Source: Octopus vulgaris
Lineage: Eukaryota
Reading direction: 5' to 3'
NCBI GenBank assembly: GCA_951406725.2
Contig: OX597827.1
Location: 5,332,001 to 5,396,000 of the forward strand
DNA length: 64,000 bases
Part shown: positions 1-64,000 of the stretch, one piece after another
How the letters are laid out: each line of letters starts with the position of its first letter
Position numbering within the stretch: position 1 is the first letter of the stretch
Translations under genes and position numbers: made by a program
Notes under the pieces: generated by a model
What the model saw: only the letters and a program-made list of their open reading frames with translations
Told to the model about the DNA's origin: nothing
The model's database searches: none

Positions 1-128
1 GTCACAATCTATGTTCCTAACACTAGCTTAATGATAACTAAGTTATTTTACTAAATTCTTTGTTATATTTAAAGTAATTGAAAGAAACACAGAGCATCTC
101 AACAGAAATATGGTAACAAAAGGGTTAA
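1..128 (-). mobile_element. piggyBac-like MITE, partial (cut by window edge)
   Basis: Reverse complement of part of the 59170-59390 element; ends AAAGGG followed by TTAA at 125-128. Confidence 0.8.
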
Positions 129-532
129 TCAACATATTCCCCTCTCAGACACACACACTTATTGCAGTGGTCCTTTAGTTTCTCTAAACCCTGTAAAAAA
201 GCTTGGAAGGTTGAGCCTCCAACCAGGCCTTTTGCAATGCCCATAAAGCCAGGATTTTTCAGCACTCTATCTTAAAAGGCGTGAGAATATGCTCAAACAT
301 TTAGATTTCTGCCGTCTGACACACATTTAACTTTCAAGATGCCATGGCATTCATTTTCAGCTGAGCAAATTGAAGCAATGTGAAATAAAATGTTTTGATC
401 GAGGACACAATGTGAAGCTCCCCTTTGTGAATTGAACCCATGACTTAAACAGTCCTGAGTCCAACACCCAAACCACTACATCTCCCTCCCTGCTGTTCCT
501 ACTCCTTGCACATTATGCTCCCACTATTTTCT

Positions 533-944
533 TATTTCTTTACTGCCCACAAGGGACTACACACAGAGGGGACAAACAAGGACAGACAAAGTGATTAAGT
601 CGATTATATTGACCCCAGTGCATGACTGGTACTTATTTAATCGACCCCAAAAGGATGAAAGGCAAAGTCGACCTCGACGAAATTTGAGCTCAGAATGTAG
701 CGGCAGATGAAATACCTATTTCTTTACTACCCACAAGGGGCTAAACACAGAGGGGACAAACAAGGACAGACAAACGGATTAAGTCGATTATATTGACCCC
801 AGTGCATAACTGGTGCTTATTTAATCAACCCCGAAAGGATGAAAGGCAAAGTCGACCTCGGCAGAATTTGAACTCAGAACATAGCGGCAGACAAAATACC
901 GCTAAGCATTTCGCTCGGCGTGCTAACGTTTCTGCCAGCTCACC
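533..944 (-). mobile_element. tRNA-derived SINE family A, head-to-tail dimer
   Basis: Full copy 718-944 plus 5'-truncated copy 533-717; B-box GAGTTCAAATT, central GCCTTTCATCCTTTCGGGG motif, 3' end AAAGAAATA; flanking CTATTTTCT duplication. Confidence 0.85.
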
Positions 945-1579
945 CTATTTTCTGATTAACCCTTTGTCCTCAGCCACTTCTATCTCTCTCATCTTACCCA
1001 CCTCTCTTTACTAGCATTTCCAATCAACCGCACCTCTTCCCTTATTCATTATTCACTTCATTCACAACTACTCTAACACTAAGCGTTTGTTTCTCTCCTC
1101 TCACATTCTTATAAAACTTATCCACCTTCTCCTGTCCCTTCTTCCACTGCCTGTGTCCTCTTTTATGCTCACCTACTTGTACCTTGAGGGTTTGTTTTGA
1201 CACTCATCACTACCATCTTTATCTCTTTTCCAGCCATGTCCCACCAGTATACAATACAGGGTAGCCATGCATCTCCTCTATAGCTTGGGCTCCTGATAGA
1301 AAGAGGCAGCAGTTGTTGACTGTTCAACTGTCAATTTTATATTTCATTTTTAAATAATAATGTGAGTTGGTTTGATATTTGGTCTATCTGAATATGGGCA
1401 TCTGAATTCAAAAATTATATTTGTGGTGTTGTCTCATATCCTCTGAAGCATGTGGAGAATATTGCAAGAATTAACTTCGACAATAGCGGCTCAGGTATTG
1501 GAAAATATTAAACTTTGTACATAAACGGTTAAATTGTTGGAATGGTTGAATTGAAATTTATTCTGTACATAAACAGCAT

Positions 1580-1822
1580 AGGTGATGACAAAGATGTCAT
1601 TGGTGGCATCACTGCTGCAATTGCTGATGCTGATGGTGATGATGAGGATAGTGATGTTGATCAGGGTGGTGGTGGTGGTGATGGTAGGGGTGATGATGAT
1701 GATGATGATGATGGTGGGAGTGGTGATTATGGTGGTGATGGTATTAGTGATGGTTGTGGTGATTGTGATGGTGATGATGGTGATTGTAGTGGTGATAATG
1801 GTAGTTGTGGTGATTATGATGG

Positions 1823-1853
<31 letters not shown>

Positions 1854-2072
1854 GGCAGAATTGGCAGCGGCTGTGATGGTGGCAGCAGCAGTGGTGGTGG
1901 TGGTGGTGCTGGTAGTAGTGGTTGTGGTGCTGGTAGTAGTGGTGGTGATGGTGATGGTAGTGGTGATGAGGAGGAGGATGATGATGATGATGATGATGAT
2001 GACAATGATGGTGGTGGCAGGAGTGGTAGTGGTAGATGTAGTGGTGGTGGTGGTGGTGGTGGTGGTGGTAGT
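1580..2072. repeat. Degenerate (GGT/GAT)n trinucleotide low-complexity tract
   Basis: Direct reading; source of the Gly/Asp and Val/Met ORFs. Confidence 0.9.
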
Positions 2073-2420
2073 TGTTTTGCTTTTTATAGCTTAGTCAGGC
2101 AGCACCCTCAACCATTTATTCAGGTTCTTTGACCCTGGTGCGAAAGAGCTTTGCATTGTGGACTTTGCTAAAAAATCACCCAAGGAACCCATGAAGTGGT
2201 ATCAAACTGTGACAGCTTAAATCTACCACCCAAGAACAAGGACTGGTGATCTGTTAGGCTTTTTATTCACAAGGCCTGGAGTTGACCTGGAATCATTCTA
2301 AAAGGCATTTGCCCCATGGATTGCACTCTAGATGCAAAACCTGGACCTGCGATGCAAAATTTTTAAAATACACGGCCATGCTAGCACACAGAATGGTGTA
2401 TTAGTAATATTGCTGATGAC

Positions 2421-5400
2421 GGTGGTGGTGGTGGTGTTTGTAGTGATGGTGGTAGTTGGGGCAGCAGTGGTGGCAGCAGCATTGAGGTGGTAGTGGTGGT
2501 GGTGGTTGGGGCAGCAGTGGTGGCAGCAGCATTGAGGTGGTAGTGGTGGTGGTGGTTGGGGCAGCAGTGGTGGCAGCAGCATTGAGGTGGTAGTGGTGGT
2601 GGTGGTTGGGGCAGCAGTGGTGGCAGCAGCATTGAGGTGGTAGTGGTGGTGGTGGTTGGGGCAGCAGTGGTGGCAGCAGCATTGAGGTGGTAGTGGTGGT
2701 GGTGGTTGGGGCAGCAGTGGTGGCAGCAGCATTGAGGTGGTAGTGGTGGTGGTGGTTGGGGCAGCAGTGGTGGCAGCAGCATTGAGGTGGTAGTGGTGGT
2801 GGTGGTGGTGGCAGCAGCATTGAGGTGGTAGTGGTGGTGGTGGTTGGGGCAGCAGTGGTGGCAGCAGCATTGAGGTGGTAGTGGTGGTGGTGGTTGGGGC
2901 AGCAGTGGTGGCAGCAGCATTGAGGTGGTAGTGGTGGTGGTGGTTGGGGCAGCAGTGGTGGCAGCAGCATTGAGGTGGTAGTGGTGGTGGTGGTTGGGGC
3001 AGCAGTGGTGGCAGCAGCATTGAGGTGGTAGTGGTGGTGGTGGTTGGGGCAGCAGTGGTGGCAGCAGCATTGAGGTGGTAGTGGTGGTGGTAGTTGGGGC
3101 AGCAGTGGTGGCAGCAGCATTGAGGTGGTAGTGGTGGTGGTGGTTGGGGCAGCAGTGGTTGCAGCAGCATTGAGGTGGTAGTGGTGGTGGTGGTTGGGGC
3201 AGCAGTGGTGGCAGCAGCATTGAGGTGGTAGTGGTGGTGGTGGTTGGGGCAGCAGTGGTGGCAGCAGCATTGAGGTGGTAGTGGTGGTGGTGGTTGGGGC
3301 AGCAGTGGTGGCAGCGATTGGTGGTAGTGGTGGTGGTGGTTGGGGCAGCAGGGGTGGCAGCAGCATTGAGGTGGTAGTGGTGGTGGTGGTTGGGGCAGCA
3401 GTGGTGGCAGCAGCATTGAGGTGGTAGTGGTGGTGGTGGTTGGGGCAGCAGTGGTGGCAGCAGCATTGGGTGGTAGTGGTGGTGGTGGTTGGGGCAGCAG
3501 TGGTGGCAGCAGCATTGAGGTGGTAGTGGTGGTGGTGGTTGGGGCAGCAGTGGTGGCAGCAGCATTGAGGTGGTAGTGGTGGTAGTGGTTGGGGCAGCAG
3601 TGGTGGCAGCAGCATTGAGGTGGTAGTGGTGGTAGTGGTTGGGGCAGCAGTGGTGGCAGCAGCATTGAGGTGGTAGTGGTGGTGGTGGTTGGGGCAGCAG
3701 TGGTGGCAGCAGCATTGAGGTGGTAGTGGTGGTGGTGTTTGGGGCAGCAGTGGTGGCAGCAGCATTGAGGTGGTAGTGGTGGTGGTGGTTGGGGCAGCAG
3801 TGGTGGCAGCAGCATTGAGGTGGTAGTGGTGGTGGTTGGGGCAGCAGTGGTGGCAGCAGCATTGGTGGTAGTGGTGGTGGTAGTTGGGGCAGCAGTGGTG
3901 GCAGCAGCATTGGTGGTAGTGGTGGTGGTGGTTGGGGCAGCAGTGGTGGCAGCAGCATTGAGGTGGTAGTGGTGGTAGTGGTTGGGGCAGCAGTGGTGGC
4001 AGCAGCATTGCGGTGGTAGTGGTGGTGGTGGTTGGGGCAGCAGTGGTGGCAGCAGCATTGAGGTGGTAGTGGTGGTGGTAGTAGGGGCAGCAGTGGTGGC
4101 AGCAGCATTGAGGTGGTAGTGGTGGTGGTGGTTGGGGCAGCATTGAGGTGGTAGTGGTGGTGGTTGGGGCAGCAGTGGTGGCAGCAGCATTTTGGTGGTA
4201 GTGGTGGTGGTGGTTGGGGCAGCAGTGGTGGCAGCATTTTGAGGTGGTAGTGGTGGTTGGGGCAGCAGTGGTGGCAGCAGCATTGAGGTGGTAGTGGTGG
4301 TGGTGGTTGGGGCGGCAGTGGTGGCAGCAGCATTGAGGTGGTAGTGGTGGTGGTGGTTGGGGCAGCAGTGGTGGCAGCAGCATTGAGGTGGTAGTGGTGG
4401 TGGTGGTTGGGGCAGCAGTGGTGGCAGCAGCATTGAGGTGGTAGTGGTGGTGGTAGTTGGGGCAGCAGTGGTGGCAGCAGCATTGAGGTGGTAGTGGTGG
4501 TGGTGGTTGGGGCAGCAGTGGTGGCAGCAGCATTTAGGTGGTAGTGGTGGTGGTTCGGGGCAGCAGAAGGGTGGTAGTGGTGGTGGTGGTGGTAGTGGTG
4601 GTGGTGGTTGGGGCAGCAGTGGTGGCAGCAGCATTGAGGTGGTAGTGGTGGTGGTGGTTGGGGCAGCAGTGGTGGCAGCAGCATTGAGGTGGTAGTGGTG
4701 GTGGTGGTTGGGGCAGCAGTGGTGGCAGCAGCATTGAGGTGGTAGTGGTGGTGGTTGGGGCAGCAGTGGTGGCAGCAGCATTGAGGTGGTAGTGGTGGTG
4801 GTGGTTGGGGCAGCAGTGGTGGCAGCAGCATTGAGGTGGTAGTGGTGGTGGTGGTTGGGGCAGCAGTGGTGGCAGCAGCATTGAGGTGGTAGTGGTGGTG
4901 GTTGGGGCAGCAGTGGTGGCAGCAGCATTGGTGGTAGTGGTGGTGGTGGTTGGGGCAGCAGTGGTGGCAGCAGCATTGAGGTGGTAGTGGTGGTGGTGGT
5001 TGGGGCAGCAGTGGTGGCAGCAGCATTGAGGTGGTAGTGGTGGTGGTAGTTGGGGCAGCAGTGGTGGCAGCAGCATTGAGGTGGTAGTGGTGGTGGTGGT
5101 TGGGGCAGCAGTGGTGGCAGCAGCATTGAGGTGGTAGTGGTGGTGGTGGTTGAGGCAGCAGTGGTGGTGGTTGTGGCAGCAGTGGTGGTGGTTGTGGCAG
5201 CAGTAGTGGCAGCAGCATTGAGGTGGTAGTGGTGGTGGTGGTTGGGGCAGCAGTGGTGGCAGCAGCATTGAGGTGGTAGTGGTGGTGGTGGTTGGGGCAG
5301 CAGTGGTGGCAGCAGCATTGAGGTGGTAGTGGTGGTGGTGGTTGGGGCAGCAGTGGTGGCAGCAGCATTGAGGTGGTAGTGGTGGTGGTTGGGGCAGCAG

Positions 5401-8400
5401 TGGTGGCAGCAGCATTGAGGTGGTAGTGGTGGTGGTGGTTGGGGCAGCAGTGGTGGTGGTTGGGGCAGCAGTGGTGGTGGTTGTGGCAGCAGTAGTGGCA
5501 GCAGCATTGAGGTGGTAGTGGTGGTGGTGGTTGGGGCAGCAGTGGTGGCAGCAGCATTGAGGTGGTAGTGGTGGTGGTGGTTGGGGCAGCAGTGGTGGCA
5601 GCAGCATTGGTGGTAGTGGTGGTGGTGGTTGGGGCAGCAGTGGTGGCAGCAGCATTGAGCGGGTAGTGGTGGTGGTGGTTGGGGCAGCAGTGGTGGCAGC
5701 AGCATTGAGGTGGTAGTGGTGGTGGTTGGGGCAGCAGTGGTGGCAGCAGCAGTGGTGGTAGTGGTGGTGGGTCGCGCAGCAGTGGTGGCAGCAGCATTGA
5801 GGTGGTAGTGGTGGTGGTGGTTGAGGCAGCAGTGGTGGCAGCAGCATTGGTGGTAGTGGTGGTGGTGGTTGGGGGGCAGCAGTGGTGGCAGCAGCATTGA
5901 GGTGGTAGTGGTGGTGGTAGTTGGGGCTGTTGTTGTGGTGGCAGCAGCATTGAGGTGGTAGTGGTGGTGGTGGTTGGGGCAGCAGTGGTGGCAGCAGCAT
6001 GGTGGTAGTGGTGGTGGTGGTTGGGGCAGCAGTGGTGGCAGCAGCATTGAGGTGGTAGTGGTGGTGGTTGGGGCAGCAGTGGTGGCAGCAGCATTGACGT
6101 GGTAGTGGTGGTGGTGGTTGGGGCAGCAGTGGTGGCAGCAGCATTGAGGTGGTAGTGGTGGTGGTTGGGGCAGCAGTGGTGGCAGCAGCATTGAGGTGGT
6201 AGTGGTGGTGGTGGTTGGGGCAGCAGTGGTGGCAGCAGCATTGGTGGTAGTGGTGGTGGTGGTTGGGGCAGCAGTGGTGGCAGCAGCATTTGGTGGTAGT
6301 GGTGGTGGTAGTTGGGGCAGCAGTGGTGGCAGCAGCATTGAGGTGGTAGTGGTGGTGGTGGTTGGGGCAGCAGTGGTGGCAGCAGCATTGAGGTGGTAGT
6401 GGTGGTGGTGGTTGGGGCAGCAGTGGTGGCAGCAGCTTGGTGGTAGTGGTGGTGGTGGTTGGGGCAGCAGTGGTGGCAGCAGCATTGAGGTGGTAGTGGT
6501 GGTGGTTGGGGCAGCAGTGGTGGCAGCAGCATTGAGGTGGTAGTGGTGGTGGTGGTTGGGGCAGCAGTGGTGGCAGCAGCATTGAGGTGGTAGTGGTGGT
6601 GGTGGTTGGGGCAGCAGTGGTGGCAGCAGCATTGAGGTGGTAGTGGTGGTGGTAGTTGGGGCAGCAGTGGTGGCAGCAGCATTGAGGTGGTAGTGGTGGT
6701 GGTGGTTGGGGCAGCAGTGGTGGCAGCAGCATTGAGGTGGTAGTGGTGATGGTTGGGGCAGCAGTGGTGGCAGCAGCATTGAGGTGGTAGTGGTGGTGGT
6801 GGTTGGGCGCAGCAGTGGTGGTAGTGGTGGTGGTTCGGGCAGCAGTGGTGGCAGCAGCATTGAGGTGGTGGTGGTGGTGGTTGGGGCAGCAGTGGTGGCA
6901 GCAGCATTGAGGTGGTAGTGGTGGTGGTGGTTGGGGCAGCAGTGGTGGTGGTGGTTGGGGCAGCAGTGGTGGCAGCAGCATTGAGGTGGTAGTGGTGGTG
7001 GTGGTTGGGGCAGCAGTGGTGGCAGCAGCATTGAGGTGGTAGTGGTGGTGGTGGTTGGGGCAGCAGTGGTGGCAGCAGCATTGAGGTGGTAGTGGTGGTG
7101 GTGGTTGGGGCAGCAGTGGTGGCAGCAGCATTGAGGTGGTAGTGGTGGTGGTGGTTGGGGCAGCAGTGGTGGCAGCAGCATTGAGGTGGTAGTGGTGGTG
7201 GTGGTTGGGGCAGCAGTGGTGGCAGCAGCATTGAGGTGGTAGTGGTGGTGGTGGTTGGGGCAGCAGTGGTGGCAGCAGCATTGAGGTGGTAGTGGTGGTG
7301 GTGGTTGGGGCAGCAGTGGTGGCAGCAGCATTGAGGTGGTAGTGGTGGTGGTTCGGGCAGCAGTGGTGGCAGCAGCATTGAGGTGGTAGTGGTGGTGGTG
7401 GTTGGGGCAGCAGTGGTGGCAGCAGCATTGAGGTGGTAGTGGTGGTGGTGGTTGGGGCAGCAGTGGTGGCAGCAGCATTGAGGTGGTAGTGGTGGTGGTG
7501 GTTGGGGCAGCAGTGGTGGCAGCAGCATTGAGGTGGTAGTGGTGGTGGTTGGGGCAGCAGTGGTGGTGGTTGTGGCAGCAGTGGTGGCAGCAGCATTGAG
7601 GTGGTAGTGGTGGTGGTTGGGGCAGCAGTAGTGGCAGCAGCATTGAGGTGGTAGTGGTGGTGGTTGCGGCAGCAGTGGTGGTGGTTGTGGCAGCAGTGGT
7701 GGCAGCAGCATTGAGGTGGTAGTGGTGGTGGTGGTTGGGGCAGCAGTGGTGGCAGCAGCATTGAGGTGGTAGTGGTGGTGGTGGTTGGGGCAGCAGTGGT
7801 GGCAGCAGCATTGAGGTGGTAGTGGTGGGGTGGTTGGGGCAGCAGTGGTGGCAGCAGCATTGAGGTGGTAGTGGTGGTGGTGGTTGGGGCAGCAGTGGTG
7901 GCAGCAGCATTGAGGTGGTAGTGGTGGTGGTTGGGGCAGCAGTGGTGGCAGCAGCATTGAGGTGGTAGTGGTGGTGGTTGGGGCAGCAGTGGTGGCAGCA
8001 GCATTGAGGTGGTAGTGGTGGTAGTGGTTGGGGCAGCAGTGGTGGCAGCAGCATTGAGGTGGTAGTGGTGGTGGTTGGGGCAGCAGTGGTGGCAGCAGCA
8101 TTGGAGGTGGTAGTGGTGGTGGTGGTTGGGGCAGCAGTGGTGGCAGCAGCATTGAGGTGGGAGTGGTGGTGGTTGGGGCAGCAGTGGTGGCAGCAGCATT
8201 GAGGTGGTAGTGGTGGTGGTGGTTGGGGCAGCAGTGGTGGCAGCAGCATTGAGGTGGTAGTGGTGGTGGTTCGGGCAGCAGTGGTGGCAGCAGCATTGAG
8301 GTGGTAGTGGTGGTGGTGGTTGGGGCAGCAGTGGTGGCAGCAGCATTGAGGTGGTAGTGGTGGTGGTGGTTGGGGCAGCAGTGGTGGCAGCAGCATTGAG

Positions 8401-10570
8401 GTGGTAGTGGTGATGGTTGGGGCAGCAGTGGTGGCAGCAGCATTGAGGTGGTAGTGGTGGTGGTGGTTGGGGCAGCAGTGGTGGCAGCAGCATTGAGGTG
8501 GTAGTGGTGGTGGTTCGGGCAGCAGTGGTGGCAGCAGCATTGAGGTGGTAGTGGTGGTGGTGGTTGGGGCAGCAGTGGTGGCAGCAGCATTGAGGTGGTA
8601 GTGGTGGTGGTTCGGGCAGCAGTGGTGGCAGCAGCATTGAGGTGGTAGTGGTGGTGGTGGTTGGGGCAGCAGTGGTGGCAGCAGCATTGAGGTGGTAGTG
8701 GTGGTGGTGGTTGGGGCAGCAGTGGTGGCAGCAGCATTGAGGTGGTAGTGGTGGTAGTGGTTGGGGCAGCAGTGGTGGCAGCAGCATTGAGGTGGTAGTG
8801 GTGGTGGTGGTTGGGGCAGCAGTGGTGGCAGCAGCATTGAGGTGGTAGTGGTGGTGGTGGTTGGGGCAGCAGTGGTGGCAGCAGCATTGAGGTGGTAGTG
8901 GTGGTGGTGGTTGGGGCAGCAGTGGTGGCAGCAGCATTGAGGTGGTAGTGGTGGTGGTGGTTGTGGCAGCAGTGGTGGCAGCAGCATTGAGGTGGTAGTG
9001 GTGGTGGTGGTTGGGGCAGCAGTGGTGGCAGCAGCATTGAGGTGGTAGTGGTGGTGGTGGTTGGGGCAGCAGTGGTGGCAGCAGCATTGAGGTGGCAGTG
9101 GTGGTGGTTGTGGCAGCAGTAGTGGCAGCAGCATTGAGGTGGTAGTGGTGGTGGTGGTTGGGGCAGCAGTGGTGGCAGCAGCATTGAGGTGGTAGTGGTG
9201 GTGGTGGTTGGGGCAGCAGTGGTGGCAGCAGCATTGGTGGTAGTGGTGGTGGTGGTTGGGGCAGCAGTGGTGGCAGCAGCATTGAGGTGGTAGTGGTGGT
9301 GGTGGTTGGGGCAGCAGTGGTGGCAGCAGCATTGGAGGTGGTAGTGGTGGTGGTGGTTGGGGCAGCAGTGGTGGCAGCAGCATTGAGGTGGTAGTGGTGG
9401 TGGTGGTTGGGGCAGCAGTGGTGGCAGCAGCATTGAGGTGGTAGTGGTGGTGGTGGTTGGGGCAGCAGTGGTGGCAGCAGCATTGAGGTGGTAGTGGTGG
9501 TGGTTGGGGCAGCAGTGGTGGTGGTTGTGGCAGCAGTGGTGGCAGCAGCATTGAGGTGGTAGTGGTGGTGGTTGGGGCAGCAGTGGTGGCAGCAGCATTG
9601 AGGTGGTAGTGGTGGTGGTGGTTGGGGCAGCAGTGGTGGCAGCAGCATTGAGGTGGTAGTGGTGGTGGTGGTTGGGGCAGCAGTGGTGGCAGCAGCATTG
9701 AGGTGGTAGTGGTGGTGGTTGGGGCAGCAGTGGTGGCAGCAGCATTGAGGTGGTAGTGGTGGTGGTGGTTGGGGCAGCAGTGGTGGTGGTGGTGGTGGTG
9801 GTTGTGGCAGCAGTGGTGGCAGCAGCATTGAGGTGGTAGTGGTGGTGGTTGGGGCAGCAGTGGTGGCAGCAGCATTGAGGTGGTAGTGGTGGTGGTGGTT
9901 GGGGCAGCAGTGGTGGCAGCAGCATTGAGGTGGTAGTGGTGGTGGTGGTTGGGGCAGCAGTGGTGGCAGCAGGTGGTGGTGGTTGGGGCAGCAGTGGTGG
10001 CAGCAGCATTGAGGTGGTAGTGGTGGTGGTTGGGGCAGCAGTGGTGGTGGTTGTGGCAGCAGTAGTGGCAGCAGCATTGAGGTGGTAGTGGTGGTGGTGG
10101 TTGGGGCAGCAGTGGTGGCAGCAGCATTGAGGTGGTAGTGGTGGTGGTGGTTGGGGCAGCAGTGGTGGCAGCAGCATTGAGGTGGTAGTGGTGGTGGTTG
10201 GGGCAGCAGTGGTGGCAGCAGCATTGAGGTGGTAGTGGTGGTGGTTGGGGCAGCAGTGGTGGTGGTTGTGGCAGCAGTGGTGGCAGCAGCATTGAGGTGG
10301 TAGTGGTGGTGGTGGTTGGGGCAGCAGTGGTGGCAGCAGCATTGAGGTGGTAGTGGTGGTGGTGGTTGGGGCAGCAGTGGTGGCAGCAGCATTGAGGTGG
10401 TAGTGGTGGTGGTGGTTGGGGCAGCAGTGGTGGCAGCAGCATTGAGGTGGTAGTGGTGGTGGTTGGGGCAGCAGTGGTGGCAGCAGCATTGAGGTGGTAG
10501 TGGTGGTGGTTGGTGTCATTGCGGTGGTAGTGTTGTTGATTGACAGCATTGTGGTGGTAGTGGTTAGTGG
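2421..10570. repeat. G-rich 50-bp minisatellite, roughly 160 units
   Basis: Unit GCAGCAGTGGTGGCAGCAGCATTGAGGTGGTAGTGGTGGTGGTGGTTGGG; variants are mostly GGT indels; edges degenerate. Confidence 0.98.
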
Positions 10571-11569
10571 TGGTGATGGTAGTGATGGCGTTGGTAAATG
10601 AGATGGCTGTGATGATTATGAAGATGATGATGATAGTGTGATAATGATAATTGCGGTCATGGAGATGATGATGATGATGATGATGATGATGTCAATGGTG
10701 TTGGTCATGATACAGGGGAAAAAAAAAATCTATAGAACTTGCTAAATCTCCAGCCTTTTCCCTTTTTCTCACCTGACTTGTTCAATATTAATAACAACAG
10801 CAATAATAATATATAATACATAATAAATACAACTAGTCTCTGGTACTACTTTCCGTTCTGAAACCATCAATGCATAAATAGAATTTATGTCCAATAATTC
10901 TCTGTATCTTCCAGAACCTTCCTTTATTTACTCTTTCACAAGATCCCTGGTTACTTTCTACATTCACAAGAATAAAGTAGATCTAAAATATATTGAATAG
11001 TTACAGCAGTAGATATAGTTACAACTTTTTACCATTATAAATATTATCTAAATGTTTCAAGCTTATTTATTGTAAGTGTAACAGCTTTACTACTTCATCA
11101 TTCTACACAAAAACCAGTTCGGTATATTTTCACAATATTCTCCGTATGCTTCACAGCATAACAGGTGAGGCGTCTACGAATAAAACTTCTGGATTCAGAT
11201 AGCCGTGTTTCAGACTTACAAAATGCCAACTGCTCACATTATCAACTAAAAAAAAAACAAAAAAACAAAAAATACTAAAAACCTATCTACTTGCATTCTG
11301 TGAATTGTGATGGTGCCAATATGGTCAGAGTAACGTCTAAATACTGTGAGTATTGGGAAAATAAATATCCTCTATGTAATAACAGTTCCAAATTCTGGCA
11401 TGCGGCCAGCAATTCTGTGGAGGGTTAAGTTGATGACATCAACCTCAATGATCAACTGGTACTTATTTTATTGACCCCGTAAGGATGAACGGCAAAGTCA
11501 ACTCCAGTAGAATTTGAACTCAGGATGTACAGACAAACGAAATACTGTTAAGCATTATGTGTAGAATTA

Positions 11570-11687
11570 GAGTTCGGCATCACAGAATAGAGCCTCCGTT
11601 TCCAATCTTAATTCACTTTTAGTCATCCGCAGCCATCTTTTTCCTCTGTCCGTCTTATCTTCAACATCCCTATGAAATTGTCCATAC
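11570..11687 (-). pseudogene. R4/Dong-like non-LTR retrotransposon fragment (post-RT region)
   Basis: Translates YGQFHRDVEDKTDRGKRWLRMTKSELRLETEALFCDAEL, resembling the HGQF...W.WL..G.LK.ETE.LI.AAQ segment of R4/Dong ORFs. Confidence 0.7.
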
Positions 11688-11719
11688 TGTAGAAAGGCTT
11701 ATTATTATTATTATTATTC

Positions 11720-12093
11720 AGTAGTTTTATTTTTATAGCATGCTTTCACTTCACTACCGAGCGCAGTTCTGTGTGCCTTGGGTATGTGCTGTGATTTGTT
11801 GTGGTGCTCTGATGGTTATTGTATGGAAAGTGTTCTGCGTAGAATGTGTGCAGTGCCTAGTAGTGCAATTTTCTGTATGTTATATGTGTTTGTAAGTCCT
11901 GGTGTTTTTGTTATGTATTTGTCTGAATATTTTTTTATCATGCCTAATGCACCTACTATGATAGGAATTGTTTCTGTTTTTAGATTCCAAATTCTGGTTA
12001 CCTCTATTTCCAGGTCTTTGTATTTTGAAAGTTTCTCCATTTCTTTTAGAGACACGTTGTCATCTGCCGGTATTGATACATCAATTAGAAAGC

Positions 12094-12096
<3 letters not shown>
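11720..12096 (-). pseudogene. 3' end of RLE non-LTR retrotransposon (R4/Dong-like)
   Basis: ORF 11816-12055 KLSKYKDLEIEVTRIW...PIIVGALG...QKIALLGTAHILRR is an RLE C-terminus; bounded by (TAA)n tracts. Confidence 0.85.
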
Positions 12097-12129
<33 letters not shown>

Positions 12130-12590
12130 ATAGAAGTACTAGAAAGTAAGAAATATAAGATGTTGTGGGACTTTAACATTCTGACTGACAGAGTAATAGA
12201 AGCTAGAAGGCCTGATTTAGTAGTAGTAGATGAAGAGATTAGAAAATGCCCAGATGATGAAAAAATCAATATGAGAAGTATAGAAAAAATAGCCGAGTCC
12301 CAGGACCTAGCCATTGAATTACAGAGACTATGGAAAGTGTGAGCAAAATGTATTCCAGCAGTTATAGGTTCACTGGGAACTATCCCTAAAGATCTGAACA
12401 GATGGATAGAGGAAATAGGCATAAAACCCAGCTTAGTACAGTTCCAGAAAACAATGTTATTAGGGACAGCTAGTATATCAAGAGAGTTCTTGGTGGCTAA
12501 AGTTACTTGTTGTAGCCCGATGCTAGGATTTTTTCTTTTTCAACAGTCTAATCTGTTGTGTGTAAAAAATGAAAATAATAATGATTTTTA
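12130..12590 (+). pseudogene. 3' end of a second RLE non-LTR retrotransposon (R4/Dong-like)
   Basis: KMLWDFNILTDRVIEARRPDLVVVD...DLAIELQRLWKV*...VIGSLGTIPK; PD-(D/E)xK-type RLE with stop and deletion. Confidence 0.85.
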
Positions 12591-12627
12591 TTATTGTTGT
12601 TGTTGTTGCTGCTGCTGTTGCTGTTGA

Positions 12628-12993
12628 GTGAACGGTCTTCGTCCCAGAGCTCGCAAGATGGGAGAAGTCCGAAACGTGGTCCTTTGCTATTCGTAAGACC
12701 CGCAGAAGAGAAAGCAGGTCAACCCCCGACACCGAGAGCATCGACGGATGGATGAATGCACATCCAGGCTCAGCAGTTGCGTAGAAAGTCGGGGACAAGA
12801 AACACGAAGAAAGAGTGAGAGAAAGTTGGAGCGAAAGAGTACAACAGGGGTCGCCCCCCCCCCCTGCCGGAGCCTCATGGTGCTTTAGTTGTTTTTGCTC
12901 AATAAACAAACACAACGCCCAGTCTGGAAATCGAGACCGCGATCCTCCAACCGCGAGTCCGCTGCCCTAACCATTGGGCCATAACGCCTCCAC
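12628..12993 (-). mobile_element. tRNA-derived SINE family D
   Basis: Head GTGGAGGCGTTATGGCCCAATGGTTAGGGCAGCGGACTCGCGG with A/B boxes; same head at 27240 and 56618. Confidence 0.85.
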
Positions 12994-13152
12994 TTGTTGT
13001 TGCTGCTGTCATTTCACTTCTCAGAGCTCTTGATTTCACTTGCTCCAGTTAATTCTGTAAGAGGGAAAAGCAACCTCTCCAACAACACTTAACATCTAAG
13101 TATCAACCTCAAAATACTCGAACCAGCAAAAGCACTACCAGCACCAGCACCA

Positions 13153-13275
13153 CCCATCTTTCATCCTTTTAGGGTCAATAAATTAAGTACCAGTGAAATA
13201 CTGGGGGTCAATGTAATCGACTAGTGCCACTCCCACCTAATTTCAGACCTTGTGTCTTTTTAGTAGAAAGGATTA
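13153..13275 (+). mobile_element. SINE family A-related, 5' truncated
   Basis: CTTTCATCCTTTTAGGGTCAATAAATTAAGTACCAG central motif; (ATT)n tail. Confidence 0.7.
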
Positions 13276-13788
13276 TTATTATTATTATTATTTGTATTAT
13301 AATTATTGATATCTATTAGATGTCTGCATAGTGTGATGATGTATCCATATGTGAAATTATGAACAAACTGTGAATTATAATAGATAAGTACTCAAATTTA
13401 TTTATATATTTACACCTTCAAATACATATACACAGAACAATTGAATGCAAATATGTAAACATTCAACGCCAAAAAATTACCTATGAAGACGTGCAGAAAA
13501 TTATGGCCTATTTTGAAGCATGAATTGTTAAGTAATTTAATGTAGTGGTCTGTACAATAGTTATGCTAGAGTAATAAGTAGCAGATTGTTTAAGAATTTC
13601 TTTTGGTTTCTGTTTTTATGTTTTATAATGTTTCTAGCATTCATTTTTCAGCATTTTTGTTTACATTTATTGTTGATATAATACACTTACTGAATAATTT
13701 ACATTATCTCAATCTCTAAGCCTATGTGTGTGTGCGTGTGTGTGTGTGAATATTTAATGGTCATTTTCATAGCATTTTTCGATGGCCG

Positions 13789-13849
13789 GATAACTGAAGA
13801 GATGGTGGCGTGGGTTTCCACCCAGACATCCGAAACTTGGAGTTTTATC
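13789..13849 (+). ncRNA. Type I hammerhead ribozyme motif (Penelope-like)
   Basis: GATAA-CTGAAGA-GATG..CATC-C-GAAA-CT tgg AG-T-T-TTATC: core boxes plus stems I, II and III present. Confidence 0.65.
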
Positions 13850-14221
13850 AAGGCTACCAAATAATTGTCACATATTATGTTTACAGATAAATTTCTCTAT
13901 TTACATAATATCAATGTCTCTTTCATTTTTTGTTGTATTACCATTTCTATCAATATACACACACATACACACACACACACTCACAAACATATATTCTCCA
14001 ATTTGAAGCGACAATTTTTAAATACAAACAAATGACCAAAAAAGGAACTAACCCTAACCAGAATCGAACCGTCAAAGCAATGCTTACACGGCTCCTTGTG
14101 CATCTGAGTGTGCATCCATTTCCATGTATATATATATGTATATATATATATAGGTAGAAAGATAGATAGATAGACAGATGATGTTGATATATATATATAT
14201 ATATTTGTGTGTATGTATTCA

Positions 14222-14676
14222 TTTGTTTTAGTCACTAAACTGTGGCCATGCTGGTGTATGACTTTGAAGGATTTTAGTTGAATGAAATTACCCCCAGTAC
14301 TTATTTTTTAAAGCTTGATACTTATTCTCTCAGCCTTATGGCAAGCTGATATGTTGCAATGATGTAAACAAACCAACACTGGTTGTCAAGTTATGATGGT
14401 GAACTGTCACGAACATGACACACACACATACATGTGCTCTTTCTCTAACGCACACACAAACACACATGCATGCTTTCTCTCTGTCTCTCTCACACACACA
14501 CATACACATGCATAGTGATGGGCTTCTTTCAATTTCCATTTACCAAATCCAGTCACAAGGCTATATAGTTGGCTCGGGTCTATAGTAGAGGACACTTGCT
14601 TTGGGTACCACAGAGTGGGACTGAACTCAGTAGCATGTGGTTGGGAAGCAAGCTTCTGACGACACAACCATGCCAT
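14222..14676 (-). mobile_element. CORE-type tRNA SINE family B, diverged
   Basis: Homologous to 45382-45788; internal CA microsatellite. Confidence 0.8.
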
Positions 14677-14700
14677 CATATATACATACATACATATATA

Positions 14701-14803
14701 TCATCATCATCATCATTTAACATCTGCTTTCCATGCTAGCATGGGTTGGACGATTTGACTGAGGACTGGCAAACCAGATGGCTGCACCAGGCTTCAGTCT
14801 GAT
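14701..14803 (-). mobile_element. (GAT)n-tailed retroposon family C, 3' fragment
   Basis: CATCATTTAACATCTGCTTTCCATGCTAGCATGGGTTGGACG end shared with other copies. Confidence 0.8.
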
Positions 14804-15064
14804 CCTTCCGTAGAAGAAAAATTTCAAATCAGACAATGTTAACACCAAAAATTATTTACATCAAAAAGGTACTTTTTTTCTATGAAAATCCCTATTTTTT
14901 ACGATTTTTTTGACTGCTGTGTCGCCATTTTTCGGTGTATTTCAACCAGAAAAATGTTCACTTAAAGAGAATAACAAGCTACATAATGCAAAATTTTTAC
15001 TTTTCAAAAATTCCAATTTTAAAGGATCGAAACAAACCTGAGCAACGCCGGGCGATACTGCTAG
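14804..15064 (+). mobile_element. Non-autonomous Helitron, 3' part
   Basis: Subterminal hairpin CCTGAGCAACGCCGGG then CTAG|T; matches reverse complement of 17244-17505. Confidence 0.8.
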
Positions 15065-15416
15065 TCTATTTATATAGCTATAGATATATATGGTTCAAGG
15101 GGGATAAGCCAAGCTTTGCATTTACTAAGTTTTGCATTCTTCATCTTGGTGCATGTGTGTGTGTGTGTGTGTGCATGCATATTCACTCACCTGCGCGCTT
15201 ACACACACACAGGGGAAATAAGAAGAATACAGAAATGAACAAATGCAACACATGTGTGTATATGTATGTGTATTATGTATGTGTATGTGTGTGTGCACAC
15301 ATGTATATTCTAAGTCTATCACTGGGTTGACAGCAAACCTATGACAATTTCAATAGAAGCCTTATTCTTAAAGTACGCCTCGGATAATGGCTGAAGCTGG
15401 GTTTTAGAGTCGTTGT

Positions 15417-15734
15417 GATACCAGTGCCGGTGGCACATAAAGGAGCCATCCAAACGTGGCCGTTGCCAGCGCCACCATGAATGGCCGCCGTGCCGGTGGC
15501 ATGTAAAAAGCACCAACCGATCGTGGCCGTTGCCAGCCTCACCTGGCATCTGTGCCAGTGGCACGTAAAAAGCACTCTCGGAGTGGTTGGCGTTAGGAAG
15601 GGCATCCAGCTGTAGAAACACTGCCAGATCAGACTGGAGCCTGGTGCAGCCTTCTGGCTTCCCAGACCCCAGTCAAACCGTCCAACCCATGCTAGCACAG
15701 AAAACGGACGTTAAACGATGATGATGATGATGAT
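15417..15734 (+). mobile_element. (GAT)n-tailed retroposon family C
   Basis: Internal GTGCCGGTGGCACGTAAAAAGCAC repeats, GGCGTTAGGAAGGGCATCCAGC motif, GAT tail. Confidence 0.85.
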
Positions 15735-16060
15735 GGTTAATTCATGTGATTAGTGTGAATTTGTAGTAATTTATTGTTTAACTCGTATAGAATTAGGATT
15801 GTATTTATCTATCCCTGATTATCTATTTACTATGCCAAATACCACCATGGTGCATCATGTGTGCATGTGTACATATGGTGTTTAATGGAGCAGGGATTAC
15901 ATCCTTCTGGCGCAGCCTTGCAGCTTATGTAAGTGCGAGTTCATTGTTTGATGAGCCGTCATTCACCATGTTGTATCACTTGCAAATCATGACAATTTAT
16001 TCAACATATGCACAAATTGTTCAGGTGTGTACAGTTATGTACATTGGTAAGACAGATTTA

Positions 16061-16314
16061 GGCCATCTTTCAGTACAAGTACCATGGCAGCCACGTGTGT
16101 TTGTTTACATCTGAAGAAGAAGATCGTCACTCTCCGCAAAGTTTTTTTCTTTTTATATATGGGGGATTAGGATTAGGGTTAGAGTTAGGGTTAGGGCTTG
16201 TGTTAGGGTTAGGGTTACGGGTGGAAGAAAAGGGTTTCTTTTTTCTTCAGAAATGTAAACAAACCCACGTGGGTTTATAATTGGCAGTTATGGTACTTGT
16301 ACCGTAAGATCGCC
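16061..16314. mobile_element. MITE with long TIRs, 8-bp TSD and TTAGGG core (Merlin-like)
   Basis: TSD CAGATTTA at 16053-16060 and 16315-16322; GG..CC termini; bipartite TIRs of about 60 bp; TTAGGG repeats 16167-16221. Confidence 0.85.
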
Positions 16315-16481
16315 CAGATTTACATTTATTTTGCATCAGTACTTGAAACTTTGTAAACTAGATTCCATTTTGAAGAATTTCTTAGTCCAAAATACAGTTG
16401 GTTGCACTTCTGAAACTGCATCCATTTTGGGTTAATTGTCCATTGTTTCTGATTACTTCATTATGCCTCAGTATTTGTGAT

Positions 16482-16908
16482 CTTATTCTTTTACTCTTTT
16501 ACTTGTTTCAGTCATTTGACTGTGGCCATGCTGGGGCATCGCCTTTAGCTGAACGAATCGACCCCAGGACTTATTCTTTGTAAGCCTAGTACTTATTTAT
16601 TGATCTCTTTTGCCAAACCACTAAGTTACGGGGACGTGAACACACCAACATCGGTTGTCAAGTGATGGTGGGGGCGACAAACACAGACAAACAGGCACAC
16701 ACACATACACACAAACACACATACACACACACACACATAGATATATGACAGGCTTCTTTCAGTTTCTGTCTACCAAATCCACTCACAAGGCTTTGGTCAG
16801 CCTGAGGCTATAGCAGAAGACACTTGCCCAAGGTGCCACGCAGTCGGACTGAACCCGGAGCCATGTGGTTGGTAAGCAAGCTACTTACCACACAGCCACT
16901 CCTACACC
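16482..16908 (-). mobile_element. CORE-type SINE family B
   Basis: tRNA head, CCTTGGGCAAGTGTCTT core, AGTAAAAG tail. Confidence 0.9.
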
Positions 16909-17243
16909 TATATATTAACTAAACAACTATAGCTAACCTTGATATAATTCCTGTTGAAGGTTTTGCGATATCTATGAGAAAGTGTTAGTTTACAAGAGTT
17001 GAAAAGTATCTGACAATAATTATGGTTACATTCACATTAAATAGTGGATTCAGTCATGCAATTTTTCTGTTTTTATATCTGCTTGTTTGAATGGATACCA
17101 TTGGGTCTATATAACTTATATTTTTTATTGCAAGTGCATTCTTTTGGTATATTATTCTATCATAGAATGGCCTTATCAAATATACTCTTAACTGAAGTAG
17201 AGAAATGTCTGCTGATGTTGCTTGTGACATGTTTAACAAGTTA

Positions 17244-17636
17244 CTAGCAGTATCGCCCGGCGTTGCTCGGGTTTGTTTTTGACCCTTTAGAATTGGAATT
17301 TTTGAATAGTTAAAATTTTGCATTATGTAGCTTGTTATTCTCTTTAAGTGAACATTTTTCTGGTTGAAATACAGCGAAAAATGGCGACACAGCAGTCAAA
17401 AAGTCATAAAAAATAGGAATTTTCATAGAAAAAAAGCACCTTTTTGATGTAAATAATTTTTGGTGTTAACATGGTCCGATTTGAAATTTTTCTTCTACAG
17501 AAGGAAGAGCAAGCCTTCTACTATCGTACTCTAAATTTTGGTCAACTTGCGCTGCAGGGTCTCAGAGGCGATAGTGTTTGTTGAAGGCTACCAAACCTGC
17601 CATACACAGACAACTTCAGCTTTAGATATATACAGA
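17244..17636 (-). mobile_element. Non-autonomous Helitron
   Basis: 5' TC; 3' hairpin CCCGAGCAACGCCGGG plus CTAG; A|T insertion site; no TSD. Confidence 0.85.
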
Positions 17637-17828
17637 TATAAGGTAATTAAGTCTTTGTTTATATAAGCAATATTGTCATTTGGCTTATGACACAAGTAGC
17701 GTTTGAAGAAGTGGAGAATTATTGCAATATTTAGATAATTAATATTAGATTAGCTTGTCAGTTTAAGATTTAATTTGTTAAGCACCCCAATAACTTCTTT
17801 TTATTTCTATCTGTATCTTGTGCATTTC

Positions 17829-18230
17829 TACTCTTTACTCTTTTACTCTTTTACTTGTTTCAGTCACCCGACTGCGGCCATGCTGGAGCACCGCCCCCAG
17901 TCAAGCAAATCGACCCCGGGACTCACACTTTGTAAGCCCAGCACTTATTCTATCGGTCTCCCTTGCCGAACCGCTAAGTGACAGGGACGTAAATACACCC
18001 GCATCGGTTGTCAAGCAATGCTAGGGGAACAAACACAGACACACAAACATATACATATACATATATACGACAAGCTTCTTTCAGTTTCCGTCTACCAAAT
18101 CCACTCACAAGGCATTGGTCGGCCCGGGGCTATAGCAGAAGACACTTGCCCAAGATTCCACACAGTGGGACTGAACCCGGAACCATGTGGTTGGTTAGCA
18201 AGCTACTTACCACACAGCCACTCCTGCGCC
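17829..18230 (-). mobile_element. CORE-type SINE family B, full length
   Basis: GGCGCAGGAGTGGCTGTGTGG head through AGAGTAAA tail. Confidence 0.9.
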
Positions 18231-19072
18231 TAATACTATGTATTACTCTTAATCCATCATATTTAAATATTCTCTCTCAGCTCCTTCTTTGCTTCAGAGT
18301 GTGTGCAGTATATATATATATATACATAGGCCCATGAGGTCATCTAACACTGCAGAAGATACCTCACCATGTGTTCAAACCCAGTTAGCGTCATCGTAAA
18401 ATCAACAATTTCCTGGTGTTCATGGTTGCTCCAATGTCTAATGACTCTTAAATTAGCCAAGGATTTTGGATTGAAGTTTTTTGTTTTATCCATGGGTCCA
18501 TTTTATTTATGGGTCCATTTTAACTCATGTGAAAGTTACCTCCCTTAATTTACTTTGCCACCATACCTGAGTAACAGGTGTAGTGTGAACCACTCAGAAG
18601 AATATATGCTGTCCACCATCTTGGTTGCACACACATACAAAACAAATAAAGTACTGGGATCGATTCATTCTACTAAAATGCCTTAAGGTGGTGCCCTAGC
18701 ATGGCAGCAGTCTAATGACTGGAACAAGTAAAAGAGTAAAAGAAATGTATGCATGAACACACACACACACACACATACACATATACATACACAGCCGTGC
18801 ACACACACACACACACTGGTATATGCTGAGTGTTCCTCCTCCTCCTCCACAAATCCCTGACTCTCCCTCTTTGTTAGAAATTGTAATGGTGGTGGATTGG
18901 TAGAGCACCAAGAACAATTTCTTCTGACTCATTACATTCTAAGTTCAAATCCCATCAGCGTCAACTTTGCCCATCTTCCTTGCGGGGCCAATGAAACACA
19001 GTGCCAGTTAAGTACTCAGATCAAAGGTACTGACCAATACTTCACCACAAAATCACCAAATCCTGAAACCAC

Positions 19073-19138
<66 letters not shown>

Positions 19139-19394
19139 GGAGTGAGAGAACAGTGCATGCCATCAAAGTGACACTGGGGTAAAATATACAAGGCCCAGAA
19201 TACCCATCATGACTACCCCTCTGATAAGGGTACACCAGATACACGCATCACAACGATATGTGCACAACATGGTGATCTCATATATCAAGATAAACAGCGC
19301 TTGACCTTGCAGGTGGGGCCCAGTTAGAATTTTCTTCTGTTTGAGTAGTCCATCCCGCTCAAAAGGTCCCTGAATATTATTATTATTATTATGA

Positions 19395-19429
<35 letters not shown>

Positions 19430-19942
19430 GTCATTGTTGTTGTTAAGTGAGAGAGCAGTGCATGCCATCAAAATATATGAAGCCCAATATACCCCTTGTG
19501 ACTACCTGACTGATAAGGGTATAGGAGGCACATGCATCACAACCATATGTGTGTGACATGATGATCTCATATCAAGATAAACAGCACATGACCTTGCAGG
19601 TGGGGCCCAGTTAGAATTTTCTTCAGGTTGAGTAGCCCATCCTGCTCAAACGGTCCCTGAATAAGGGTTGTTTAAGGATGTTGAAAGAACCACCCATGTT
19701 TCCAGAGGTGAACTATTCAAACCCCAAAGAATCCCTCTCAACACATGGCTATAATGCTCCCATCACTACTTCTGCTCTTGATCAGAGATGCACATATCGA
19801 CAGCCACTAAGGGACATGCTCCACTGCTTAAGGTCAAACAACTGACAAGCAAACCTGTAGTATTGAGCGGAATATTTGCTGTGGCCCATTTTTTATTCCA
19901 AGACAAAACAATATACATGATAACACTTCCAATCAGTTAAGA
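19139..19942. repeat. Two partial copies (19139-19376, 19447-19942) of an unclassified interspersed repeat within (TTA)n
   Basis: Both start GTGAGAGA.CAGTGCATGCCATCAAA; separated and flanked by TTA tracts. Confidence 0.75.
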
Positions 19943-19964
19943 TTTGTTATTATAATTATCTTAT

Positions 19965-20256
19965 TGTTTTTGCACAACTTCTATGGTGTCAGCTGTTCAC
20001 TACCAGTGAACTAAGGGAATACTCCTCATTTTTCAAGCACCATCCAGAGTACTCGAGTGGTTCCAAGCAGTGCTGTTTTCTGCAAGTACTCCACTCTTAT
20101 TGCAGCTCCTATTTGTTCCATGTACTTTTCAAGATTTTTACTCACTGTTCCCAGGGCTCTGACAATTATTGGTACTACTACCACCTTTTTCAGCGACCAT
20201 AACTGCTTCACCTCCAAGCTAACCTCTTACATTTATCGACTTTCCTTTCTTCCTTA

Positions 20257-20258
<2 letters not shown>
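19965..20258 (-). pseudogene. RLE non-LTR retrotransposon 3' end
   Basis: EVKQLWSLKKVVVVPIIVRALGTV...LQKTALLGTTRVL; adjacent (TTA)n. Confidence 0.8.
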
Positions 20259-20306
<48 letters not shown>

Positions 20307-20369
20307 GTTATTATTATTATTATTGTCATATATTTACATATTCCTTTATTTTGTGTAATATCTTTCATT

Positions 20370-21092
20370 TATTTTTAACCTGTTTCAATCATTGAGCTGT
20401 GGTCATACCGAGGTGCTGCCTTGAAGGGTCTTAGTCAAACAGTTCCATCCTAGTACTTATTCTTTTACTCCCTTTGGCTGGACTGCTAAGTTACAGGGAT
20501 GTAAACAAAACAACAACGGCTGTCTATTGTTAGTGGTGATTGACAGAGACACAAAGGCACACACATGTACATATCTCAAACTTCCATACTGTTCTGGTAG
20601 ACCAGATTCACTGATAAGGTATTGGTCAGCTGAAGACTTAAGTAGAAGGCACTTGCCCAAGGTGTTGTATAGTAGGACTGAACCCGAAAGCACATGGTTG
20701 CAAAGCAAGCTTCTTAACCACACAGCCATGCCTTGCACACACACACACACACACACACATTCACACACACACACACATGCACACACACATGCATGAACAC
20801 ACACACACGCATGCATGCACGCACACACACATTCACACACACACACACGTTTCATGGTTGTTCTTACTCTTACTCTTTTACTCTTTTACTTGTTTCAGTC
20901 ATTTGACTGCGGCCATGCTGGAGCACCGCTTTTTTAATCGAGCAACTCGACCCCGGGACTTATTCTTTTTGTAAGCCCAGTACTTATTCTATCGGTCTCT
21001 TTTTGCCGAACCACTAAGTGACGGGGACCTAAACACACCAGCATCGGTTGTCAAGCGATGCGAGGGGGGGGACAAACACAGACACACAAACA
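20370..21092 (-). mobile_element. Two family B SINE copies (diverged 20370-20735; 3' half 20862-21092)
   Basis: Homology to family B head and tail. Confidence 0.8.
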
Positions 21093-22692
21093 TGCATCTT
21101 GTTGTGTATTGATTAATTGTTTAATCAACTAAATAAATAACGACCCGTTGGGGTGTGTGTCTTTTATTACTGTACATAGTTGATGAGACACCATTCATTG
21201 AAAATCTATGTTGATCCCTTCACACGCATATGCGCATATGCAAGTGTATGCATGTTTGAGCAGTCTGTCTAGCCGTCTTACTAGATACCAGGTACTCTAC
21301 GCATACACACATGCATATGCTGCACACACATGCGCACTGGCACACTCATACACATGCAAAAGACAAATCTTGTAACTTGTTGGTGCGTCAAATCATGTAA
21401 GCACATGGATAAAGATTTTTGACATTGTTTGCTGATATTTCATGTTTATACAAAGAATGTTAACAATGTGCACACAGACAGACACACATGTGTGTGTGTG
21501 CATGTGTGTGTGTGCATGTGTGTGTATGTGTGTGTGCATATGCATGTGTGCATGTGTGTGTGTGTATACTCACATGTACATATATCATCATCACCGAATG
21601 GACATTACATCACCCATTAAATTATCCATTAAATGGATTATCCATTAAATCATCCATTAAATTATATGTTAAAAGGCTAAACAGATAATCCCATACAGAA
21701 TGATTTCAGGCTCTGTAATGAATACGTAGCCATCATCAGTGAGATTCATAGTATTAGTACATATATGTGAATATATATATACATATACATACATTCACAG
21801 ATCTATACATAAGGCCAATCATTCGCCTATATATATGTATATATATATACTAATTAAAGTATAAAATATTATAGATTTATTACAGCTGATCTAACTAATT
21901 GGTTTCACACTGGGTACTAAAACTGGATGTTAGGTCACAATATAGTCAACTAGAACCACATGCTCTTCATTGAAAACTTTAATAAACCCGCTCTATTGAC
22001 ATATATATGAGGGCATCCTTTTCCTAAATTATGGGGTTTTAAATGACTATATAAATATTCCACCCATGCCAGCATGGAAGGCAGATGTTAAATGATGATG
22101 ATGTATGTATGTATGTATGTATGTATGTATGTATGTATGTATGTATGTATGTATGTATGTATGTATGTATGTATGTATGTCTCCCTCTCTCACTGTGTCT
22201 CTCTCCCCTCTCTCTCTGTTTCTCTTTCTGTCTCTCTCTGTCTGTCTGTCTGTGTATCTCTCTCTCTCTCTCACTTTGTGTCTCTGTCTCTCTCTCTTTC
22301 TCTCTCTCTCTCTCTTTCTCTGTATACATGTGTGTATGTATTTATATATGAATGTAGCTATATATACATAAATATATATATATATATATATATAAAGAGA
22401 GAACGAGTGAGAGGGCGGAGGGGAGGCATGAGAGATTGCTTAGAAGATATCTAATTACCCTCATCTCATGTACAGTTCATTAACATAAGGTGACCATTGG
22501 ATACATAATGCAAATTACATAATTAACATTTGCTGCTGTCAAATCAGGTGACATGTAATTATTAAATGTAATACTATTGGAATGATAAGATGACAATAGT
22601 CACCATTGTGGAAATGTCTTGGGACTGTATATCCTCATCAATGTCATCATCATCATCATCCTCATCATCATCGTCATCACCATCATCATCAC

Positions 22693-22740
<48 letters not shown>

Positions 22741-22866
22741 TTTAACATGGACTTTTCCATGCTAGCATGAGTTTGACAGAATTCTTTAAGGCAAATAATC
22801 TATGACTAGAAACCCTTCTTGTTGCCAATCCTCACCTGTCTATAAGTAAGGTAATATTTTCCCCCT

Positions 22867-23096
22867 GTGGCGAGCTGGCAGAAACGTTAGCATGCCGGAC
22901 GAAATGCTTAGCAGTATTTCGTCTGCCACTACGTTCTGAGCTCAAATTCCGCCGAGGTCGACTTTGCCTTTCATCCTTTCGGGGTCAATTAAATAAGTAC
23001 CAGTTATGCACTGGGGTCGATATAATCGACTTAATCCATTTGTCTGTCCTTGTTTGTCCCCTCTGTGTGTAGCCCCTTGTGGGTAGTAAAGAAATA
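22867..23096 (+). mobile_element. SINE family A, full length
   Basis: GGCGAGCTGGCAGAAACGTTAG to AAAGAAATA; approximate TSD GGTAATATTTTCCCCCT / GGTTATATTTCCCCCT. Confidence 0.9.
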
Positions 23097-23596
23097 GGTT
23101 ATATTTCCCCCTAGCCAAACATGTTTTCACGGAAGATTGGAAATGAAGGACACTGTCTATATAAAAATAGGGCTCATTTACAACAGTAACACATGCACAA
23201 AAGCACTTGCACACAAACACACACACTCACAAACATGCACATACATGCATATATATAAGCAGGTTATTTTTCAGTTTCCATCCATCAAATCCACTCACAA
23301 GGCCAGCCTGAGTTTTAGTAGAAAATATTTGTGCTAGGTGCCATAGTGTGGGAGTGAACCTGTGGCCATGTGGTTAGGAAGGAAGTTACTTAGCCACTCA
23401 GCCACACCTGTACGTGACTATATACACACACACACACACACACATATATGACTGGACAGGTGCAGCTTTCGGGCTCCCCAGACCCCAGTTGAACCGTCCA
23501 ACCCATGCTAGCATGGAAAGCGGACGTTAAATGATGATGATGATGATGATGATGATGATGGGGAGGTACAGGTGTGATTGAATATATATATATATA

Positions 23597-24118
23597 CCGT
23601 AAATCCTCGAGTATAGTCCGCCCTTGAGTATAATACGCAGGGAATTTTTTAGGGGGCTGTACCTCTAAAGAACCTAAACCTTGTGTATAATACGCACCCC
23701 TTCTCTAATTTGAGTCGTGTGTAATTAAGCCAGCAGCACCTAGTCGAACAAACACTTCCGTGCATGCCTAGTACAATAATGGTGATGTTTTTAACTGTTA
23801 TATGGGAATGTAAATATGTTTGCAAATTGTTTTTGTTATATGTTATTCTGTGTTCTGAATACTTTTATTTTAATAAATGTTGTTTCCTGCAAGTTATGGA
23901 TGATTCTTTTATGACTTCATTGCTTTCAGGCTTAGCTTAAGCTATTTTCGTGCCCGACATCACAAAATGCGTCTGAATAACCATTGCCGGACAGCAAACA
24001 GAGATTTGGTCAATGCTTAGAAAATATTTTTAGTTCTTAACCTCGTATATAATACACACTAGGGATTTTGACCTTTAAATTTTGGGAAAAAAATGCGGAT
24101 TATACTCAAGGATTTATA

Positions 24119-24119
<1 letters not shown>
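23597..24119. mobile_element. Tc1/mariner-superfamily MITE (Tc2/pogo-like TIR)
   Basis: TIR CCGTAAATCCTCGAGTATA / TATACTCAAGGATTTATAG; TA flanks; subterminal GTATAATACGCA repeats. Confidence 0.8.
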
Positions 24120-24182
<63 letters not shown>

Positions 24183-24301
24183 ATATATGCATGTTTGGGT
24201 ATGTATGTATATATGTGTGTGTGTGTATAATATATATACATACACATATGTAACATATTTACACACATGCAGACACACACACGCACACACAAACACCAAC
24301 A

Positions 24302-24339
<38 letters not shown>

Positions 24340-24957
24340 CTGTGTAGACCATTGGTCCTATGGATTCCTCTCCCTGTCCAGTCAGCCATGGTAAATTGCT
24401 TGTGTCCAAACGGCCATGTCCAATCACCACATTCCAATTCTTAACATTGGCATCAGGTCAGTAATTTTAAGGAAGAGAGAGCAATCAATGAAATCCATGC
24501 CAGTACTTGACTGGCGTTTACTTCATTGATTCCTGAAGAATGAAAGTGAAAGTTGACCACCAATTGGAATTTATTTTGGATTATATAGGAATGAAAGTAA
24601 ATATCATGGTTAATCTTGTTCAGTTTTTATATAAATCACTAGAATCTTGGTTTTTTACTTGGAGCAAATGAAGACACATTGGAGAAGTAAGAACAATTTA
24701 GTATGGCTTAGTATGGCAGGGAAGAAGGCAATTTCATTAGTGCTGGTGCGAGAAGAAAATGCACAGCGAATGAGTAGAAATAGTGTGAAATCAAGAGGAA
24801 CCATCAATCTTGCAGATGACTTGACAACATCTCTAGTGTTAATGCTATGATAAAACATCCAGTACACTCTGTAAAGTGGATGGTATTAGGGCCATAGGAA
24901 CTCTGGAATGTATGAATCAAATATAGTCCTTTAACTCATTAAGGAAGGCTATAACTC

Positions 24958-25370
24958 AAGGTGGCGAGGTGGCAGAAACGTTAGCATCCTGGGCGAAATT
25001 CTTAGCAGTATTTTGTCTGCTGTTACGTTCTGAGTTCAAATTATGCCGAGGTCGACTTTGCCTTTCATTTTTTCGGGGTCGATAAATTAAGTACCAGTTA
25101 TGCACTGGGGTCGATATAATCGACTTAATCCCTTTGTGTGTCCTTGTTTGTCCTGTGTTTAGCCCCTTGTGGGTAGTAAAGAAATAGGTATTTTGTCTGC
25201 TGTTACGTTCTGAGTTCAAATTCTGCCAAGGTCGACTTTGCCTTTCATCCTTTCGGGGGTCGATAAATTAAGTACCAGTTATGCACTGGAGTCGAGGTAA
25301 TCTACTTAATCCCTTTGTTTGTCCTTGTTTGTCCCCTCTATGTTTAGCCCCTTGTGGGCAATAAAAAAAT
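24958..25370 (+). mobile_element. SINE family A dimer
   Basis: Second unit starts at internal GGTATTT (about 25187); 17-bp TSD AAGGAAGGC(T/A)ATAACTC flanks the whole dimer. Confidence 0.9.
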
Positions 25371-25759
25371 AAGGAAGGCAATAACTCTGAAAAAAAAACT
25401 GATTCATGACAACCAGCATGGAAAATGAACATAAATTGATGATGATGATGATGATAATGTTGATGATGATGATGATTATTATAAATTTACTGTTTGACAA
25501 ACACTTAAATAATTGTCTTACTAGTCAATAAGTTGGCTGTTTCTCTTCATGCCTCATCACTAGAGATGCACCAATGCTATTGCTTTTGCCAAAGTCATTT
25601 AAATTTGTCTCAGTTTCTTGGTCTATTTACCTATATTGGTTTCAGGTATAAGGTTCATCTCTGTAGATTAACTTTTACCAATATCAGCAACCAAAAACAA
25701 TTATGTAACTAACTAATTTGAGGTTCATGAACTTGTAACACTGGGGTAACAAAAATACC

Positions 25760-25990
25760 TATTTCTTTACTACCCACAAGGGGCTAAACACAGAGAGGAC
25801 AAACAAGGACAGACATAGGTATTAAGTCGATTACATCAACCCCAGTGCGTAACTGGTACTTAATTTATCGACCCCGAAAGGATGAAAGGCAAAGTCGACC
25901 TCGGCGGAATTTGAACTCAGAATGTAGTGGCAGATGAAATACCACTAAGCATTTCACCTGGGATGCTAAAGTTTCTGCCAGCTCGCCACC
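25760..25990 (-). mobile_element. SINE family A
   Basis: Full length; approximate TSD TAACA(AA/GG)AATACC. Confidence 0.9.
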
Positions 25991-26720
25991 TTAACAGGAA
26001 TACCTGTAATATAACAGAAATACCTGTAATATCAAAGCCCTGAACTAAATGCATGGTAGCACTTAGCTACAGCTTTCTCACATCCAAGTTCAGACCCCAT
26101 TAGAGTTAAATTTATTTATCGTAACATCCTGGATTGATGCTGTTAGTGATGTACTGTCGTCAATACAGCTCCCTATACCTAACCCCAATAAAAATTGGTT
26201 TTCGTGTTTATTCAAAATCGCTATTCTTTTAATCTTTTTATTGATTTCAGTCACTGGACTGCAATCACACTGGGACTCTGCCTCGAAGGGTTTTAGTTGA
26301 TCGTATCAAACCTCAAATGCTTATCTCAGTCTAGTATTTATTTTATTGATTTCTAGCAAATGACTACAGCTACTTTTAATATAAAGGATGTAACTTGGGA
26401 TGTGTCTATATATATATATATTATATATATGTTTGTATGTATGTATATATATATATATATTATATATATGTTTGTATGTATGTATATATATATATATATA
26501 TATATGTATGTTTTTGTATGTATGTATGTTCGTGTGTGTGTATGTGTGTATGTATGTATGTGTGCATATATATGTATGTATGTGTATATATCATCATCAT
26601 CATCATCATCATTTAGCGTCCGTATATATATATATATATATACACATATATATATGTATGTATGTGTGTGTATATATATATATATACATATACACATATA
26701 TACATGTATGTATGTACGTG

Positions 26721-26772
<52 letters not shown>

Positions 26773-26832
26773 ATATATATACACACGCATATCTACACAC
26801 AAACACACACACACACAAATATTTGTATTCTC

Positions 26833-27222
26833 TTATACTTTTCATCTTTTACTTGTTTGAGTCATTAGACTGTGACCATGCTGGGGCACCACCTGGAAGA
26901 TGCTTTAATCGAACAAATTACTACCAGAACTTATTTTTTTAAAGCCTGGTACTTATTCTATTTGTTCTTTAGCTGAACTGCCAAGTAAAAGGAATGTAAA
27001 CAAAGCAACACTGGATGTCAGTAAGGGGGGACAAAAACAGACACACATACACACACATATATGACTAGCTTCTTTTAGTTTCTACCAACCAGATTCATTT
27101 ACAAGGCTTCAGATAATCTAGGGCTGCAGTAGAAGACACTTGCCCAAAATGCTATGCAATGAGACTGAACTTAGAATCATGTGCTTGGGGAAGCAAGCTT
27201 CTTACCACACAGCCATGACTGC
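26833..27222 (-). mobile_element. SINE family B, diverged
   Basis: Homology to family B. Confidence 0.75.
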
Positions 27223-27239
27223 ATCAATATGTATATAAC

Positions 27240-27548
27240 CACTGGGCAGTGGCCCAGTGGTTAGGACAGCGGACTCGCAGTTGGAGGATCGTGGTTTCGA
27301 TTCCCAGACTGGGCGTTGTGTGTATTTATTGAGCGAAAACACCTAAAGTTCCACAAGACCATGGCAGGGGGTGGTAGCAACCCCTGTTGTACTCTTTCGC
27401 CACAACTTTCTCTCAGTCTCTCTTCCTATTTCTTGTGTAACACTGTGATGGGCTGGCGTCCCGTCCAGCTGGGGGGGGAGCACATATGCCACAGAAACCG
27501 GGAAACCAGGCCCATGAGCCTGGCTAGGCTTGAAAAGGGTGACGTTTA
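27240..27548 (+). mobile_element. SINE family D head with V-domain-like tail
   Basis: TGGCCCAGTGG A box, GGTTTCGATTCC B box, CTGTGATGGGCTGGCGTCCCGTCCAG segment. Confidence 0.8.
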
Positions 27549-27563
27549 TCGTATATATATATA

Positions 27564-27637
<74 letters not shown>

Positions 27638-27641
27638 ATTT

Positions 27642-27990
27642 AAAGGTAAAGGGTAAAGACCCCTTTCGGTCATGATTGACCATGGGATTGCACCTATAAA
27701 GTTACTCTCCAAGGCACAAGTCCGGGCAAGGTTGTTTATGGAAGATCAGCTGTTAGCCATGCATACCAGCCTTCCCTCTCCATGTGACCGATGTTATCCA
27801 AGGGAAAGGCAAAGGCTAATACAGCTTGGCACCAACGACATTGCAATTCATTTCTGCAGCTGAGTGAACTGGAACAACATGAAATAAAGTGTCTGGCTCA
27901 AGACCACAACACACAGCCCAGTGTGGGAATTGAACTCACTTACTCATGACTGTGAGCCCAACACTCTAACCACTTAGCCAACTGCTTTCA
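27642..27990 (-). mobile_element. tRNA-derived SINE family E with ACCTTT-type tail
   Basis: Head TGGCTAAGTGG...GAGTTCAATTCC; GTTCCAGTTCACTCAGCTG body; tail TTTACCCTTTACCTTT; partial relative at about 355-480. Confidence 0.75.
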
Positions 27991-28263
27991 ATATATATAC
28001 ATATACATACACATTGATAGATAGATAAATTGATAGATAGGTATTAATGCTTGCTTTTATGTCAAGTTATATATAGAAACAATTTAACATTAAACTGAAG
28101 AATTACTCAGTACAGTTTTGCAGAGTACATGTTTATCGAACTTATACAAGAAGAGAGGAAACTTCGAAATTTCCGCCTTCTAGCCTTTGATGGACTCTAC
28201 CTTTTATGAAGACAGACTTGCTGGTCGAGGCTTTGAAGTCACTTTCACTCTTCTTGTAAAAGT

Positions 28264-28432
<169 letters not shown>

Positions 28433-28445
28433 ATGTATATATATG

Positions 28446-28484
<39 letters not shown>

Positions 28485-28486
<2 letters not shown>

Positions 28487-28892
28487 TCTTTTACTTGATT
28501 CAGTCATTTGGCTGTGGCCATGCTGGAGCACTGCTTTTAGTTGAGCATGTCAAGTCCAGGACTTAGTCTTTGCCGAACTGCTATGTTACAGGGATGTAAA
28601 CACACCAGCATTGGTTGGTTGGTTGTCAAGTGATGTCAACAACCACATACACACACACAAACACACATGCACACAAACACACACACACACACACAAACAC
28701 ACACTCACACACACATGTATATATATATATATATATATGCCCCAGGCTTCTTTCAGCTTCTGTTTACCAAATCCACAAGGCTTTGGTTGGCCTGAGGCTA
28801 TAGAAGAAAACACTTGCCCAAGGTGCCACATAGTGGGGCTGAACCTGGAGTCATGGGGTCAGTGAGCAAGTTACTTACCACACACCCATTCC
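28485..28892 (-). mobile_element. SINE family B
   Basis: Homology to family B. Confidence 0.8.
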
Positions 28893-28909
28893 ATATATAT
28901 GTATATATA

Positions 28910-29070
28910 TCATCATCATCATCATCGTCGTCGTTTAACGTCCGCTTTCCATGTTAGCATGGGTTGGACGGTTTGACTGAGGGCTGGCGAACCAGATGGC
29001 TGCACCAAGCTCCAATCTTGATCTGGCAGAATTTCTACTGCTGGATGCCCTTCCTAACGAGGATGCCCTT

Positions 29071-29072
<2 letters not shown>
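28910..29072 (-). mobile_element. Family C retroposon 3' fragment
   Basis: CAT tract and GGATGCCCTTCCTA motif (duplicated). Confidence 0.85.
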
Positions 29073-29108
<36 letters not shown>

Positions 29109-30635
29109 AATGCAAATAATTAGAAAATGGAGAAAACCACAGATTAACCAGATTAACCCACACATCGATTGGACCACATTTATCTCTTATTTTTTAATAC
29201 AAAGCATGACATAACAAAACAGGTGATGTAACATATCTTAGGACTGTTACTGATCAGATTGCCAAATGCAGTCTCTATAAATAAATGCAAGAATAAAATT
29301 CTTCATCTTCATAGGGCATTCGAATTAAGGCAACAGATCTTCATCAGAGTGAAAAACAAGAGCATACAGTAGAAACAAAAGGAAGAAGGAAAGGGAAAGA
29401 AATCAAGGCTTAAACAAGTAGTCTAGAAGCCCAATATGTTAAGAGCAAATAGACTACATTAAAAGTCAGTTTGGATCTTGCTTGCTTGCAATGTTACCCA
29501 GTGATACTGGTGCATAATGGGAAAATACTATGAATTAAGTTTACCTTGAAATGTTAATACGAATGGTATGAAACAAGTTTCACGTAAATTGGCAGGGTGG
29601 TTTTTGAGATATTAGAGATTTTGGAGGTACAAATATCCAAAACGGTGCATAATAGGAAGATGTTCCGAAAATAATCTTCATCCTGGAATGGAAGAAACTC
29701 TTATCTTTCTATTAGACTGAATTGACAATAAAAAAATAGGATTTTTTTTACAGTGAATGTTTCTGTATTTGCTTTTTAAACACAATATTTTAATCATTTC
29801 AAAATATTCTTAAGTGAATGTGATTTCAAAAATGTAAGTTGTTTATACAGTAAGTATTTATATTTCAGCTTTCATTAAACAGACAATATTTTAATGTTTT
29901 TTTAAGTTATTTTCAAGTAAATACCATTACAAAGATTTTTTTTGGCATATTTAGAAAATATTCTAAAGTGAAATTGACTTTAAAAATATGATAAATATTT
30001 TGTAAAAGACCTGTTCATAACCTCGGTAAGAAATAGGGTTTTCCATAGGGCTTTTTTGAGTGCGTTCAACGTATTTGGCTGCTATTTCTAACACGCCCTG
30101 CGACCATGTAACAGCTATTTGTGATAGAGGACACAAAATACCTGTTACGTGGTAGCAGGGCATGCAAGAAATAGCAGCCTAATCTTTCTTTTTCTGGGGA
30201 AAGGAACCATTTACTTGTGATTTCGATGTCACATTTATTGAACCCTTGCAAAATAACCTGGAAAAGAAAAAACCCACAAAACAAAACTCCATTGCAGGAA
30301 AACTCAGAGTTTCCCAGTGATCCAACAAGTCATGAGTAGTCCTGGCTCTGTGAATGAAGTTATATTTATAATGTTTTATTTATTAACTAGCTGGCCCTGT
30401 GCTGTCAAAAATGACAGATAATTTTAGTATTTTATATATAAATATGGATGGTAAATCAAATTAATACACTTGTCAATATTCACATACATTCACATACTTC
30501 CTTTGCACAAGCACAAACATACACACACAGAGTTGAAACGTTGTTTGACTTTCTTTTTCAGCGTTTACCAGTTTACCATTACCCCTTCCTTTGTTATTCA
30601 TCTATCACACCTTCCTTTCTCATTCATATGCCCAC

Positions 30636-30949
30636 GGGCATATGGCATAGTGGTTAAGAGCGCGGGCTACTAACCCCAAGATTCCGAGTTCGATTCCAAG
30701 TTGTGACCTGAACAATAATAATAATAACTATAATAATAATAATAATAATAATAACAATAATAATAATAACAATAACATCGAAGAATACCTTAGGAATGAG
30801 AACCCAGGTTCGAAATTTCCCCAAGACACCTGATGATGGCTGGAGGGTATATCAGCCGAAATGTTGTGCTAACAACAAACAAGATGAGGACAAATATCCA
30901 TCGAATGTAAATAATGTACATAATTCCTCATCTCTTAAATATAGAACTG
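30636..30949 (+). mobile_element. tRNA-headed element carrying a hammerhead motif
   Basis: A box TGGCATAGTGG 30643-30653, B box GAGTTCGATTC 30686-30696, (AAT)n spacer, hammerhead at 30825-30870. Confidence 0.75.
30825..30870 (+). ncRNA. Minimal type I hammerhead ribozyme motif
   Basis: GACAC-CTGATGA-T-GGCTG gagggtatat CAGCC-GAAA-T-GTT-GTGCT. Confidence 0.7.
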
Positions 30950-31001
30950 TATGAGTAATGACGATGATGATGATGATTATGATTGTGGTGGTGATGTAGT
31001 T

Positions 31002-31049
<48 letters not shown>

Positions 31050-31386
31050 TCCAATACAAGTTGAGACGAGTCAAAATACAAATAGGTAAATAAAGATAAA
31101 AAAAGAAAGAAAGAAAGAAGTATAGGAACTGTGCACCATTTCATAGGATTGACAGTGCACTGAGTTGATGCTACTTCTTGAATAGAATAATAGAGTATGA
31201 GAGTAGGTAGCTATATACCTGGGTGTGTCTTTTGTGATGGTTAACATCATAATATTTAAGTGGAAAGTGATCATGAAAAAAAATTCTTCTTCATTTTCTC
31301 AAAGGTATACAACCATACCAATAAGTACATGCACATGAACACACACACACACACGCACACACATACACACACACACGCACACACAT

Positions 31387-31777
<391 letters not shown>

Positions 31778-32053
31778 AAAAAAAAAAAAAAGAGAAAAGA
31801 GAAAATATATATATATACGTTTTATTTATTATTTTGCACATTACTTAATTATTGTTATATGTTTTATCTTATATTTAATCTTTCTATCTGATGTAATTTT
31901 TCTAAATGGCATTATTTCATTTTTCATTATTGAATTGATAAAAAGTGGGTTTTTTCTAATTTATATATATATATATATATTATATTTTGTGAAATTTGAT
32001 TTAGTATTTCTAAATTGAATTTTTCCCTGTAAGTTTGGAATAATATTCCTTCA

Positions 32054-32084
<31 letters not shown>

Positions 32085-32096
32085 TACATACACATA

Positions 32097-34320
32097 CAGT
32101 AGAACCTTGCAGTATGAGTGCAGTGCACCATAGTATGAATAATTTGCTGTACGAGCAGAGGCTTGGGCAAATTTTCATCTTGAAGAAAGAGTGGAAATCT
32201 GCAGTATGAACGAGTTTCATACAAGTGACTGCCAGTCAGCACTGAGCTCACATACACTCTCCCAACAAGTGCAGCCTCTGCCCGCTCAGTTGATGTCTTT
32301 ATCTCGATGTGGCAGCATCCCTGTTGCGTATTTCCCACTGTTTTTGTTTAGTTGTGTGCTTTTTTTTACAATTATTTAATGATAATTAGTTGTGTTAGCC
32401 ATGGATCCCAAGAATGTTAGTGCAAAGGACCGTGCAGAAAAGACGAAAAAGCTGATTATGATAGAACTGAAGAAGGAAATCATTTATAAACACGAGAGAG
32501 GAGTGTGTGTAGTGAATATAGCACGTCAATACAACCGAAGCACACCAACAATCTGAAGAAAAAGGACAAGATCAAGGCCATTACAACAGCAAAGGGCCAT
32601 AACTACACACATCTGTCCATGAAGAGATGGAAAAATTGTTTCTCCTGTGGATCAATGTGAAGCAACTTCCAGGGGATACGATTACGGAGACCATCATCTG
32701 CAAAAAAGCATGAGATCTGTATGGGGATCTCCTGAAGCAGAATACTGGAACATCGACGGAGCTGACATCAGCAGATGCATTTATGGCCAGTTGTGGCTGG
32801 ATCGATTATTTCAAGAAGAGTACTGGTGTTCATAGCGTCGTCAGGTATAGAGAAGCAGCGAGTTCTGATATAAAGGTAGCTGAGGATTTCTTACGTGAGT
32901 TCTATCAGCTCATCACAGCCGAGGGGTACATAGCATAACAGGTATTTAACTGTGATGAAACTGACCTCTTAAGAAAACAATGCCCAGAAGAGAAAATGTC
33001 AGACCACAAGTTTATGAAAGTTAAGCTAACTCTCGCCGTTTGTACCAATGCACATGGAGACTTGAAGATTAAACTGCTCCTTGTCTACCATTCCAAAAAA
33101 AGCCATGGGTGTTCTAGTCACACAAAATCTAAAAGGAGAAGCTGCAGGGCATGTGGAAGGCAAGTGTTAAAGCCTCGGTCACCAGGTAATTCTTCATTGA
33201 GTAGGTTTAACTTATCTTCAGACCAGCAGTGAAAAAGTACCTTCTGGAGAACAATCTTCCTCTGAAGGCTCTCCTCATCCTTAACAGTGCTCCTGTTCAC
33301 CCTCCTAACTATGAAGATGATATCCTGGACGAATTTAAATTCATAAAAGTTCTGTACCTTCCATGCAATACCACCCCTTTCTTGCAATCCATGAACTAAT
33401 GGGTGATTTCTAATTTTAAGAAGTTGTACACCAAACACTTGTTTCGTTGGTGCTTTGAAACAGGTGTTGACAAAGTGGCAGTATGTTTCTGAATTTGTAG
33501 AAAAAAAAATCATCCTGAAAAAGTGTCTACAGGTCATGCAGCTGCTTTATTTAACGACACTGCTCTGGGGGCATTTTAATAACATTTTGAAAGGCAGGAA
33601 AAAGCAGCCTTCTCTTGATGTGTTTCTAATGAAATGAACTGCAAGTGTGAAAAGTGAAGAAAGTGGGTCCAAAATGCCTAAATTAAGTGAAGTGTGAGAG
33701 AAAACGCCAGAAATTGTTCTCTGTGAAATCATAATGGAAGGAAATTCTCCTTTCAAACAATAATCCAATATCTTCCCCCTGCTCCATCGTATTCCTCACA
33801 CTTAGTTTGTCCCATCGTTAAAGTAATTAAATTAATAAAACCACTTTTCACACAGGGTTGGCCAAAAGTCACTTGAGAGTAAATCAAAACCATTTAATTC
33901 TAAGATTTATTTATGTTTAACAACTGAAAGAATTTAATAAAAGTATCTAAATATGAAAATTTAGGAAAATTGTTCAAACTGAAGTCCTTTTTGAGTGACA
34001 CCATTTTTTCCAAATGAATAAATAAAATTGAATATTAAGTATTTATGGAATTTCGATTTACTGTCAGGTGACTTTTGGCCAATCCTCTATTTCTGTTGCA
34101 TTCTCTTTTATTATGTTTTTACAATTAGCATTTTCCTAGTAACTGCATCTTTTCTGTTTTAAAGCCCACAAAAAATAGCTTTTGGGTGGTTTTGTGAGGC
34201 TAGAATGGATTAATCATATTTTAGATAATTTCCATGGGGAAAATTGATTTGTAAAATGAGTAAATCACAAAATGAGCTCGGATATGGAAAGAATTAAACT
34301 CATACTGTGAGGTATCGCTC
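32097..34320 (+). mobile_element. Decayed pogo/Tigger DNA transposon
   Basis: TIR CAGTAGAACCTTGCAGTATGAGT / ACTCATACTGTGAGGTATCGCTC; ORF from 32401 MDPKNVS...IELKKEIIYKHERG (CENP-B-type HTH), QVFNCDET, LLILNSAPVHP; many stops and frameshifts. Confidence 0.9.
33853..34087. mobile_element. Tc1/mariner-type MITE nested in the Tigger
   Basis: 33-bp TIR CAGGGTTGGCCAAAAGTCACTTGAGAGTAAATC and its near-complement; CA/TA flanks. Confidence 0.85.
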
Positions 34321-34662
34321 AGTGTGTGAGTATATATATATATATATATACATACACACACACACACACAACACACACACATATATATATATATATATAC
34401 ACACATACATACACATACATATATATGTATATACACATATGTATGCGGTATGATCAATAAGTATCCGGACTTCATTAATCTTTCAGCTATCTAATGCTTA
34501 TTTGGGGCCTACAATAACCTATATTATTGTTTCTGTTATTATCATTTTTAAATTGTTACACTAGATAATAATAGAGTCAATGATACCTTCACAAATATTT
34601 TCTCGTAAATTATTTTTTTCTCATGAATTATTTGCTCTGTATTGAAATTATCTATATACATA

Positions 34663-35055
34663 TCTTTATATATAAAAGTGAAGTTGTGTGTCTGTCTCCT
34701 ACGATTTAGATTCCTAACTACTCCCACATTTTGCGGTGCAGTTTAACCAAAACCGGGTATCTTATAGTCGTGATTCATATTGAGCCCTTCTGGGTATTAG
34801 CGCGTGTCTACGATGAGTCTACGATTAAAAAAAAAATTTACCATCATTTTTTTCCATTTTAATGCATTTTTTCACTATTATATAAGGGAAGTAACTCTCT
34901 AAAAATGTCTACGACGAGTCAACGATTTAAAAAAAAATTCATCATTTTTTCCATTTTTAATGCATTTTTTTGCTATTTTTTGGCTATAACTCTCTAAAAA
35001 TGCTTATATAGTTATTTCCCTTACAAACCCGAGCAACACCGGGCGATACTGCTAG
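34663..35055 (+). mobile_element. Non-autonomous Helitron with internal duplication
   Basis: A|TC start; CCCGAGCAACACCGGG hairpin; CTAG|T end; two GTCTACGA.GAGTC.ACGATT units. Confidence 0.85.
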
Positions 35056-35102
35056 TCTATTATATAATATATATATATATAAACACATGCATATATATAT
35101 AT

Positions 35103-35139
<37 letters not shown>

Positions 35140-35221
35140 GACATTTACAGAAAAACAAAAGATGAAGACAGGTGTATGAACAACAAACAGGTGTATTAGT
35201 TTGATGCTCAGGAAAGTAGGT

Positions 35222-35257
35222 CTTTTACATTTCGAGCCTATGCTCTTCAACAGAAAG
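35222..35257 (-). ncRNA. Minimal hammerhead-like motif with variant core in a Penelope-like fragment (about 35138-35330)
   Basis: CTTT-CTGTTGA-A-GAGC atag GCTC-GAAA-T-GTA-AAAG. Confidence 0.55.
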
Positions 35258-35511
35258 GAACATGAGGAAATAAAAAGAGAGAGAGAGAATAAAAGAACTT
35301 GTGGATTTAGTGATCAATCAATATATGATGTTTTGTTTTTTTATCTTTTACGTGTCACAGTTGTATCTTTGGCTATACTGCTGAGTTATGGGAATGTAAA
35401 CAAACCATCTCCAGTTGTCAAGTGATGGTGCGGCAAATGACAAACATAAAACACATGTACATAGATACACACACACTTGCTTATATTGCTCATATATGTG
35501 ACATATACATA

Positions 35512-36689
35512 CAAGGGTTGGACAAAATAATGGAAACACCTTAAAATTTCAAACAAAATTTACAGCTTGAATTCTATGAGGTATGGACTCATACAAAGTT
35601 TGAATTGTTTCCAAAGGAATTTTTTTCCATTCTTCAGCTAAAACAGTCTCCAGTTCTTGTAGTGATGATGGTGGAGGTTATAAACTCATTATTTGTTTTT
35701 CTAAAATGTACCATAAATCTAGGGACTGTGGTGGCTCAACTTCACTAGAATGTTCCTCGTGCCATTCAGTAATAACTTTAGCTGTGTGAATTGGTGCATT
35801 ATCATCCTGAAAATTGCGTTTCCCTCTGGAAACAGTTCCGCAACCATAGGATGAATTTGATCAGATAAAATGCTTAAATAGTCTTGACTATTAATTCTGC
35901 CATGAAGGGAAAATCATTGAACTGGTGGATTTCCAAGATATAGTACCCAGAACATCACAGATCCTCTTCCATGTTTAATGGTTGAGAGAAGGCAGTCTGG
36001 ATAAAATGCTTCTTTTGGCTGTCTCTACATGTATACTCAGCCAGTGGTTGGAAGTAAGGTAAAGGATGACTCGTATGAGAAAATAGCATTCTTCCACTGC
36101 TCTAGGGACCAATTCCATAGGTTTTTACTCCACTCTAAATGCTTTGCAATGTTTGTTTATGAAAGCAGTGGTTTTCTGATTGCAGCCCTCCGATGAAATC
36201 TGGCTTTGTGTAGCACAAAGCGAACAGTATTTGTGGAAACTGGGTTCTTGAGGTGGTCATTAAGCTCTGTAGTAATTTTGGGAGCTGTTCTTTTGTGATC
36301 CTTTCTAACAATTCATGTAAGAGACTGATGGTCCCTATCTGAAAGTTTTGGTTTTCTTCAGGATTTTTTTTTTGACGAGGAAGTTTCTCCCTCTTTCTCA
36401 AAGACTGTCATTACTTTTGAGATATGTTTCTTGATACACCAAACATTTCAACTGTTTTCATTATGCTTGTGCCTGTCATATGAGCACCAACAATTTGACC
36501 TCTTTGAAAGTCCGATAGATCTGTCATTTTAATTACCTAATTCTGATGATAACAGCAATTTTAGCAAAACAGATTAAGCAACACTAATAATAAGTCAAAA
36601 AACATACACAAGCTTTTATTGGTTTTATAGATATTTCAAAATTATGATATTATGATGCTAGGTGTTTCCATTATTTTGTCCAACCTTTG
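35512..36689 (-). mobile_element. Decayed Tc1 transposon inserted in a family B SINE (SINE halves about 35350-35490 and 36700-36870)
   Basis: 30-bp TIR CAAGGGTTGGACAAAATAATGGAAACACCT; TA TSD; ORF start 36527 MTDLSDFQRGQIVGAHM; IFSYESSF and QDDNAPIHTAK motifs. Confidence 0.92.
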
Positions 36690-36903
36690 TATATACACAC
36701 ACACACAACTGGCTTCCACACCACTTCTTTCTACCAAATTCAGTCAAAAGGCATTGGTTGACCCAGGGAGAGTATAGACGAAAATTGTCTAATGTAATGT
36801 ACCATGCAGTGGGACTGAACCTGAAACTAGGTGGTTGCAAAGCAAGGTTCTTAACCACACATCCATTCTTGCATCTATACATGCAGTATATACAGTGATA
36901 TAC

Positions 36904-37010
<107 letters not shown>

Positions 37011-37058
37011 GTGTATATATGATTGCACTCATGCTTATACCAGAAAAGACAGGGACTG

Positions 37059-37095
<37 letters not shown>

Positions 37096-37286
37096 AAGAA
37101 GAAGAAATGTGAAACAGTGGGGAATGAGGGACAGAAACTGAGAAAGGGAATTCAGAGTGACTCAGTAATCGTGCGACAGAAGAGTTGCAAAGAAAGTCCT
37201 TTTTCTGAAGGCAAAGGCAAGGCTGGAGTAAATGAAAGGAAGGACACAGCAGTTCCAGTCACGGAATCGTACTTAAAGGGGCAAGG

Positions 37287-37293
37287 TATAAAA
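37287..37293 (+). promoter_or_regulatory. Possible TATA box with upstream AP-1 motif (37158-37164)
   Basis: TATAAAA and TGACTCA in a unique island between microsatellites; motif match only. Confidence 0.25.
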
Positions 37294-37519
37294 CACTCGG
37301 CTCTGTGCTGACATAAATGAACGCTGCAGCAGCAATGTCTGTAGCAGCAGCAGCAGTGGTGACAGCAGCAGCAGCACCAGCAGCAGCAGCACTGCGGTGT
37401 GCATCACATTGTGGCTTTCAACACACACAGCCCAGTAGGTGGAGAATGTTTGATCAAAGTTAGTAGAACAATTCCTAGAATAAAGAACTTTTAAAAGATA
37501 CTTTGATATGTGAAACTGT

Positions 37520-37953
37520 AGATTATATGCATGCACACACACACACACACACGCACACACACACACACACATTTGCATATACATACATACATACATACAT
37601 ACATACATACATACATACATACATACATGCATGCATGCATACATACATACATATATACATACATACATGCATGCATGCATACATACATACATACCATACA
37701 TACATACATACATACCATACATACATACATACATACAAACATACATACATACATGCATGCATGCATGCATACATACATACATACATATATACATACATAC
37801 AAAGGCACAAATACACACATGCATACATAGATATAGCTGTCTAATTATCTATCAGTCTATCGATCTATATAATATATATATATATATATATGTATATAAT
37901 ATCTATATATATATATACATATAAATATATATATATATACATATATATATATA

Positions 37954-38003
<50 letters not shown>

Positions 38004-38081
38004 TATGTATAGATATATATATATACATATATATATATATACACATATAAATATATATATATATACATATATATATATACT

Positions 38082-38134
<53 letters not shown>

Positions 38135-38774
38135 GTATATATACATATATATATATATGCATGTGTATGTATACATAAAGACTTATACACACACAGACAT
38201 ATATACATACATACATATATACATACATATGCATATGTATGCATATATACATGCATACATACACACACACATATATACACACACCACACACACATATATG
38301 CACACACCACACACACACACACGTTGGGTAGGTTGTCACAACCGTGCACATGTTCAAAGGTAACAATATCAGAATAAAATCGAATGACAAATGAAAGAAT
38401 AAAAATTCGAAGTAGGTAGAAGAAACTTGGATGATGAGTGCAAAGGAAAAAAACTAAAAAAAAAAAAAAACAAAAAAAAAAAAAACTAACAAATAAAAAA
38501 TAAAAATAAAAATAAAACAAGAAAAACAAAAGAAAGAAAGAAAACTATGTTAGGTGTGAAAGCATGCTAGGTAATAGATGCATGATTTGGAAGTGTGAAG
38601 CTGGAAACTGGAGAGATGTTAAAAACTAAATGCTATAGTTTAGTATCCAAGGGACAAGAATGTTGTATTGGCTCCATCGTACAAGCATTTGGGAGCAGAC
38701 TGATTAAACATGAATAAGTGGAAGAAATGACTGAGTATTATTAGTCATAAGGTATTGTTTCTCTTTATACAACG

Positions 38775-38814
<40 letters not shown>

Positions 38815-39219
38815 ACCGCAAGAGATTCAATGAAGAAATGAATTATATATAAGCACACACATATACTTATATATAATATGTGGGTGTGTGCACGCGTGTG
38901 TATATATATATATGTATATATAAGTGTGCGAGTGTGTCTCTATATATATATATGTATCTATATATATATATATACGTGTGTGTTTATATATATGTTTATA
39001 TGTATATATACATATGTATATATATATATATATATACATATACACACATATACATATATATAAATATTTATATGCATATATATATATGTTTATATATATA
39101 TATATATATATATATAAGTAGGTGAATGAATTATTCTATGTTTATCGTCAGCATGGAAAATTCGTTTAACCGAAACCTGGGTAGCAAATTCACGTCAACT
39201 CCATCCTTTCATTTATATA

Positions 39220-39251
<32 letters not shown>

Positions 39252-39532
39252 AATATATGTATATAAATATATATATATATGTACAAATATGTATATCTAT
39301 ACGTATACATATACACACACATACACACACGCACTTACACGCACACACACACACATATATTTTTTTCTCTCTAGTTTCAGCTCAGAGCTGCGGCCATGCT
39401 GATGCACCACATATATAAGGGTACCCTGATATATATCAATATTTTGTTCCAACTCCTGTGAACACTAACAATACATGTGTGTATATCTATTTATCTATCT
39501 ATTTATCTTTCTATGTGGGTGCATATATATAC

Positions 39533-39581
<49 letters not shown>

Positions 39582-39961
39582 CATACAAACACACATGTAT
39601 GTCTGTATATGCATGTGTTTGTATATGTATATATAAACGGTAACAGAAAGCAAAAGGGGCAGTGGACAGTAAAACAATAGCTATTGAATATTAGATAAGA
39701 AATTACTCTGATAAAACTTCACAAAGAAAACGTTATTGACTTATGATCCACCAGTAAAATAGGTAATAAATGACATTAAATATTTTATGTATTATTGTTT
39801 GATTGTTTGATTACATGCCTGTATGTATGCATGTGCATATGTATGTATGCACACGTGTATACATAGTTATATGTGTATGTGTATGCATTTGTATATATGT
39901 TAGAACTTATACACATATAGATACATATATACATGAATGCACACACATACTTATCTGTGTG

Positions 39962-40015
<54 letters not shown>

Positions 40016-40052
40016 AAACAATCTATCTATCTATCTATCTATCTATCAAACA

Positions 40053-40111
<59 letters not shown>

Positions 40112-40173
40112 AAACAATCCATCTATCTATCTATCTATCTATCTATCAAACAATCCATCTGTCTATCTATCTA

Positions 40174-40256
<83 letters not shown>

Positions 40257-40280
40257 TTCACTGTGTGTGTGTGTGAGTGT
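37520..40280. repeat. Compound microsatellite field: (CA)n, (TACA)n, (TA)n, (GA)n, (TCTA)n
   Basis: Direct reading; comparable fields at 22100-22400, 26400-26820, 28265-28485, 52850-53800, 55820-56030 and 61310-61740. Confidence 0.95.
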
Positions 40281-40418
40281 GTTTTTATATTGACTGGGTT
40301 AAAATCCAAGCAGTGTCCTGTTCAAGCACATTCCAGTGTTCCAGATCCGTTATATTCGTGTGCGGTATGAATTGAAGTTGGAAATTCTGGGAAATATTTT
40401 CTGCCAAGTAATTATATA

Positions 40419-40725
40419 TCAAAACAGGAGATTGGAAAAATGTTTGGTATTATTTATTCACTATTATACATGTTCCATTTGCAAGAAAGAGTTACAAAAT
40501 TGTACATGTAGTAGAAACATGTAAGATATCTCTTGTTTGAAATTCTTCAGACAGAGAATCAAATATCATTATGTATTATTTGATATTTTCTGTCTGAAGA
40601 ATTTTTAATTAGAAATATCTCATATGTTTCTCCTGCATGTACAATTTTGTAACTCCTATTAGCACATGAAACATGTGTAATGGTAAATAAATAATAGCCC
40701 AAACTTTTCCAATCTCTCGTTTTCA
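40419..40725. mobile_element. Fold-back palindromic element (MITE-like)
   Basis: Imperfect arms of about 145 bp around a loop of about 11 nt near 40570; TA flanks. Confidence 0.75.
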
Positions 40726-40892
40726 TACATATATATATGCATCCATATGTATACGTGTATCTCTTTCTCTTTCTCGCCATATATATATATATATATATAA
40801 TCTGTGTGTGTTTGTGTAATAAGACAAAATATGCATCTATAGAGAGAGAAAGAGAGAGAGATACAAGAACACATACACACACATGCAGTTAT

Positions 40893-40927
<35 letters not shown>

Positions 40928-41032
40928 TATAGATATATATAATAGACGAAATGAGGTACTCAGAAATCTGGATGGTTTTATATTTAGATATTTATTAGCA
41001 TGTTACATATTTTTATAAATCATATATCATAT

Positions 41033-41070
41033 ATTAGCGCTTTCATCCACTCTAGTGGAGTCTTCAAATT
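41033..41070 (-). ncRNA. Minimal hammerhead-like motif
   Basis: AT-TTGAAGA-C-TCCAC taga GTGGA-T-GAA-AGCGCT-A-AT; palindromic stem III. Confidence 0.5.
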
Positions 41071-41621
41071 GAATTAACTTTTGCAAGAATTTTGACTCTT
41101 TTTTTAGTATTATTGAGTGTGTAGGGTGGGGAGAGATATAAGATAGTACAAGAGGGTGAGGAATGGGGAGAAAGTGAGAGAGAGAATGTGTGTGTGTGTA
41201 TCTGAAAGGGATGTTAAAGAAAAAGAAGGAAAGGAAGAAGAAGAAAAAATTTGTTGATATCTTTGCAGCTGGTCAGTTTGTCAATAGTAAACGATTCTTG
41301 GCTTTTAGTAATGGCAAATTCATCTGGTCACTCCAAGGGAAACAAAATGTCGCTTTTCAAAAAAATTGTCTGGATTTCCTTTTTATCATTGTCTTGTGAG
41401 AGAGTGTGTGTGTATATGTGCGCGTGTGTGTGTGGGTGTCTGTACATCATCTCCAAACCTTGGCCACAGTCAATTGACTGAAACAAGTAAAAGAGAATGT
41501 ATATATATATGTATAAGGCATCCAGCCACAGAAAACATATCAAATCAGACTGGAGCCTAATGCCACCTCTGGTCAAACCATCCAACCCATGCCAGCATGG
41601 AAAACAGACTTTAAATGATGA

Positions 41622-41720
<99 letters not shown>

Positions 41721-43058
41721 AATTGCATGCAGTCTGCTATGAGACCAGGACCTACCATAATCAGGGAACTCAAATGTAGGATTACATTCCTAGAATAAGG
41801 TCAGTGCATGACCTTTAGGCTAATATGAATACTGATTTATTCATGCACGTATTACTAAAACGATGACAATCTGCAGACAACTTTTAGGATGAGTTCTGCA
41901 ACAATTTTGAATGAGAGTTCAAGTAACTATGTTGCTTCTGTGGACGACATTTGTCGTCAGCCATCGAACTATTTGCTCTCAACTATAGTCACCAAACAGT
42001 ATTAAGCTAATGGCAAAACTTTAAGCAATCCAATGTTACTTACATTAAGAAAATTACCTCTATATAACGGTGAGCTGCTCCCAGGTTGAAAGCTCTAAGA
42101 CACAGCTCCATTATGTAAAGAATGGGTGTATGAATTTATATATGGAAGATCCTGGAAGTAAGTGGTAGCACCAAACTTTGATATTGAGAGCTATACCAGT
42201 CATCATACCAGTTACCATGGCTGAGTGCTGAAGGTTCCCATTCTTTCCCAGATACTGCAAAAGCTTAAAGTGTGTCTGTGTATATGTTTGTATGTGCATT
42301 CTTGCTGTCTATTTACATCCATGCACACAAAATATGTCATTTGGCCTGCTTGTCTGTGTTGGTGTCTGTATGCGGTTTCTGCATATATTTGTGTGTGTGT
42401 ATGTGTGTGTATTTGTGTGTGTGTGTGATTGTATATGTGTATTCTTTGACTTAAAATTTAGCTGTATGAAGCCACTCCCACCTTTACCCACTTTTCTACA
42501 CACCCACTCTACTGTACAGCCTTCTGGTCTGACCATGTACCCCCATACATCACATCCCTATCTCAATAATAATTACTTCGCTAAGCACTTTGCCTCTCCT
42601 GTATACATCACTCAGCAACCCTAATTGACCTTCAAAGGAAAAATACTTAAGCCATAAAAAAGTTCATTCAGCCACATCTTAAATCCCATCTCACATAAAA
42701 GGGTTTTTCTTATTCCTGCAAATAACCCAATTACCATTCTTAGATAAATACAGGAAGGAAAAACCAAAACAAAAAAAAGGAAGACACAACAAAAAAAAAA
42801 AAAAGCCTATTTATTTCATGACTTCTCTTGTCCACAAAAACAAGCAAAAATAGAAACTTTCTACAAAAAATGTTAACTTACTCCAAATCACACACATCCA
42901 AGCTAAGTCCAACTCCTCCAAGCAAAATCCTGCACCTTATGAATACATCAATTTACCAATGTTTTTAATACTTTGAGGATTCCAGCCCAGGATGAAACTA
43001 TTGGTCACTGAGCCATTGAACCTTTCATTTCCAATGCAAAATATACTTAAGTCTCTCT

Positions 43059-43091
<33 letters not shown>

Positions 43092-43414
43092 TTTGTATAT
43101 ATATGCACTTACATAAGTAGGTGTATATATGTGTGATATGTTTATGTGTATGTGGGGCTTGACCATTTCCCAGTATTTTGAATGTTAAAATACCTAGATT
43201 CTAATGACTCCTACAACAGATTACTGATGTGTGTTTGTGTTGTGTGTGTGTTGGTGTGTGTATAGATAGATAGATACATACGAACATACATACATACATA
43301 CATACAGACATACATACATAGATACATACACAACATTTGTTTATAAGCAATATCAATAAAGACTAGACGAGATACCCAGCATTACTCAGGATTAAGATGG
43401 CATAGTTTTATTTA

Positions 43415-43692
43415 TTGGTTTACTTGTTTCAGTCACGTGACTGTGGCCTCGCTGGAACGCTGCCTTCACTTGAACAAATTAACCCCAGGATTTATTCTTT
43501 GTAAGCCTAGTACTTATTCTATCGGTCTCTTTTGCCGAACCGCTAAGTTACAGGGATGTAAGACAGCAACATTAGTTGTCAAGCGATGGTGGAGGTACAA
43601 ACATGGAAGATTCATGCTAAGACACATGCATGTGCACTCACACAAATATCTATATATACATATATATCTATATCTATCAATATATCTCAATA

Positions 43693-43764
<72 letters not shown>

Positions 43765-43898
43765 CATACATATATATATATACTTATACACACACACATA
43801 TATATTTCTTTACTATCCACAAGGGGCTAAACACAGAGGGGACAAACAAGGACAGACAAACGGATTAAGTCAATTACATCGACCCCAGTGCGTAACTG
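43415..43898 (-). mobile_element. Family B SINE 3' half (43415-43620) and family A SINE 3' part (43803-43898)
   Basis: Homology to other copies; Helitron-like CTAG end nearby at about 43362. Confidence 0.75.
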
Positions 43899-44829
43899 GG
43901 TTGAGCATTGGGGTGAATATAATTGACTTGGCTATTCCCCTGAAATTAGTAGCCTTGTGCCAAGATTTGAAACTGTTATTATTATTATCATCATCATCAT
44001 TGTTATAGATATATTATCATTATTGCACTTTCTTGATAACAGTAACCAGTGGAAGAGAAGGACTAACTTCTGACACTATTGATATGACTCATGATATTTC
44101 ATACAGACTGGGATCATTGACTGTTGATGAACTATGTTGTTGCTGATGATGATGATGATGATGATGGTGGTGATGACGACGATAACGATGATGATGATGA
44201 TGATTTCAAATACATAATGATAAGTAGATGAAAATAGCTCAAACAAAATATTATTGAATTATGAAGCCCAAAATTATGTATAACAACAGAAAAATAAGAC
44301 AAACTAAAATAAACTTTTAACAATTCAAATAATTGTAAATATATAAACTACCACATGTATGTGTGTATGTATGTATGTATGTATGCATGCATATATATAT
44401 ACATACATACATATAAATATAAATACATACATATGTGTATACATATATATAATATGTAAAATGCACACACACACACACAAATACATACATATGTATATAA
44501 TATGTAAAATATATATATGTATAATTAAAATTTAATCTTATAAATTGAGTAAGGCTTTCACATAAATTGAAGAAGCCATAAACATTTATCCAATAGGAAA
44601 AAAAAATGTTCTGTAAATTATGTGTTATTTCTATTTTATTGAAAACTTAATATAAAATGATGAATGAAACTGAATTCTAATCCTTACATTATAATTTCAG
44701 ATACTGAATGTTAAGTGTATAATAACAGTTTTTGAGTTCCTTCCTTATCTTCTCAAAAGATCCATAATCATGTTATGCAAAGAATCATTTTTACCAATAT
44801 TAACAACTGTGGCCGTAGATAACACCGCA

Positions 44830-45160
44830 TCGACTGGCCTCCGTGCTGGTGGCACGTAACAAACACCATCCGATCGTGGCTGTGCCAGCCCTGCCTGGCC
44901 TCCATGCCGGTGGCACGTAAAAAGCAACATCCGAGCGTAGCCGTTCGCCAGCCTCGTCTGGCACCTGTGTCGGTGGCACATGAAAAGCACCCACTACACT
45001 CACGGAGTGGTTGGCGTTAGGAAGGGCATCCAGATGTAGAAACACCGCCAGATCTGACTGGGCCTGGTACAGCCTTCGGGCTTCCCAGACCCCAGTTAAA
45101 CCGTCCAACCCATGCTAGCATGGAAAGCAGATGTTAAACGATGATGATGATGATGATGAT
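44830..45160 (+). mobile_element. Family C retroposon
   Basis: Three internal GGTGGCAC(G/A)T repeats; GAT tail. Confidence 0.88.
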
Positions 45161-45381
45161 GTTAGTTTTATATATATATGCTAGGTGCTACAGATTACAA
45201 GTTAAACTCCCAATAAAACCAGTTTACGACCCTTTTTGGCTTTCTGTTGCTACTACTTCACTTCATCTTGTTAGCCTTTGGTGAAGTAGAATTATGGTAA
45301 ACTCACATTTCTCATAGTCTTAAAAATTGTAAGTTTCAAGCCTTCCTTTCTTAACCAAAGTTTTTTTTTATATATATATAA

Positions 45382-45788
45382 GGCGCAGGAGTGGCTGTGT
45401 GGTAAGTAGCTTGCTAACCAACCGCATGGTTGCGGGTTCAGTCCCACTGCGTGGCATCTTGGGCAAGCGTCTTCTGCTATAGCCCCGGGCCGACCAATGC
45501 CTTGTGAGTGGATTTAGTAGACGGAAACTGAAAGAAGCCTGTCGTATATATGTATATATATATATGTGTGTGTGTGTTTGTGTGTCTGTATTTGTCCCCC
45601 TAGCATTGCTTGACAACCGATGCTGGTGTGTTTACGTACCCGTCACTTAGCAGTTCGGCAAAAGAGACCGATAGAATAAGTACTGGGCTTACAAAGAATA
45701 AGTCCTGGGGTCGATTTGCTCGACTAAAGGCGGTGCTCCAGCATGGCCGCAGTCAAATGACTGCAACAAGTAAAAGAGTAAAAGAGTA
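45382..45788 (+). mobile_element. CORE-type SINE family B, full length
   Basis: A box TGGCTGTGTGG, B-box-like GGGTTCAGTCC, CTTGGGCAAG core, AAAAGAGT tail, TATATAAG flanks. Confidence 0.92.
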
Positions 45789-46106
45789 TATAAGACATTA
45801 TAGCAGAATCATAGCTATTCAACAAAATCATGCTTCTGTGTGGAAATATTTCTGAATAGGTTTTGTTGCATTAATCAAATTCTTTCAGCCAGGTAATCTT
45901 TCTTTGTTGCAAACACACATTTGTAGTTAGAGACTGTAGCAGCAATATAAGCAGAGTCCAAAACATCAAGTCACTGCCTAAGAATTGAACCCCAAATCAC
46001 TATGTTCTGCTGTAAAAATAACTGGAAACATCAAAATAGGATTTTGATTGAAATTGATGATGTTAGCAAGCAACTAACCATTCAAGTCCCTGGTAGATAC
46101 ATTAAG

Positions 46107-46336
46107 ATGGCGAGCTGGCAGAAACGTTAGCACGCCGGGCGAAATTCTTAGCGGTATTTCGTCTGCCGTTACATTCTGGGTTCGAATTCCGCCGAGGTCG
46201 ACTTTGCCTTTCATCCTTTCGGGGTCGATTAAATAAGTACCAGTTATCCATTGAGGTCGATGTAATCGACTTAATCCCTTTGTCTGTCCTTGTTTGTCCC
46301 CTCTGTGTTTAGCCCCTTGTGGGTAATAAAGAAATA
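46107..46336 (+). mobile_element. SINE family A, full length
   Basis: Perfect 15-bp TSD GGTAGATACATTAAG at 46092-46106 and 46337-46351. Confidence 0.95.
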
Positions 46337-46792
46337 GGTAGATACATTAAGCAAATTAAGCACTTGTTTTTACCTGTGACTGGGCTAACCAGTGAAAACA
46401 CAATTGCTACAGCAGATGCTTAACTCGTTAGAATCTTGTAAACAACCTCAACAAATTGAGATAAACACCATATCGGAATGTCATTAAGGATTTTGTCTTT
46501 GGCACCTTTTCTTAGACAGACCATGGTGATATAATTAGTCACAGCTTAAACTAACTAGTCACAGGAAAATTAGGCAACTCAGCTACAAAATTCAACAACT
46601 TCAATGATCCACTATCATTAGCGACACACCCCATGCACAGACAAACATGAACTGACTCACTTGTATCTCTTCCTATCTTGTAGCCTATTATTACTTGACA
46701 AATGTTTACAACTTTGTTTAATTGTTTTCCAAGATGAATTTTAATTTCCCAGTATTTTCCTCATGTTTTATTTTTCTAATTGTGCTCTCATT

Positions 46793-47470
46793 ATCATCAT
46801 CATCATCATCGTTTAACACCTGCTTTCCATGCTAGCATGGGTTGGACGATTTTGACTGAGGGCTGATGAACCAGATGGCTGCACCAGGCTCCAATCTTGA
46901 TTTGGCAGAGTTTCTACAGCTGGATGCCCTTCCTAACGCCAACCACTCCGAGAGTGTAGTGGGTGCTTTTTACATGCCACCGGCACGGGGGTCAGTCAGG
47001 CAGTTCTGGCAACGACCTTGCTCGAATGTTTTTACATGTGCCACTGACACAGGTGCCAGTAAGGCAACATTGGTAACGATCAAGCTCGAATGGTGCCCTT
47101 TTACGTGCCACTGGCACGGAAGCCAGTTGGCTGGTCTGGCAATGATCATGCTTGGATGGTGCTCTTGGCATCCTACTAGCACGGGCGCAAATGCCAGTAA
47201 GGCAACGCTGGTAATGATCACGCTCGAATGGTGCCTTTTAAGTGCCACTGGCACAGAAGCCGGTGAGCCGCTCTGTCAATGATCACGCTCGTTTGGTGCT
47301 CTTTGCACCCTGCTAGCACGGATGCCAGTCATCGAATTTAATTTTGATTTTGCTCTTGATTGATTTTGCTTGCCTCAACAGGTCTTTGCAAGCAGAGTTT
47401 TAGTATCCAAAGAAGGAAAAGGTACACAATAATGGGCTGGTTACGCCCCTGGCATAGGCCATGAGATTAT
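46793..47470 (-). mobile_element. Family C retroposon, longest copy, with internal ~60-bp repeat array
   Basis: About six repeats at 46960-47330; extends further 5' than the other copies. Confidence 0.85.
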
Positions 47471-47998
47471 GGTGTATCACAAATATCTTCTGTTACTCTG
47501 TTTTCTATACATTTACATATGACCACATGACATGAACAAGGTATTAGCTTAGAAGCGTCAGGTATAGACTAAAGTCTTCTTTCTATGCATGATCGCAGAA
47601 GAGAACATTGAAAATATTGTTCAGAAGCAATATGGATATCTCATCTGAAGTAAATCAACCTGAGAGATTAACAAATTAGATAATTGCATTTCTAATGCCA
47701 TCCTGAATTGTAAAATGCTTTACAAAGATGTTAGCAATATGAACCCTAACATTTCAAACAGTATAACATAAAAGTGTCTGAATAACAATATGGTTGTTAT
47801 TACTAACATTAGTTTTAAATATAAACACATTTGCCAAGCATTTGTGCTTTTAAGGACTGTATTACTATTATCATATTGCACAAGATTCTTTGATCCTGTG
47901 AGATCCTGTGTTAGAAATGGACTGCAGCCGAGTCAAAAATATTCAGGTGCTGAAAGACGAAAGGCATCTGATAATGAGCAAAGACAAAGGTTACTAAA

Positions 47999-48054
<56 letters not shown>

Positions 48055-48546
48055 AATGGAATGTGGTAACACGCATCATAACTCCTCCATATTCCCCAAC
48101 AAATTATGTCTAGAAACTTAAACATTATTCTCTAGTGTTTACATTTGTTACAGTTCCAATGTCACAATATTACTATAAGTGAAACTAAACCAACTATTGC
48201 CAGATTACGAAAGAATTGTCACTGTACATTAAATATTAAGTTGTTGCATTAACCCCCCAGGTTAGTTCTGATCATGCAGGCCTATGATCAAAAGCATTCC
48301 AGCCATGACCATCTCATCATTTTTTTTTAAGTTTGTAAACTATGTGAACTAAATTAACCACTGTGTTTTTACTTTATGTAAGGTTACAGGGATGTGACCT
48401 GAAGGATATTTGACTGCTATTTCTAACAGGTCAATTTACCACACAAAGCCCTGCACCCTTTCCTTCTTGGCCCATTCAACATTAAGTAGTTGTAACTGGT
48501 GAACATGTATTGCACGAAAGAAAATGGTAAAATCAGAATGTGCATT

Positions 48547-49143
48547 CTTTTATTCTTTTACTTCATTCAGTCATTTGACTGCAGCCATGCTGGAGCACCA
48601 CCTTTAGTTGAACAAATCGACCCAAGGACTTATCCTTTGTAAGCCTAGTACTTACTCTATCAGTCTCTTTTGCCAAACCACAAAGTTATGGGGATATAAA
48701 CACACCAACATCAGTTGTCAAGCAATGGTGTGGGGACAAACACAGGACACACAAATATATACATATATATGTATATATATATATATATATATAAAGTTAA
48801 TCTAAACAAGAAAACACAGAAAAAACACAGCAACGCGAGGACGTGGAACAATTAAAGTATTATTTGACACTCAGGAAAGAAGGGAAAAAGTTAATCCAAA
48901 TATGAAAACACAAAGAGAAAACGCAACAACGCGAGGATGTGGAACAAGTATAGTGTTATTGGACGCTCAGGAAAGAAGGAAGACAGGCTTCTTTCAATTT
49001 CTGTCAACCAAATCCACTCACAAGGCTTTGATCAGCCTGAGACTACAGTAGAAGACACTTGGCCAAGGTGCCATGCAGTGGGTCTGAACCTGGAACCACG
49101 TGGTTGGGAAGCAAGCTTCTTACCACATACCCATGCCAATGCC
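48547..49143 (-). mobile_element. SINE family B with a duplicated insert in its TA tract
   Basis: Insert 48794-48980 is two diverged units of about 95 bp. Confidence 0.85.
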
Positions 49144-50029
49144 TACATGTATGGATTCTCTTTTCAAGATCAGTTTAATCAATTTGGTCCTTTATGCAAA
49201 GTCCCTAGTGACATTGTTACCTCACAATACACATTAATGTTGTTAGTTACAGTAAGATCCTTGATTTGGTTCATACAGACTTGCTACATATTCTGCTGCC
49301 AAAATACAGCTGTATATCTTCCTTTGAAGTTTTACATTTCAAGTCAAACTGTCTGTAAGCAACACCACTAAGCAAGCAATGAAGTACATAGTGTCAAATA
49401 GACTTGTGTACATACACAAATACACATGCAAAATATAGAGTATCTGAAATATTTTAATCCAATACAGCACAGAAAAGGCAACATTTTCTATCATGCTACT
49501 AAAGTTAAGTACAGTCAATTAAGTGTGGAAACTAAATGTGTTAAATTTAGAAACTTATATGATAAACTGGTAAATGTTCACAACTAATTTAGTTACTTTG
49601 GAAGAAGTGCAATTAATCTAATAAAGGAGTTTAGAATTAGACAGAGTATTTGCCTATAAAATATGACTATAGCCTGTAATGAACTTTGTAGACATAATTA
49701 GAGAAAACTGAGTCAAACACGCCCACAAAATTCATTTCATTAAGCTTAATTTTTTTTATCAAATACAATTCATGCTTCAACTGGGTTGACACGAGAACCA
49801 GATCATTACATTTTGAAGTTAATTCTATTCTCCAAGAAATTAAGACATTGTTGAGATTCATAACGAACAGAAGCCAACTAAGGGAAAGTCCTTGATTTTC
49901 GGATTCTTTTATGTGGCAGTCAGCGATGTGACCTCTGGTATTCTGGGTTCTTTGTTCTATGACAATTGCTCTTCTTCTAAGGTAAATACTTGTATGCTGA
50001 AGGTGCTGCTGTACTCTGTCTCCAAATGC

Positions 50030-50370
50030 AGGAGTTAATGTTTCATCAGGCAGAGAAGCAGCTCTATAGATGTTTCAACTCTTTCCACCATGATACCAGA
50101 ACTGCCTGGGGCCACCAGTTGCGACAAAACTCTCACATAACAGCATGAGCTTTGTTGAGACAGAGGTTGCAACTCTTGGCCAGCTGTTCCTACCATTTTC
50201 AGTGTCTGTTCTTGCCACACCACTCATCCTTTCCCTCGAGCCATGTGTTTTGGCTTGCTTTCCCAGCAGCTTTTGATAACCTTCTGGTCACTTCTTATTC
50301 CTCCTTTACAGCTAGTCCAAGACTCTTGTGTAACAAGTGAACCTTGAAGTCAATGTGGCTGGGAAATAGA
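50030..50370 (-). pseudogene. HERO/NeSL-like RLE retrotransposon 3' end
   Basis: FPATLTSRF then (frameshift) SLGLAVKEE*EVTRRLSKAAGKASQNTWLEGKDEW, resembling the L..AAE.AS.W.W C-terminus; structured 3' UTR. Confidence 0.55.
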
Positions 50371-51255
50371 TCTTTCAAGCTAAAGTGACCAATGCAAGAT
50401 ATCATTGGAGGTTTTTGTGGGGACGTTTTCTTATACTATTTTTAGGGCATGGGTTAAATGAAGTTTTCTTTGGATAATGGTAATAAAATATTTATCAAAA
50501 TAAAAATTGCTCTTCTCCCAGAAAAATCAACAAAAAAACCACTGCAAAGAAATACTAAGTGTGTCTGATAGAATGGTTGTATTTATTCTTCTCTGTTTAA
50601 TTTTTAAGATATTAATTAAGGTGATGGTCTGACAGAGCCATTGGTGCATCAGACAAAATACTTAACATCATTTCTTCCTGCTGTTTGTGGAGTTCAAATT
50701 CTTCTGAGGTTGATTTTGTTTTTTTGTCCTTTTGGAGTTGATAAAATAAGTACCAGTTGAGTACTGGGGTCGATGTAATTAAATAACTCCATCTCTTGAA
50801 ATTCTTCGCTTTATGCCAAATTCGTGAAATTAGTCCCTAATATTTTTTCAAAGCATATTTGATTCCTGTCATGATTTATGATGTTGAGGGATCTCTCAGG
50901 TTTTGCTGTAGATTTTGTGTTGCCTTTTTCAGGATGGGAATGAAATTTCAGATTCCTTGAATGAGAAGAAATAAAAATTTCCTATTGATTATTGTAAATA
51001 TGGATCAATAATTTTGGATAAGAATCAAATTTAGTCAATTAAAATTACAATTTATTGACTATCATACATATGATCTTATATGATGTATAAATAACCTTAA
51101 TTAAAATAGAGAATAAAGTTTTTCAAAACTTCATTTATTATTTTTATCTTTTACTTGTTTCAGTTGTTGGACTGTAACCGTACTGGGGCATCATCATGAA
51201 GGGTTGTCAAAGATGGTAGTGACAGATGCAAATACACACGCAAACACACGCACAT

Positions 51256-51299
<44 letters not shown>

Positions 51300-53371
51300 T
51301 CACTGTTTCTGTCTAACAAAGTCATTGGTTGGTGCAGAGTTAGGGCATTGGTCGGTGCTTATGTTGTGCAATGAAACTGAACCCCAAACTATATGGTTGC
51401 AAACCAAGCTTCTTAACCACCCGGCTATGCTTGTGGTTTTACAAATTTGATAGATAAAAGAAATTTATGAAAATTTGTGGAAAAAAGAAAATGTTTTATT
51501 TGTACATTATAATGTTGGGTCTGTTTTACTGGTTGCAGGAAGTGTGTTGTGGCTAAGCTGAGATTTAAAAGTTCTGAAAAGAAAATAGGAAAAATAATTT
51601 GGTTACTTGAGAAGATTGTTTGATTTTAATGAGCCAATGAAGGAGCTTCTACATGGTTAGTTGATTTAGCGGCTCCATTCAAGTTTGACCATGCCTCTGG
51701 CTGTGTATATTCAGAGGCTTGGGCTAGATTTTGCCACCATTGGCTCAGTGAACTTATTTGACATCGGATGTTTTAATGTCTCTCTCTCTCTCAGTGTTTA
51801 TGTGTGTAAGGTGTAGGTGTGGCTGTGTGGTAAGAAGCTTACTTCCCAACCACATGATTCCGGGTTCAGTCCCACAATATGAATGAGGAGAGGGAAAATA
51901 TGCATGTCAGTTATGTTCAATTAATAAATTGTAAGGCTTCTGTCTGTCTGTCCGTCTATCTATCTATCTATCTATCTATTTTTTGTGTATGAGTTTATCT
52001 CTGTGCTTGTGCACACATGTGTATTTGCCTCCAACCCTTAAAATTACTGTCACCAAAAAGAAATTCAGTGCCCAGTTGGCTGTACCACATCACCAACATT
52101 CAAACAGCTGCTCTCAGTTGTCATATTCTGCTGCCCAATTTGAAAACCAAATTTATATGCTAACAATCATAGACCTAACACTAGCCACAAGACCACACGA
52201 CTTCACTAAACCAGTTATATATTGTTTACAGTTCAAACAATAACACTTCTTCTTTTCAATATCCCACTTCATGTCTTGTCAAATGAACTCTAGATATTAG
52301 AAACATAATTCATAGTGAGTTTCCGGAGATGCATTAGTTGGGGGAAAAAAAAAAAATAGGCCAGTTGTGAAGTGTGGTTGCATTAAACAAAGTATTTAAA
52401 GCAGAAGTGAGGGTAGGTAAGGATTGTACAATTTAGGAACACAATTTATTGTCAGAGTACCTGGCAAATTAGTTTTCTGGAACTTTCAGGAAGAAAGATT
52501 TTGTGGAATGGCATGGGATTATTTATGTTTGTGTCACATAAGAATTATAAAATGCCACAGTGCCATACTTAGTTAACCATCTCCGTGTAAGTCTAGGTGC
52601 AGTAGCTTTGCTTTTATTACAACATTCCATTGAAGAAGATTACTCTGGCATGATGCTGGATAGAAGATTAGCAGCTGATCTAGCTAGATAAGGATTACTA
52701 TGGAATAATGCGGAACAGAAGATTAGCAACGGATCTACTGAGGTAGAAACCATATTTACTACCATTAGCAAAAGCAAGATATTTCAAAGTAAGATAAAAG
52801 TCGACAGTCTATTATCCTATATGCACAATATATCCAACCATACTTATATATGCATGTGAATCTGTATGCATGTGTGTGTGTGTGTGTGTGTATCTGTGTG
52901 TATTTGTGTGTGCACGCACATGTGTGTGTGTGTGTTTGTGTGTGTGAGGATGTAATGTCAGAGTTATTCTTTCATCTACGTAGACTCATCAATGTGTGCA
53001 TGTGTATGTGTGTTTGTGCATGCATGTGTGTGTGTATGTTGATATGTATTTATGCGTGTGTTGATATGTATTTGCATGTGTGTGTGTGTGTGTGTGTGTA
53101 GGGGTTGTGGGGTGGTGGTGGTGGTGGTTGTGGGGGGTGCACCACGCTTGTGTATGAAAATTGCAATATACAAGCACATGCATATGCACATTTACCCCCT
53201 TCCACATAAAGAATTATAAACTCCTATATATATGCTTATGCATACAGATACGAGCATAATTCTTTGTGTGCAACTAAATTATATTTGGATAAATGTATAC
53301 TATGCATGTGCATTATATATATATATATATGCACCAACAGATATGTGTATGCCTGTCAGTACACTCACTGC

Positions 53372-53406
<35 letters not shown>

Positions 53407-53479
53407 TGTATATATATATGTATATATATATATGTATGTATATATATATATATATATGTTTTTATATATATATTTTTTT

Positions 53480-53535
<56 letters not shown>

Positions 53536-53656
53536 GTATATATATATGTATATATTTATGTATATATATATATGTCTTTGACTGCATATATGAGTACATG
53601 TATATGTGCACACGATATATGTCTGTATGTATATGGGGACGCATGTGTGTATATGA

Positions 53657-53688
<32 letters not shown>

Positions 53689-53746
53689 ATATATCAATAC
53701 AATGAACATGTGTACGCATGTTAGTGAATACACATAAACAAACATC

Positions 53747-53797
<51 letters not shown>

Positions 53798-54208
53798 GGT
53801 TGTGTAATGTATTCATGCATTATACATTTCTGTAAACATTCTCTAAATTTTATTTATTTACATTTTTTTGTCAAACCTTTTTAGTTCTACATTATAATAT
53901 TTTGTTTTGAACTAAGAATGATAAAAGTAGATTTGCTACCAGCTTTCAAGATCCTAAATATAACTTTTAGAGTTTAGAATTAAAGCTCATTTAAGAACTG
54001 TACTTCAGTATGTTTTCTGCAGCTGGATGCCCTTACCTAACTGTAGAAACTATGCCAAAGCCGACATTGGTGCTTAACATTGTCCTGCAGCTCATTAGAA
54101 CCTTGGCATTAGGAAGGGCTTCCATGGCAGCATGGATCAATGATGATGAGGAGTTGAAGGACCAGTGACAAATGGTGATTATTGTTACAGGGTATGCACT
54201 ATATTACT

Positions 54209-54413
54209 TATTTCTTTACTACCCACAAGGGGCTAAACACAGAGAGGACAAACAAGGACAGACAAACGGATTAAGTCGATTATATTGGCCCCAGTGCGTA
54301 ACTGGTACTTATTTAATCGACCTCGGTGGAATTTGAACTCAGAACGTAATGGCAGACGAAATACGGCTACGCATTTCGCCCGGTGTGCTAAAGTTTCTGC
54401 CAGCTCGCCGCCT
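54209..54413 (-). mobile_element. SINE family A with internal deletion
   Basis: 16-bp TSD TATGCACTATATTACT; deletion between two TCGACC repeats. Confidence 0.92.
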
Positions 54414-54716
54414 TATGCACTATATTACTGCTGTACTGAATCTGCTTCTCTGATATAAGTCTATCCATCCATCTTCACCACTCACTACTCCTGAGAGGAT
54501 CATAGGGGTAGAGTTCTCAGGCACCACCTCTATAGGGTATAGTTTCTGCAGATGGAAGCCTTTCCTAATGCCAACCACTTTATAGAGTGTACTGAGTGCA
54601 TTTTCATAATAGCAGCCATACTAGGGAAATTATCATGTCTTCATCAGGACACTCTCTTGACCCAACATTGATTGTTTGCTCTGATTTGTCAATCATTTTA
54701 CAGAGAGCAATGTATA

Positions 54717-55122
54717 TACTCTTTACTCTTTTACTTGTTTCAGTCATTTGACTGCGGCCATGCTGGAGCACCGCCTTTAGTCGAGCAAATCGACCCCGGG
54801 ACTTATTCTTTGTAAGCCCAGTACTTATTCTATCGGTCTCTTTTGCCGAACCGCTAGGTGACAGGGACGTAAACACACCAGCATCGGTTGTCAATCAATG
54901 CTAGGGGGACAAACACAGACACACAAACACACACACACGCATATATATATATATATACATATATACGATGGGCTTCTTTCAGTTTCCATCTACCAAATCC
55001 ACTCACAAGGCATTGGTCAGCCCGAGGCTATAGCAGAAGACACTTGCCCAAGATGCCACGCAGTGGGACTGAACCTGGAACCATGTGGCTGGTTAGCAAG
55101 CTACTTACCACACAGCCACTCC
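54717..55122 (-). mobile_element. SINE family B
   Basis: Very similar to 45382-45788. Confidence 0.9.
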
Positions 55123-55652
55123 TTACTTTTAGATTTCTGAATATGAAATAGAAGTGACATTCCACTTTAAGTAACTTCTAATTAAAAACCAAAGCCTAGA
55201 ATATAGCAGTATAAAGAAAGTAAAATAGTTCAACAAACATTCAAATTTTACTGAATAGCAATCTTTATCATTTATGCCATCTTTTTTTTTTAATTAAATA
55301 TTTTCAACAAACCTTTGATTAATCCAAACTCCAATTACTTTTAACTATCCTATTCCTATATAAATTCAATATATCCATAGGTTGAGTTTGAACACAAAAC
55401 TTTCATGTGTCATACAGAACTATGGCATTTTTAAACATTGTACTATTATTCTATAAGAGAAATACCAGACAATTTTAAGATATATTTTAACTTGCTTCAG
55501 TCACAACTTCTATTTATGAAAATGTTGGGTGAAAAATGAACTGCAAAACTGAAGTAAAATCATTAGTCACAAATGCACATTTATGAAATGCTCACCTATA
55601 GGTTACAATTAAGTTCATATAAATGTTTGTAGAACATTATAATGTAGAACTA

Positions 55653-56247
<595 letters not shown>

Positions 56248-56617
56248 ACCAGTTTTTTCTTTTACCCATACTAACATGGGTTAGGTAGATCACCTATATA
56301 GGTAATTCTTGGTTGCATGATATAATTTGTTAATTATTGCCCATTGATCAAGGACTCATTAAGAGGAAGAAAAGAGATAAAAATTAATTGCAAAGTAAAG
56401 CAATCTTAGATGACTCACTAATGTTTATTTGCTGATAACAGAATGGCACAATGGATTGAAGCAAATATGATGGTACCAGGCAAGGAAAACTAGGGGTTGC
56501 TGACTCTTACCAACACAATTTAGCTTCCAGGTGTATTCATCCACTTGCTTGCGGGGAAGTCATTCTGCTATAATTTCTCATCAAGTTATAAACTTGTAAA
56601 TCATAAACTCCAAAAGT

Positions 56618-57000
56618 GGTGGAAGCACTCCGTCGGTTACGACGATGAGGGTTCCAGTTGATCCGAATCAACAGAACAGCCTGCTCATGAAATTAACGTG
56701 TAAGTGGCTGAGCACTCCACAGACACGTGCACCCTTAACGTAGTTCTCGGGGATATTCAGCGTGACACAGAGAGTGACAAGGCCGGCCCCTTGAAATACA
56801 GGTACAACAGAAACAGGAAGTAAGAGTGAGAGAAAGTTGTGGTGAAAGAGTACATCCCCACCATCCCCTGCCGGAGCCTCGTGGAGCTTTTAGGTGTTTT
56901 CGCTCAATAAACACTCACAACGCCCAGTCTGGGAATCGAAACCGCGATCCTATGACCGCGAGTCCGCTGCCCTAACCACTGGGCCATTGCGCCTCCACAC
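56618..57000 (-). mobile_element. SINE family D with third tail type
   Basis: 11-bp TSD ACTCCAAAAGT at 56607-56617 and 57001-57011; intact tRNA-like head. Confidence 0.92.
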
Positions 57001-57784
57001 ACTCCAAAAGTAAGTACTGTGTGTATAGCACTTCTCAAATCCTTTTGATTTTATCATAGCTTTTCTGTGTGGCAAAATGTTTTGGGGATTACATCTCTTC
57101 AGTTTGCTTCTGTTGAGGTCATAATGCACCTTCAATTTACATGTTTCACTTAACCTGCATCATTTAAATATATTACACATCTATAACTATGCAGTCAGGT
57201 CTTCTGTATACATTGTATAATGTCTTTGAATACAAATTGCTTTCTTTGTATACTATTTCATATTCAATAGACCATATGCAATTTATTTCTCCCTCATCAC
57301 TGGAGATCTACTGCATTCATGGCTCACGCTTCCTTATCAAATAGAATTAAACACGTTACATATGCTTCATATATCCTCTGTTCTGTATAAAGGGAGAAAT
57401 CCTTTGTTACAAGTAGAAATATTGGTTCTTTAAATCCCTTTTCCTTGCTCTCAGCCCTGAATCATTTTATTTCCACTTTGAAATATGTCACATAAGTAAC
57501 AGGATCTCCTATTTACTATTATTAGCCAGCTGGTCTAAGCAACCTATAGTTTTCAGTACAGTTCATAGGTAGGCTAAGACTAAAGCAACCCTATAGTTTT
57601 CAGTACAGTTCATAGTTAGGCTAAGACTAAAGCAACTTATATATAGCAAGAAAGGAGTAGAGAAAGCAGCTCCCAAACAGAATAAATTGTTGGAGCATCA
57701 TGTTTATCCCTGAGCTACAAAAGAAGATGTAGCAGTTTTTTCTTTCTGTCCACCTTCAACAATTAAATTGAATTTAGCTTCTAC

Positions 57785-57975
57785 AGCGGGTGGCACATAA
57801 AAAGCACCCACTACACTCACGGAGTGGTTGGCATTAGGAAGGGCATCCAGCCGTAGAAACACTGCCAGATCAGACTGGGCCTGATGCAGCCTTCTGGCTT
57901 CACAGACCCCAGTTGAACCATCCAACCCATGCTAGCATGGAAAGCGGACGCTAAATGATAATGATGATGATGGTG
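57785..57975 (+). mobile_element. Family C retroposon, 5' truncated
   Basis: Interrupts the left arm of the inverted duplication; absent from the right arm. Confidence 0.9.
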
Positions 57976-58665
57976 GTGGTGGAGCTATGTATATGTTAAA
58001 AGTGAAAAAAAAAGAAAGAAAGCCTTTTTTTTTATTTATTTATTTACACTCTTCCAAAAGTGTAGATATGATTGAAGCAAATCTTAAATAAATAACGCAA
58101 GACCTTGTTCTCATGCTTCTGAGGCAATTAATACTTTATCTACTAAATTGGAACAAGAGACTTTAGAAATCTACCTGCATAAATGAACACACACACACAC
58201 ACACACAAAGGAATCCATACCTTACAAAGATTACTCAGACATACACATGCATCTTTTGTCGACGAGTGTTTCCAATGCATTTATTCACTGATCACTTCCT
58301 GTGCATATTCAATTTTCTGTTCATGAAGTTTTGCTTACTTTTCCTGATGAGCTGCAGTGCACCTGAGCACTCTTTACTATAAATTCATTATTTCTATCAT
58401 AAAATTAAGTATAACTTCTAGCAAACATGACTTATTTATTATTTATCATCAAGCCTTCACTTAATTACAGCTGATTCTCTTCATGTCTCTAGTTCATCTT
58501 AAAAAAGCAATGTCTATTTTCTAAGGAATCCAATGGGATTTTTTTACACTCATTGTTTTGCACTCATAACAAAGTAACTATTGAATATATTGTGTTTAGT
58601 TGATATTGCTTTGCCCCATATCAACTGCAATTGAATATATCTATGATTAAATGCTTTCCAGCTAT

Positions 58666-59081
58666 GACTCTTTTACTCTTTTACTTGTTTCAGTCATTTG
58701 ACTGCGGCCATGCTGGAGCACCGCCTTTAGTCGAGCAAATCGACCCCAGGACTTATTCTTTGTAAGCCCAGTACTTATTTCTATCGGTCTCTTTTGCCGA
58801 ACCGCTAAGTGACGGGGTCGTAAACACACCAGCATCGGTTGTCAAGCAATGCTAGGGGGACAAACACAGACACACAAACATACACACACACATATATATA
58901 TACATACATACATATATACGATGGGCTTCTTTCAGTTTCCGTCTATCAAATCCACTCACAAGGCTTTGGTTGGCCAGAGGCTATAGCAGAAGACACTTGC
59001 CCAAGATGCCACACAGTGGGACTGAACCCGGAACCATGTGGTTGGTTAGCAAGCTACTTACCACACAGCCACTCCTGTGCC
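58666..59081 (-). mobile_element. SINE family B, full length
   Basis: Homology to family B. Confidence 0.9.
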
Positions 59082-59169
59082 TATTTCATCTTTTCCTCTT
59101 TTTCATCTGACTGTTTCATCTTTTTGCATACCTGTGCCTACATTAACCACTTTATCCTTTTTCTCTTAA

Positions 59170-59390
59170 CCCTTTCGTTACTGCATTTATTTTGAGATGT
59201 CCTGTGTTTCTTCTAATTATTTTAAATATAAAAAATAGAATTTAGTAAAATATCTTCATTATCATTAAGCTAGTGTTAGGAACATAAATTGTGACTAAGG
59301 TTTGGTGGAAGATTTTAATTCAAAACTTATGTAAACAAGACATTTAAACTAAAGAGCCAACCAGTCTCAGCTGGGTTGTTAATGAAAGGG
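59170..59390 (+). mobile_element. piggyBac-like MITE
   Basis: TTAA on both sides; TIR CCCTTTC(G/A)TTA; second copy at 1-128. Confidence 0.88.
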
Positions 59391-59710
59391 TTAAGGCAGT
59401 AATGTATAATTTGAAGGTGATTTGGTTGTAATTTCCAGCCAGTCAAGCAACTGCAGAGAGGATCCCTCACTTTCAGCTGCCAGTATATTTTTTTATTATT
59501 ATCATGTTACATCTCCCTCACCGTTCCCTTATGAACCAAATACTCCACCCCTTCAAAAAATGGGTTTCACTCTTAAACATTACATTTGAATTACATTTGA
59601 AATTGCAAAAAAAAAAGAATGTCAAATATAAAAAGCATGGCTGTGTGGTTAAGAGGCTCACTTTGCAATCACATAGTTTTGGGTTCGGTCCCACTATGTG
59701 ACACCTTGGG

Positions 59711-59850
59711 CACTGGCATAGCTGGGGTGGATGTGGGGGGTAAGGACAGCACTTTTGGGTCTGCTGTAGGCAATATGTGTTTTTTGTGGAGTCCTGGGTG
59801 GCAAACAGAAGGGCTGCCCTGGACGGCACACACTCTAGCTTATGCTAGTG
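59711..59850. mobile_element. hAT-like MITE inside a family B SINE (59635-59960)
   Basis: 8-bp TSD ACCTTGGG; TIR CACTGGCATAGCT / AGCTTATGCTAGTG. Confidence 0.85.
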
Positions 59851-61464
59851 ACCTTGGGTGTCTTCTTCTAGAGTCTCAGGCCAACCAATAACCTGTGAGC
59901 AAATTTGGTAGACAAAAAACTGTGTGGAAGCCCATTGTATATATGTGTGTGTGTGAGCCTCTGTGAGAAATTTGCATTTTGGATCTATACTGCATTCAGG
60001 CCCTAAAAGTGAGGAAGAGCCCTCTCAAAATCTGTTTCTGTTTTTATATTCTTTTTTTCTGGAAAGGTACCTGGCCAGTACTTCCTTGCTTCTTTGTGTT
60101 CCAAGCTAAATAACTAGATGAATTCCACTTTTATAGACTTAAAGACAACATAAAGCTATATTTTGTCATCATAAAAGATAAATATTGTGATTCTTTATAT
60201 GTTAGATTTCTTAAAATGATCTCTGACTAATAATTGAAGGTTTCCTTTAGTAATTAAAGGTTTCTAGTTGTAGTGTAATGTAATGTTATACTCAGCTCAC
60301 CCCTGAGATTGACAAAGTTTTTCTTATGCTGTGACATTCAGTACAGAAAAGAATAGATGAAGCATAAAATGATGCCAAAAGAATAAAAGACTAAAGAGAA
60401 TAACTGAAATAAAGGTAAAAATATATGTAAAAAAATAAAATCAAAGAAGAGAATCAGGGGATGATACAAGATGCAGAGTAAAAAGGAAAGAGAATGAAAG
60501 GAAAGCAAGAAGAAGAGAAAAATAATAGAATAGAAGACTGAGAGATGTGTGGCTATGTAGGTATGTGTGATGAGGTTGAAAAGATGTAAAGAAAGGCTTT
60601 GATGAATTCAAGGAGTGTCTATTTAAATATATTGGAAACGTTCCTTGACAAAAGATGCATGTGTATATCTATGTAATTTTTGTAATGTATGGAATCTTTT
60701 AATGTGTGTGTTCATTTATGCAGGTAGATTTCTAAAGTCTCTTGTTCCAATTTAGTAGATAAAGTATTAATTGCCTTAGAAGCATGAGAACAAGGTCTTG
60801 TGTTATTTATTTAAGATTTGCTTCAATCATATCTACACTTTTGGAAGAGTGTAAATAAATTTTTAAAAAAAGGCTTTCTTTCTTTTTTTTTCACTTTTAA
60901 CATATACATAGCTCCATCATGTAGAAACTAAATTCAATTTAATTGTTGAAGAAAGTAAACACATAACCTTTTTTTAACCGAAATTGAAGTCAGCCATGTC
61001 AAACACGCAAAGCCATCATTTATGGTGTTGAAATATGAGTAAACTGATAACAGTAAGTTTTAAAAATATTTCTATGCAATTTTTTTTTTCTCTTGTGCTT
61101 CTTTCTACATAACTTGTCCATAGATGGGTTCTATGCAAATAAAGAAAAATTCAGTTCCAATTGACATTTAAAATTTATGTTATTCATCTGTGTAACATAA
61201 TTTGCTAAAGAAATGCGAAAGGGTTTCGAAATTATCTAGCTGACTTGATCAGCATTTTTGTAGCTAATACTCCAATGGAAACTGTTTAAAGTACACGTAT
61301 GAATATACAATATTATACATATACATATATATGTATGGATATATGTATAAATATACACATGTATGTATATGTGTGTAAATATATTCATGTATGTATATGT
61401 GTGTAAATATAAATATGTGTGTGTGTATGTATATATGTATATATATATATGTATATATGTGTGT

Positions 61465-61516
<52 letters not shown>

Positions 61517-63168
61517 ATGTATACATATGTATATATATGTGTGTACACATATATGATGATGACATGTATGTATATATATATAAATATATATATACACATA
61601 TGTATGTATGTATATATATATAAATATATATATACACATATGTATGTATGTATATATATATAAATATATATATACACATATGTATGTATGTATATATATA
61701 TATGTGTATGTGTGTACATATATATATATATATATATAAATACTCTTCCTACCACATACCATGCCTAATTCATTTTAAAAACTTTCCATGTGGAAATTGC
61801 GATTTTGAATATGTTGATAATGGAGGCATCTGATTGGCTAAAATGAGCAAAAATGTCAAAGGCTTTTAACTTTTTTATTATTAATTTTTTCATAATAAAT
61901 GAATGTGAATTTTGTAGCTAACATGTAAGACTACATCTGCATAAAAAAAAATTTCAAAACCTAATAAATAAATAAACAAGAAGACAAATAGATCGAGCAT
62001 AGAGAATAAAACCTGAAAGGTACATCTATGTATTTTACAGAAAAAGAAATTTATTTAATGACAGAGTGGAGAATGGGAATTTAGTTTTAGTATAGTACAA
62101 ATTTGTCTTATATTATAAAACACCCCTGAAATGTGTATAAAATTATCTAAAAGAGAAATTTTATATCTGAATTCATGAAATGAAATATTACAATACAGCT
62201 CTCCGATATCAATGTTATAACAACACAGCTACAATAAATGTATGCTGTAAAATGAACGTACATTGGAATTGCTTATGCCAACTAAAGCCAATATATCAGG
62301 CCTGTCTTGCTCAAAATGTAATAATTCTAGACAGCAATATTAAACACATGTTATTGAAGAGAACATTATCTGGTTGGACTTAGTTATTGAATTCATATCT
62401 CCCCACATTTTTTTGCTTTTGTTTTTATTTTTGATAAACTCATTTCAAATAACAGCTGACAACAACATAGAAACATGAGAGGGAGAGAAAGAGAGAGAGA
62501 GTGGGGAGAGAGAGAGAGAAGTGAAGGAGAAGAAGCTCAGGCTGTATGTTATATTTTGAAAAGAGATACAATTGTATATCAAATCTCAGTAACATTAGCA
62601 AGCAGTCACTGCAGTAGCAAAACAGAGCTATAAACTAATGATTTATTCACCCTCACAGTTATCGTTTTAACGTCCATTTTTCTCCGGCTGGCATGGGTTG
62701 GTCAATAGATTTAGAGTTTATTGAAAGCGTTTTGGGTGAGTGCTTTTTGGATGAATGCTTTTCTCGGTAACAAAGCAGACTAAGTTCTGTGTTAATTAAG
62801 ACATCTTCTGCATGACATTTGCTTATTACATTGAGGTTCCTCTTAATTTCAAGAGAATGGGGTGGGGGTGGGATGATGTAAAGAAAAAGGGAGGGGGAAG
62901 AATTCTGTATACAAAATCAATGTTGTTGATAAAATATTTCAACTATTGGTATGCCATGAGTCTTGTAATCTACAAAAGTTTATCTTTGAATGTGGGCATG
63001 GGGCGGGGGAGTGTGGGGAGGAGGACGGTAGAGAGGATGTGTATTTATATACTGAATTTCAGAGGTAAAATAAAAAAATAAAAAAATTATAAATTCAAAA
63101 TCGATTTTGTTGATAAAATATTTCAGCTACTGGTATGTAACAAGCCTAATAACCTAGCAGAGATTTTT

Positions 63169-63229
<61 letters not shown>

Positions 63230-63867
63230 CACTGAATAATATCCTTTATATGATGTAACAAATGCAAATCAGCATCACTGAACTCTCATGGCTTGCCATG
63301 CTATTGACTACAGGTGAACTAGCAAGTACGAACACTGAATTTTAGAAGAAGAAGAAGAAATATATGGATTTGTATTAATATTAATTTCTTAAAAAGAAAC
63401 CATCTTAGAATAATCCAAAAAAAGAAGCTACTATGTAAGTTAGCTGACCTTCTAGAAATACCTACCAAATGTCCTTCAAACCACACCCTACCATCTTGAA
63501 CAAAGAAAGATACATGATGATAATATGATGTAATTGTGTATAAACCACTGGGTATGCCCTGACATGACTTCACCACTATTTGCTCTCTTTTCCAAATGGG
63601 GTAACCATGTATCTCCCCCTTGCAGCAAGACACTTGTTCCTCTGTTCTGCTATCATACTTTAACCCCTCATCACCTAACATAAAGCCACATCCAAAATAA
63701 AGTTGTGATAGTCACAGCTGGAACACTTTTGAATGTACGTCTGCTTGTGAGACACACAACAGTAACAAAAGTTTCATCTTACAAAGATGCCTATCTTGTA
63801 ACCTGTTGTGGTAAGCACTGCCCTGGGGTGGGGTTCTTTCCTGATGTCGTTGATTCAGTTGGTTTAT

Positions 63868-64000
63868 TCTTTTATTCCTTTATTTGGTTCAGTCATTTGA
63901 CTGTGGCCATGCTGGAGCACCACCTTTAGTCGAAGAAATCAACCCGGGACTTATTCTTTGTAAGCTTAGTACTTATTCTATCGGTCTCTTGTGCTGAACC
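63868..64000 (-). mobile_element. SINE family B 3' part (cut by window edge)
   Basis: CAGTCATTTGACTGTGGCCATGCTGGAGCACC motif. Confidence 0.85.

Follow-up and report, generated by a model that had tools for sequence, protein, structure and literature searches.

Poseidon_Ac (PAc), a Penelope-like element (PLE) of the anole, is described as a single frame of reverse transcriptase (RT) and C-terminal GIY-YIG without the CX2-5CxxC linker, with a minimal hammerhead ribozyme overlapping the ORF start, a tail of ~30 nt, inverted 5' arms and partial tandems (PMC11167929, PMC8557442). Minimal PLE hammerheads are reported to cleave weakly and as dimers, for which their palindromic stem III is suited (PMC4209133), and such ribozymes can also cleave with protein help (PMC11167929). 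The octopus family analysed here resembles PAc in all of these structural features but differs from it in that its pseudo-LTR contains, 25 nt past the stop codon, a tRNA-like module with A and B boxes and in that most copies consist of the repeat alone, from the A/B-box module onward.

Other described repeats share parts of this organization. The short, non-coding SM-alpha and Sj-alpha repeats of Schistosoma likewise combine a Pol III-type promoter with a type I hammerhead; the available part of their description reports cleaving tandems of SM-alpha and names no partner (PMC6765202), whereas our family has a known partner with an identical type of head, few tandems and a ribozyme of the minimal PLE form. 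Animal non-LTR retrozymes are also non-coding, pLTR-derived, equipped with a type I hammerhead and likely mobilised by PLEs, and they form tandem hammerhead units and circular RNAs, with a tRNA-like promoter unmentioned in the accessible portions of these sources (PMC7229834; bioRxiv 10.64898/2026.07.22.740005); our family, in contrast, is dispersed and mostly single or head-to-head. The TRIMp3 elements Cassandra, Helenus and Ajax resemble it in bearing a small-RNA-derived Pol III promoter in the terminal repeat, but they are non-autonomous LTR elements whose autonomous partners are argued to use Pol II and to be unlikely to share the repeat (PMC10886601), whereas our autonomous element shares the whole repeat.

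We analysed a window of 64,000 nt of Octopus vulgaris DNA (G000:C14:5332001-5396000, from a genome of 2.80 Gb; positions are counted from its first letter), in which a preliminary description made from the letters had proposed a tRNA-headed, self-cleaving, non-autonomous element. SINEs are normally paired with LINEs, with which they have only the 3' end in common. Octopus SINEs named OK, OR1 and OR2 were reportedly described by Ohshima and Okada in 1994 as high-copy repeats of a few hundred bases derived from tRNA-Lys and tRNA-Arg. The head in our window is Arg-like, and the short form of our family may be OR1 or OR2, described earlier without its ribozyme or PLE link. Full-text literature searches, with subscription papers, Repbase, Dfam and SINEBase outside their scope, yielded neither a PLE with a tRNA-like promoter in its pseudo-LTR nor a SINE assigned a PLE partner. 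The word "ribozyme" is absent from the available text of a 2026 O. vulgaris repeat paper, and that of a giant squid paper gives 235 hammerhead matches with no context. Consensus sequences of our family may already be part of an octopus repeat library (PMC13282606).

Results

The window element is a solo pseudo-LTR with a tRNA-like head

The segment from 30629 to 30952 is a pseudo-LTR of a Penelope/Poseidon-type PLE (Table 1), alignable end to end with a copy at an ORF end (L080) and with two copies at ORF starts (L211 and L420). The preliminary description had given the element as 30528 to 30949; its 3' end holds, at 30949-30952, but the 5' start lies at ~30629 and not at 30528. The letters reported for the head are all in the sequence, with an A box TGGCATAGTGG at 30643-30653, the loop CTACTAA at 30667-30673 and a B box GTTCGATTC from 30688, 45 nt past the A box start, and they are followed by the reported (AAT)n spacer at 30714-30775 and by the terminal hairpin with its arms GATGAGGA (30883-30890) and TCCTCATC (30925-30932). 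Among the host tRNAs sampled, which covered some isotypes, the head gave its best local scores, 50.5, with Arg(TCT) and Arg(TCG), compared with shuffle maxima of 28.5-36.5. Rfam, at gathering and E-value thresholds, and ARAGORN called neither the head nor the ribozyme, here or on 10 intact-ribozyme loci.

Table 1. Features of the element and its neighbour in the window
Feature	Positions	Strand	Basis
Complete element, the SINE-like short form: a tailed solo pseudo-LTR from a Penelope/Poseidon-type PLE	30629..30952	+	End-to-end alignment with dispersed copies
5' hairpin TGCCC-AC-GGGCA; main 5' end of the family, probable Pol III start region	30629..30640	+	53/130 segment starts; hairpin folded in copy L235
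tRNA-like head, nearest tRNA-Arg among sampled host tRNAs	30636..30712	+	Local alignment scores
A box; one CpG-type change at 30647 in window copy	30643..30653	+	Letters and family comparison
B box, same as the family's commonest letters	30688..30697	+	Family comparison
(AAT)n run, variable in length, separating head from ORF start	30713..30775	+	Repeat call and alignment
First 51 codons of PLE RT/GIY-YIG frame	30796..30948	+	L204, L207, L210, L211 and L217 read on into PLE N-terminal domain
Minimal type I hammerhead within ORF start, decayed in window copy	30825..30870	+	Family letters, folding
Hammerhead parts: stem I; core; extra nucleotide; stem II; GAAA	30825-29/30866-70; 30830-36; 30837; 30838-43/30852-57; 30858-61
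GATGAGGA/TCCTCATC stem-loop	30883..30932	+	Tail-less 3' end (30912-30925, mode 30924) just ahead of 3' arm
PLE "tail", ~28-nt extension at only one end of head-to-head insertions	30925..30952	+	3' end clusters
Unrelated Helitron-like repeat holding GAAACGTT: CTAG 30387-90, hairpin 30402-17	30387..30630	-	Repeat copies

The window copy is a single tailed, decayed insertion product adjoining a Helitron-like repeat, with no clear target duplication. Compared with the commonest letters of the family, taken from copies not selected on the part compared, it shows 3 differences in 88 positions and 6 in 177, at 30647 (A box), 30701, 30702, 30783, 30837, 30862 (stem III), 30869 (stem I), 30900 and 30903. 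A second half-motif, GAAACGTT at 30535, had been counted as part of the element, but it sits in the neighbouring repeat at 30387-30630, which resembles a Helitron in its end signatures. Nor is it half of a dimeric ribozyme: a script located the site in 5 of 11 copies of that repeat, all five of which read GAAACGCTG, and neither in these copies nor at 30535 in the window do the 80 nt upstream of the site contain a CTGANGA. The neighbouring repeat is abundant (1498 first-look candidates) and non-coding, with a 16-nt hairpin 11 nt inside its CTAG end (copies L040, L054 and L132-L142), and the ~40 nt that trail it in other copies are absent after the element in the window. Elsewhere, the window holds an 8-kb array (2440-10510) in which a G-rich unit of 50 nt is repeated ~160 times and the GC skew is extreme, and an internal stretch (16167-16222) of about nine TTAGGG repeats in degenerate form.

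The repeat belongs to an autonomous PLE

Two loci selected by the head carried a decayed RT/GIY-YIG frame immediately upstream of it. Among 30 loci selected by the ORF, which include 7 near-identical duplicates on one contig, BLAST found the head ~25 nt after the ORF stop in 27, with head remnants visible in the other 3, and the tail followed the head in 24. A further 30 junction loci ran from the tail straight into the ORF; in the window copy, the frame meets a stop at 30952-30954, in the flank. The order in the autonomous element is ORF stop, ~25 nt, tRNA-like head, (AAT)n, ATG, hammerhead, tail and remaining ORF. In correction of the preliminary description, head and ribozyme alike come with the terminal repeat of the autonomous PLE itself, and the PLE reading frame begins with the 3' half. 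In 80 related loci of other organisms, 39 of them with at least 400 nt behind the C-terminus, we found no A/B pair behind the ORF; the single pair detected lay 5' of the ORF.

Tiling of natural copies gave a frame of ~820 codons, and the overlapping copies L204, L212, L175 and L177 align along proteins P0009 and P0022. No intact autonomous copy was found in 62 loci, the longest open stretch being 465 codons. RVT_1 scored above its cut-off for L212 and L175, and the decayed L177 gave no Pfam GIY-YIG match. The protein has the RT followed by a C-terminal GIY-YIG in one frame, with DKG, YVDD and a CxC inside the GIY-YIG core; the latter shows the YSIPCSCG core and the VDEH and ADHV histidines and lacks the Zn-finger linker that is present in the control L143. 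A CxC in the core without this linker defines Penelope/Poseidon (PMC8557442). The protein is 55% identical to an 847-aa protein and 35% identical to an Anolis protein of 836 aa, which agrees with the description of PAc (PMC11167929). In a quick tree, whose one row with a likely clade label is that of Anolis, it was sister to P0009 (support 100) and far from Neptune-like octopus families. Searches for the DNA of P0009, its closest protein relative, did not find it, and a search of viral contigs found nothing.

The Neptune-like GIY-YIG families, whose 781-aa frames topped the Pfam search, were rejected as partner, with no tail match in 30 + 20 loci and a hammerhead-like motif of their own that differs. 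One of these families is young, with 16 of the 150 scored GIY-YIG matches in 781-aa open frames (L143:1745-4087); it has a separate 359-aa frame upstream of the RT, and its repeat carries a hammerhead-like motif with a U3-A8 core swap (L143:279 and 5066).

The element peptide matches gene models of Octopus sinensis and O. bimaculoides at 81-83%. We also observed the 3' half of the element as the first exon of predicted host genes in both species (P0003 and P0005, respectively), the products being an uncharacterised protein and dystrobrevin beta. Both leave the element near window position 30903-30907, suggesting a splice donor.

The hammerhead is decayed in the window copy and retained in the family

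The proposed hammerhead letters (CTGATGA at 30830-30836, GGCTG/CAGCC and GAAA at 30858-30861) were confirmed, with a predicted cut after 30865, as were the two defects noted in this copy, a CpG decay at 30862 (T, where C is commonest at 70%) and a stem I mismatch at 30869 (C, where T is commonest at 83%). A third change in the ribozyme lies at 30837, in addition to the one in the A box at 30647. The palindromic stem III reads ACGT in the family and ATGT in the window copy. The family form has the CUGANGA/GAAA core, the extra nucleotide before stem II and the palindromic, loop-less stem III of the minimal type I hammerhead; its stem I of 5 bp falls within the 4-5 bp of that definition (PMC4209133), and its stem II has 6 bp as against 7-8 bp described for Schistosoma. 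Stems I and II constitute the minimum-energy fold in copy L235 (-12.7 kcal/mol) but not in the window copy, where they reach -8.4 against a minimum of -10.5. The window-copy hammerhead is likely dead. In an unconstrained co-fold of two monomers, the double-hammerhead pairing did not form, which counts neither for nor against such pairing.

A relaxed scan for minimal hammerheads gave 8 matches in 864 kb, including the window site, compared with 0, 1 and 0 in three shuffles, and an exact intact 46-nt version of the ribozyme occurred 277 times, its reversed control 0 times. All core letters were kept in 19 of 68 unselected copies, the window copy not being among them. Other hammerhead-like motifs in the random sample lie at L034:969 and 136, L409:5607, L045:22, L059:1658 and L054:775; one motif in that sample is present as three near-identical copies, which points to further ribozyme-bearing repeat families.

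The free position N7 is the sole frequent non-CpG variant within the hammerhead (T 71%, A 28%), and the ribozyme-dictated peptide TPDxG...PKRCV is retained in P0009, which is 55% identical over the RT. Because of this variation pattern and the peptide kept in P0009, the motif was likely under selection in active lineages. Covariation beyond N7 was uninformative because the copies are decayed. The hammerhead is inherited from the PLE, and its predicted cleavage depends on dimer formation or on assistance from protein; for copying, it is likely dispensable, and the templates do not seem to arise from its cleavage.

Copies carry the insertion signature of PLEs

We counted 14 insertion sites in 800 kb (80 evenly chosen 10-kb stretches), giving an estimate of ~49,000 insertions per genome, with a Poisson range of roughly 27,000-82,000. 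A search with the 51-aa peptide returned 37,762 first-look candidates, and the 150 of them that were scored were all short copies. Copies lie 5.8-7.3% off the commonest letters. With duplicate loci and the window's own locus left out before counting, the 3' part was present at 8 of 8 random head-bearing sites, the head in 21 of 27 tail-selected loci and tail sequence in 25 of 29 head-selected loci (two of them ~1 kb off). The head, (AAT)n and minimal hammerhead are therefore real and linked in other copies, as the preliminary description had proposed, and they do not make up a stand-alone retrozyme.

Across 73 loci chosen independently of the head, 3' ends clustered ~30 nt apart, at 30912-30925 (49 ends) and 30947-30952 (69 ends). 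About half of the loci held head-to-head pairs (38 in the 73), of which 34 combined one tailed and one tail-less arm, none had two tails and 4 had none. This pattern of tail and inverted copies matches that described for PLEs (PMC8557442), and two internal RT start sites explain it for anole Poseidon in vitro (PMC11167929). Shared flanking words of 7-16 nt, which we read as target duplications, were present at ~7 of 13 simple copies. The tail, inverted arms and target duplications bear out mobilisation by Penelope machinery. The family thus displays the PLE traits of a pseudo-LTR with a minimal hammerhead, a tail at one end, an inverted 5' copy and partial tandems, along with the SINE traits of a 5' A/B-box head, a 3' part common to the autonomous partner, high copy number and variable target duplications; unusually for a tRNA-SINE, the head too is common to the partner.

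5' ends pile up at the start of the head

We mapped the 5' ends of 130 segments. At 30625-30640 there were 53 (3.3 per nt), compared with 0.16-0.31 per nt elsewhere in the repeat; the interior of the head had 14 (0.19 per nt), the AAT run 25 and the part further 3' 31, and 7 segments began upstream, in >2.1 kb of PLE body. Of the 53 starts, 25 are at 30629, the first base of the query, and the 30-nt upstream check is blind to extensions of less than ~9 nt. This pile-up at the head start suggests that Pol III transcripts served as SINE-like templates. Consistent with this, ORF fragments are joined straight to the head at 30630-31 in L210, L221, L224 and L227, joins that would be expected if RT had come to the end of an RNA and jumped. 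L210, L221, L224, L227, L414 and L432 are internally deleted PLEs with the first few hundred ORF bases joined to the head, and template jumps or circular templates could explain them. We favor, as the probable reading, that the head of this Penelope/Poseidon-type terminal repeat acts as an internal Pol III promoter, the short transcripts being recopied by the element's own RT/GIY-YIG protein; a SINE-like Pol III amplification of the repeat is, in our estimate, just as probable.

Ordinary 5' truncation of PLE insertions copied from a Pol II transcript, with RT stalling or snapping back at the small GC hairpin and the head a passenger left by an old SINE in the 3' UTR, would be an unlikely alternative. 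Heavy 5' truncation is typical of PLEs (PMC8557442), a GC hairpin able to stall RT lies at the site of the pile-up, and many inverted junctions are centred on this TGCCC-AC-GGGCA hairpin. Besides the 7 segments above, 3 of 8 random head-bearing sites continue upstream into the PLE body, as do the ORF-leading repeats L222 and L440 upstream of their heads, and some templates must thus have begun further 5'. In three RNA runs on L080, possibly from species other than that of the window genome, 6252-9006 reads fell about equally in both orientations, 75-80% of them continued into unlike sequence, and no site was found where many molecules start or end. However, of the 60 segments extending as far as the head start, 53 end at that point, whereas the longer stem II and the 8-bp 3' hairpin show no such stop, and the family's commonest letters preserve both the A box and the B box. 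By established promoter geometry, the stop coincides with the expected start of transcription from a tRNA-type promoter, 7 nt ahead of the tRNA +1 equivalent. These observations speak against truncation.

Retrozyme and independent SINE origins are poorly supported

The retrozyme reading of the preliminary description, in which units in tandem would cleave themselves as dimers, form circles and return to the genome from the circular RNA, is very improbable for this family. The palindromic stem III would suit dimers (PMC4209133), retrozymes have been proposed to derive from pLTRs (bioRxiv 10.64898/2026.07.22.740005), and one locus on C30 (L004) is a head-to-tail array of six headless units of ~188 nt. 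But the expected tandem arrangement was confined to this 1 array in 73 loci, the window copy being single, and pairs are otherwise head-to-head, so that no cis dimer is possible. There is also no sharp pile-up of ends at the cut, where the rise is modest: 5' ends per 10 nt number 16, 14 and 12 downstream of it, 4, 4, 2 and 5 just upstream and 10, 5, 10 and 7 further up, and two of the 4 ends at 30866 are small deletions. Moreover, PAc insertion in vitro needs no cleavage (PMC11167929). With 150-nt cDNA reads, circles and tandem DNA are indistinguishable. At L004:521-1670 (G000:C30), each of the six units contains a hammerhead, and this is the sole retrozyme-like locus that we saw.

Equally remote is an independent tRNA-SINE that took the PLE 3' end as its tail, with headed ORF copies as secondary template-jump chimeras: template-jump products are common, and 4 of 29 head-selected loci (L073, L083, L085 and L093) have the head and an (AAT)n-like run without the PLE part, as an older SINE would, but nearly all 30 ORF-selected loci share one ORF-to-head junction sequence, where template jumps would leave a variety of them, and a version with a headless 3' UTR was not seen. 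These four loci may be relics of a donor SINE or copies primed inside the repeat, and the independent-SINE scenario may describe the first origin of the arrangement.

Sparse T4 runs and possible Pol III transcription of the whole element

A bolder and rather doubtful extension is that the head is the promoter of the whole autonomous element, with Pol III starting in one pseudo-LTR, crossing the ORF of ~820 codons and continuing as far as the next tail. A conserved T4 terminator is absent from the sense strand of the unit, with no run of more than 3 commonest-T columns over 403 + 2131 columns, and copies hold 0.36-0.70 T4 per kb where 2.0-2.8 are expected from base content, A4 runs in the body being as expected. 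By comparison, 14 other octopus retroelement frames contain 45 T4 runs in 14.9 kb (2 of them in the out-of-frame control L179, whose codon nulls were left out), 57 of 58 related ORFs have at least one T4 run, and 35 of 39 relatives have a T4 within 400 nt behind the ORF. Against this, synonymous-codon nulls on single natural pieces gave P values from 0.03 to 0.6, the relative L293 lacks T4 over ~2.1 kb of ORF without having a head, and two ORF-leading repeats start upstream of the head. We thus regard the missing T4 runs as suggestive only. If the extension were true, a Pol III promoter would here drive a protein-coding retrotransposon whose RNA is translated uncapped and which breeds its own SINE from its terminal repeat. 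In L293:2500-4900, a related PLE of another organism, the 3' UTR is rich in T, and a hammerhead-like motif lies near 4826.

Discussion

We propose a model in which a tRNA-Arg-like module with an (AAT)n tail came into the 3' UTR of a Poseidon-type PLE, where the pseudo-LTR structure would place it just upstream of the next ORF. PLE promoters are described as lying just upstream of the ORF (PMC6765202). Pol III would start at ~30629-30636 and read through the repeat, meeting no T4 run. The PLE protein would then bind the 3' part and nick AT-rich DNA, and reverse transcription would start at one of two internal sites, ~30924 or 30950, as in anole Poseidon in vitro. At the 5' end of the RNA, the cDNA would join the target, fold back on the GCCC-AC-GGGC hairpin or jump template, yielding simple, inverted or internally deleted copies, respectively. 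A full short copy would keep the promoter and could seed more, and short copies would therefore outnumber ORF-bearing ones. Since such Pol III transcripts would hold all that the PLE protein needs at the 3' side and would regenerate the promoter, the repeat alone could thereby have been amplified as a SINE.

The finding presents a SINE-like family with an estimated 49,000 insertions that is physically joined to a PLE holding the SINE promoter in its own terminal repeat. This offers a concrete route for the birth of a SINE from a PLE and suggests seeking a PLE partner for SM-alpha. It also makes two questions about PLEs testable, namely which promoter the pseudo-LTR uses and what can be read about the reaction from the tail and inverted arms. 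The family supplies a natural data set for them, with dated insertions in the thousands that have a single defined 5' end and two start sites. Finally, about every second sampled locus has built-in inverted repeats; within host transcripts, these would pair into double-stranded RNA, and they may be linked to octopus RNA editing.
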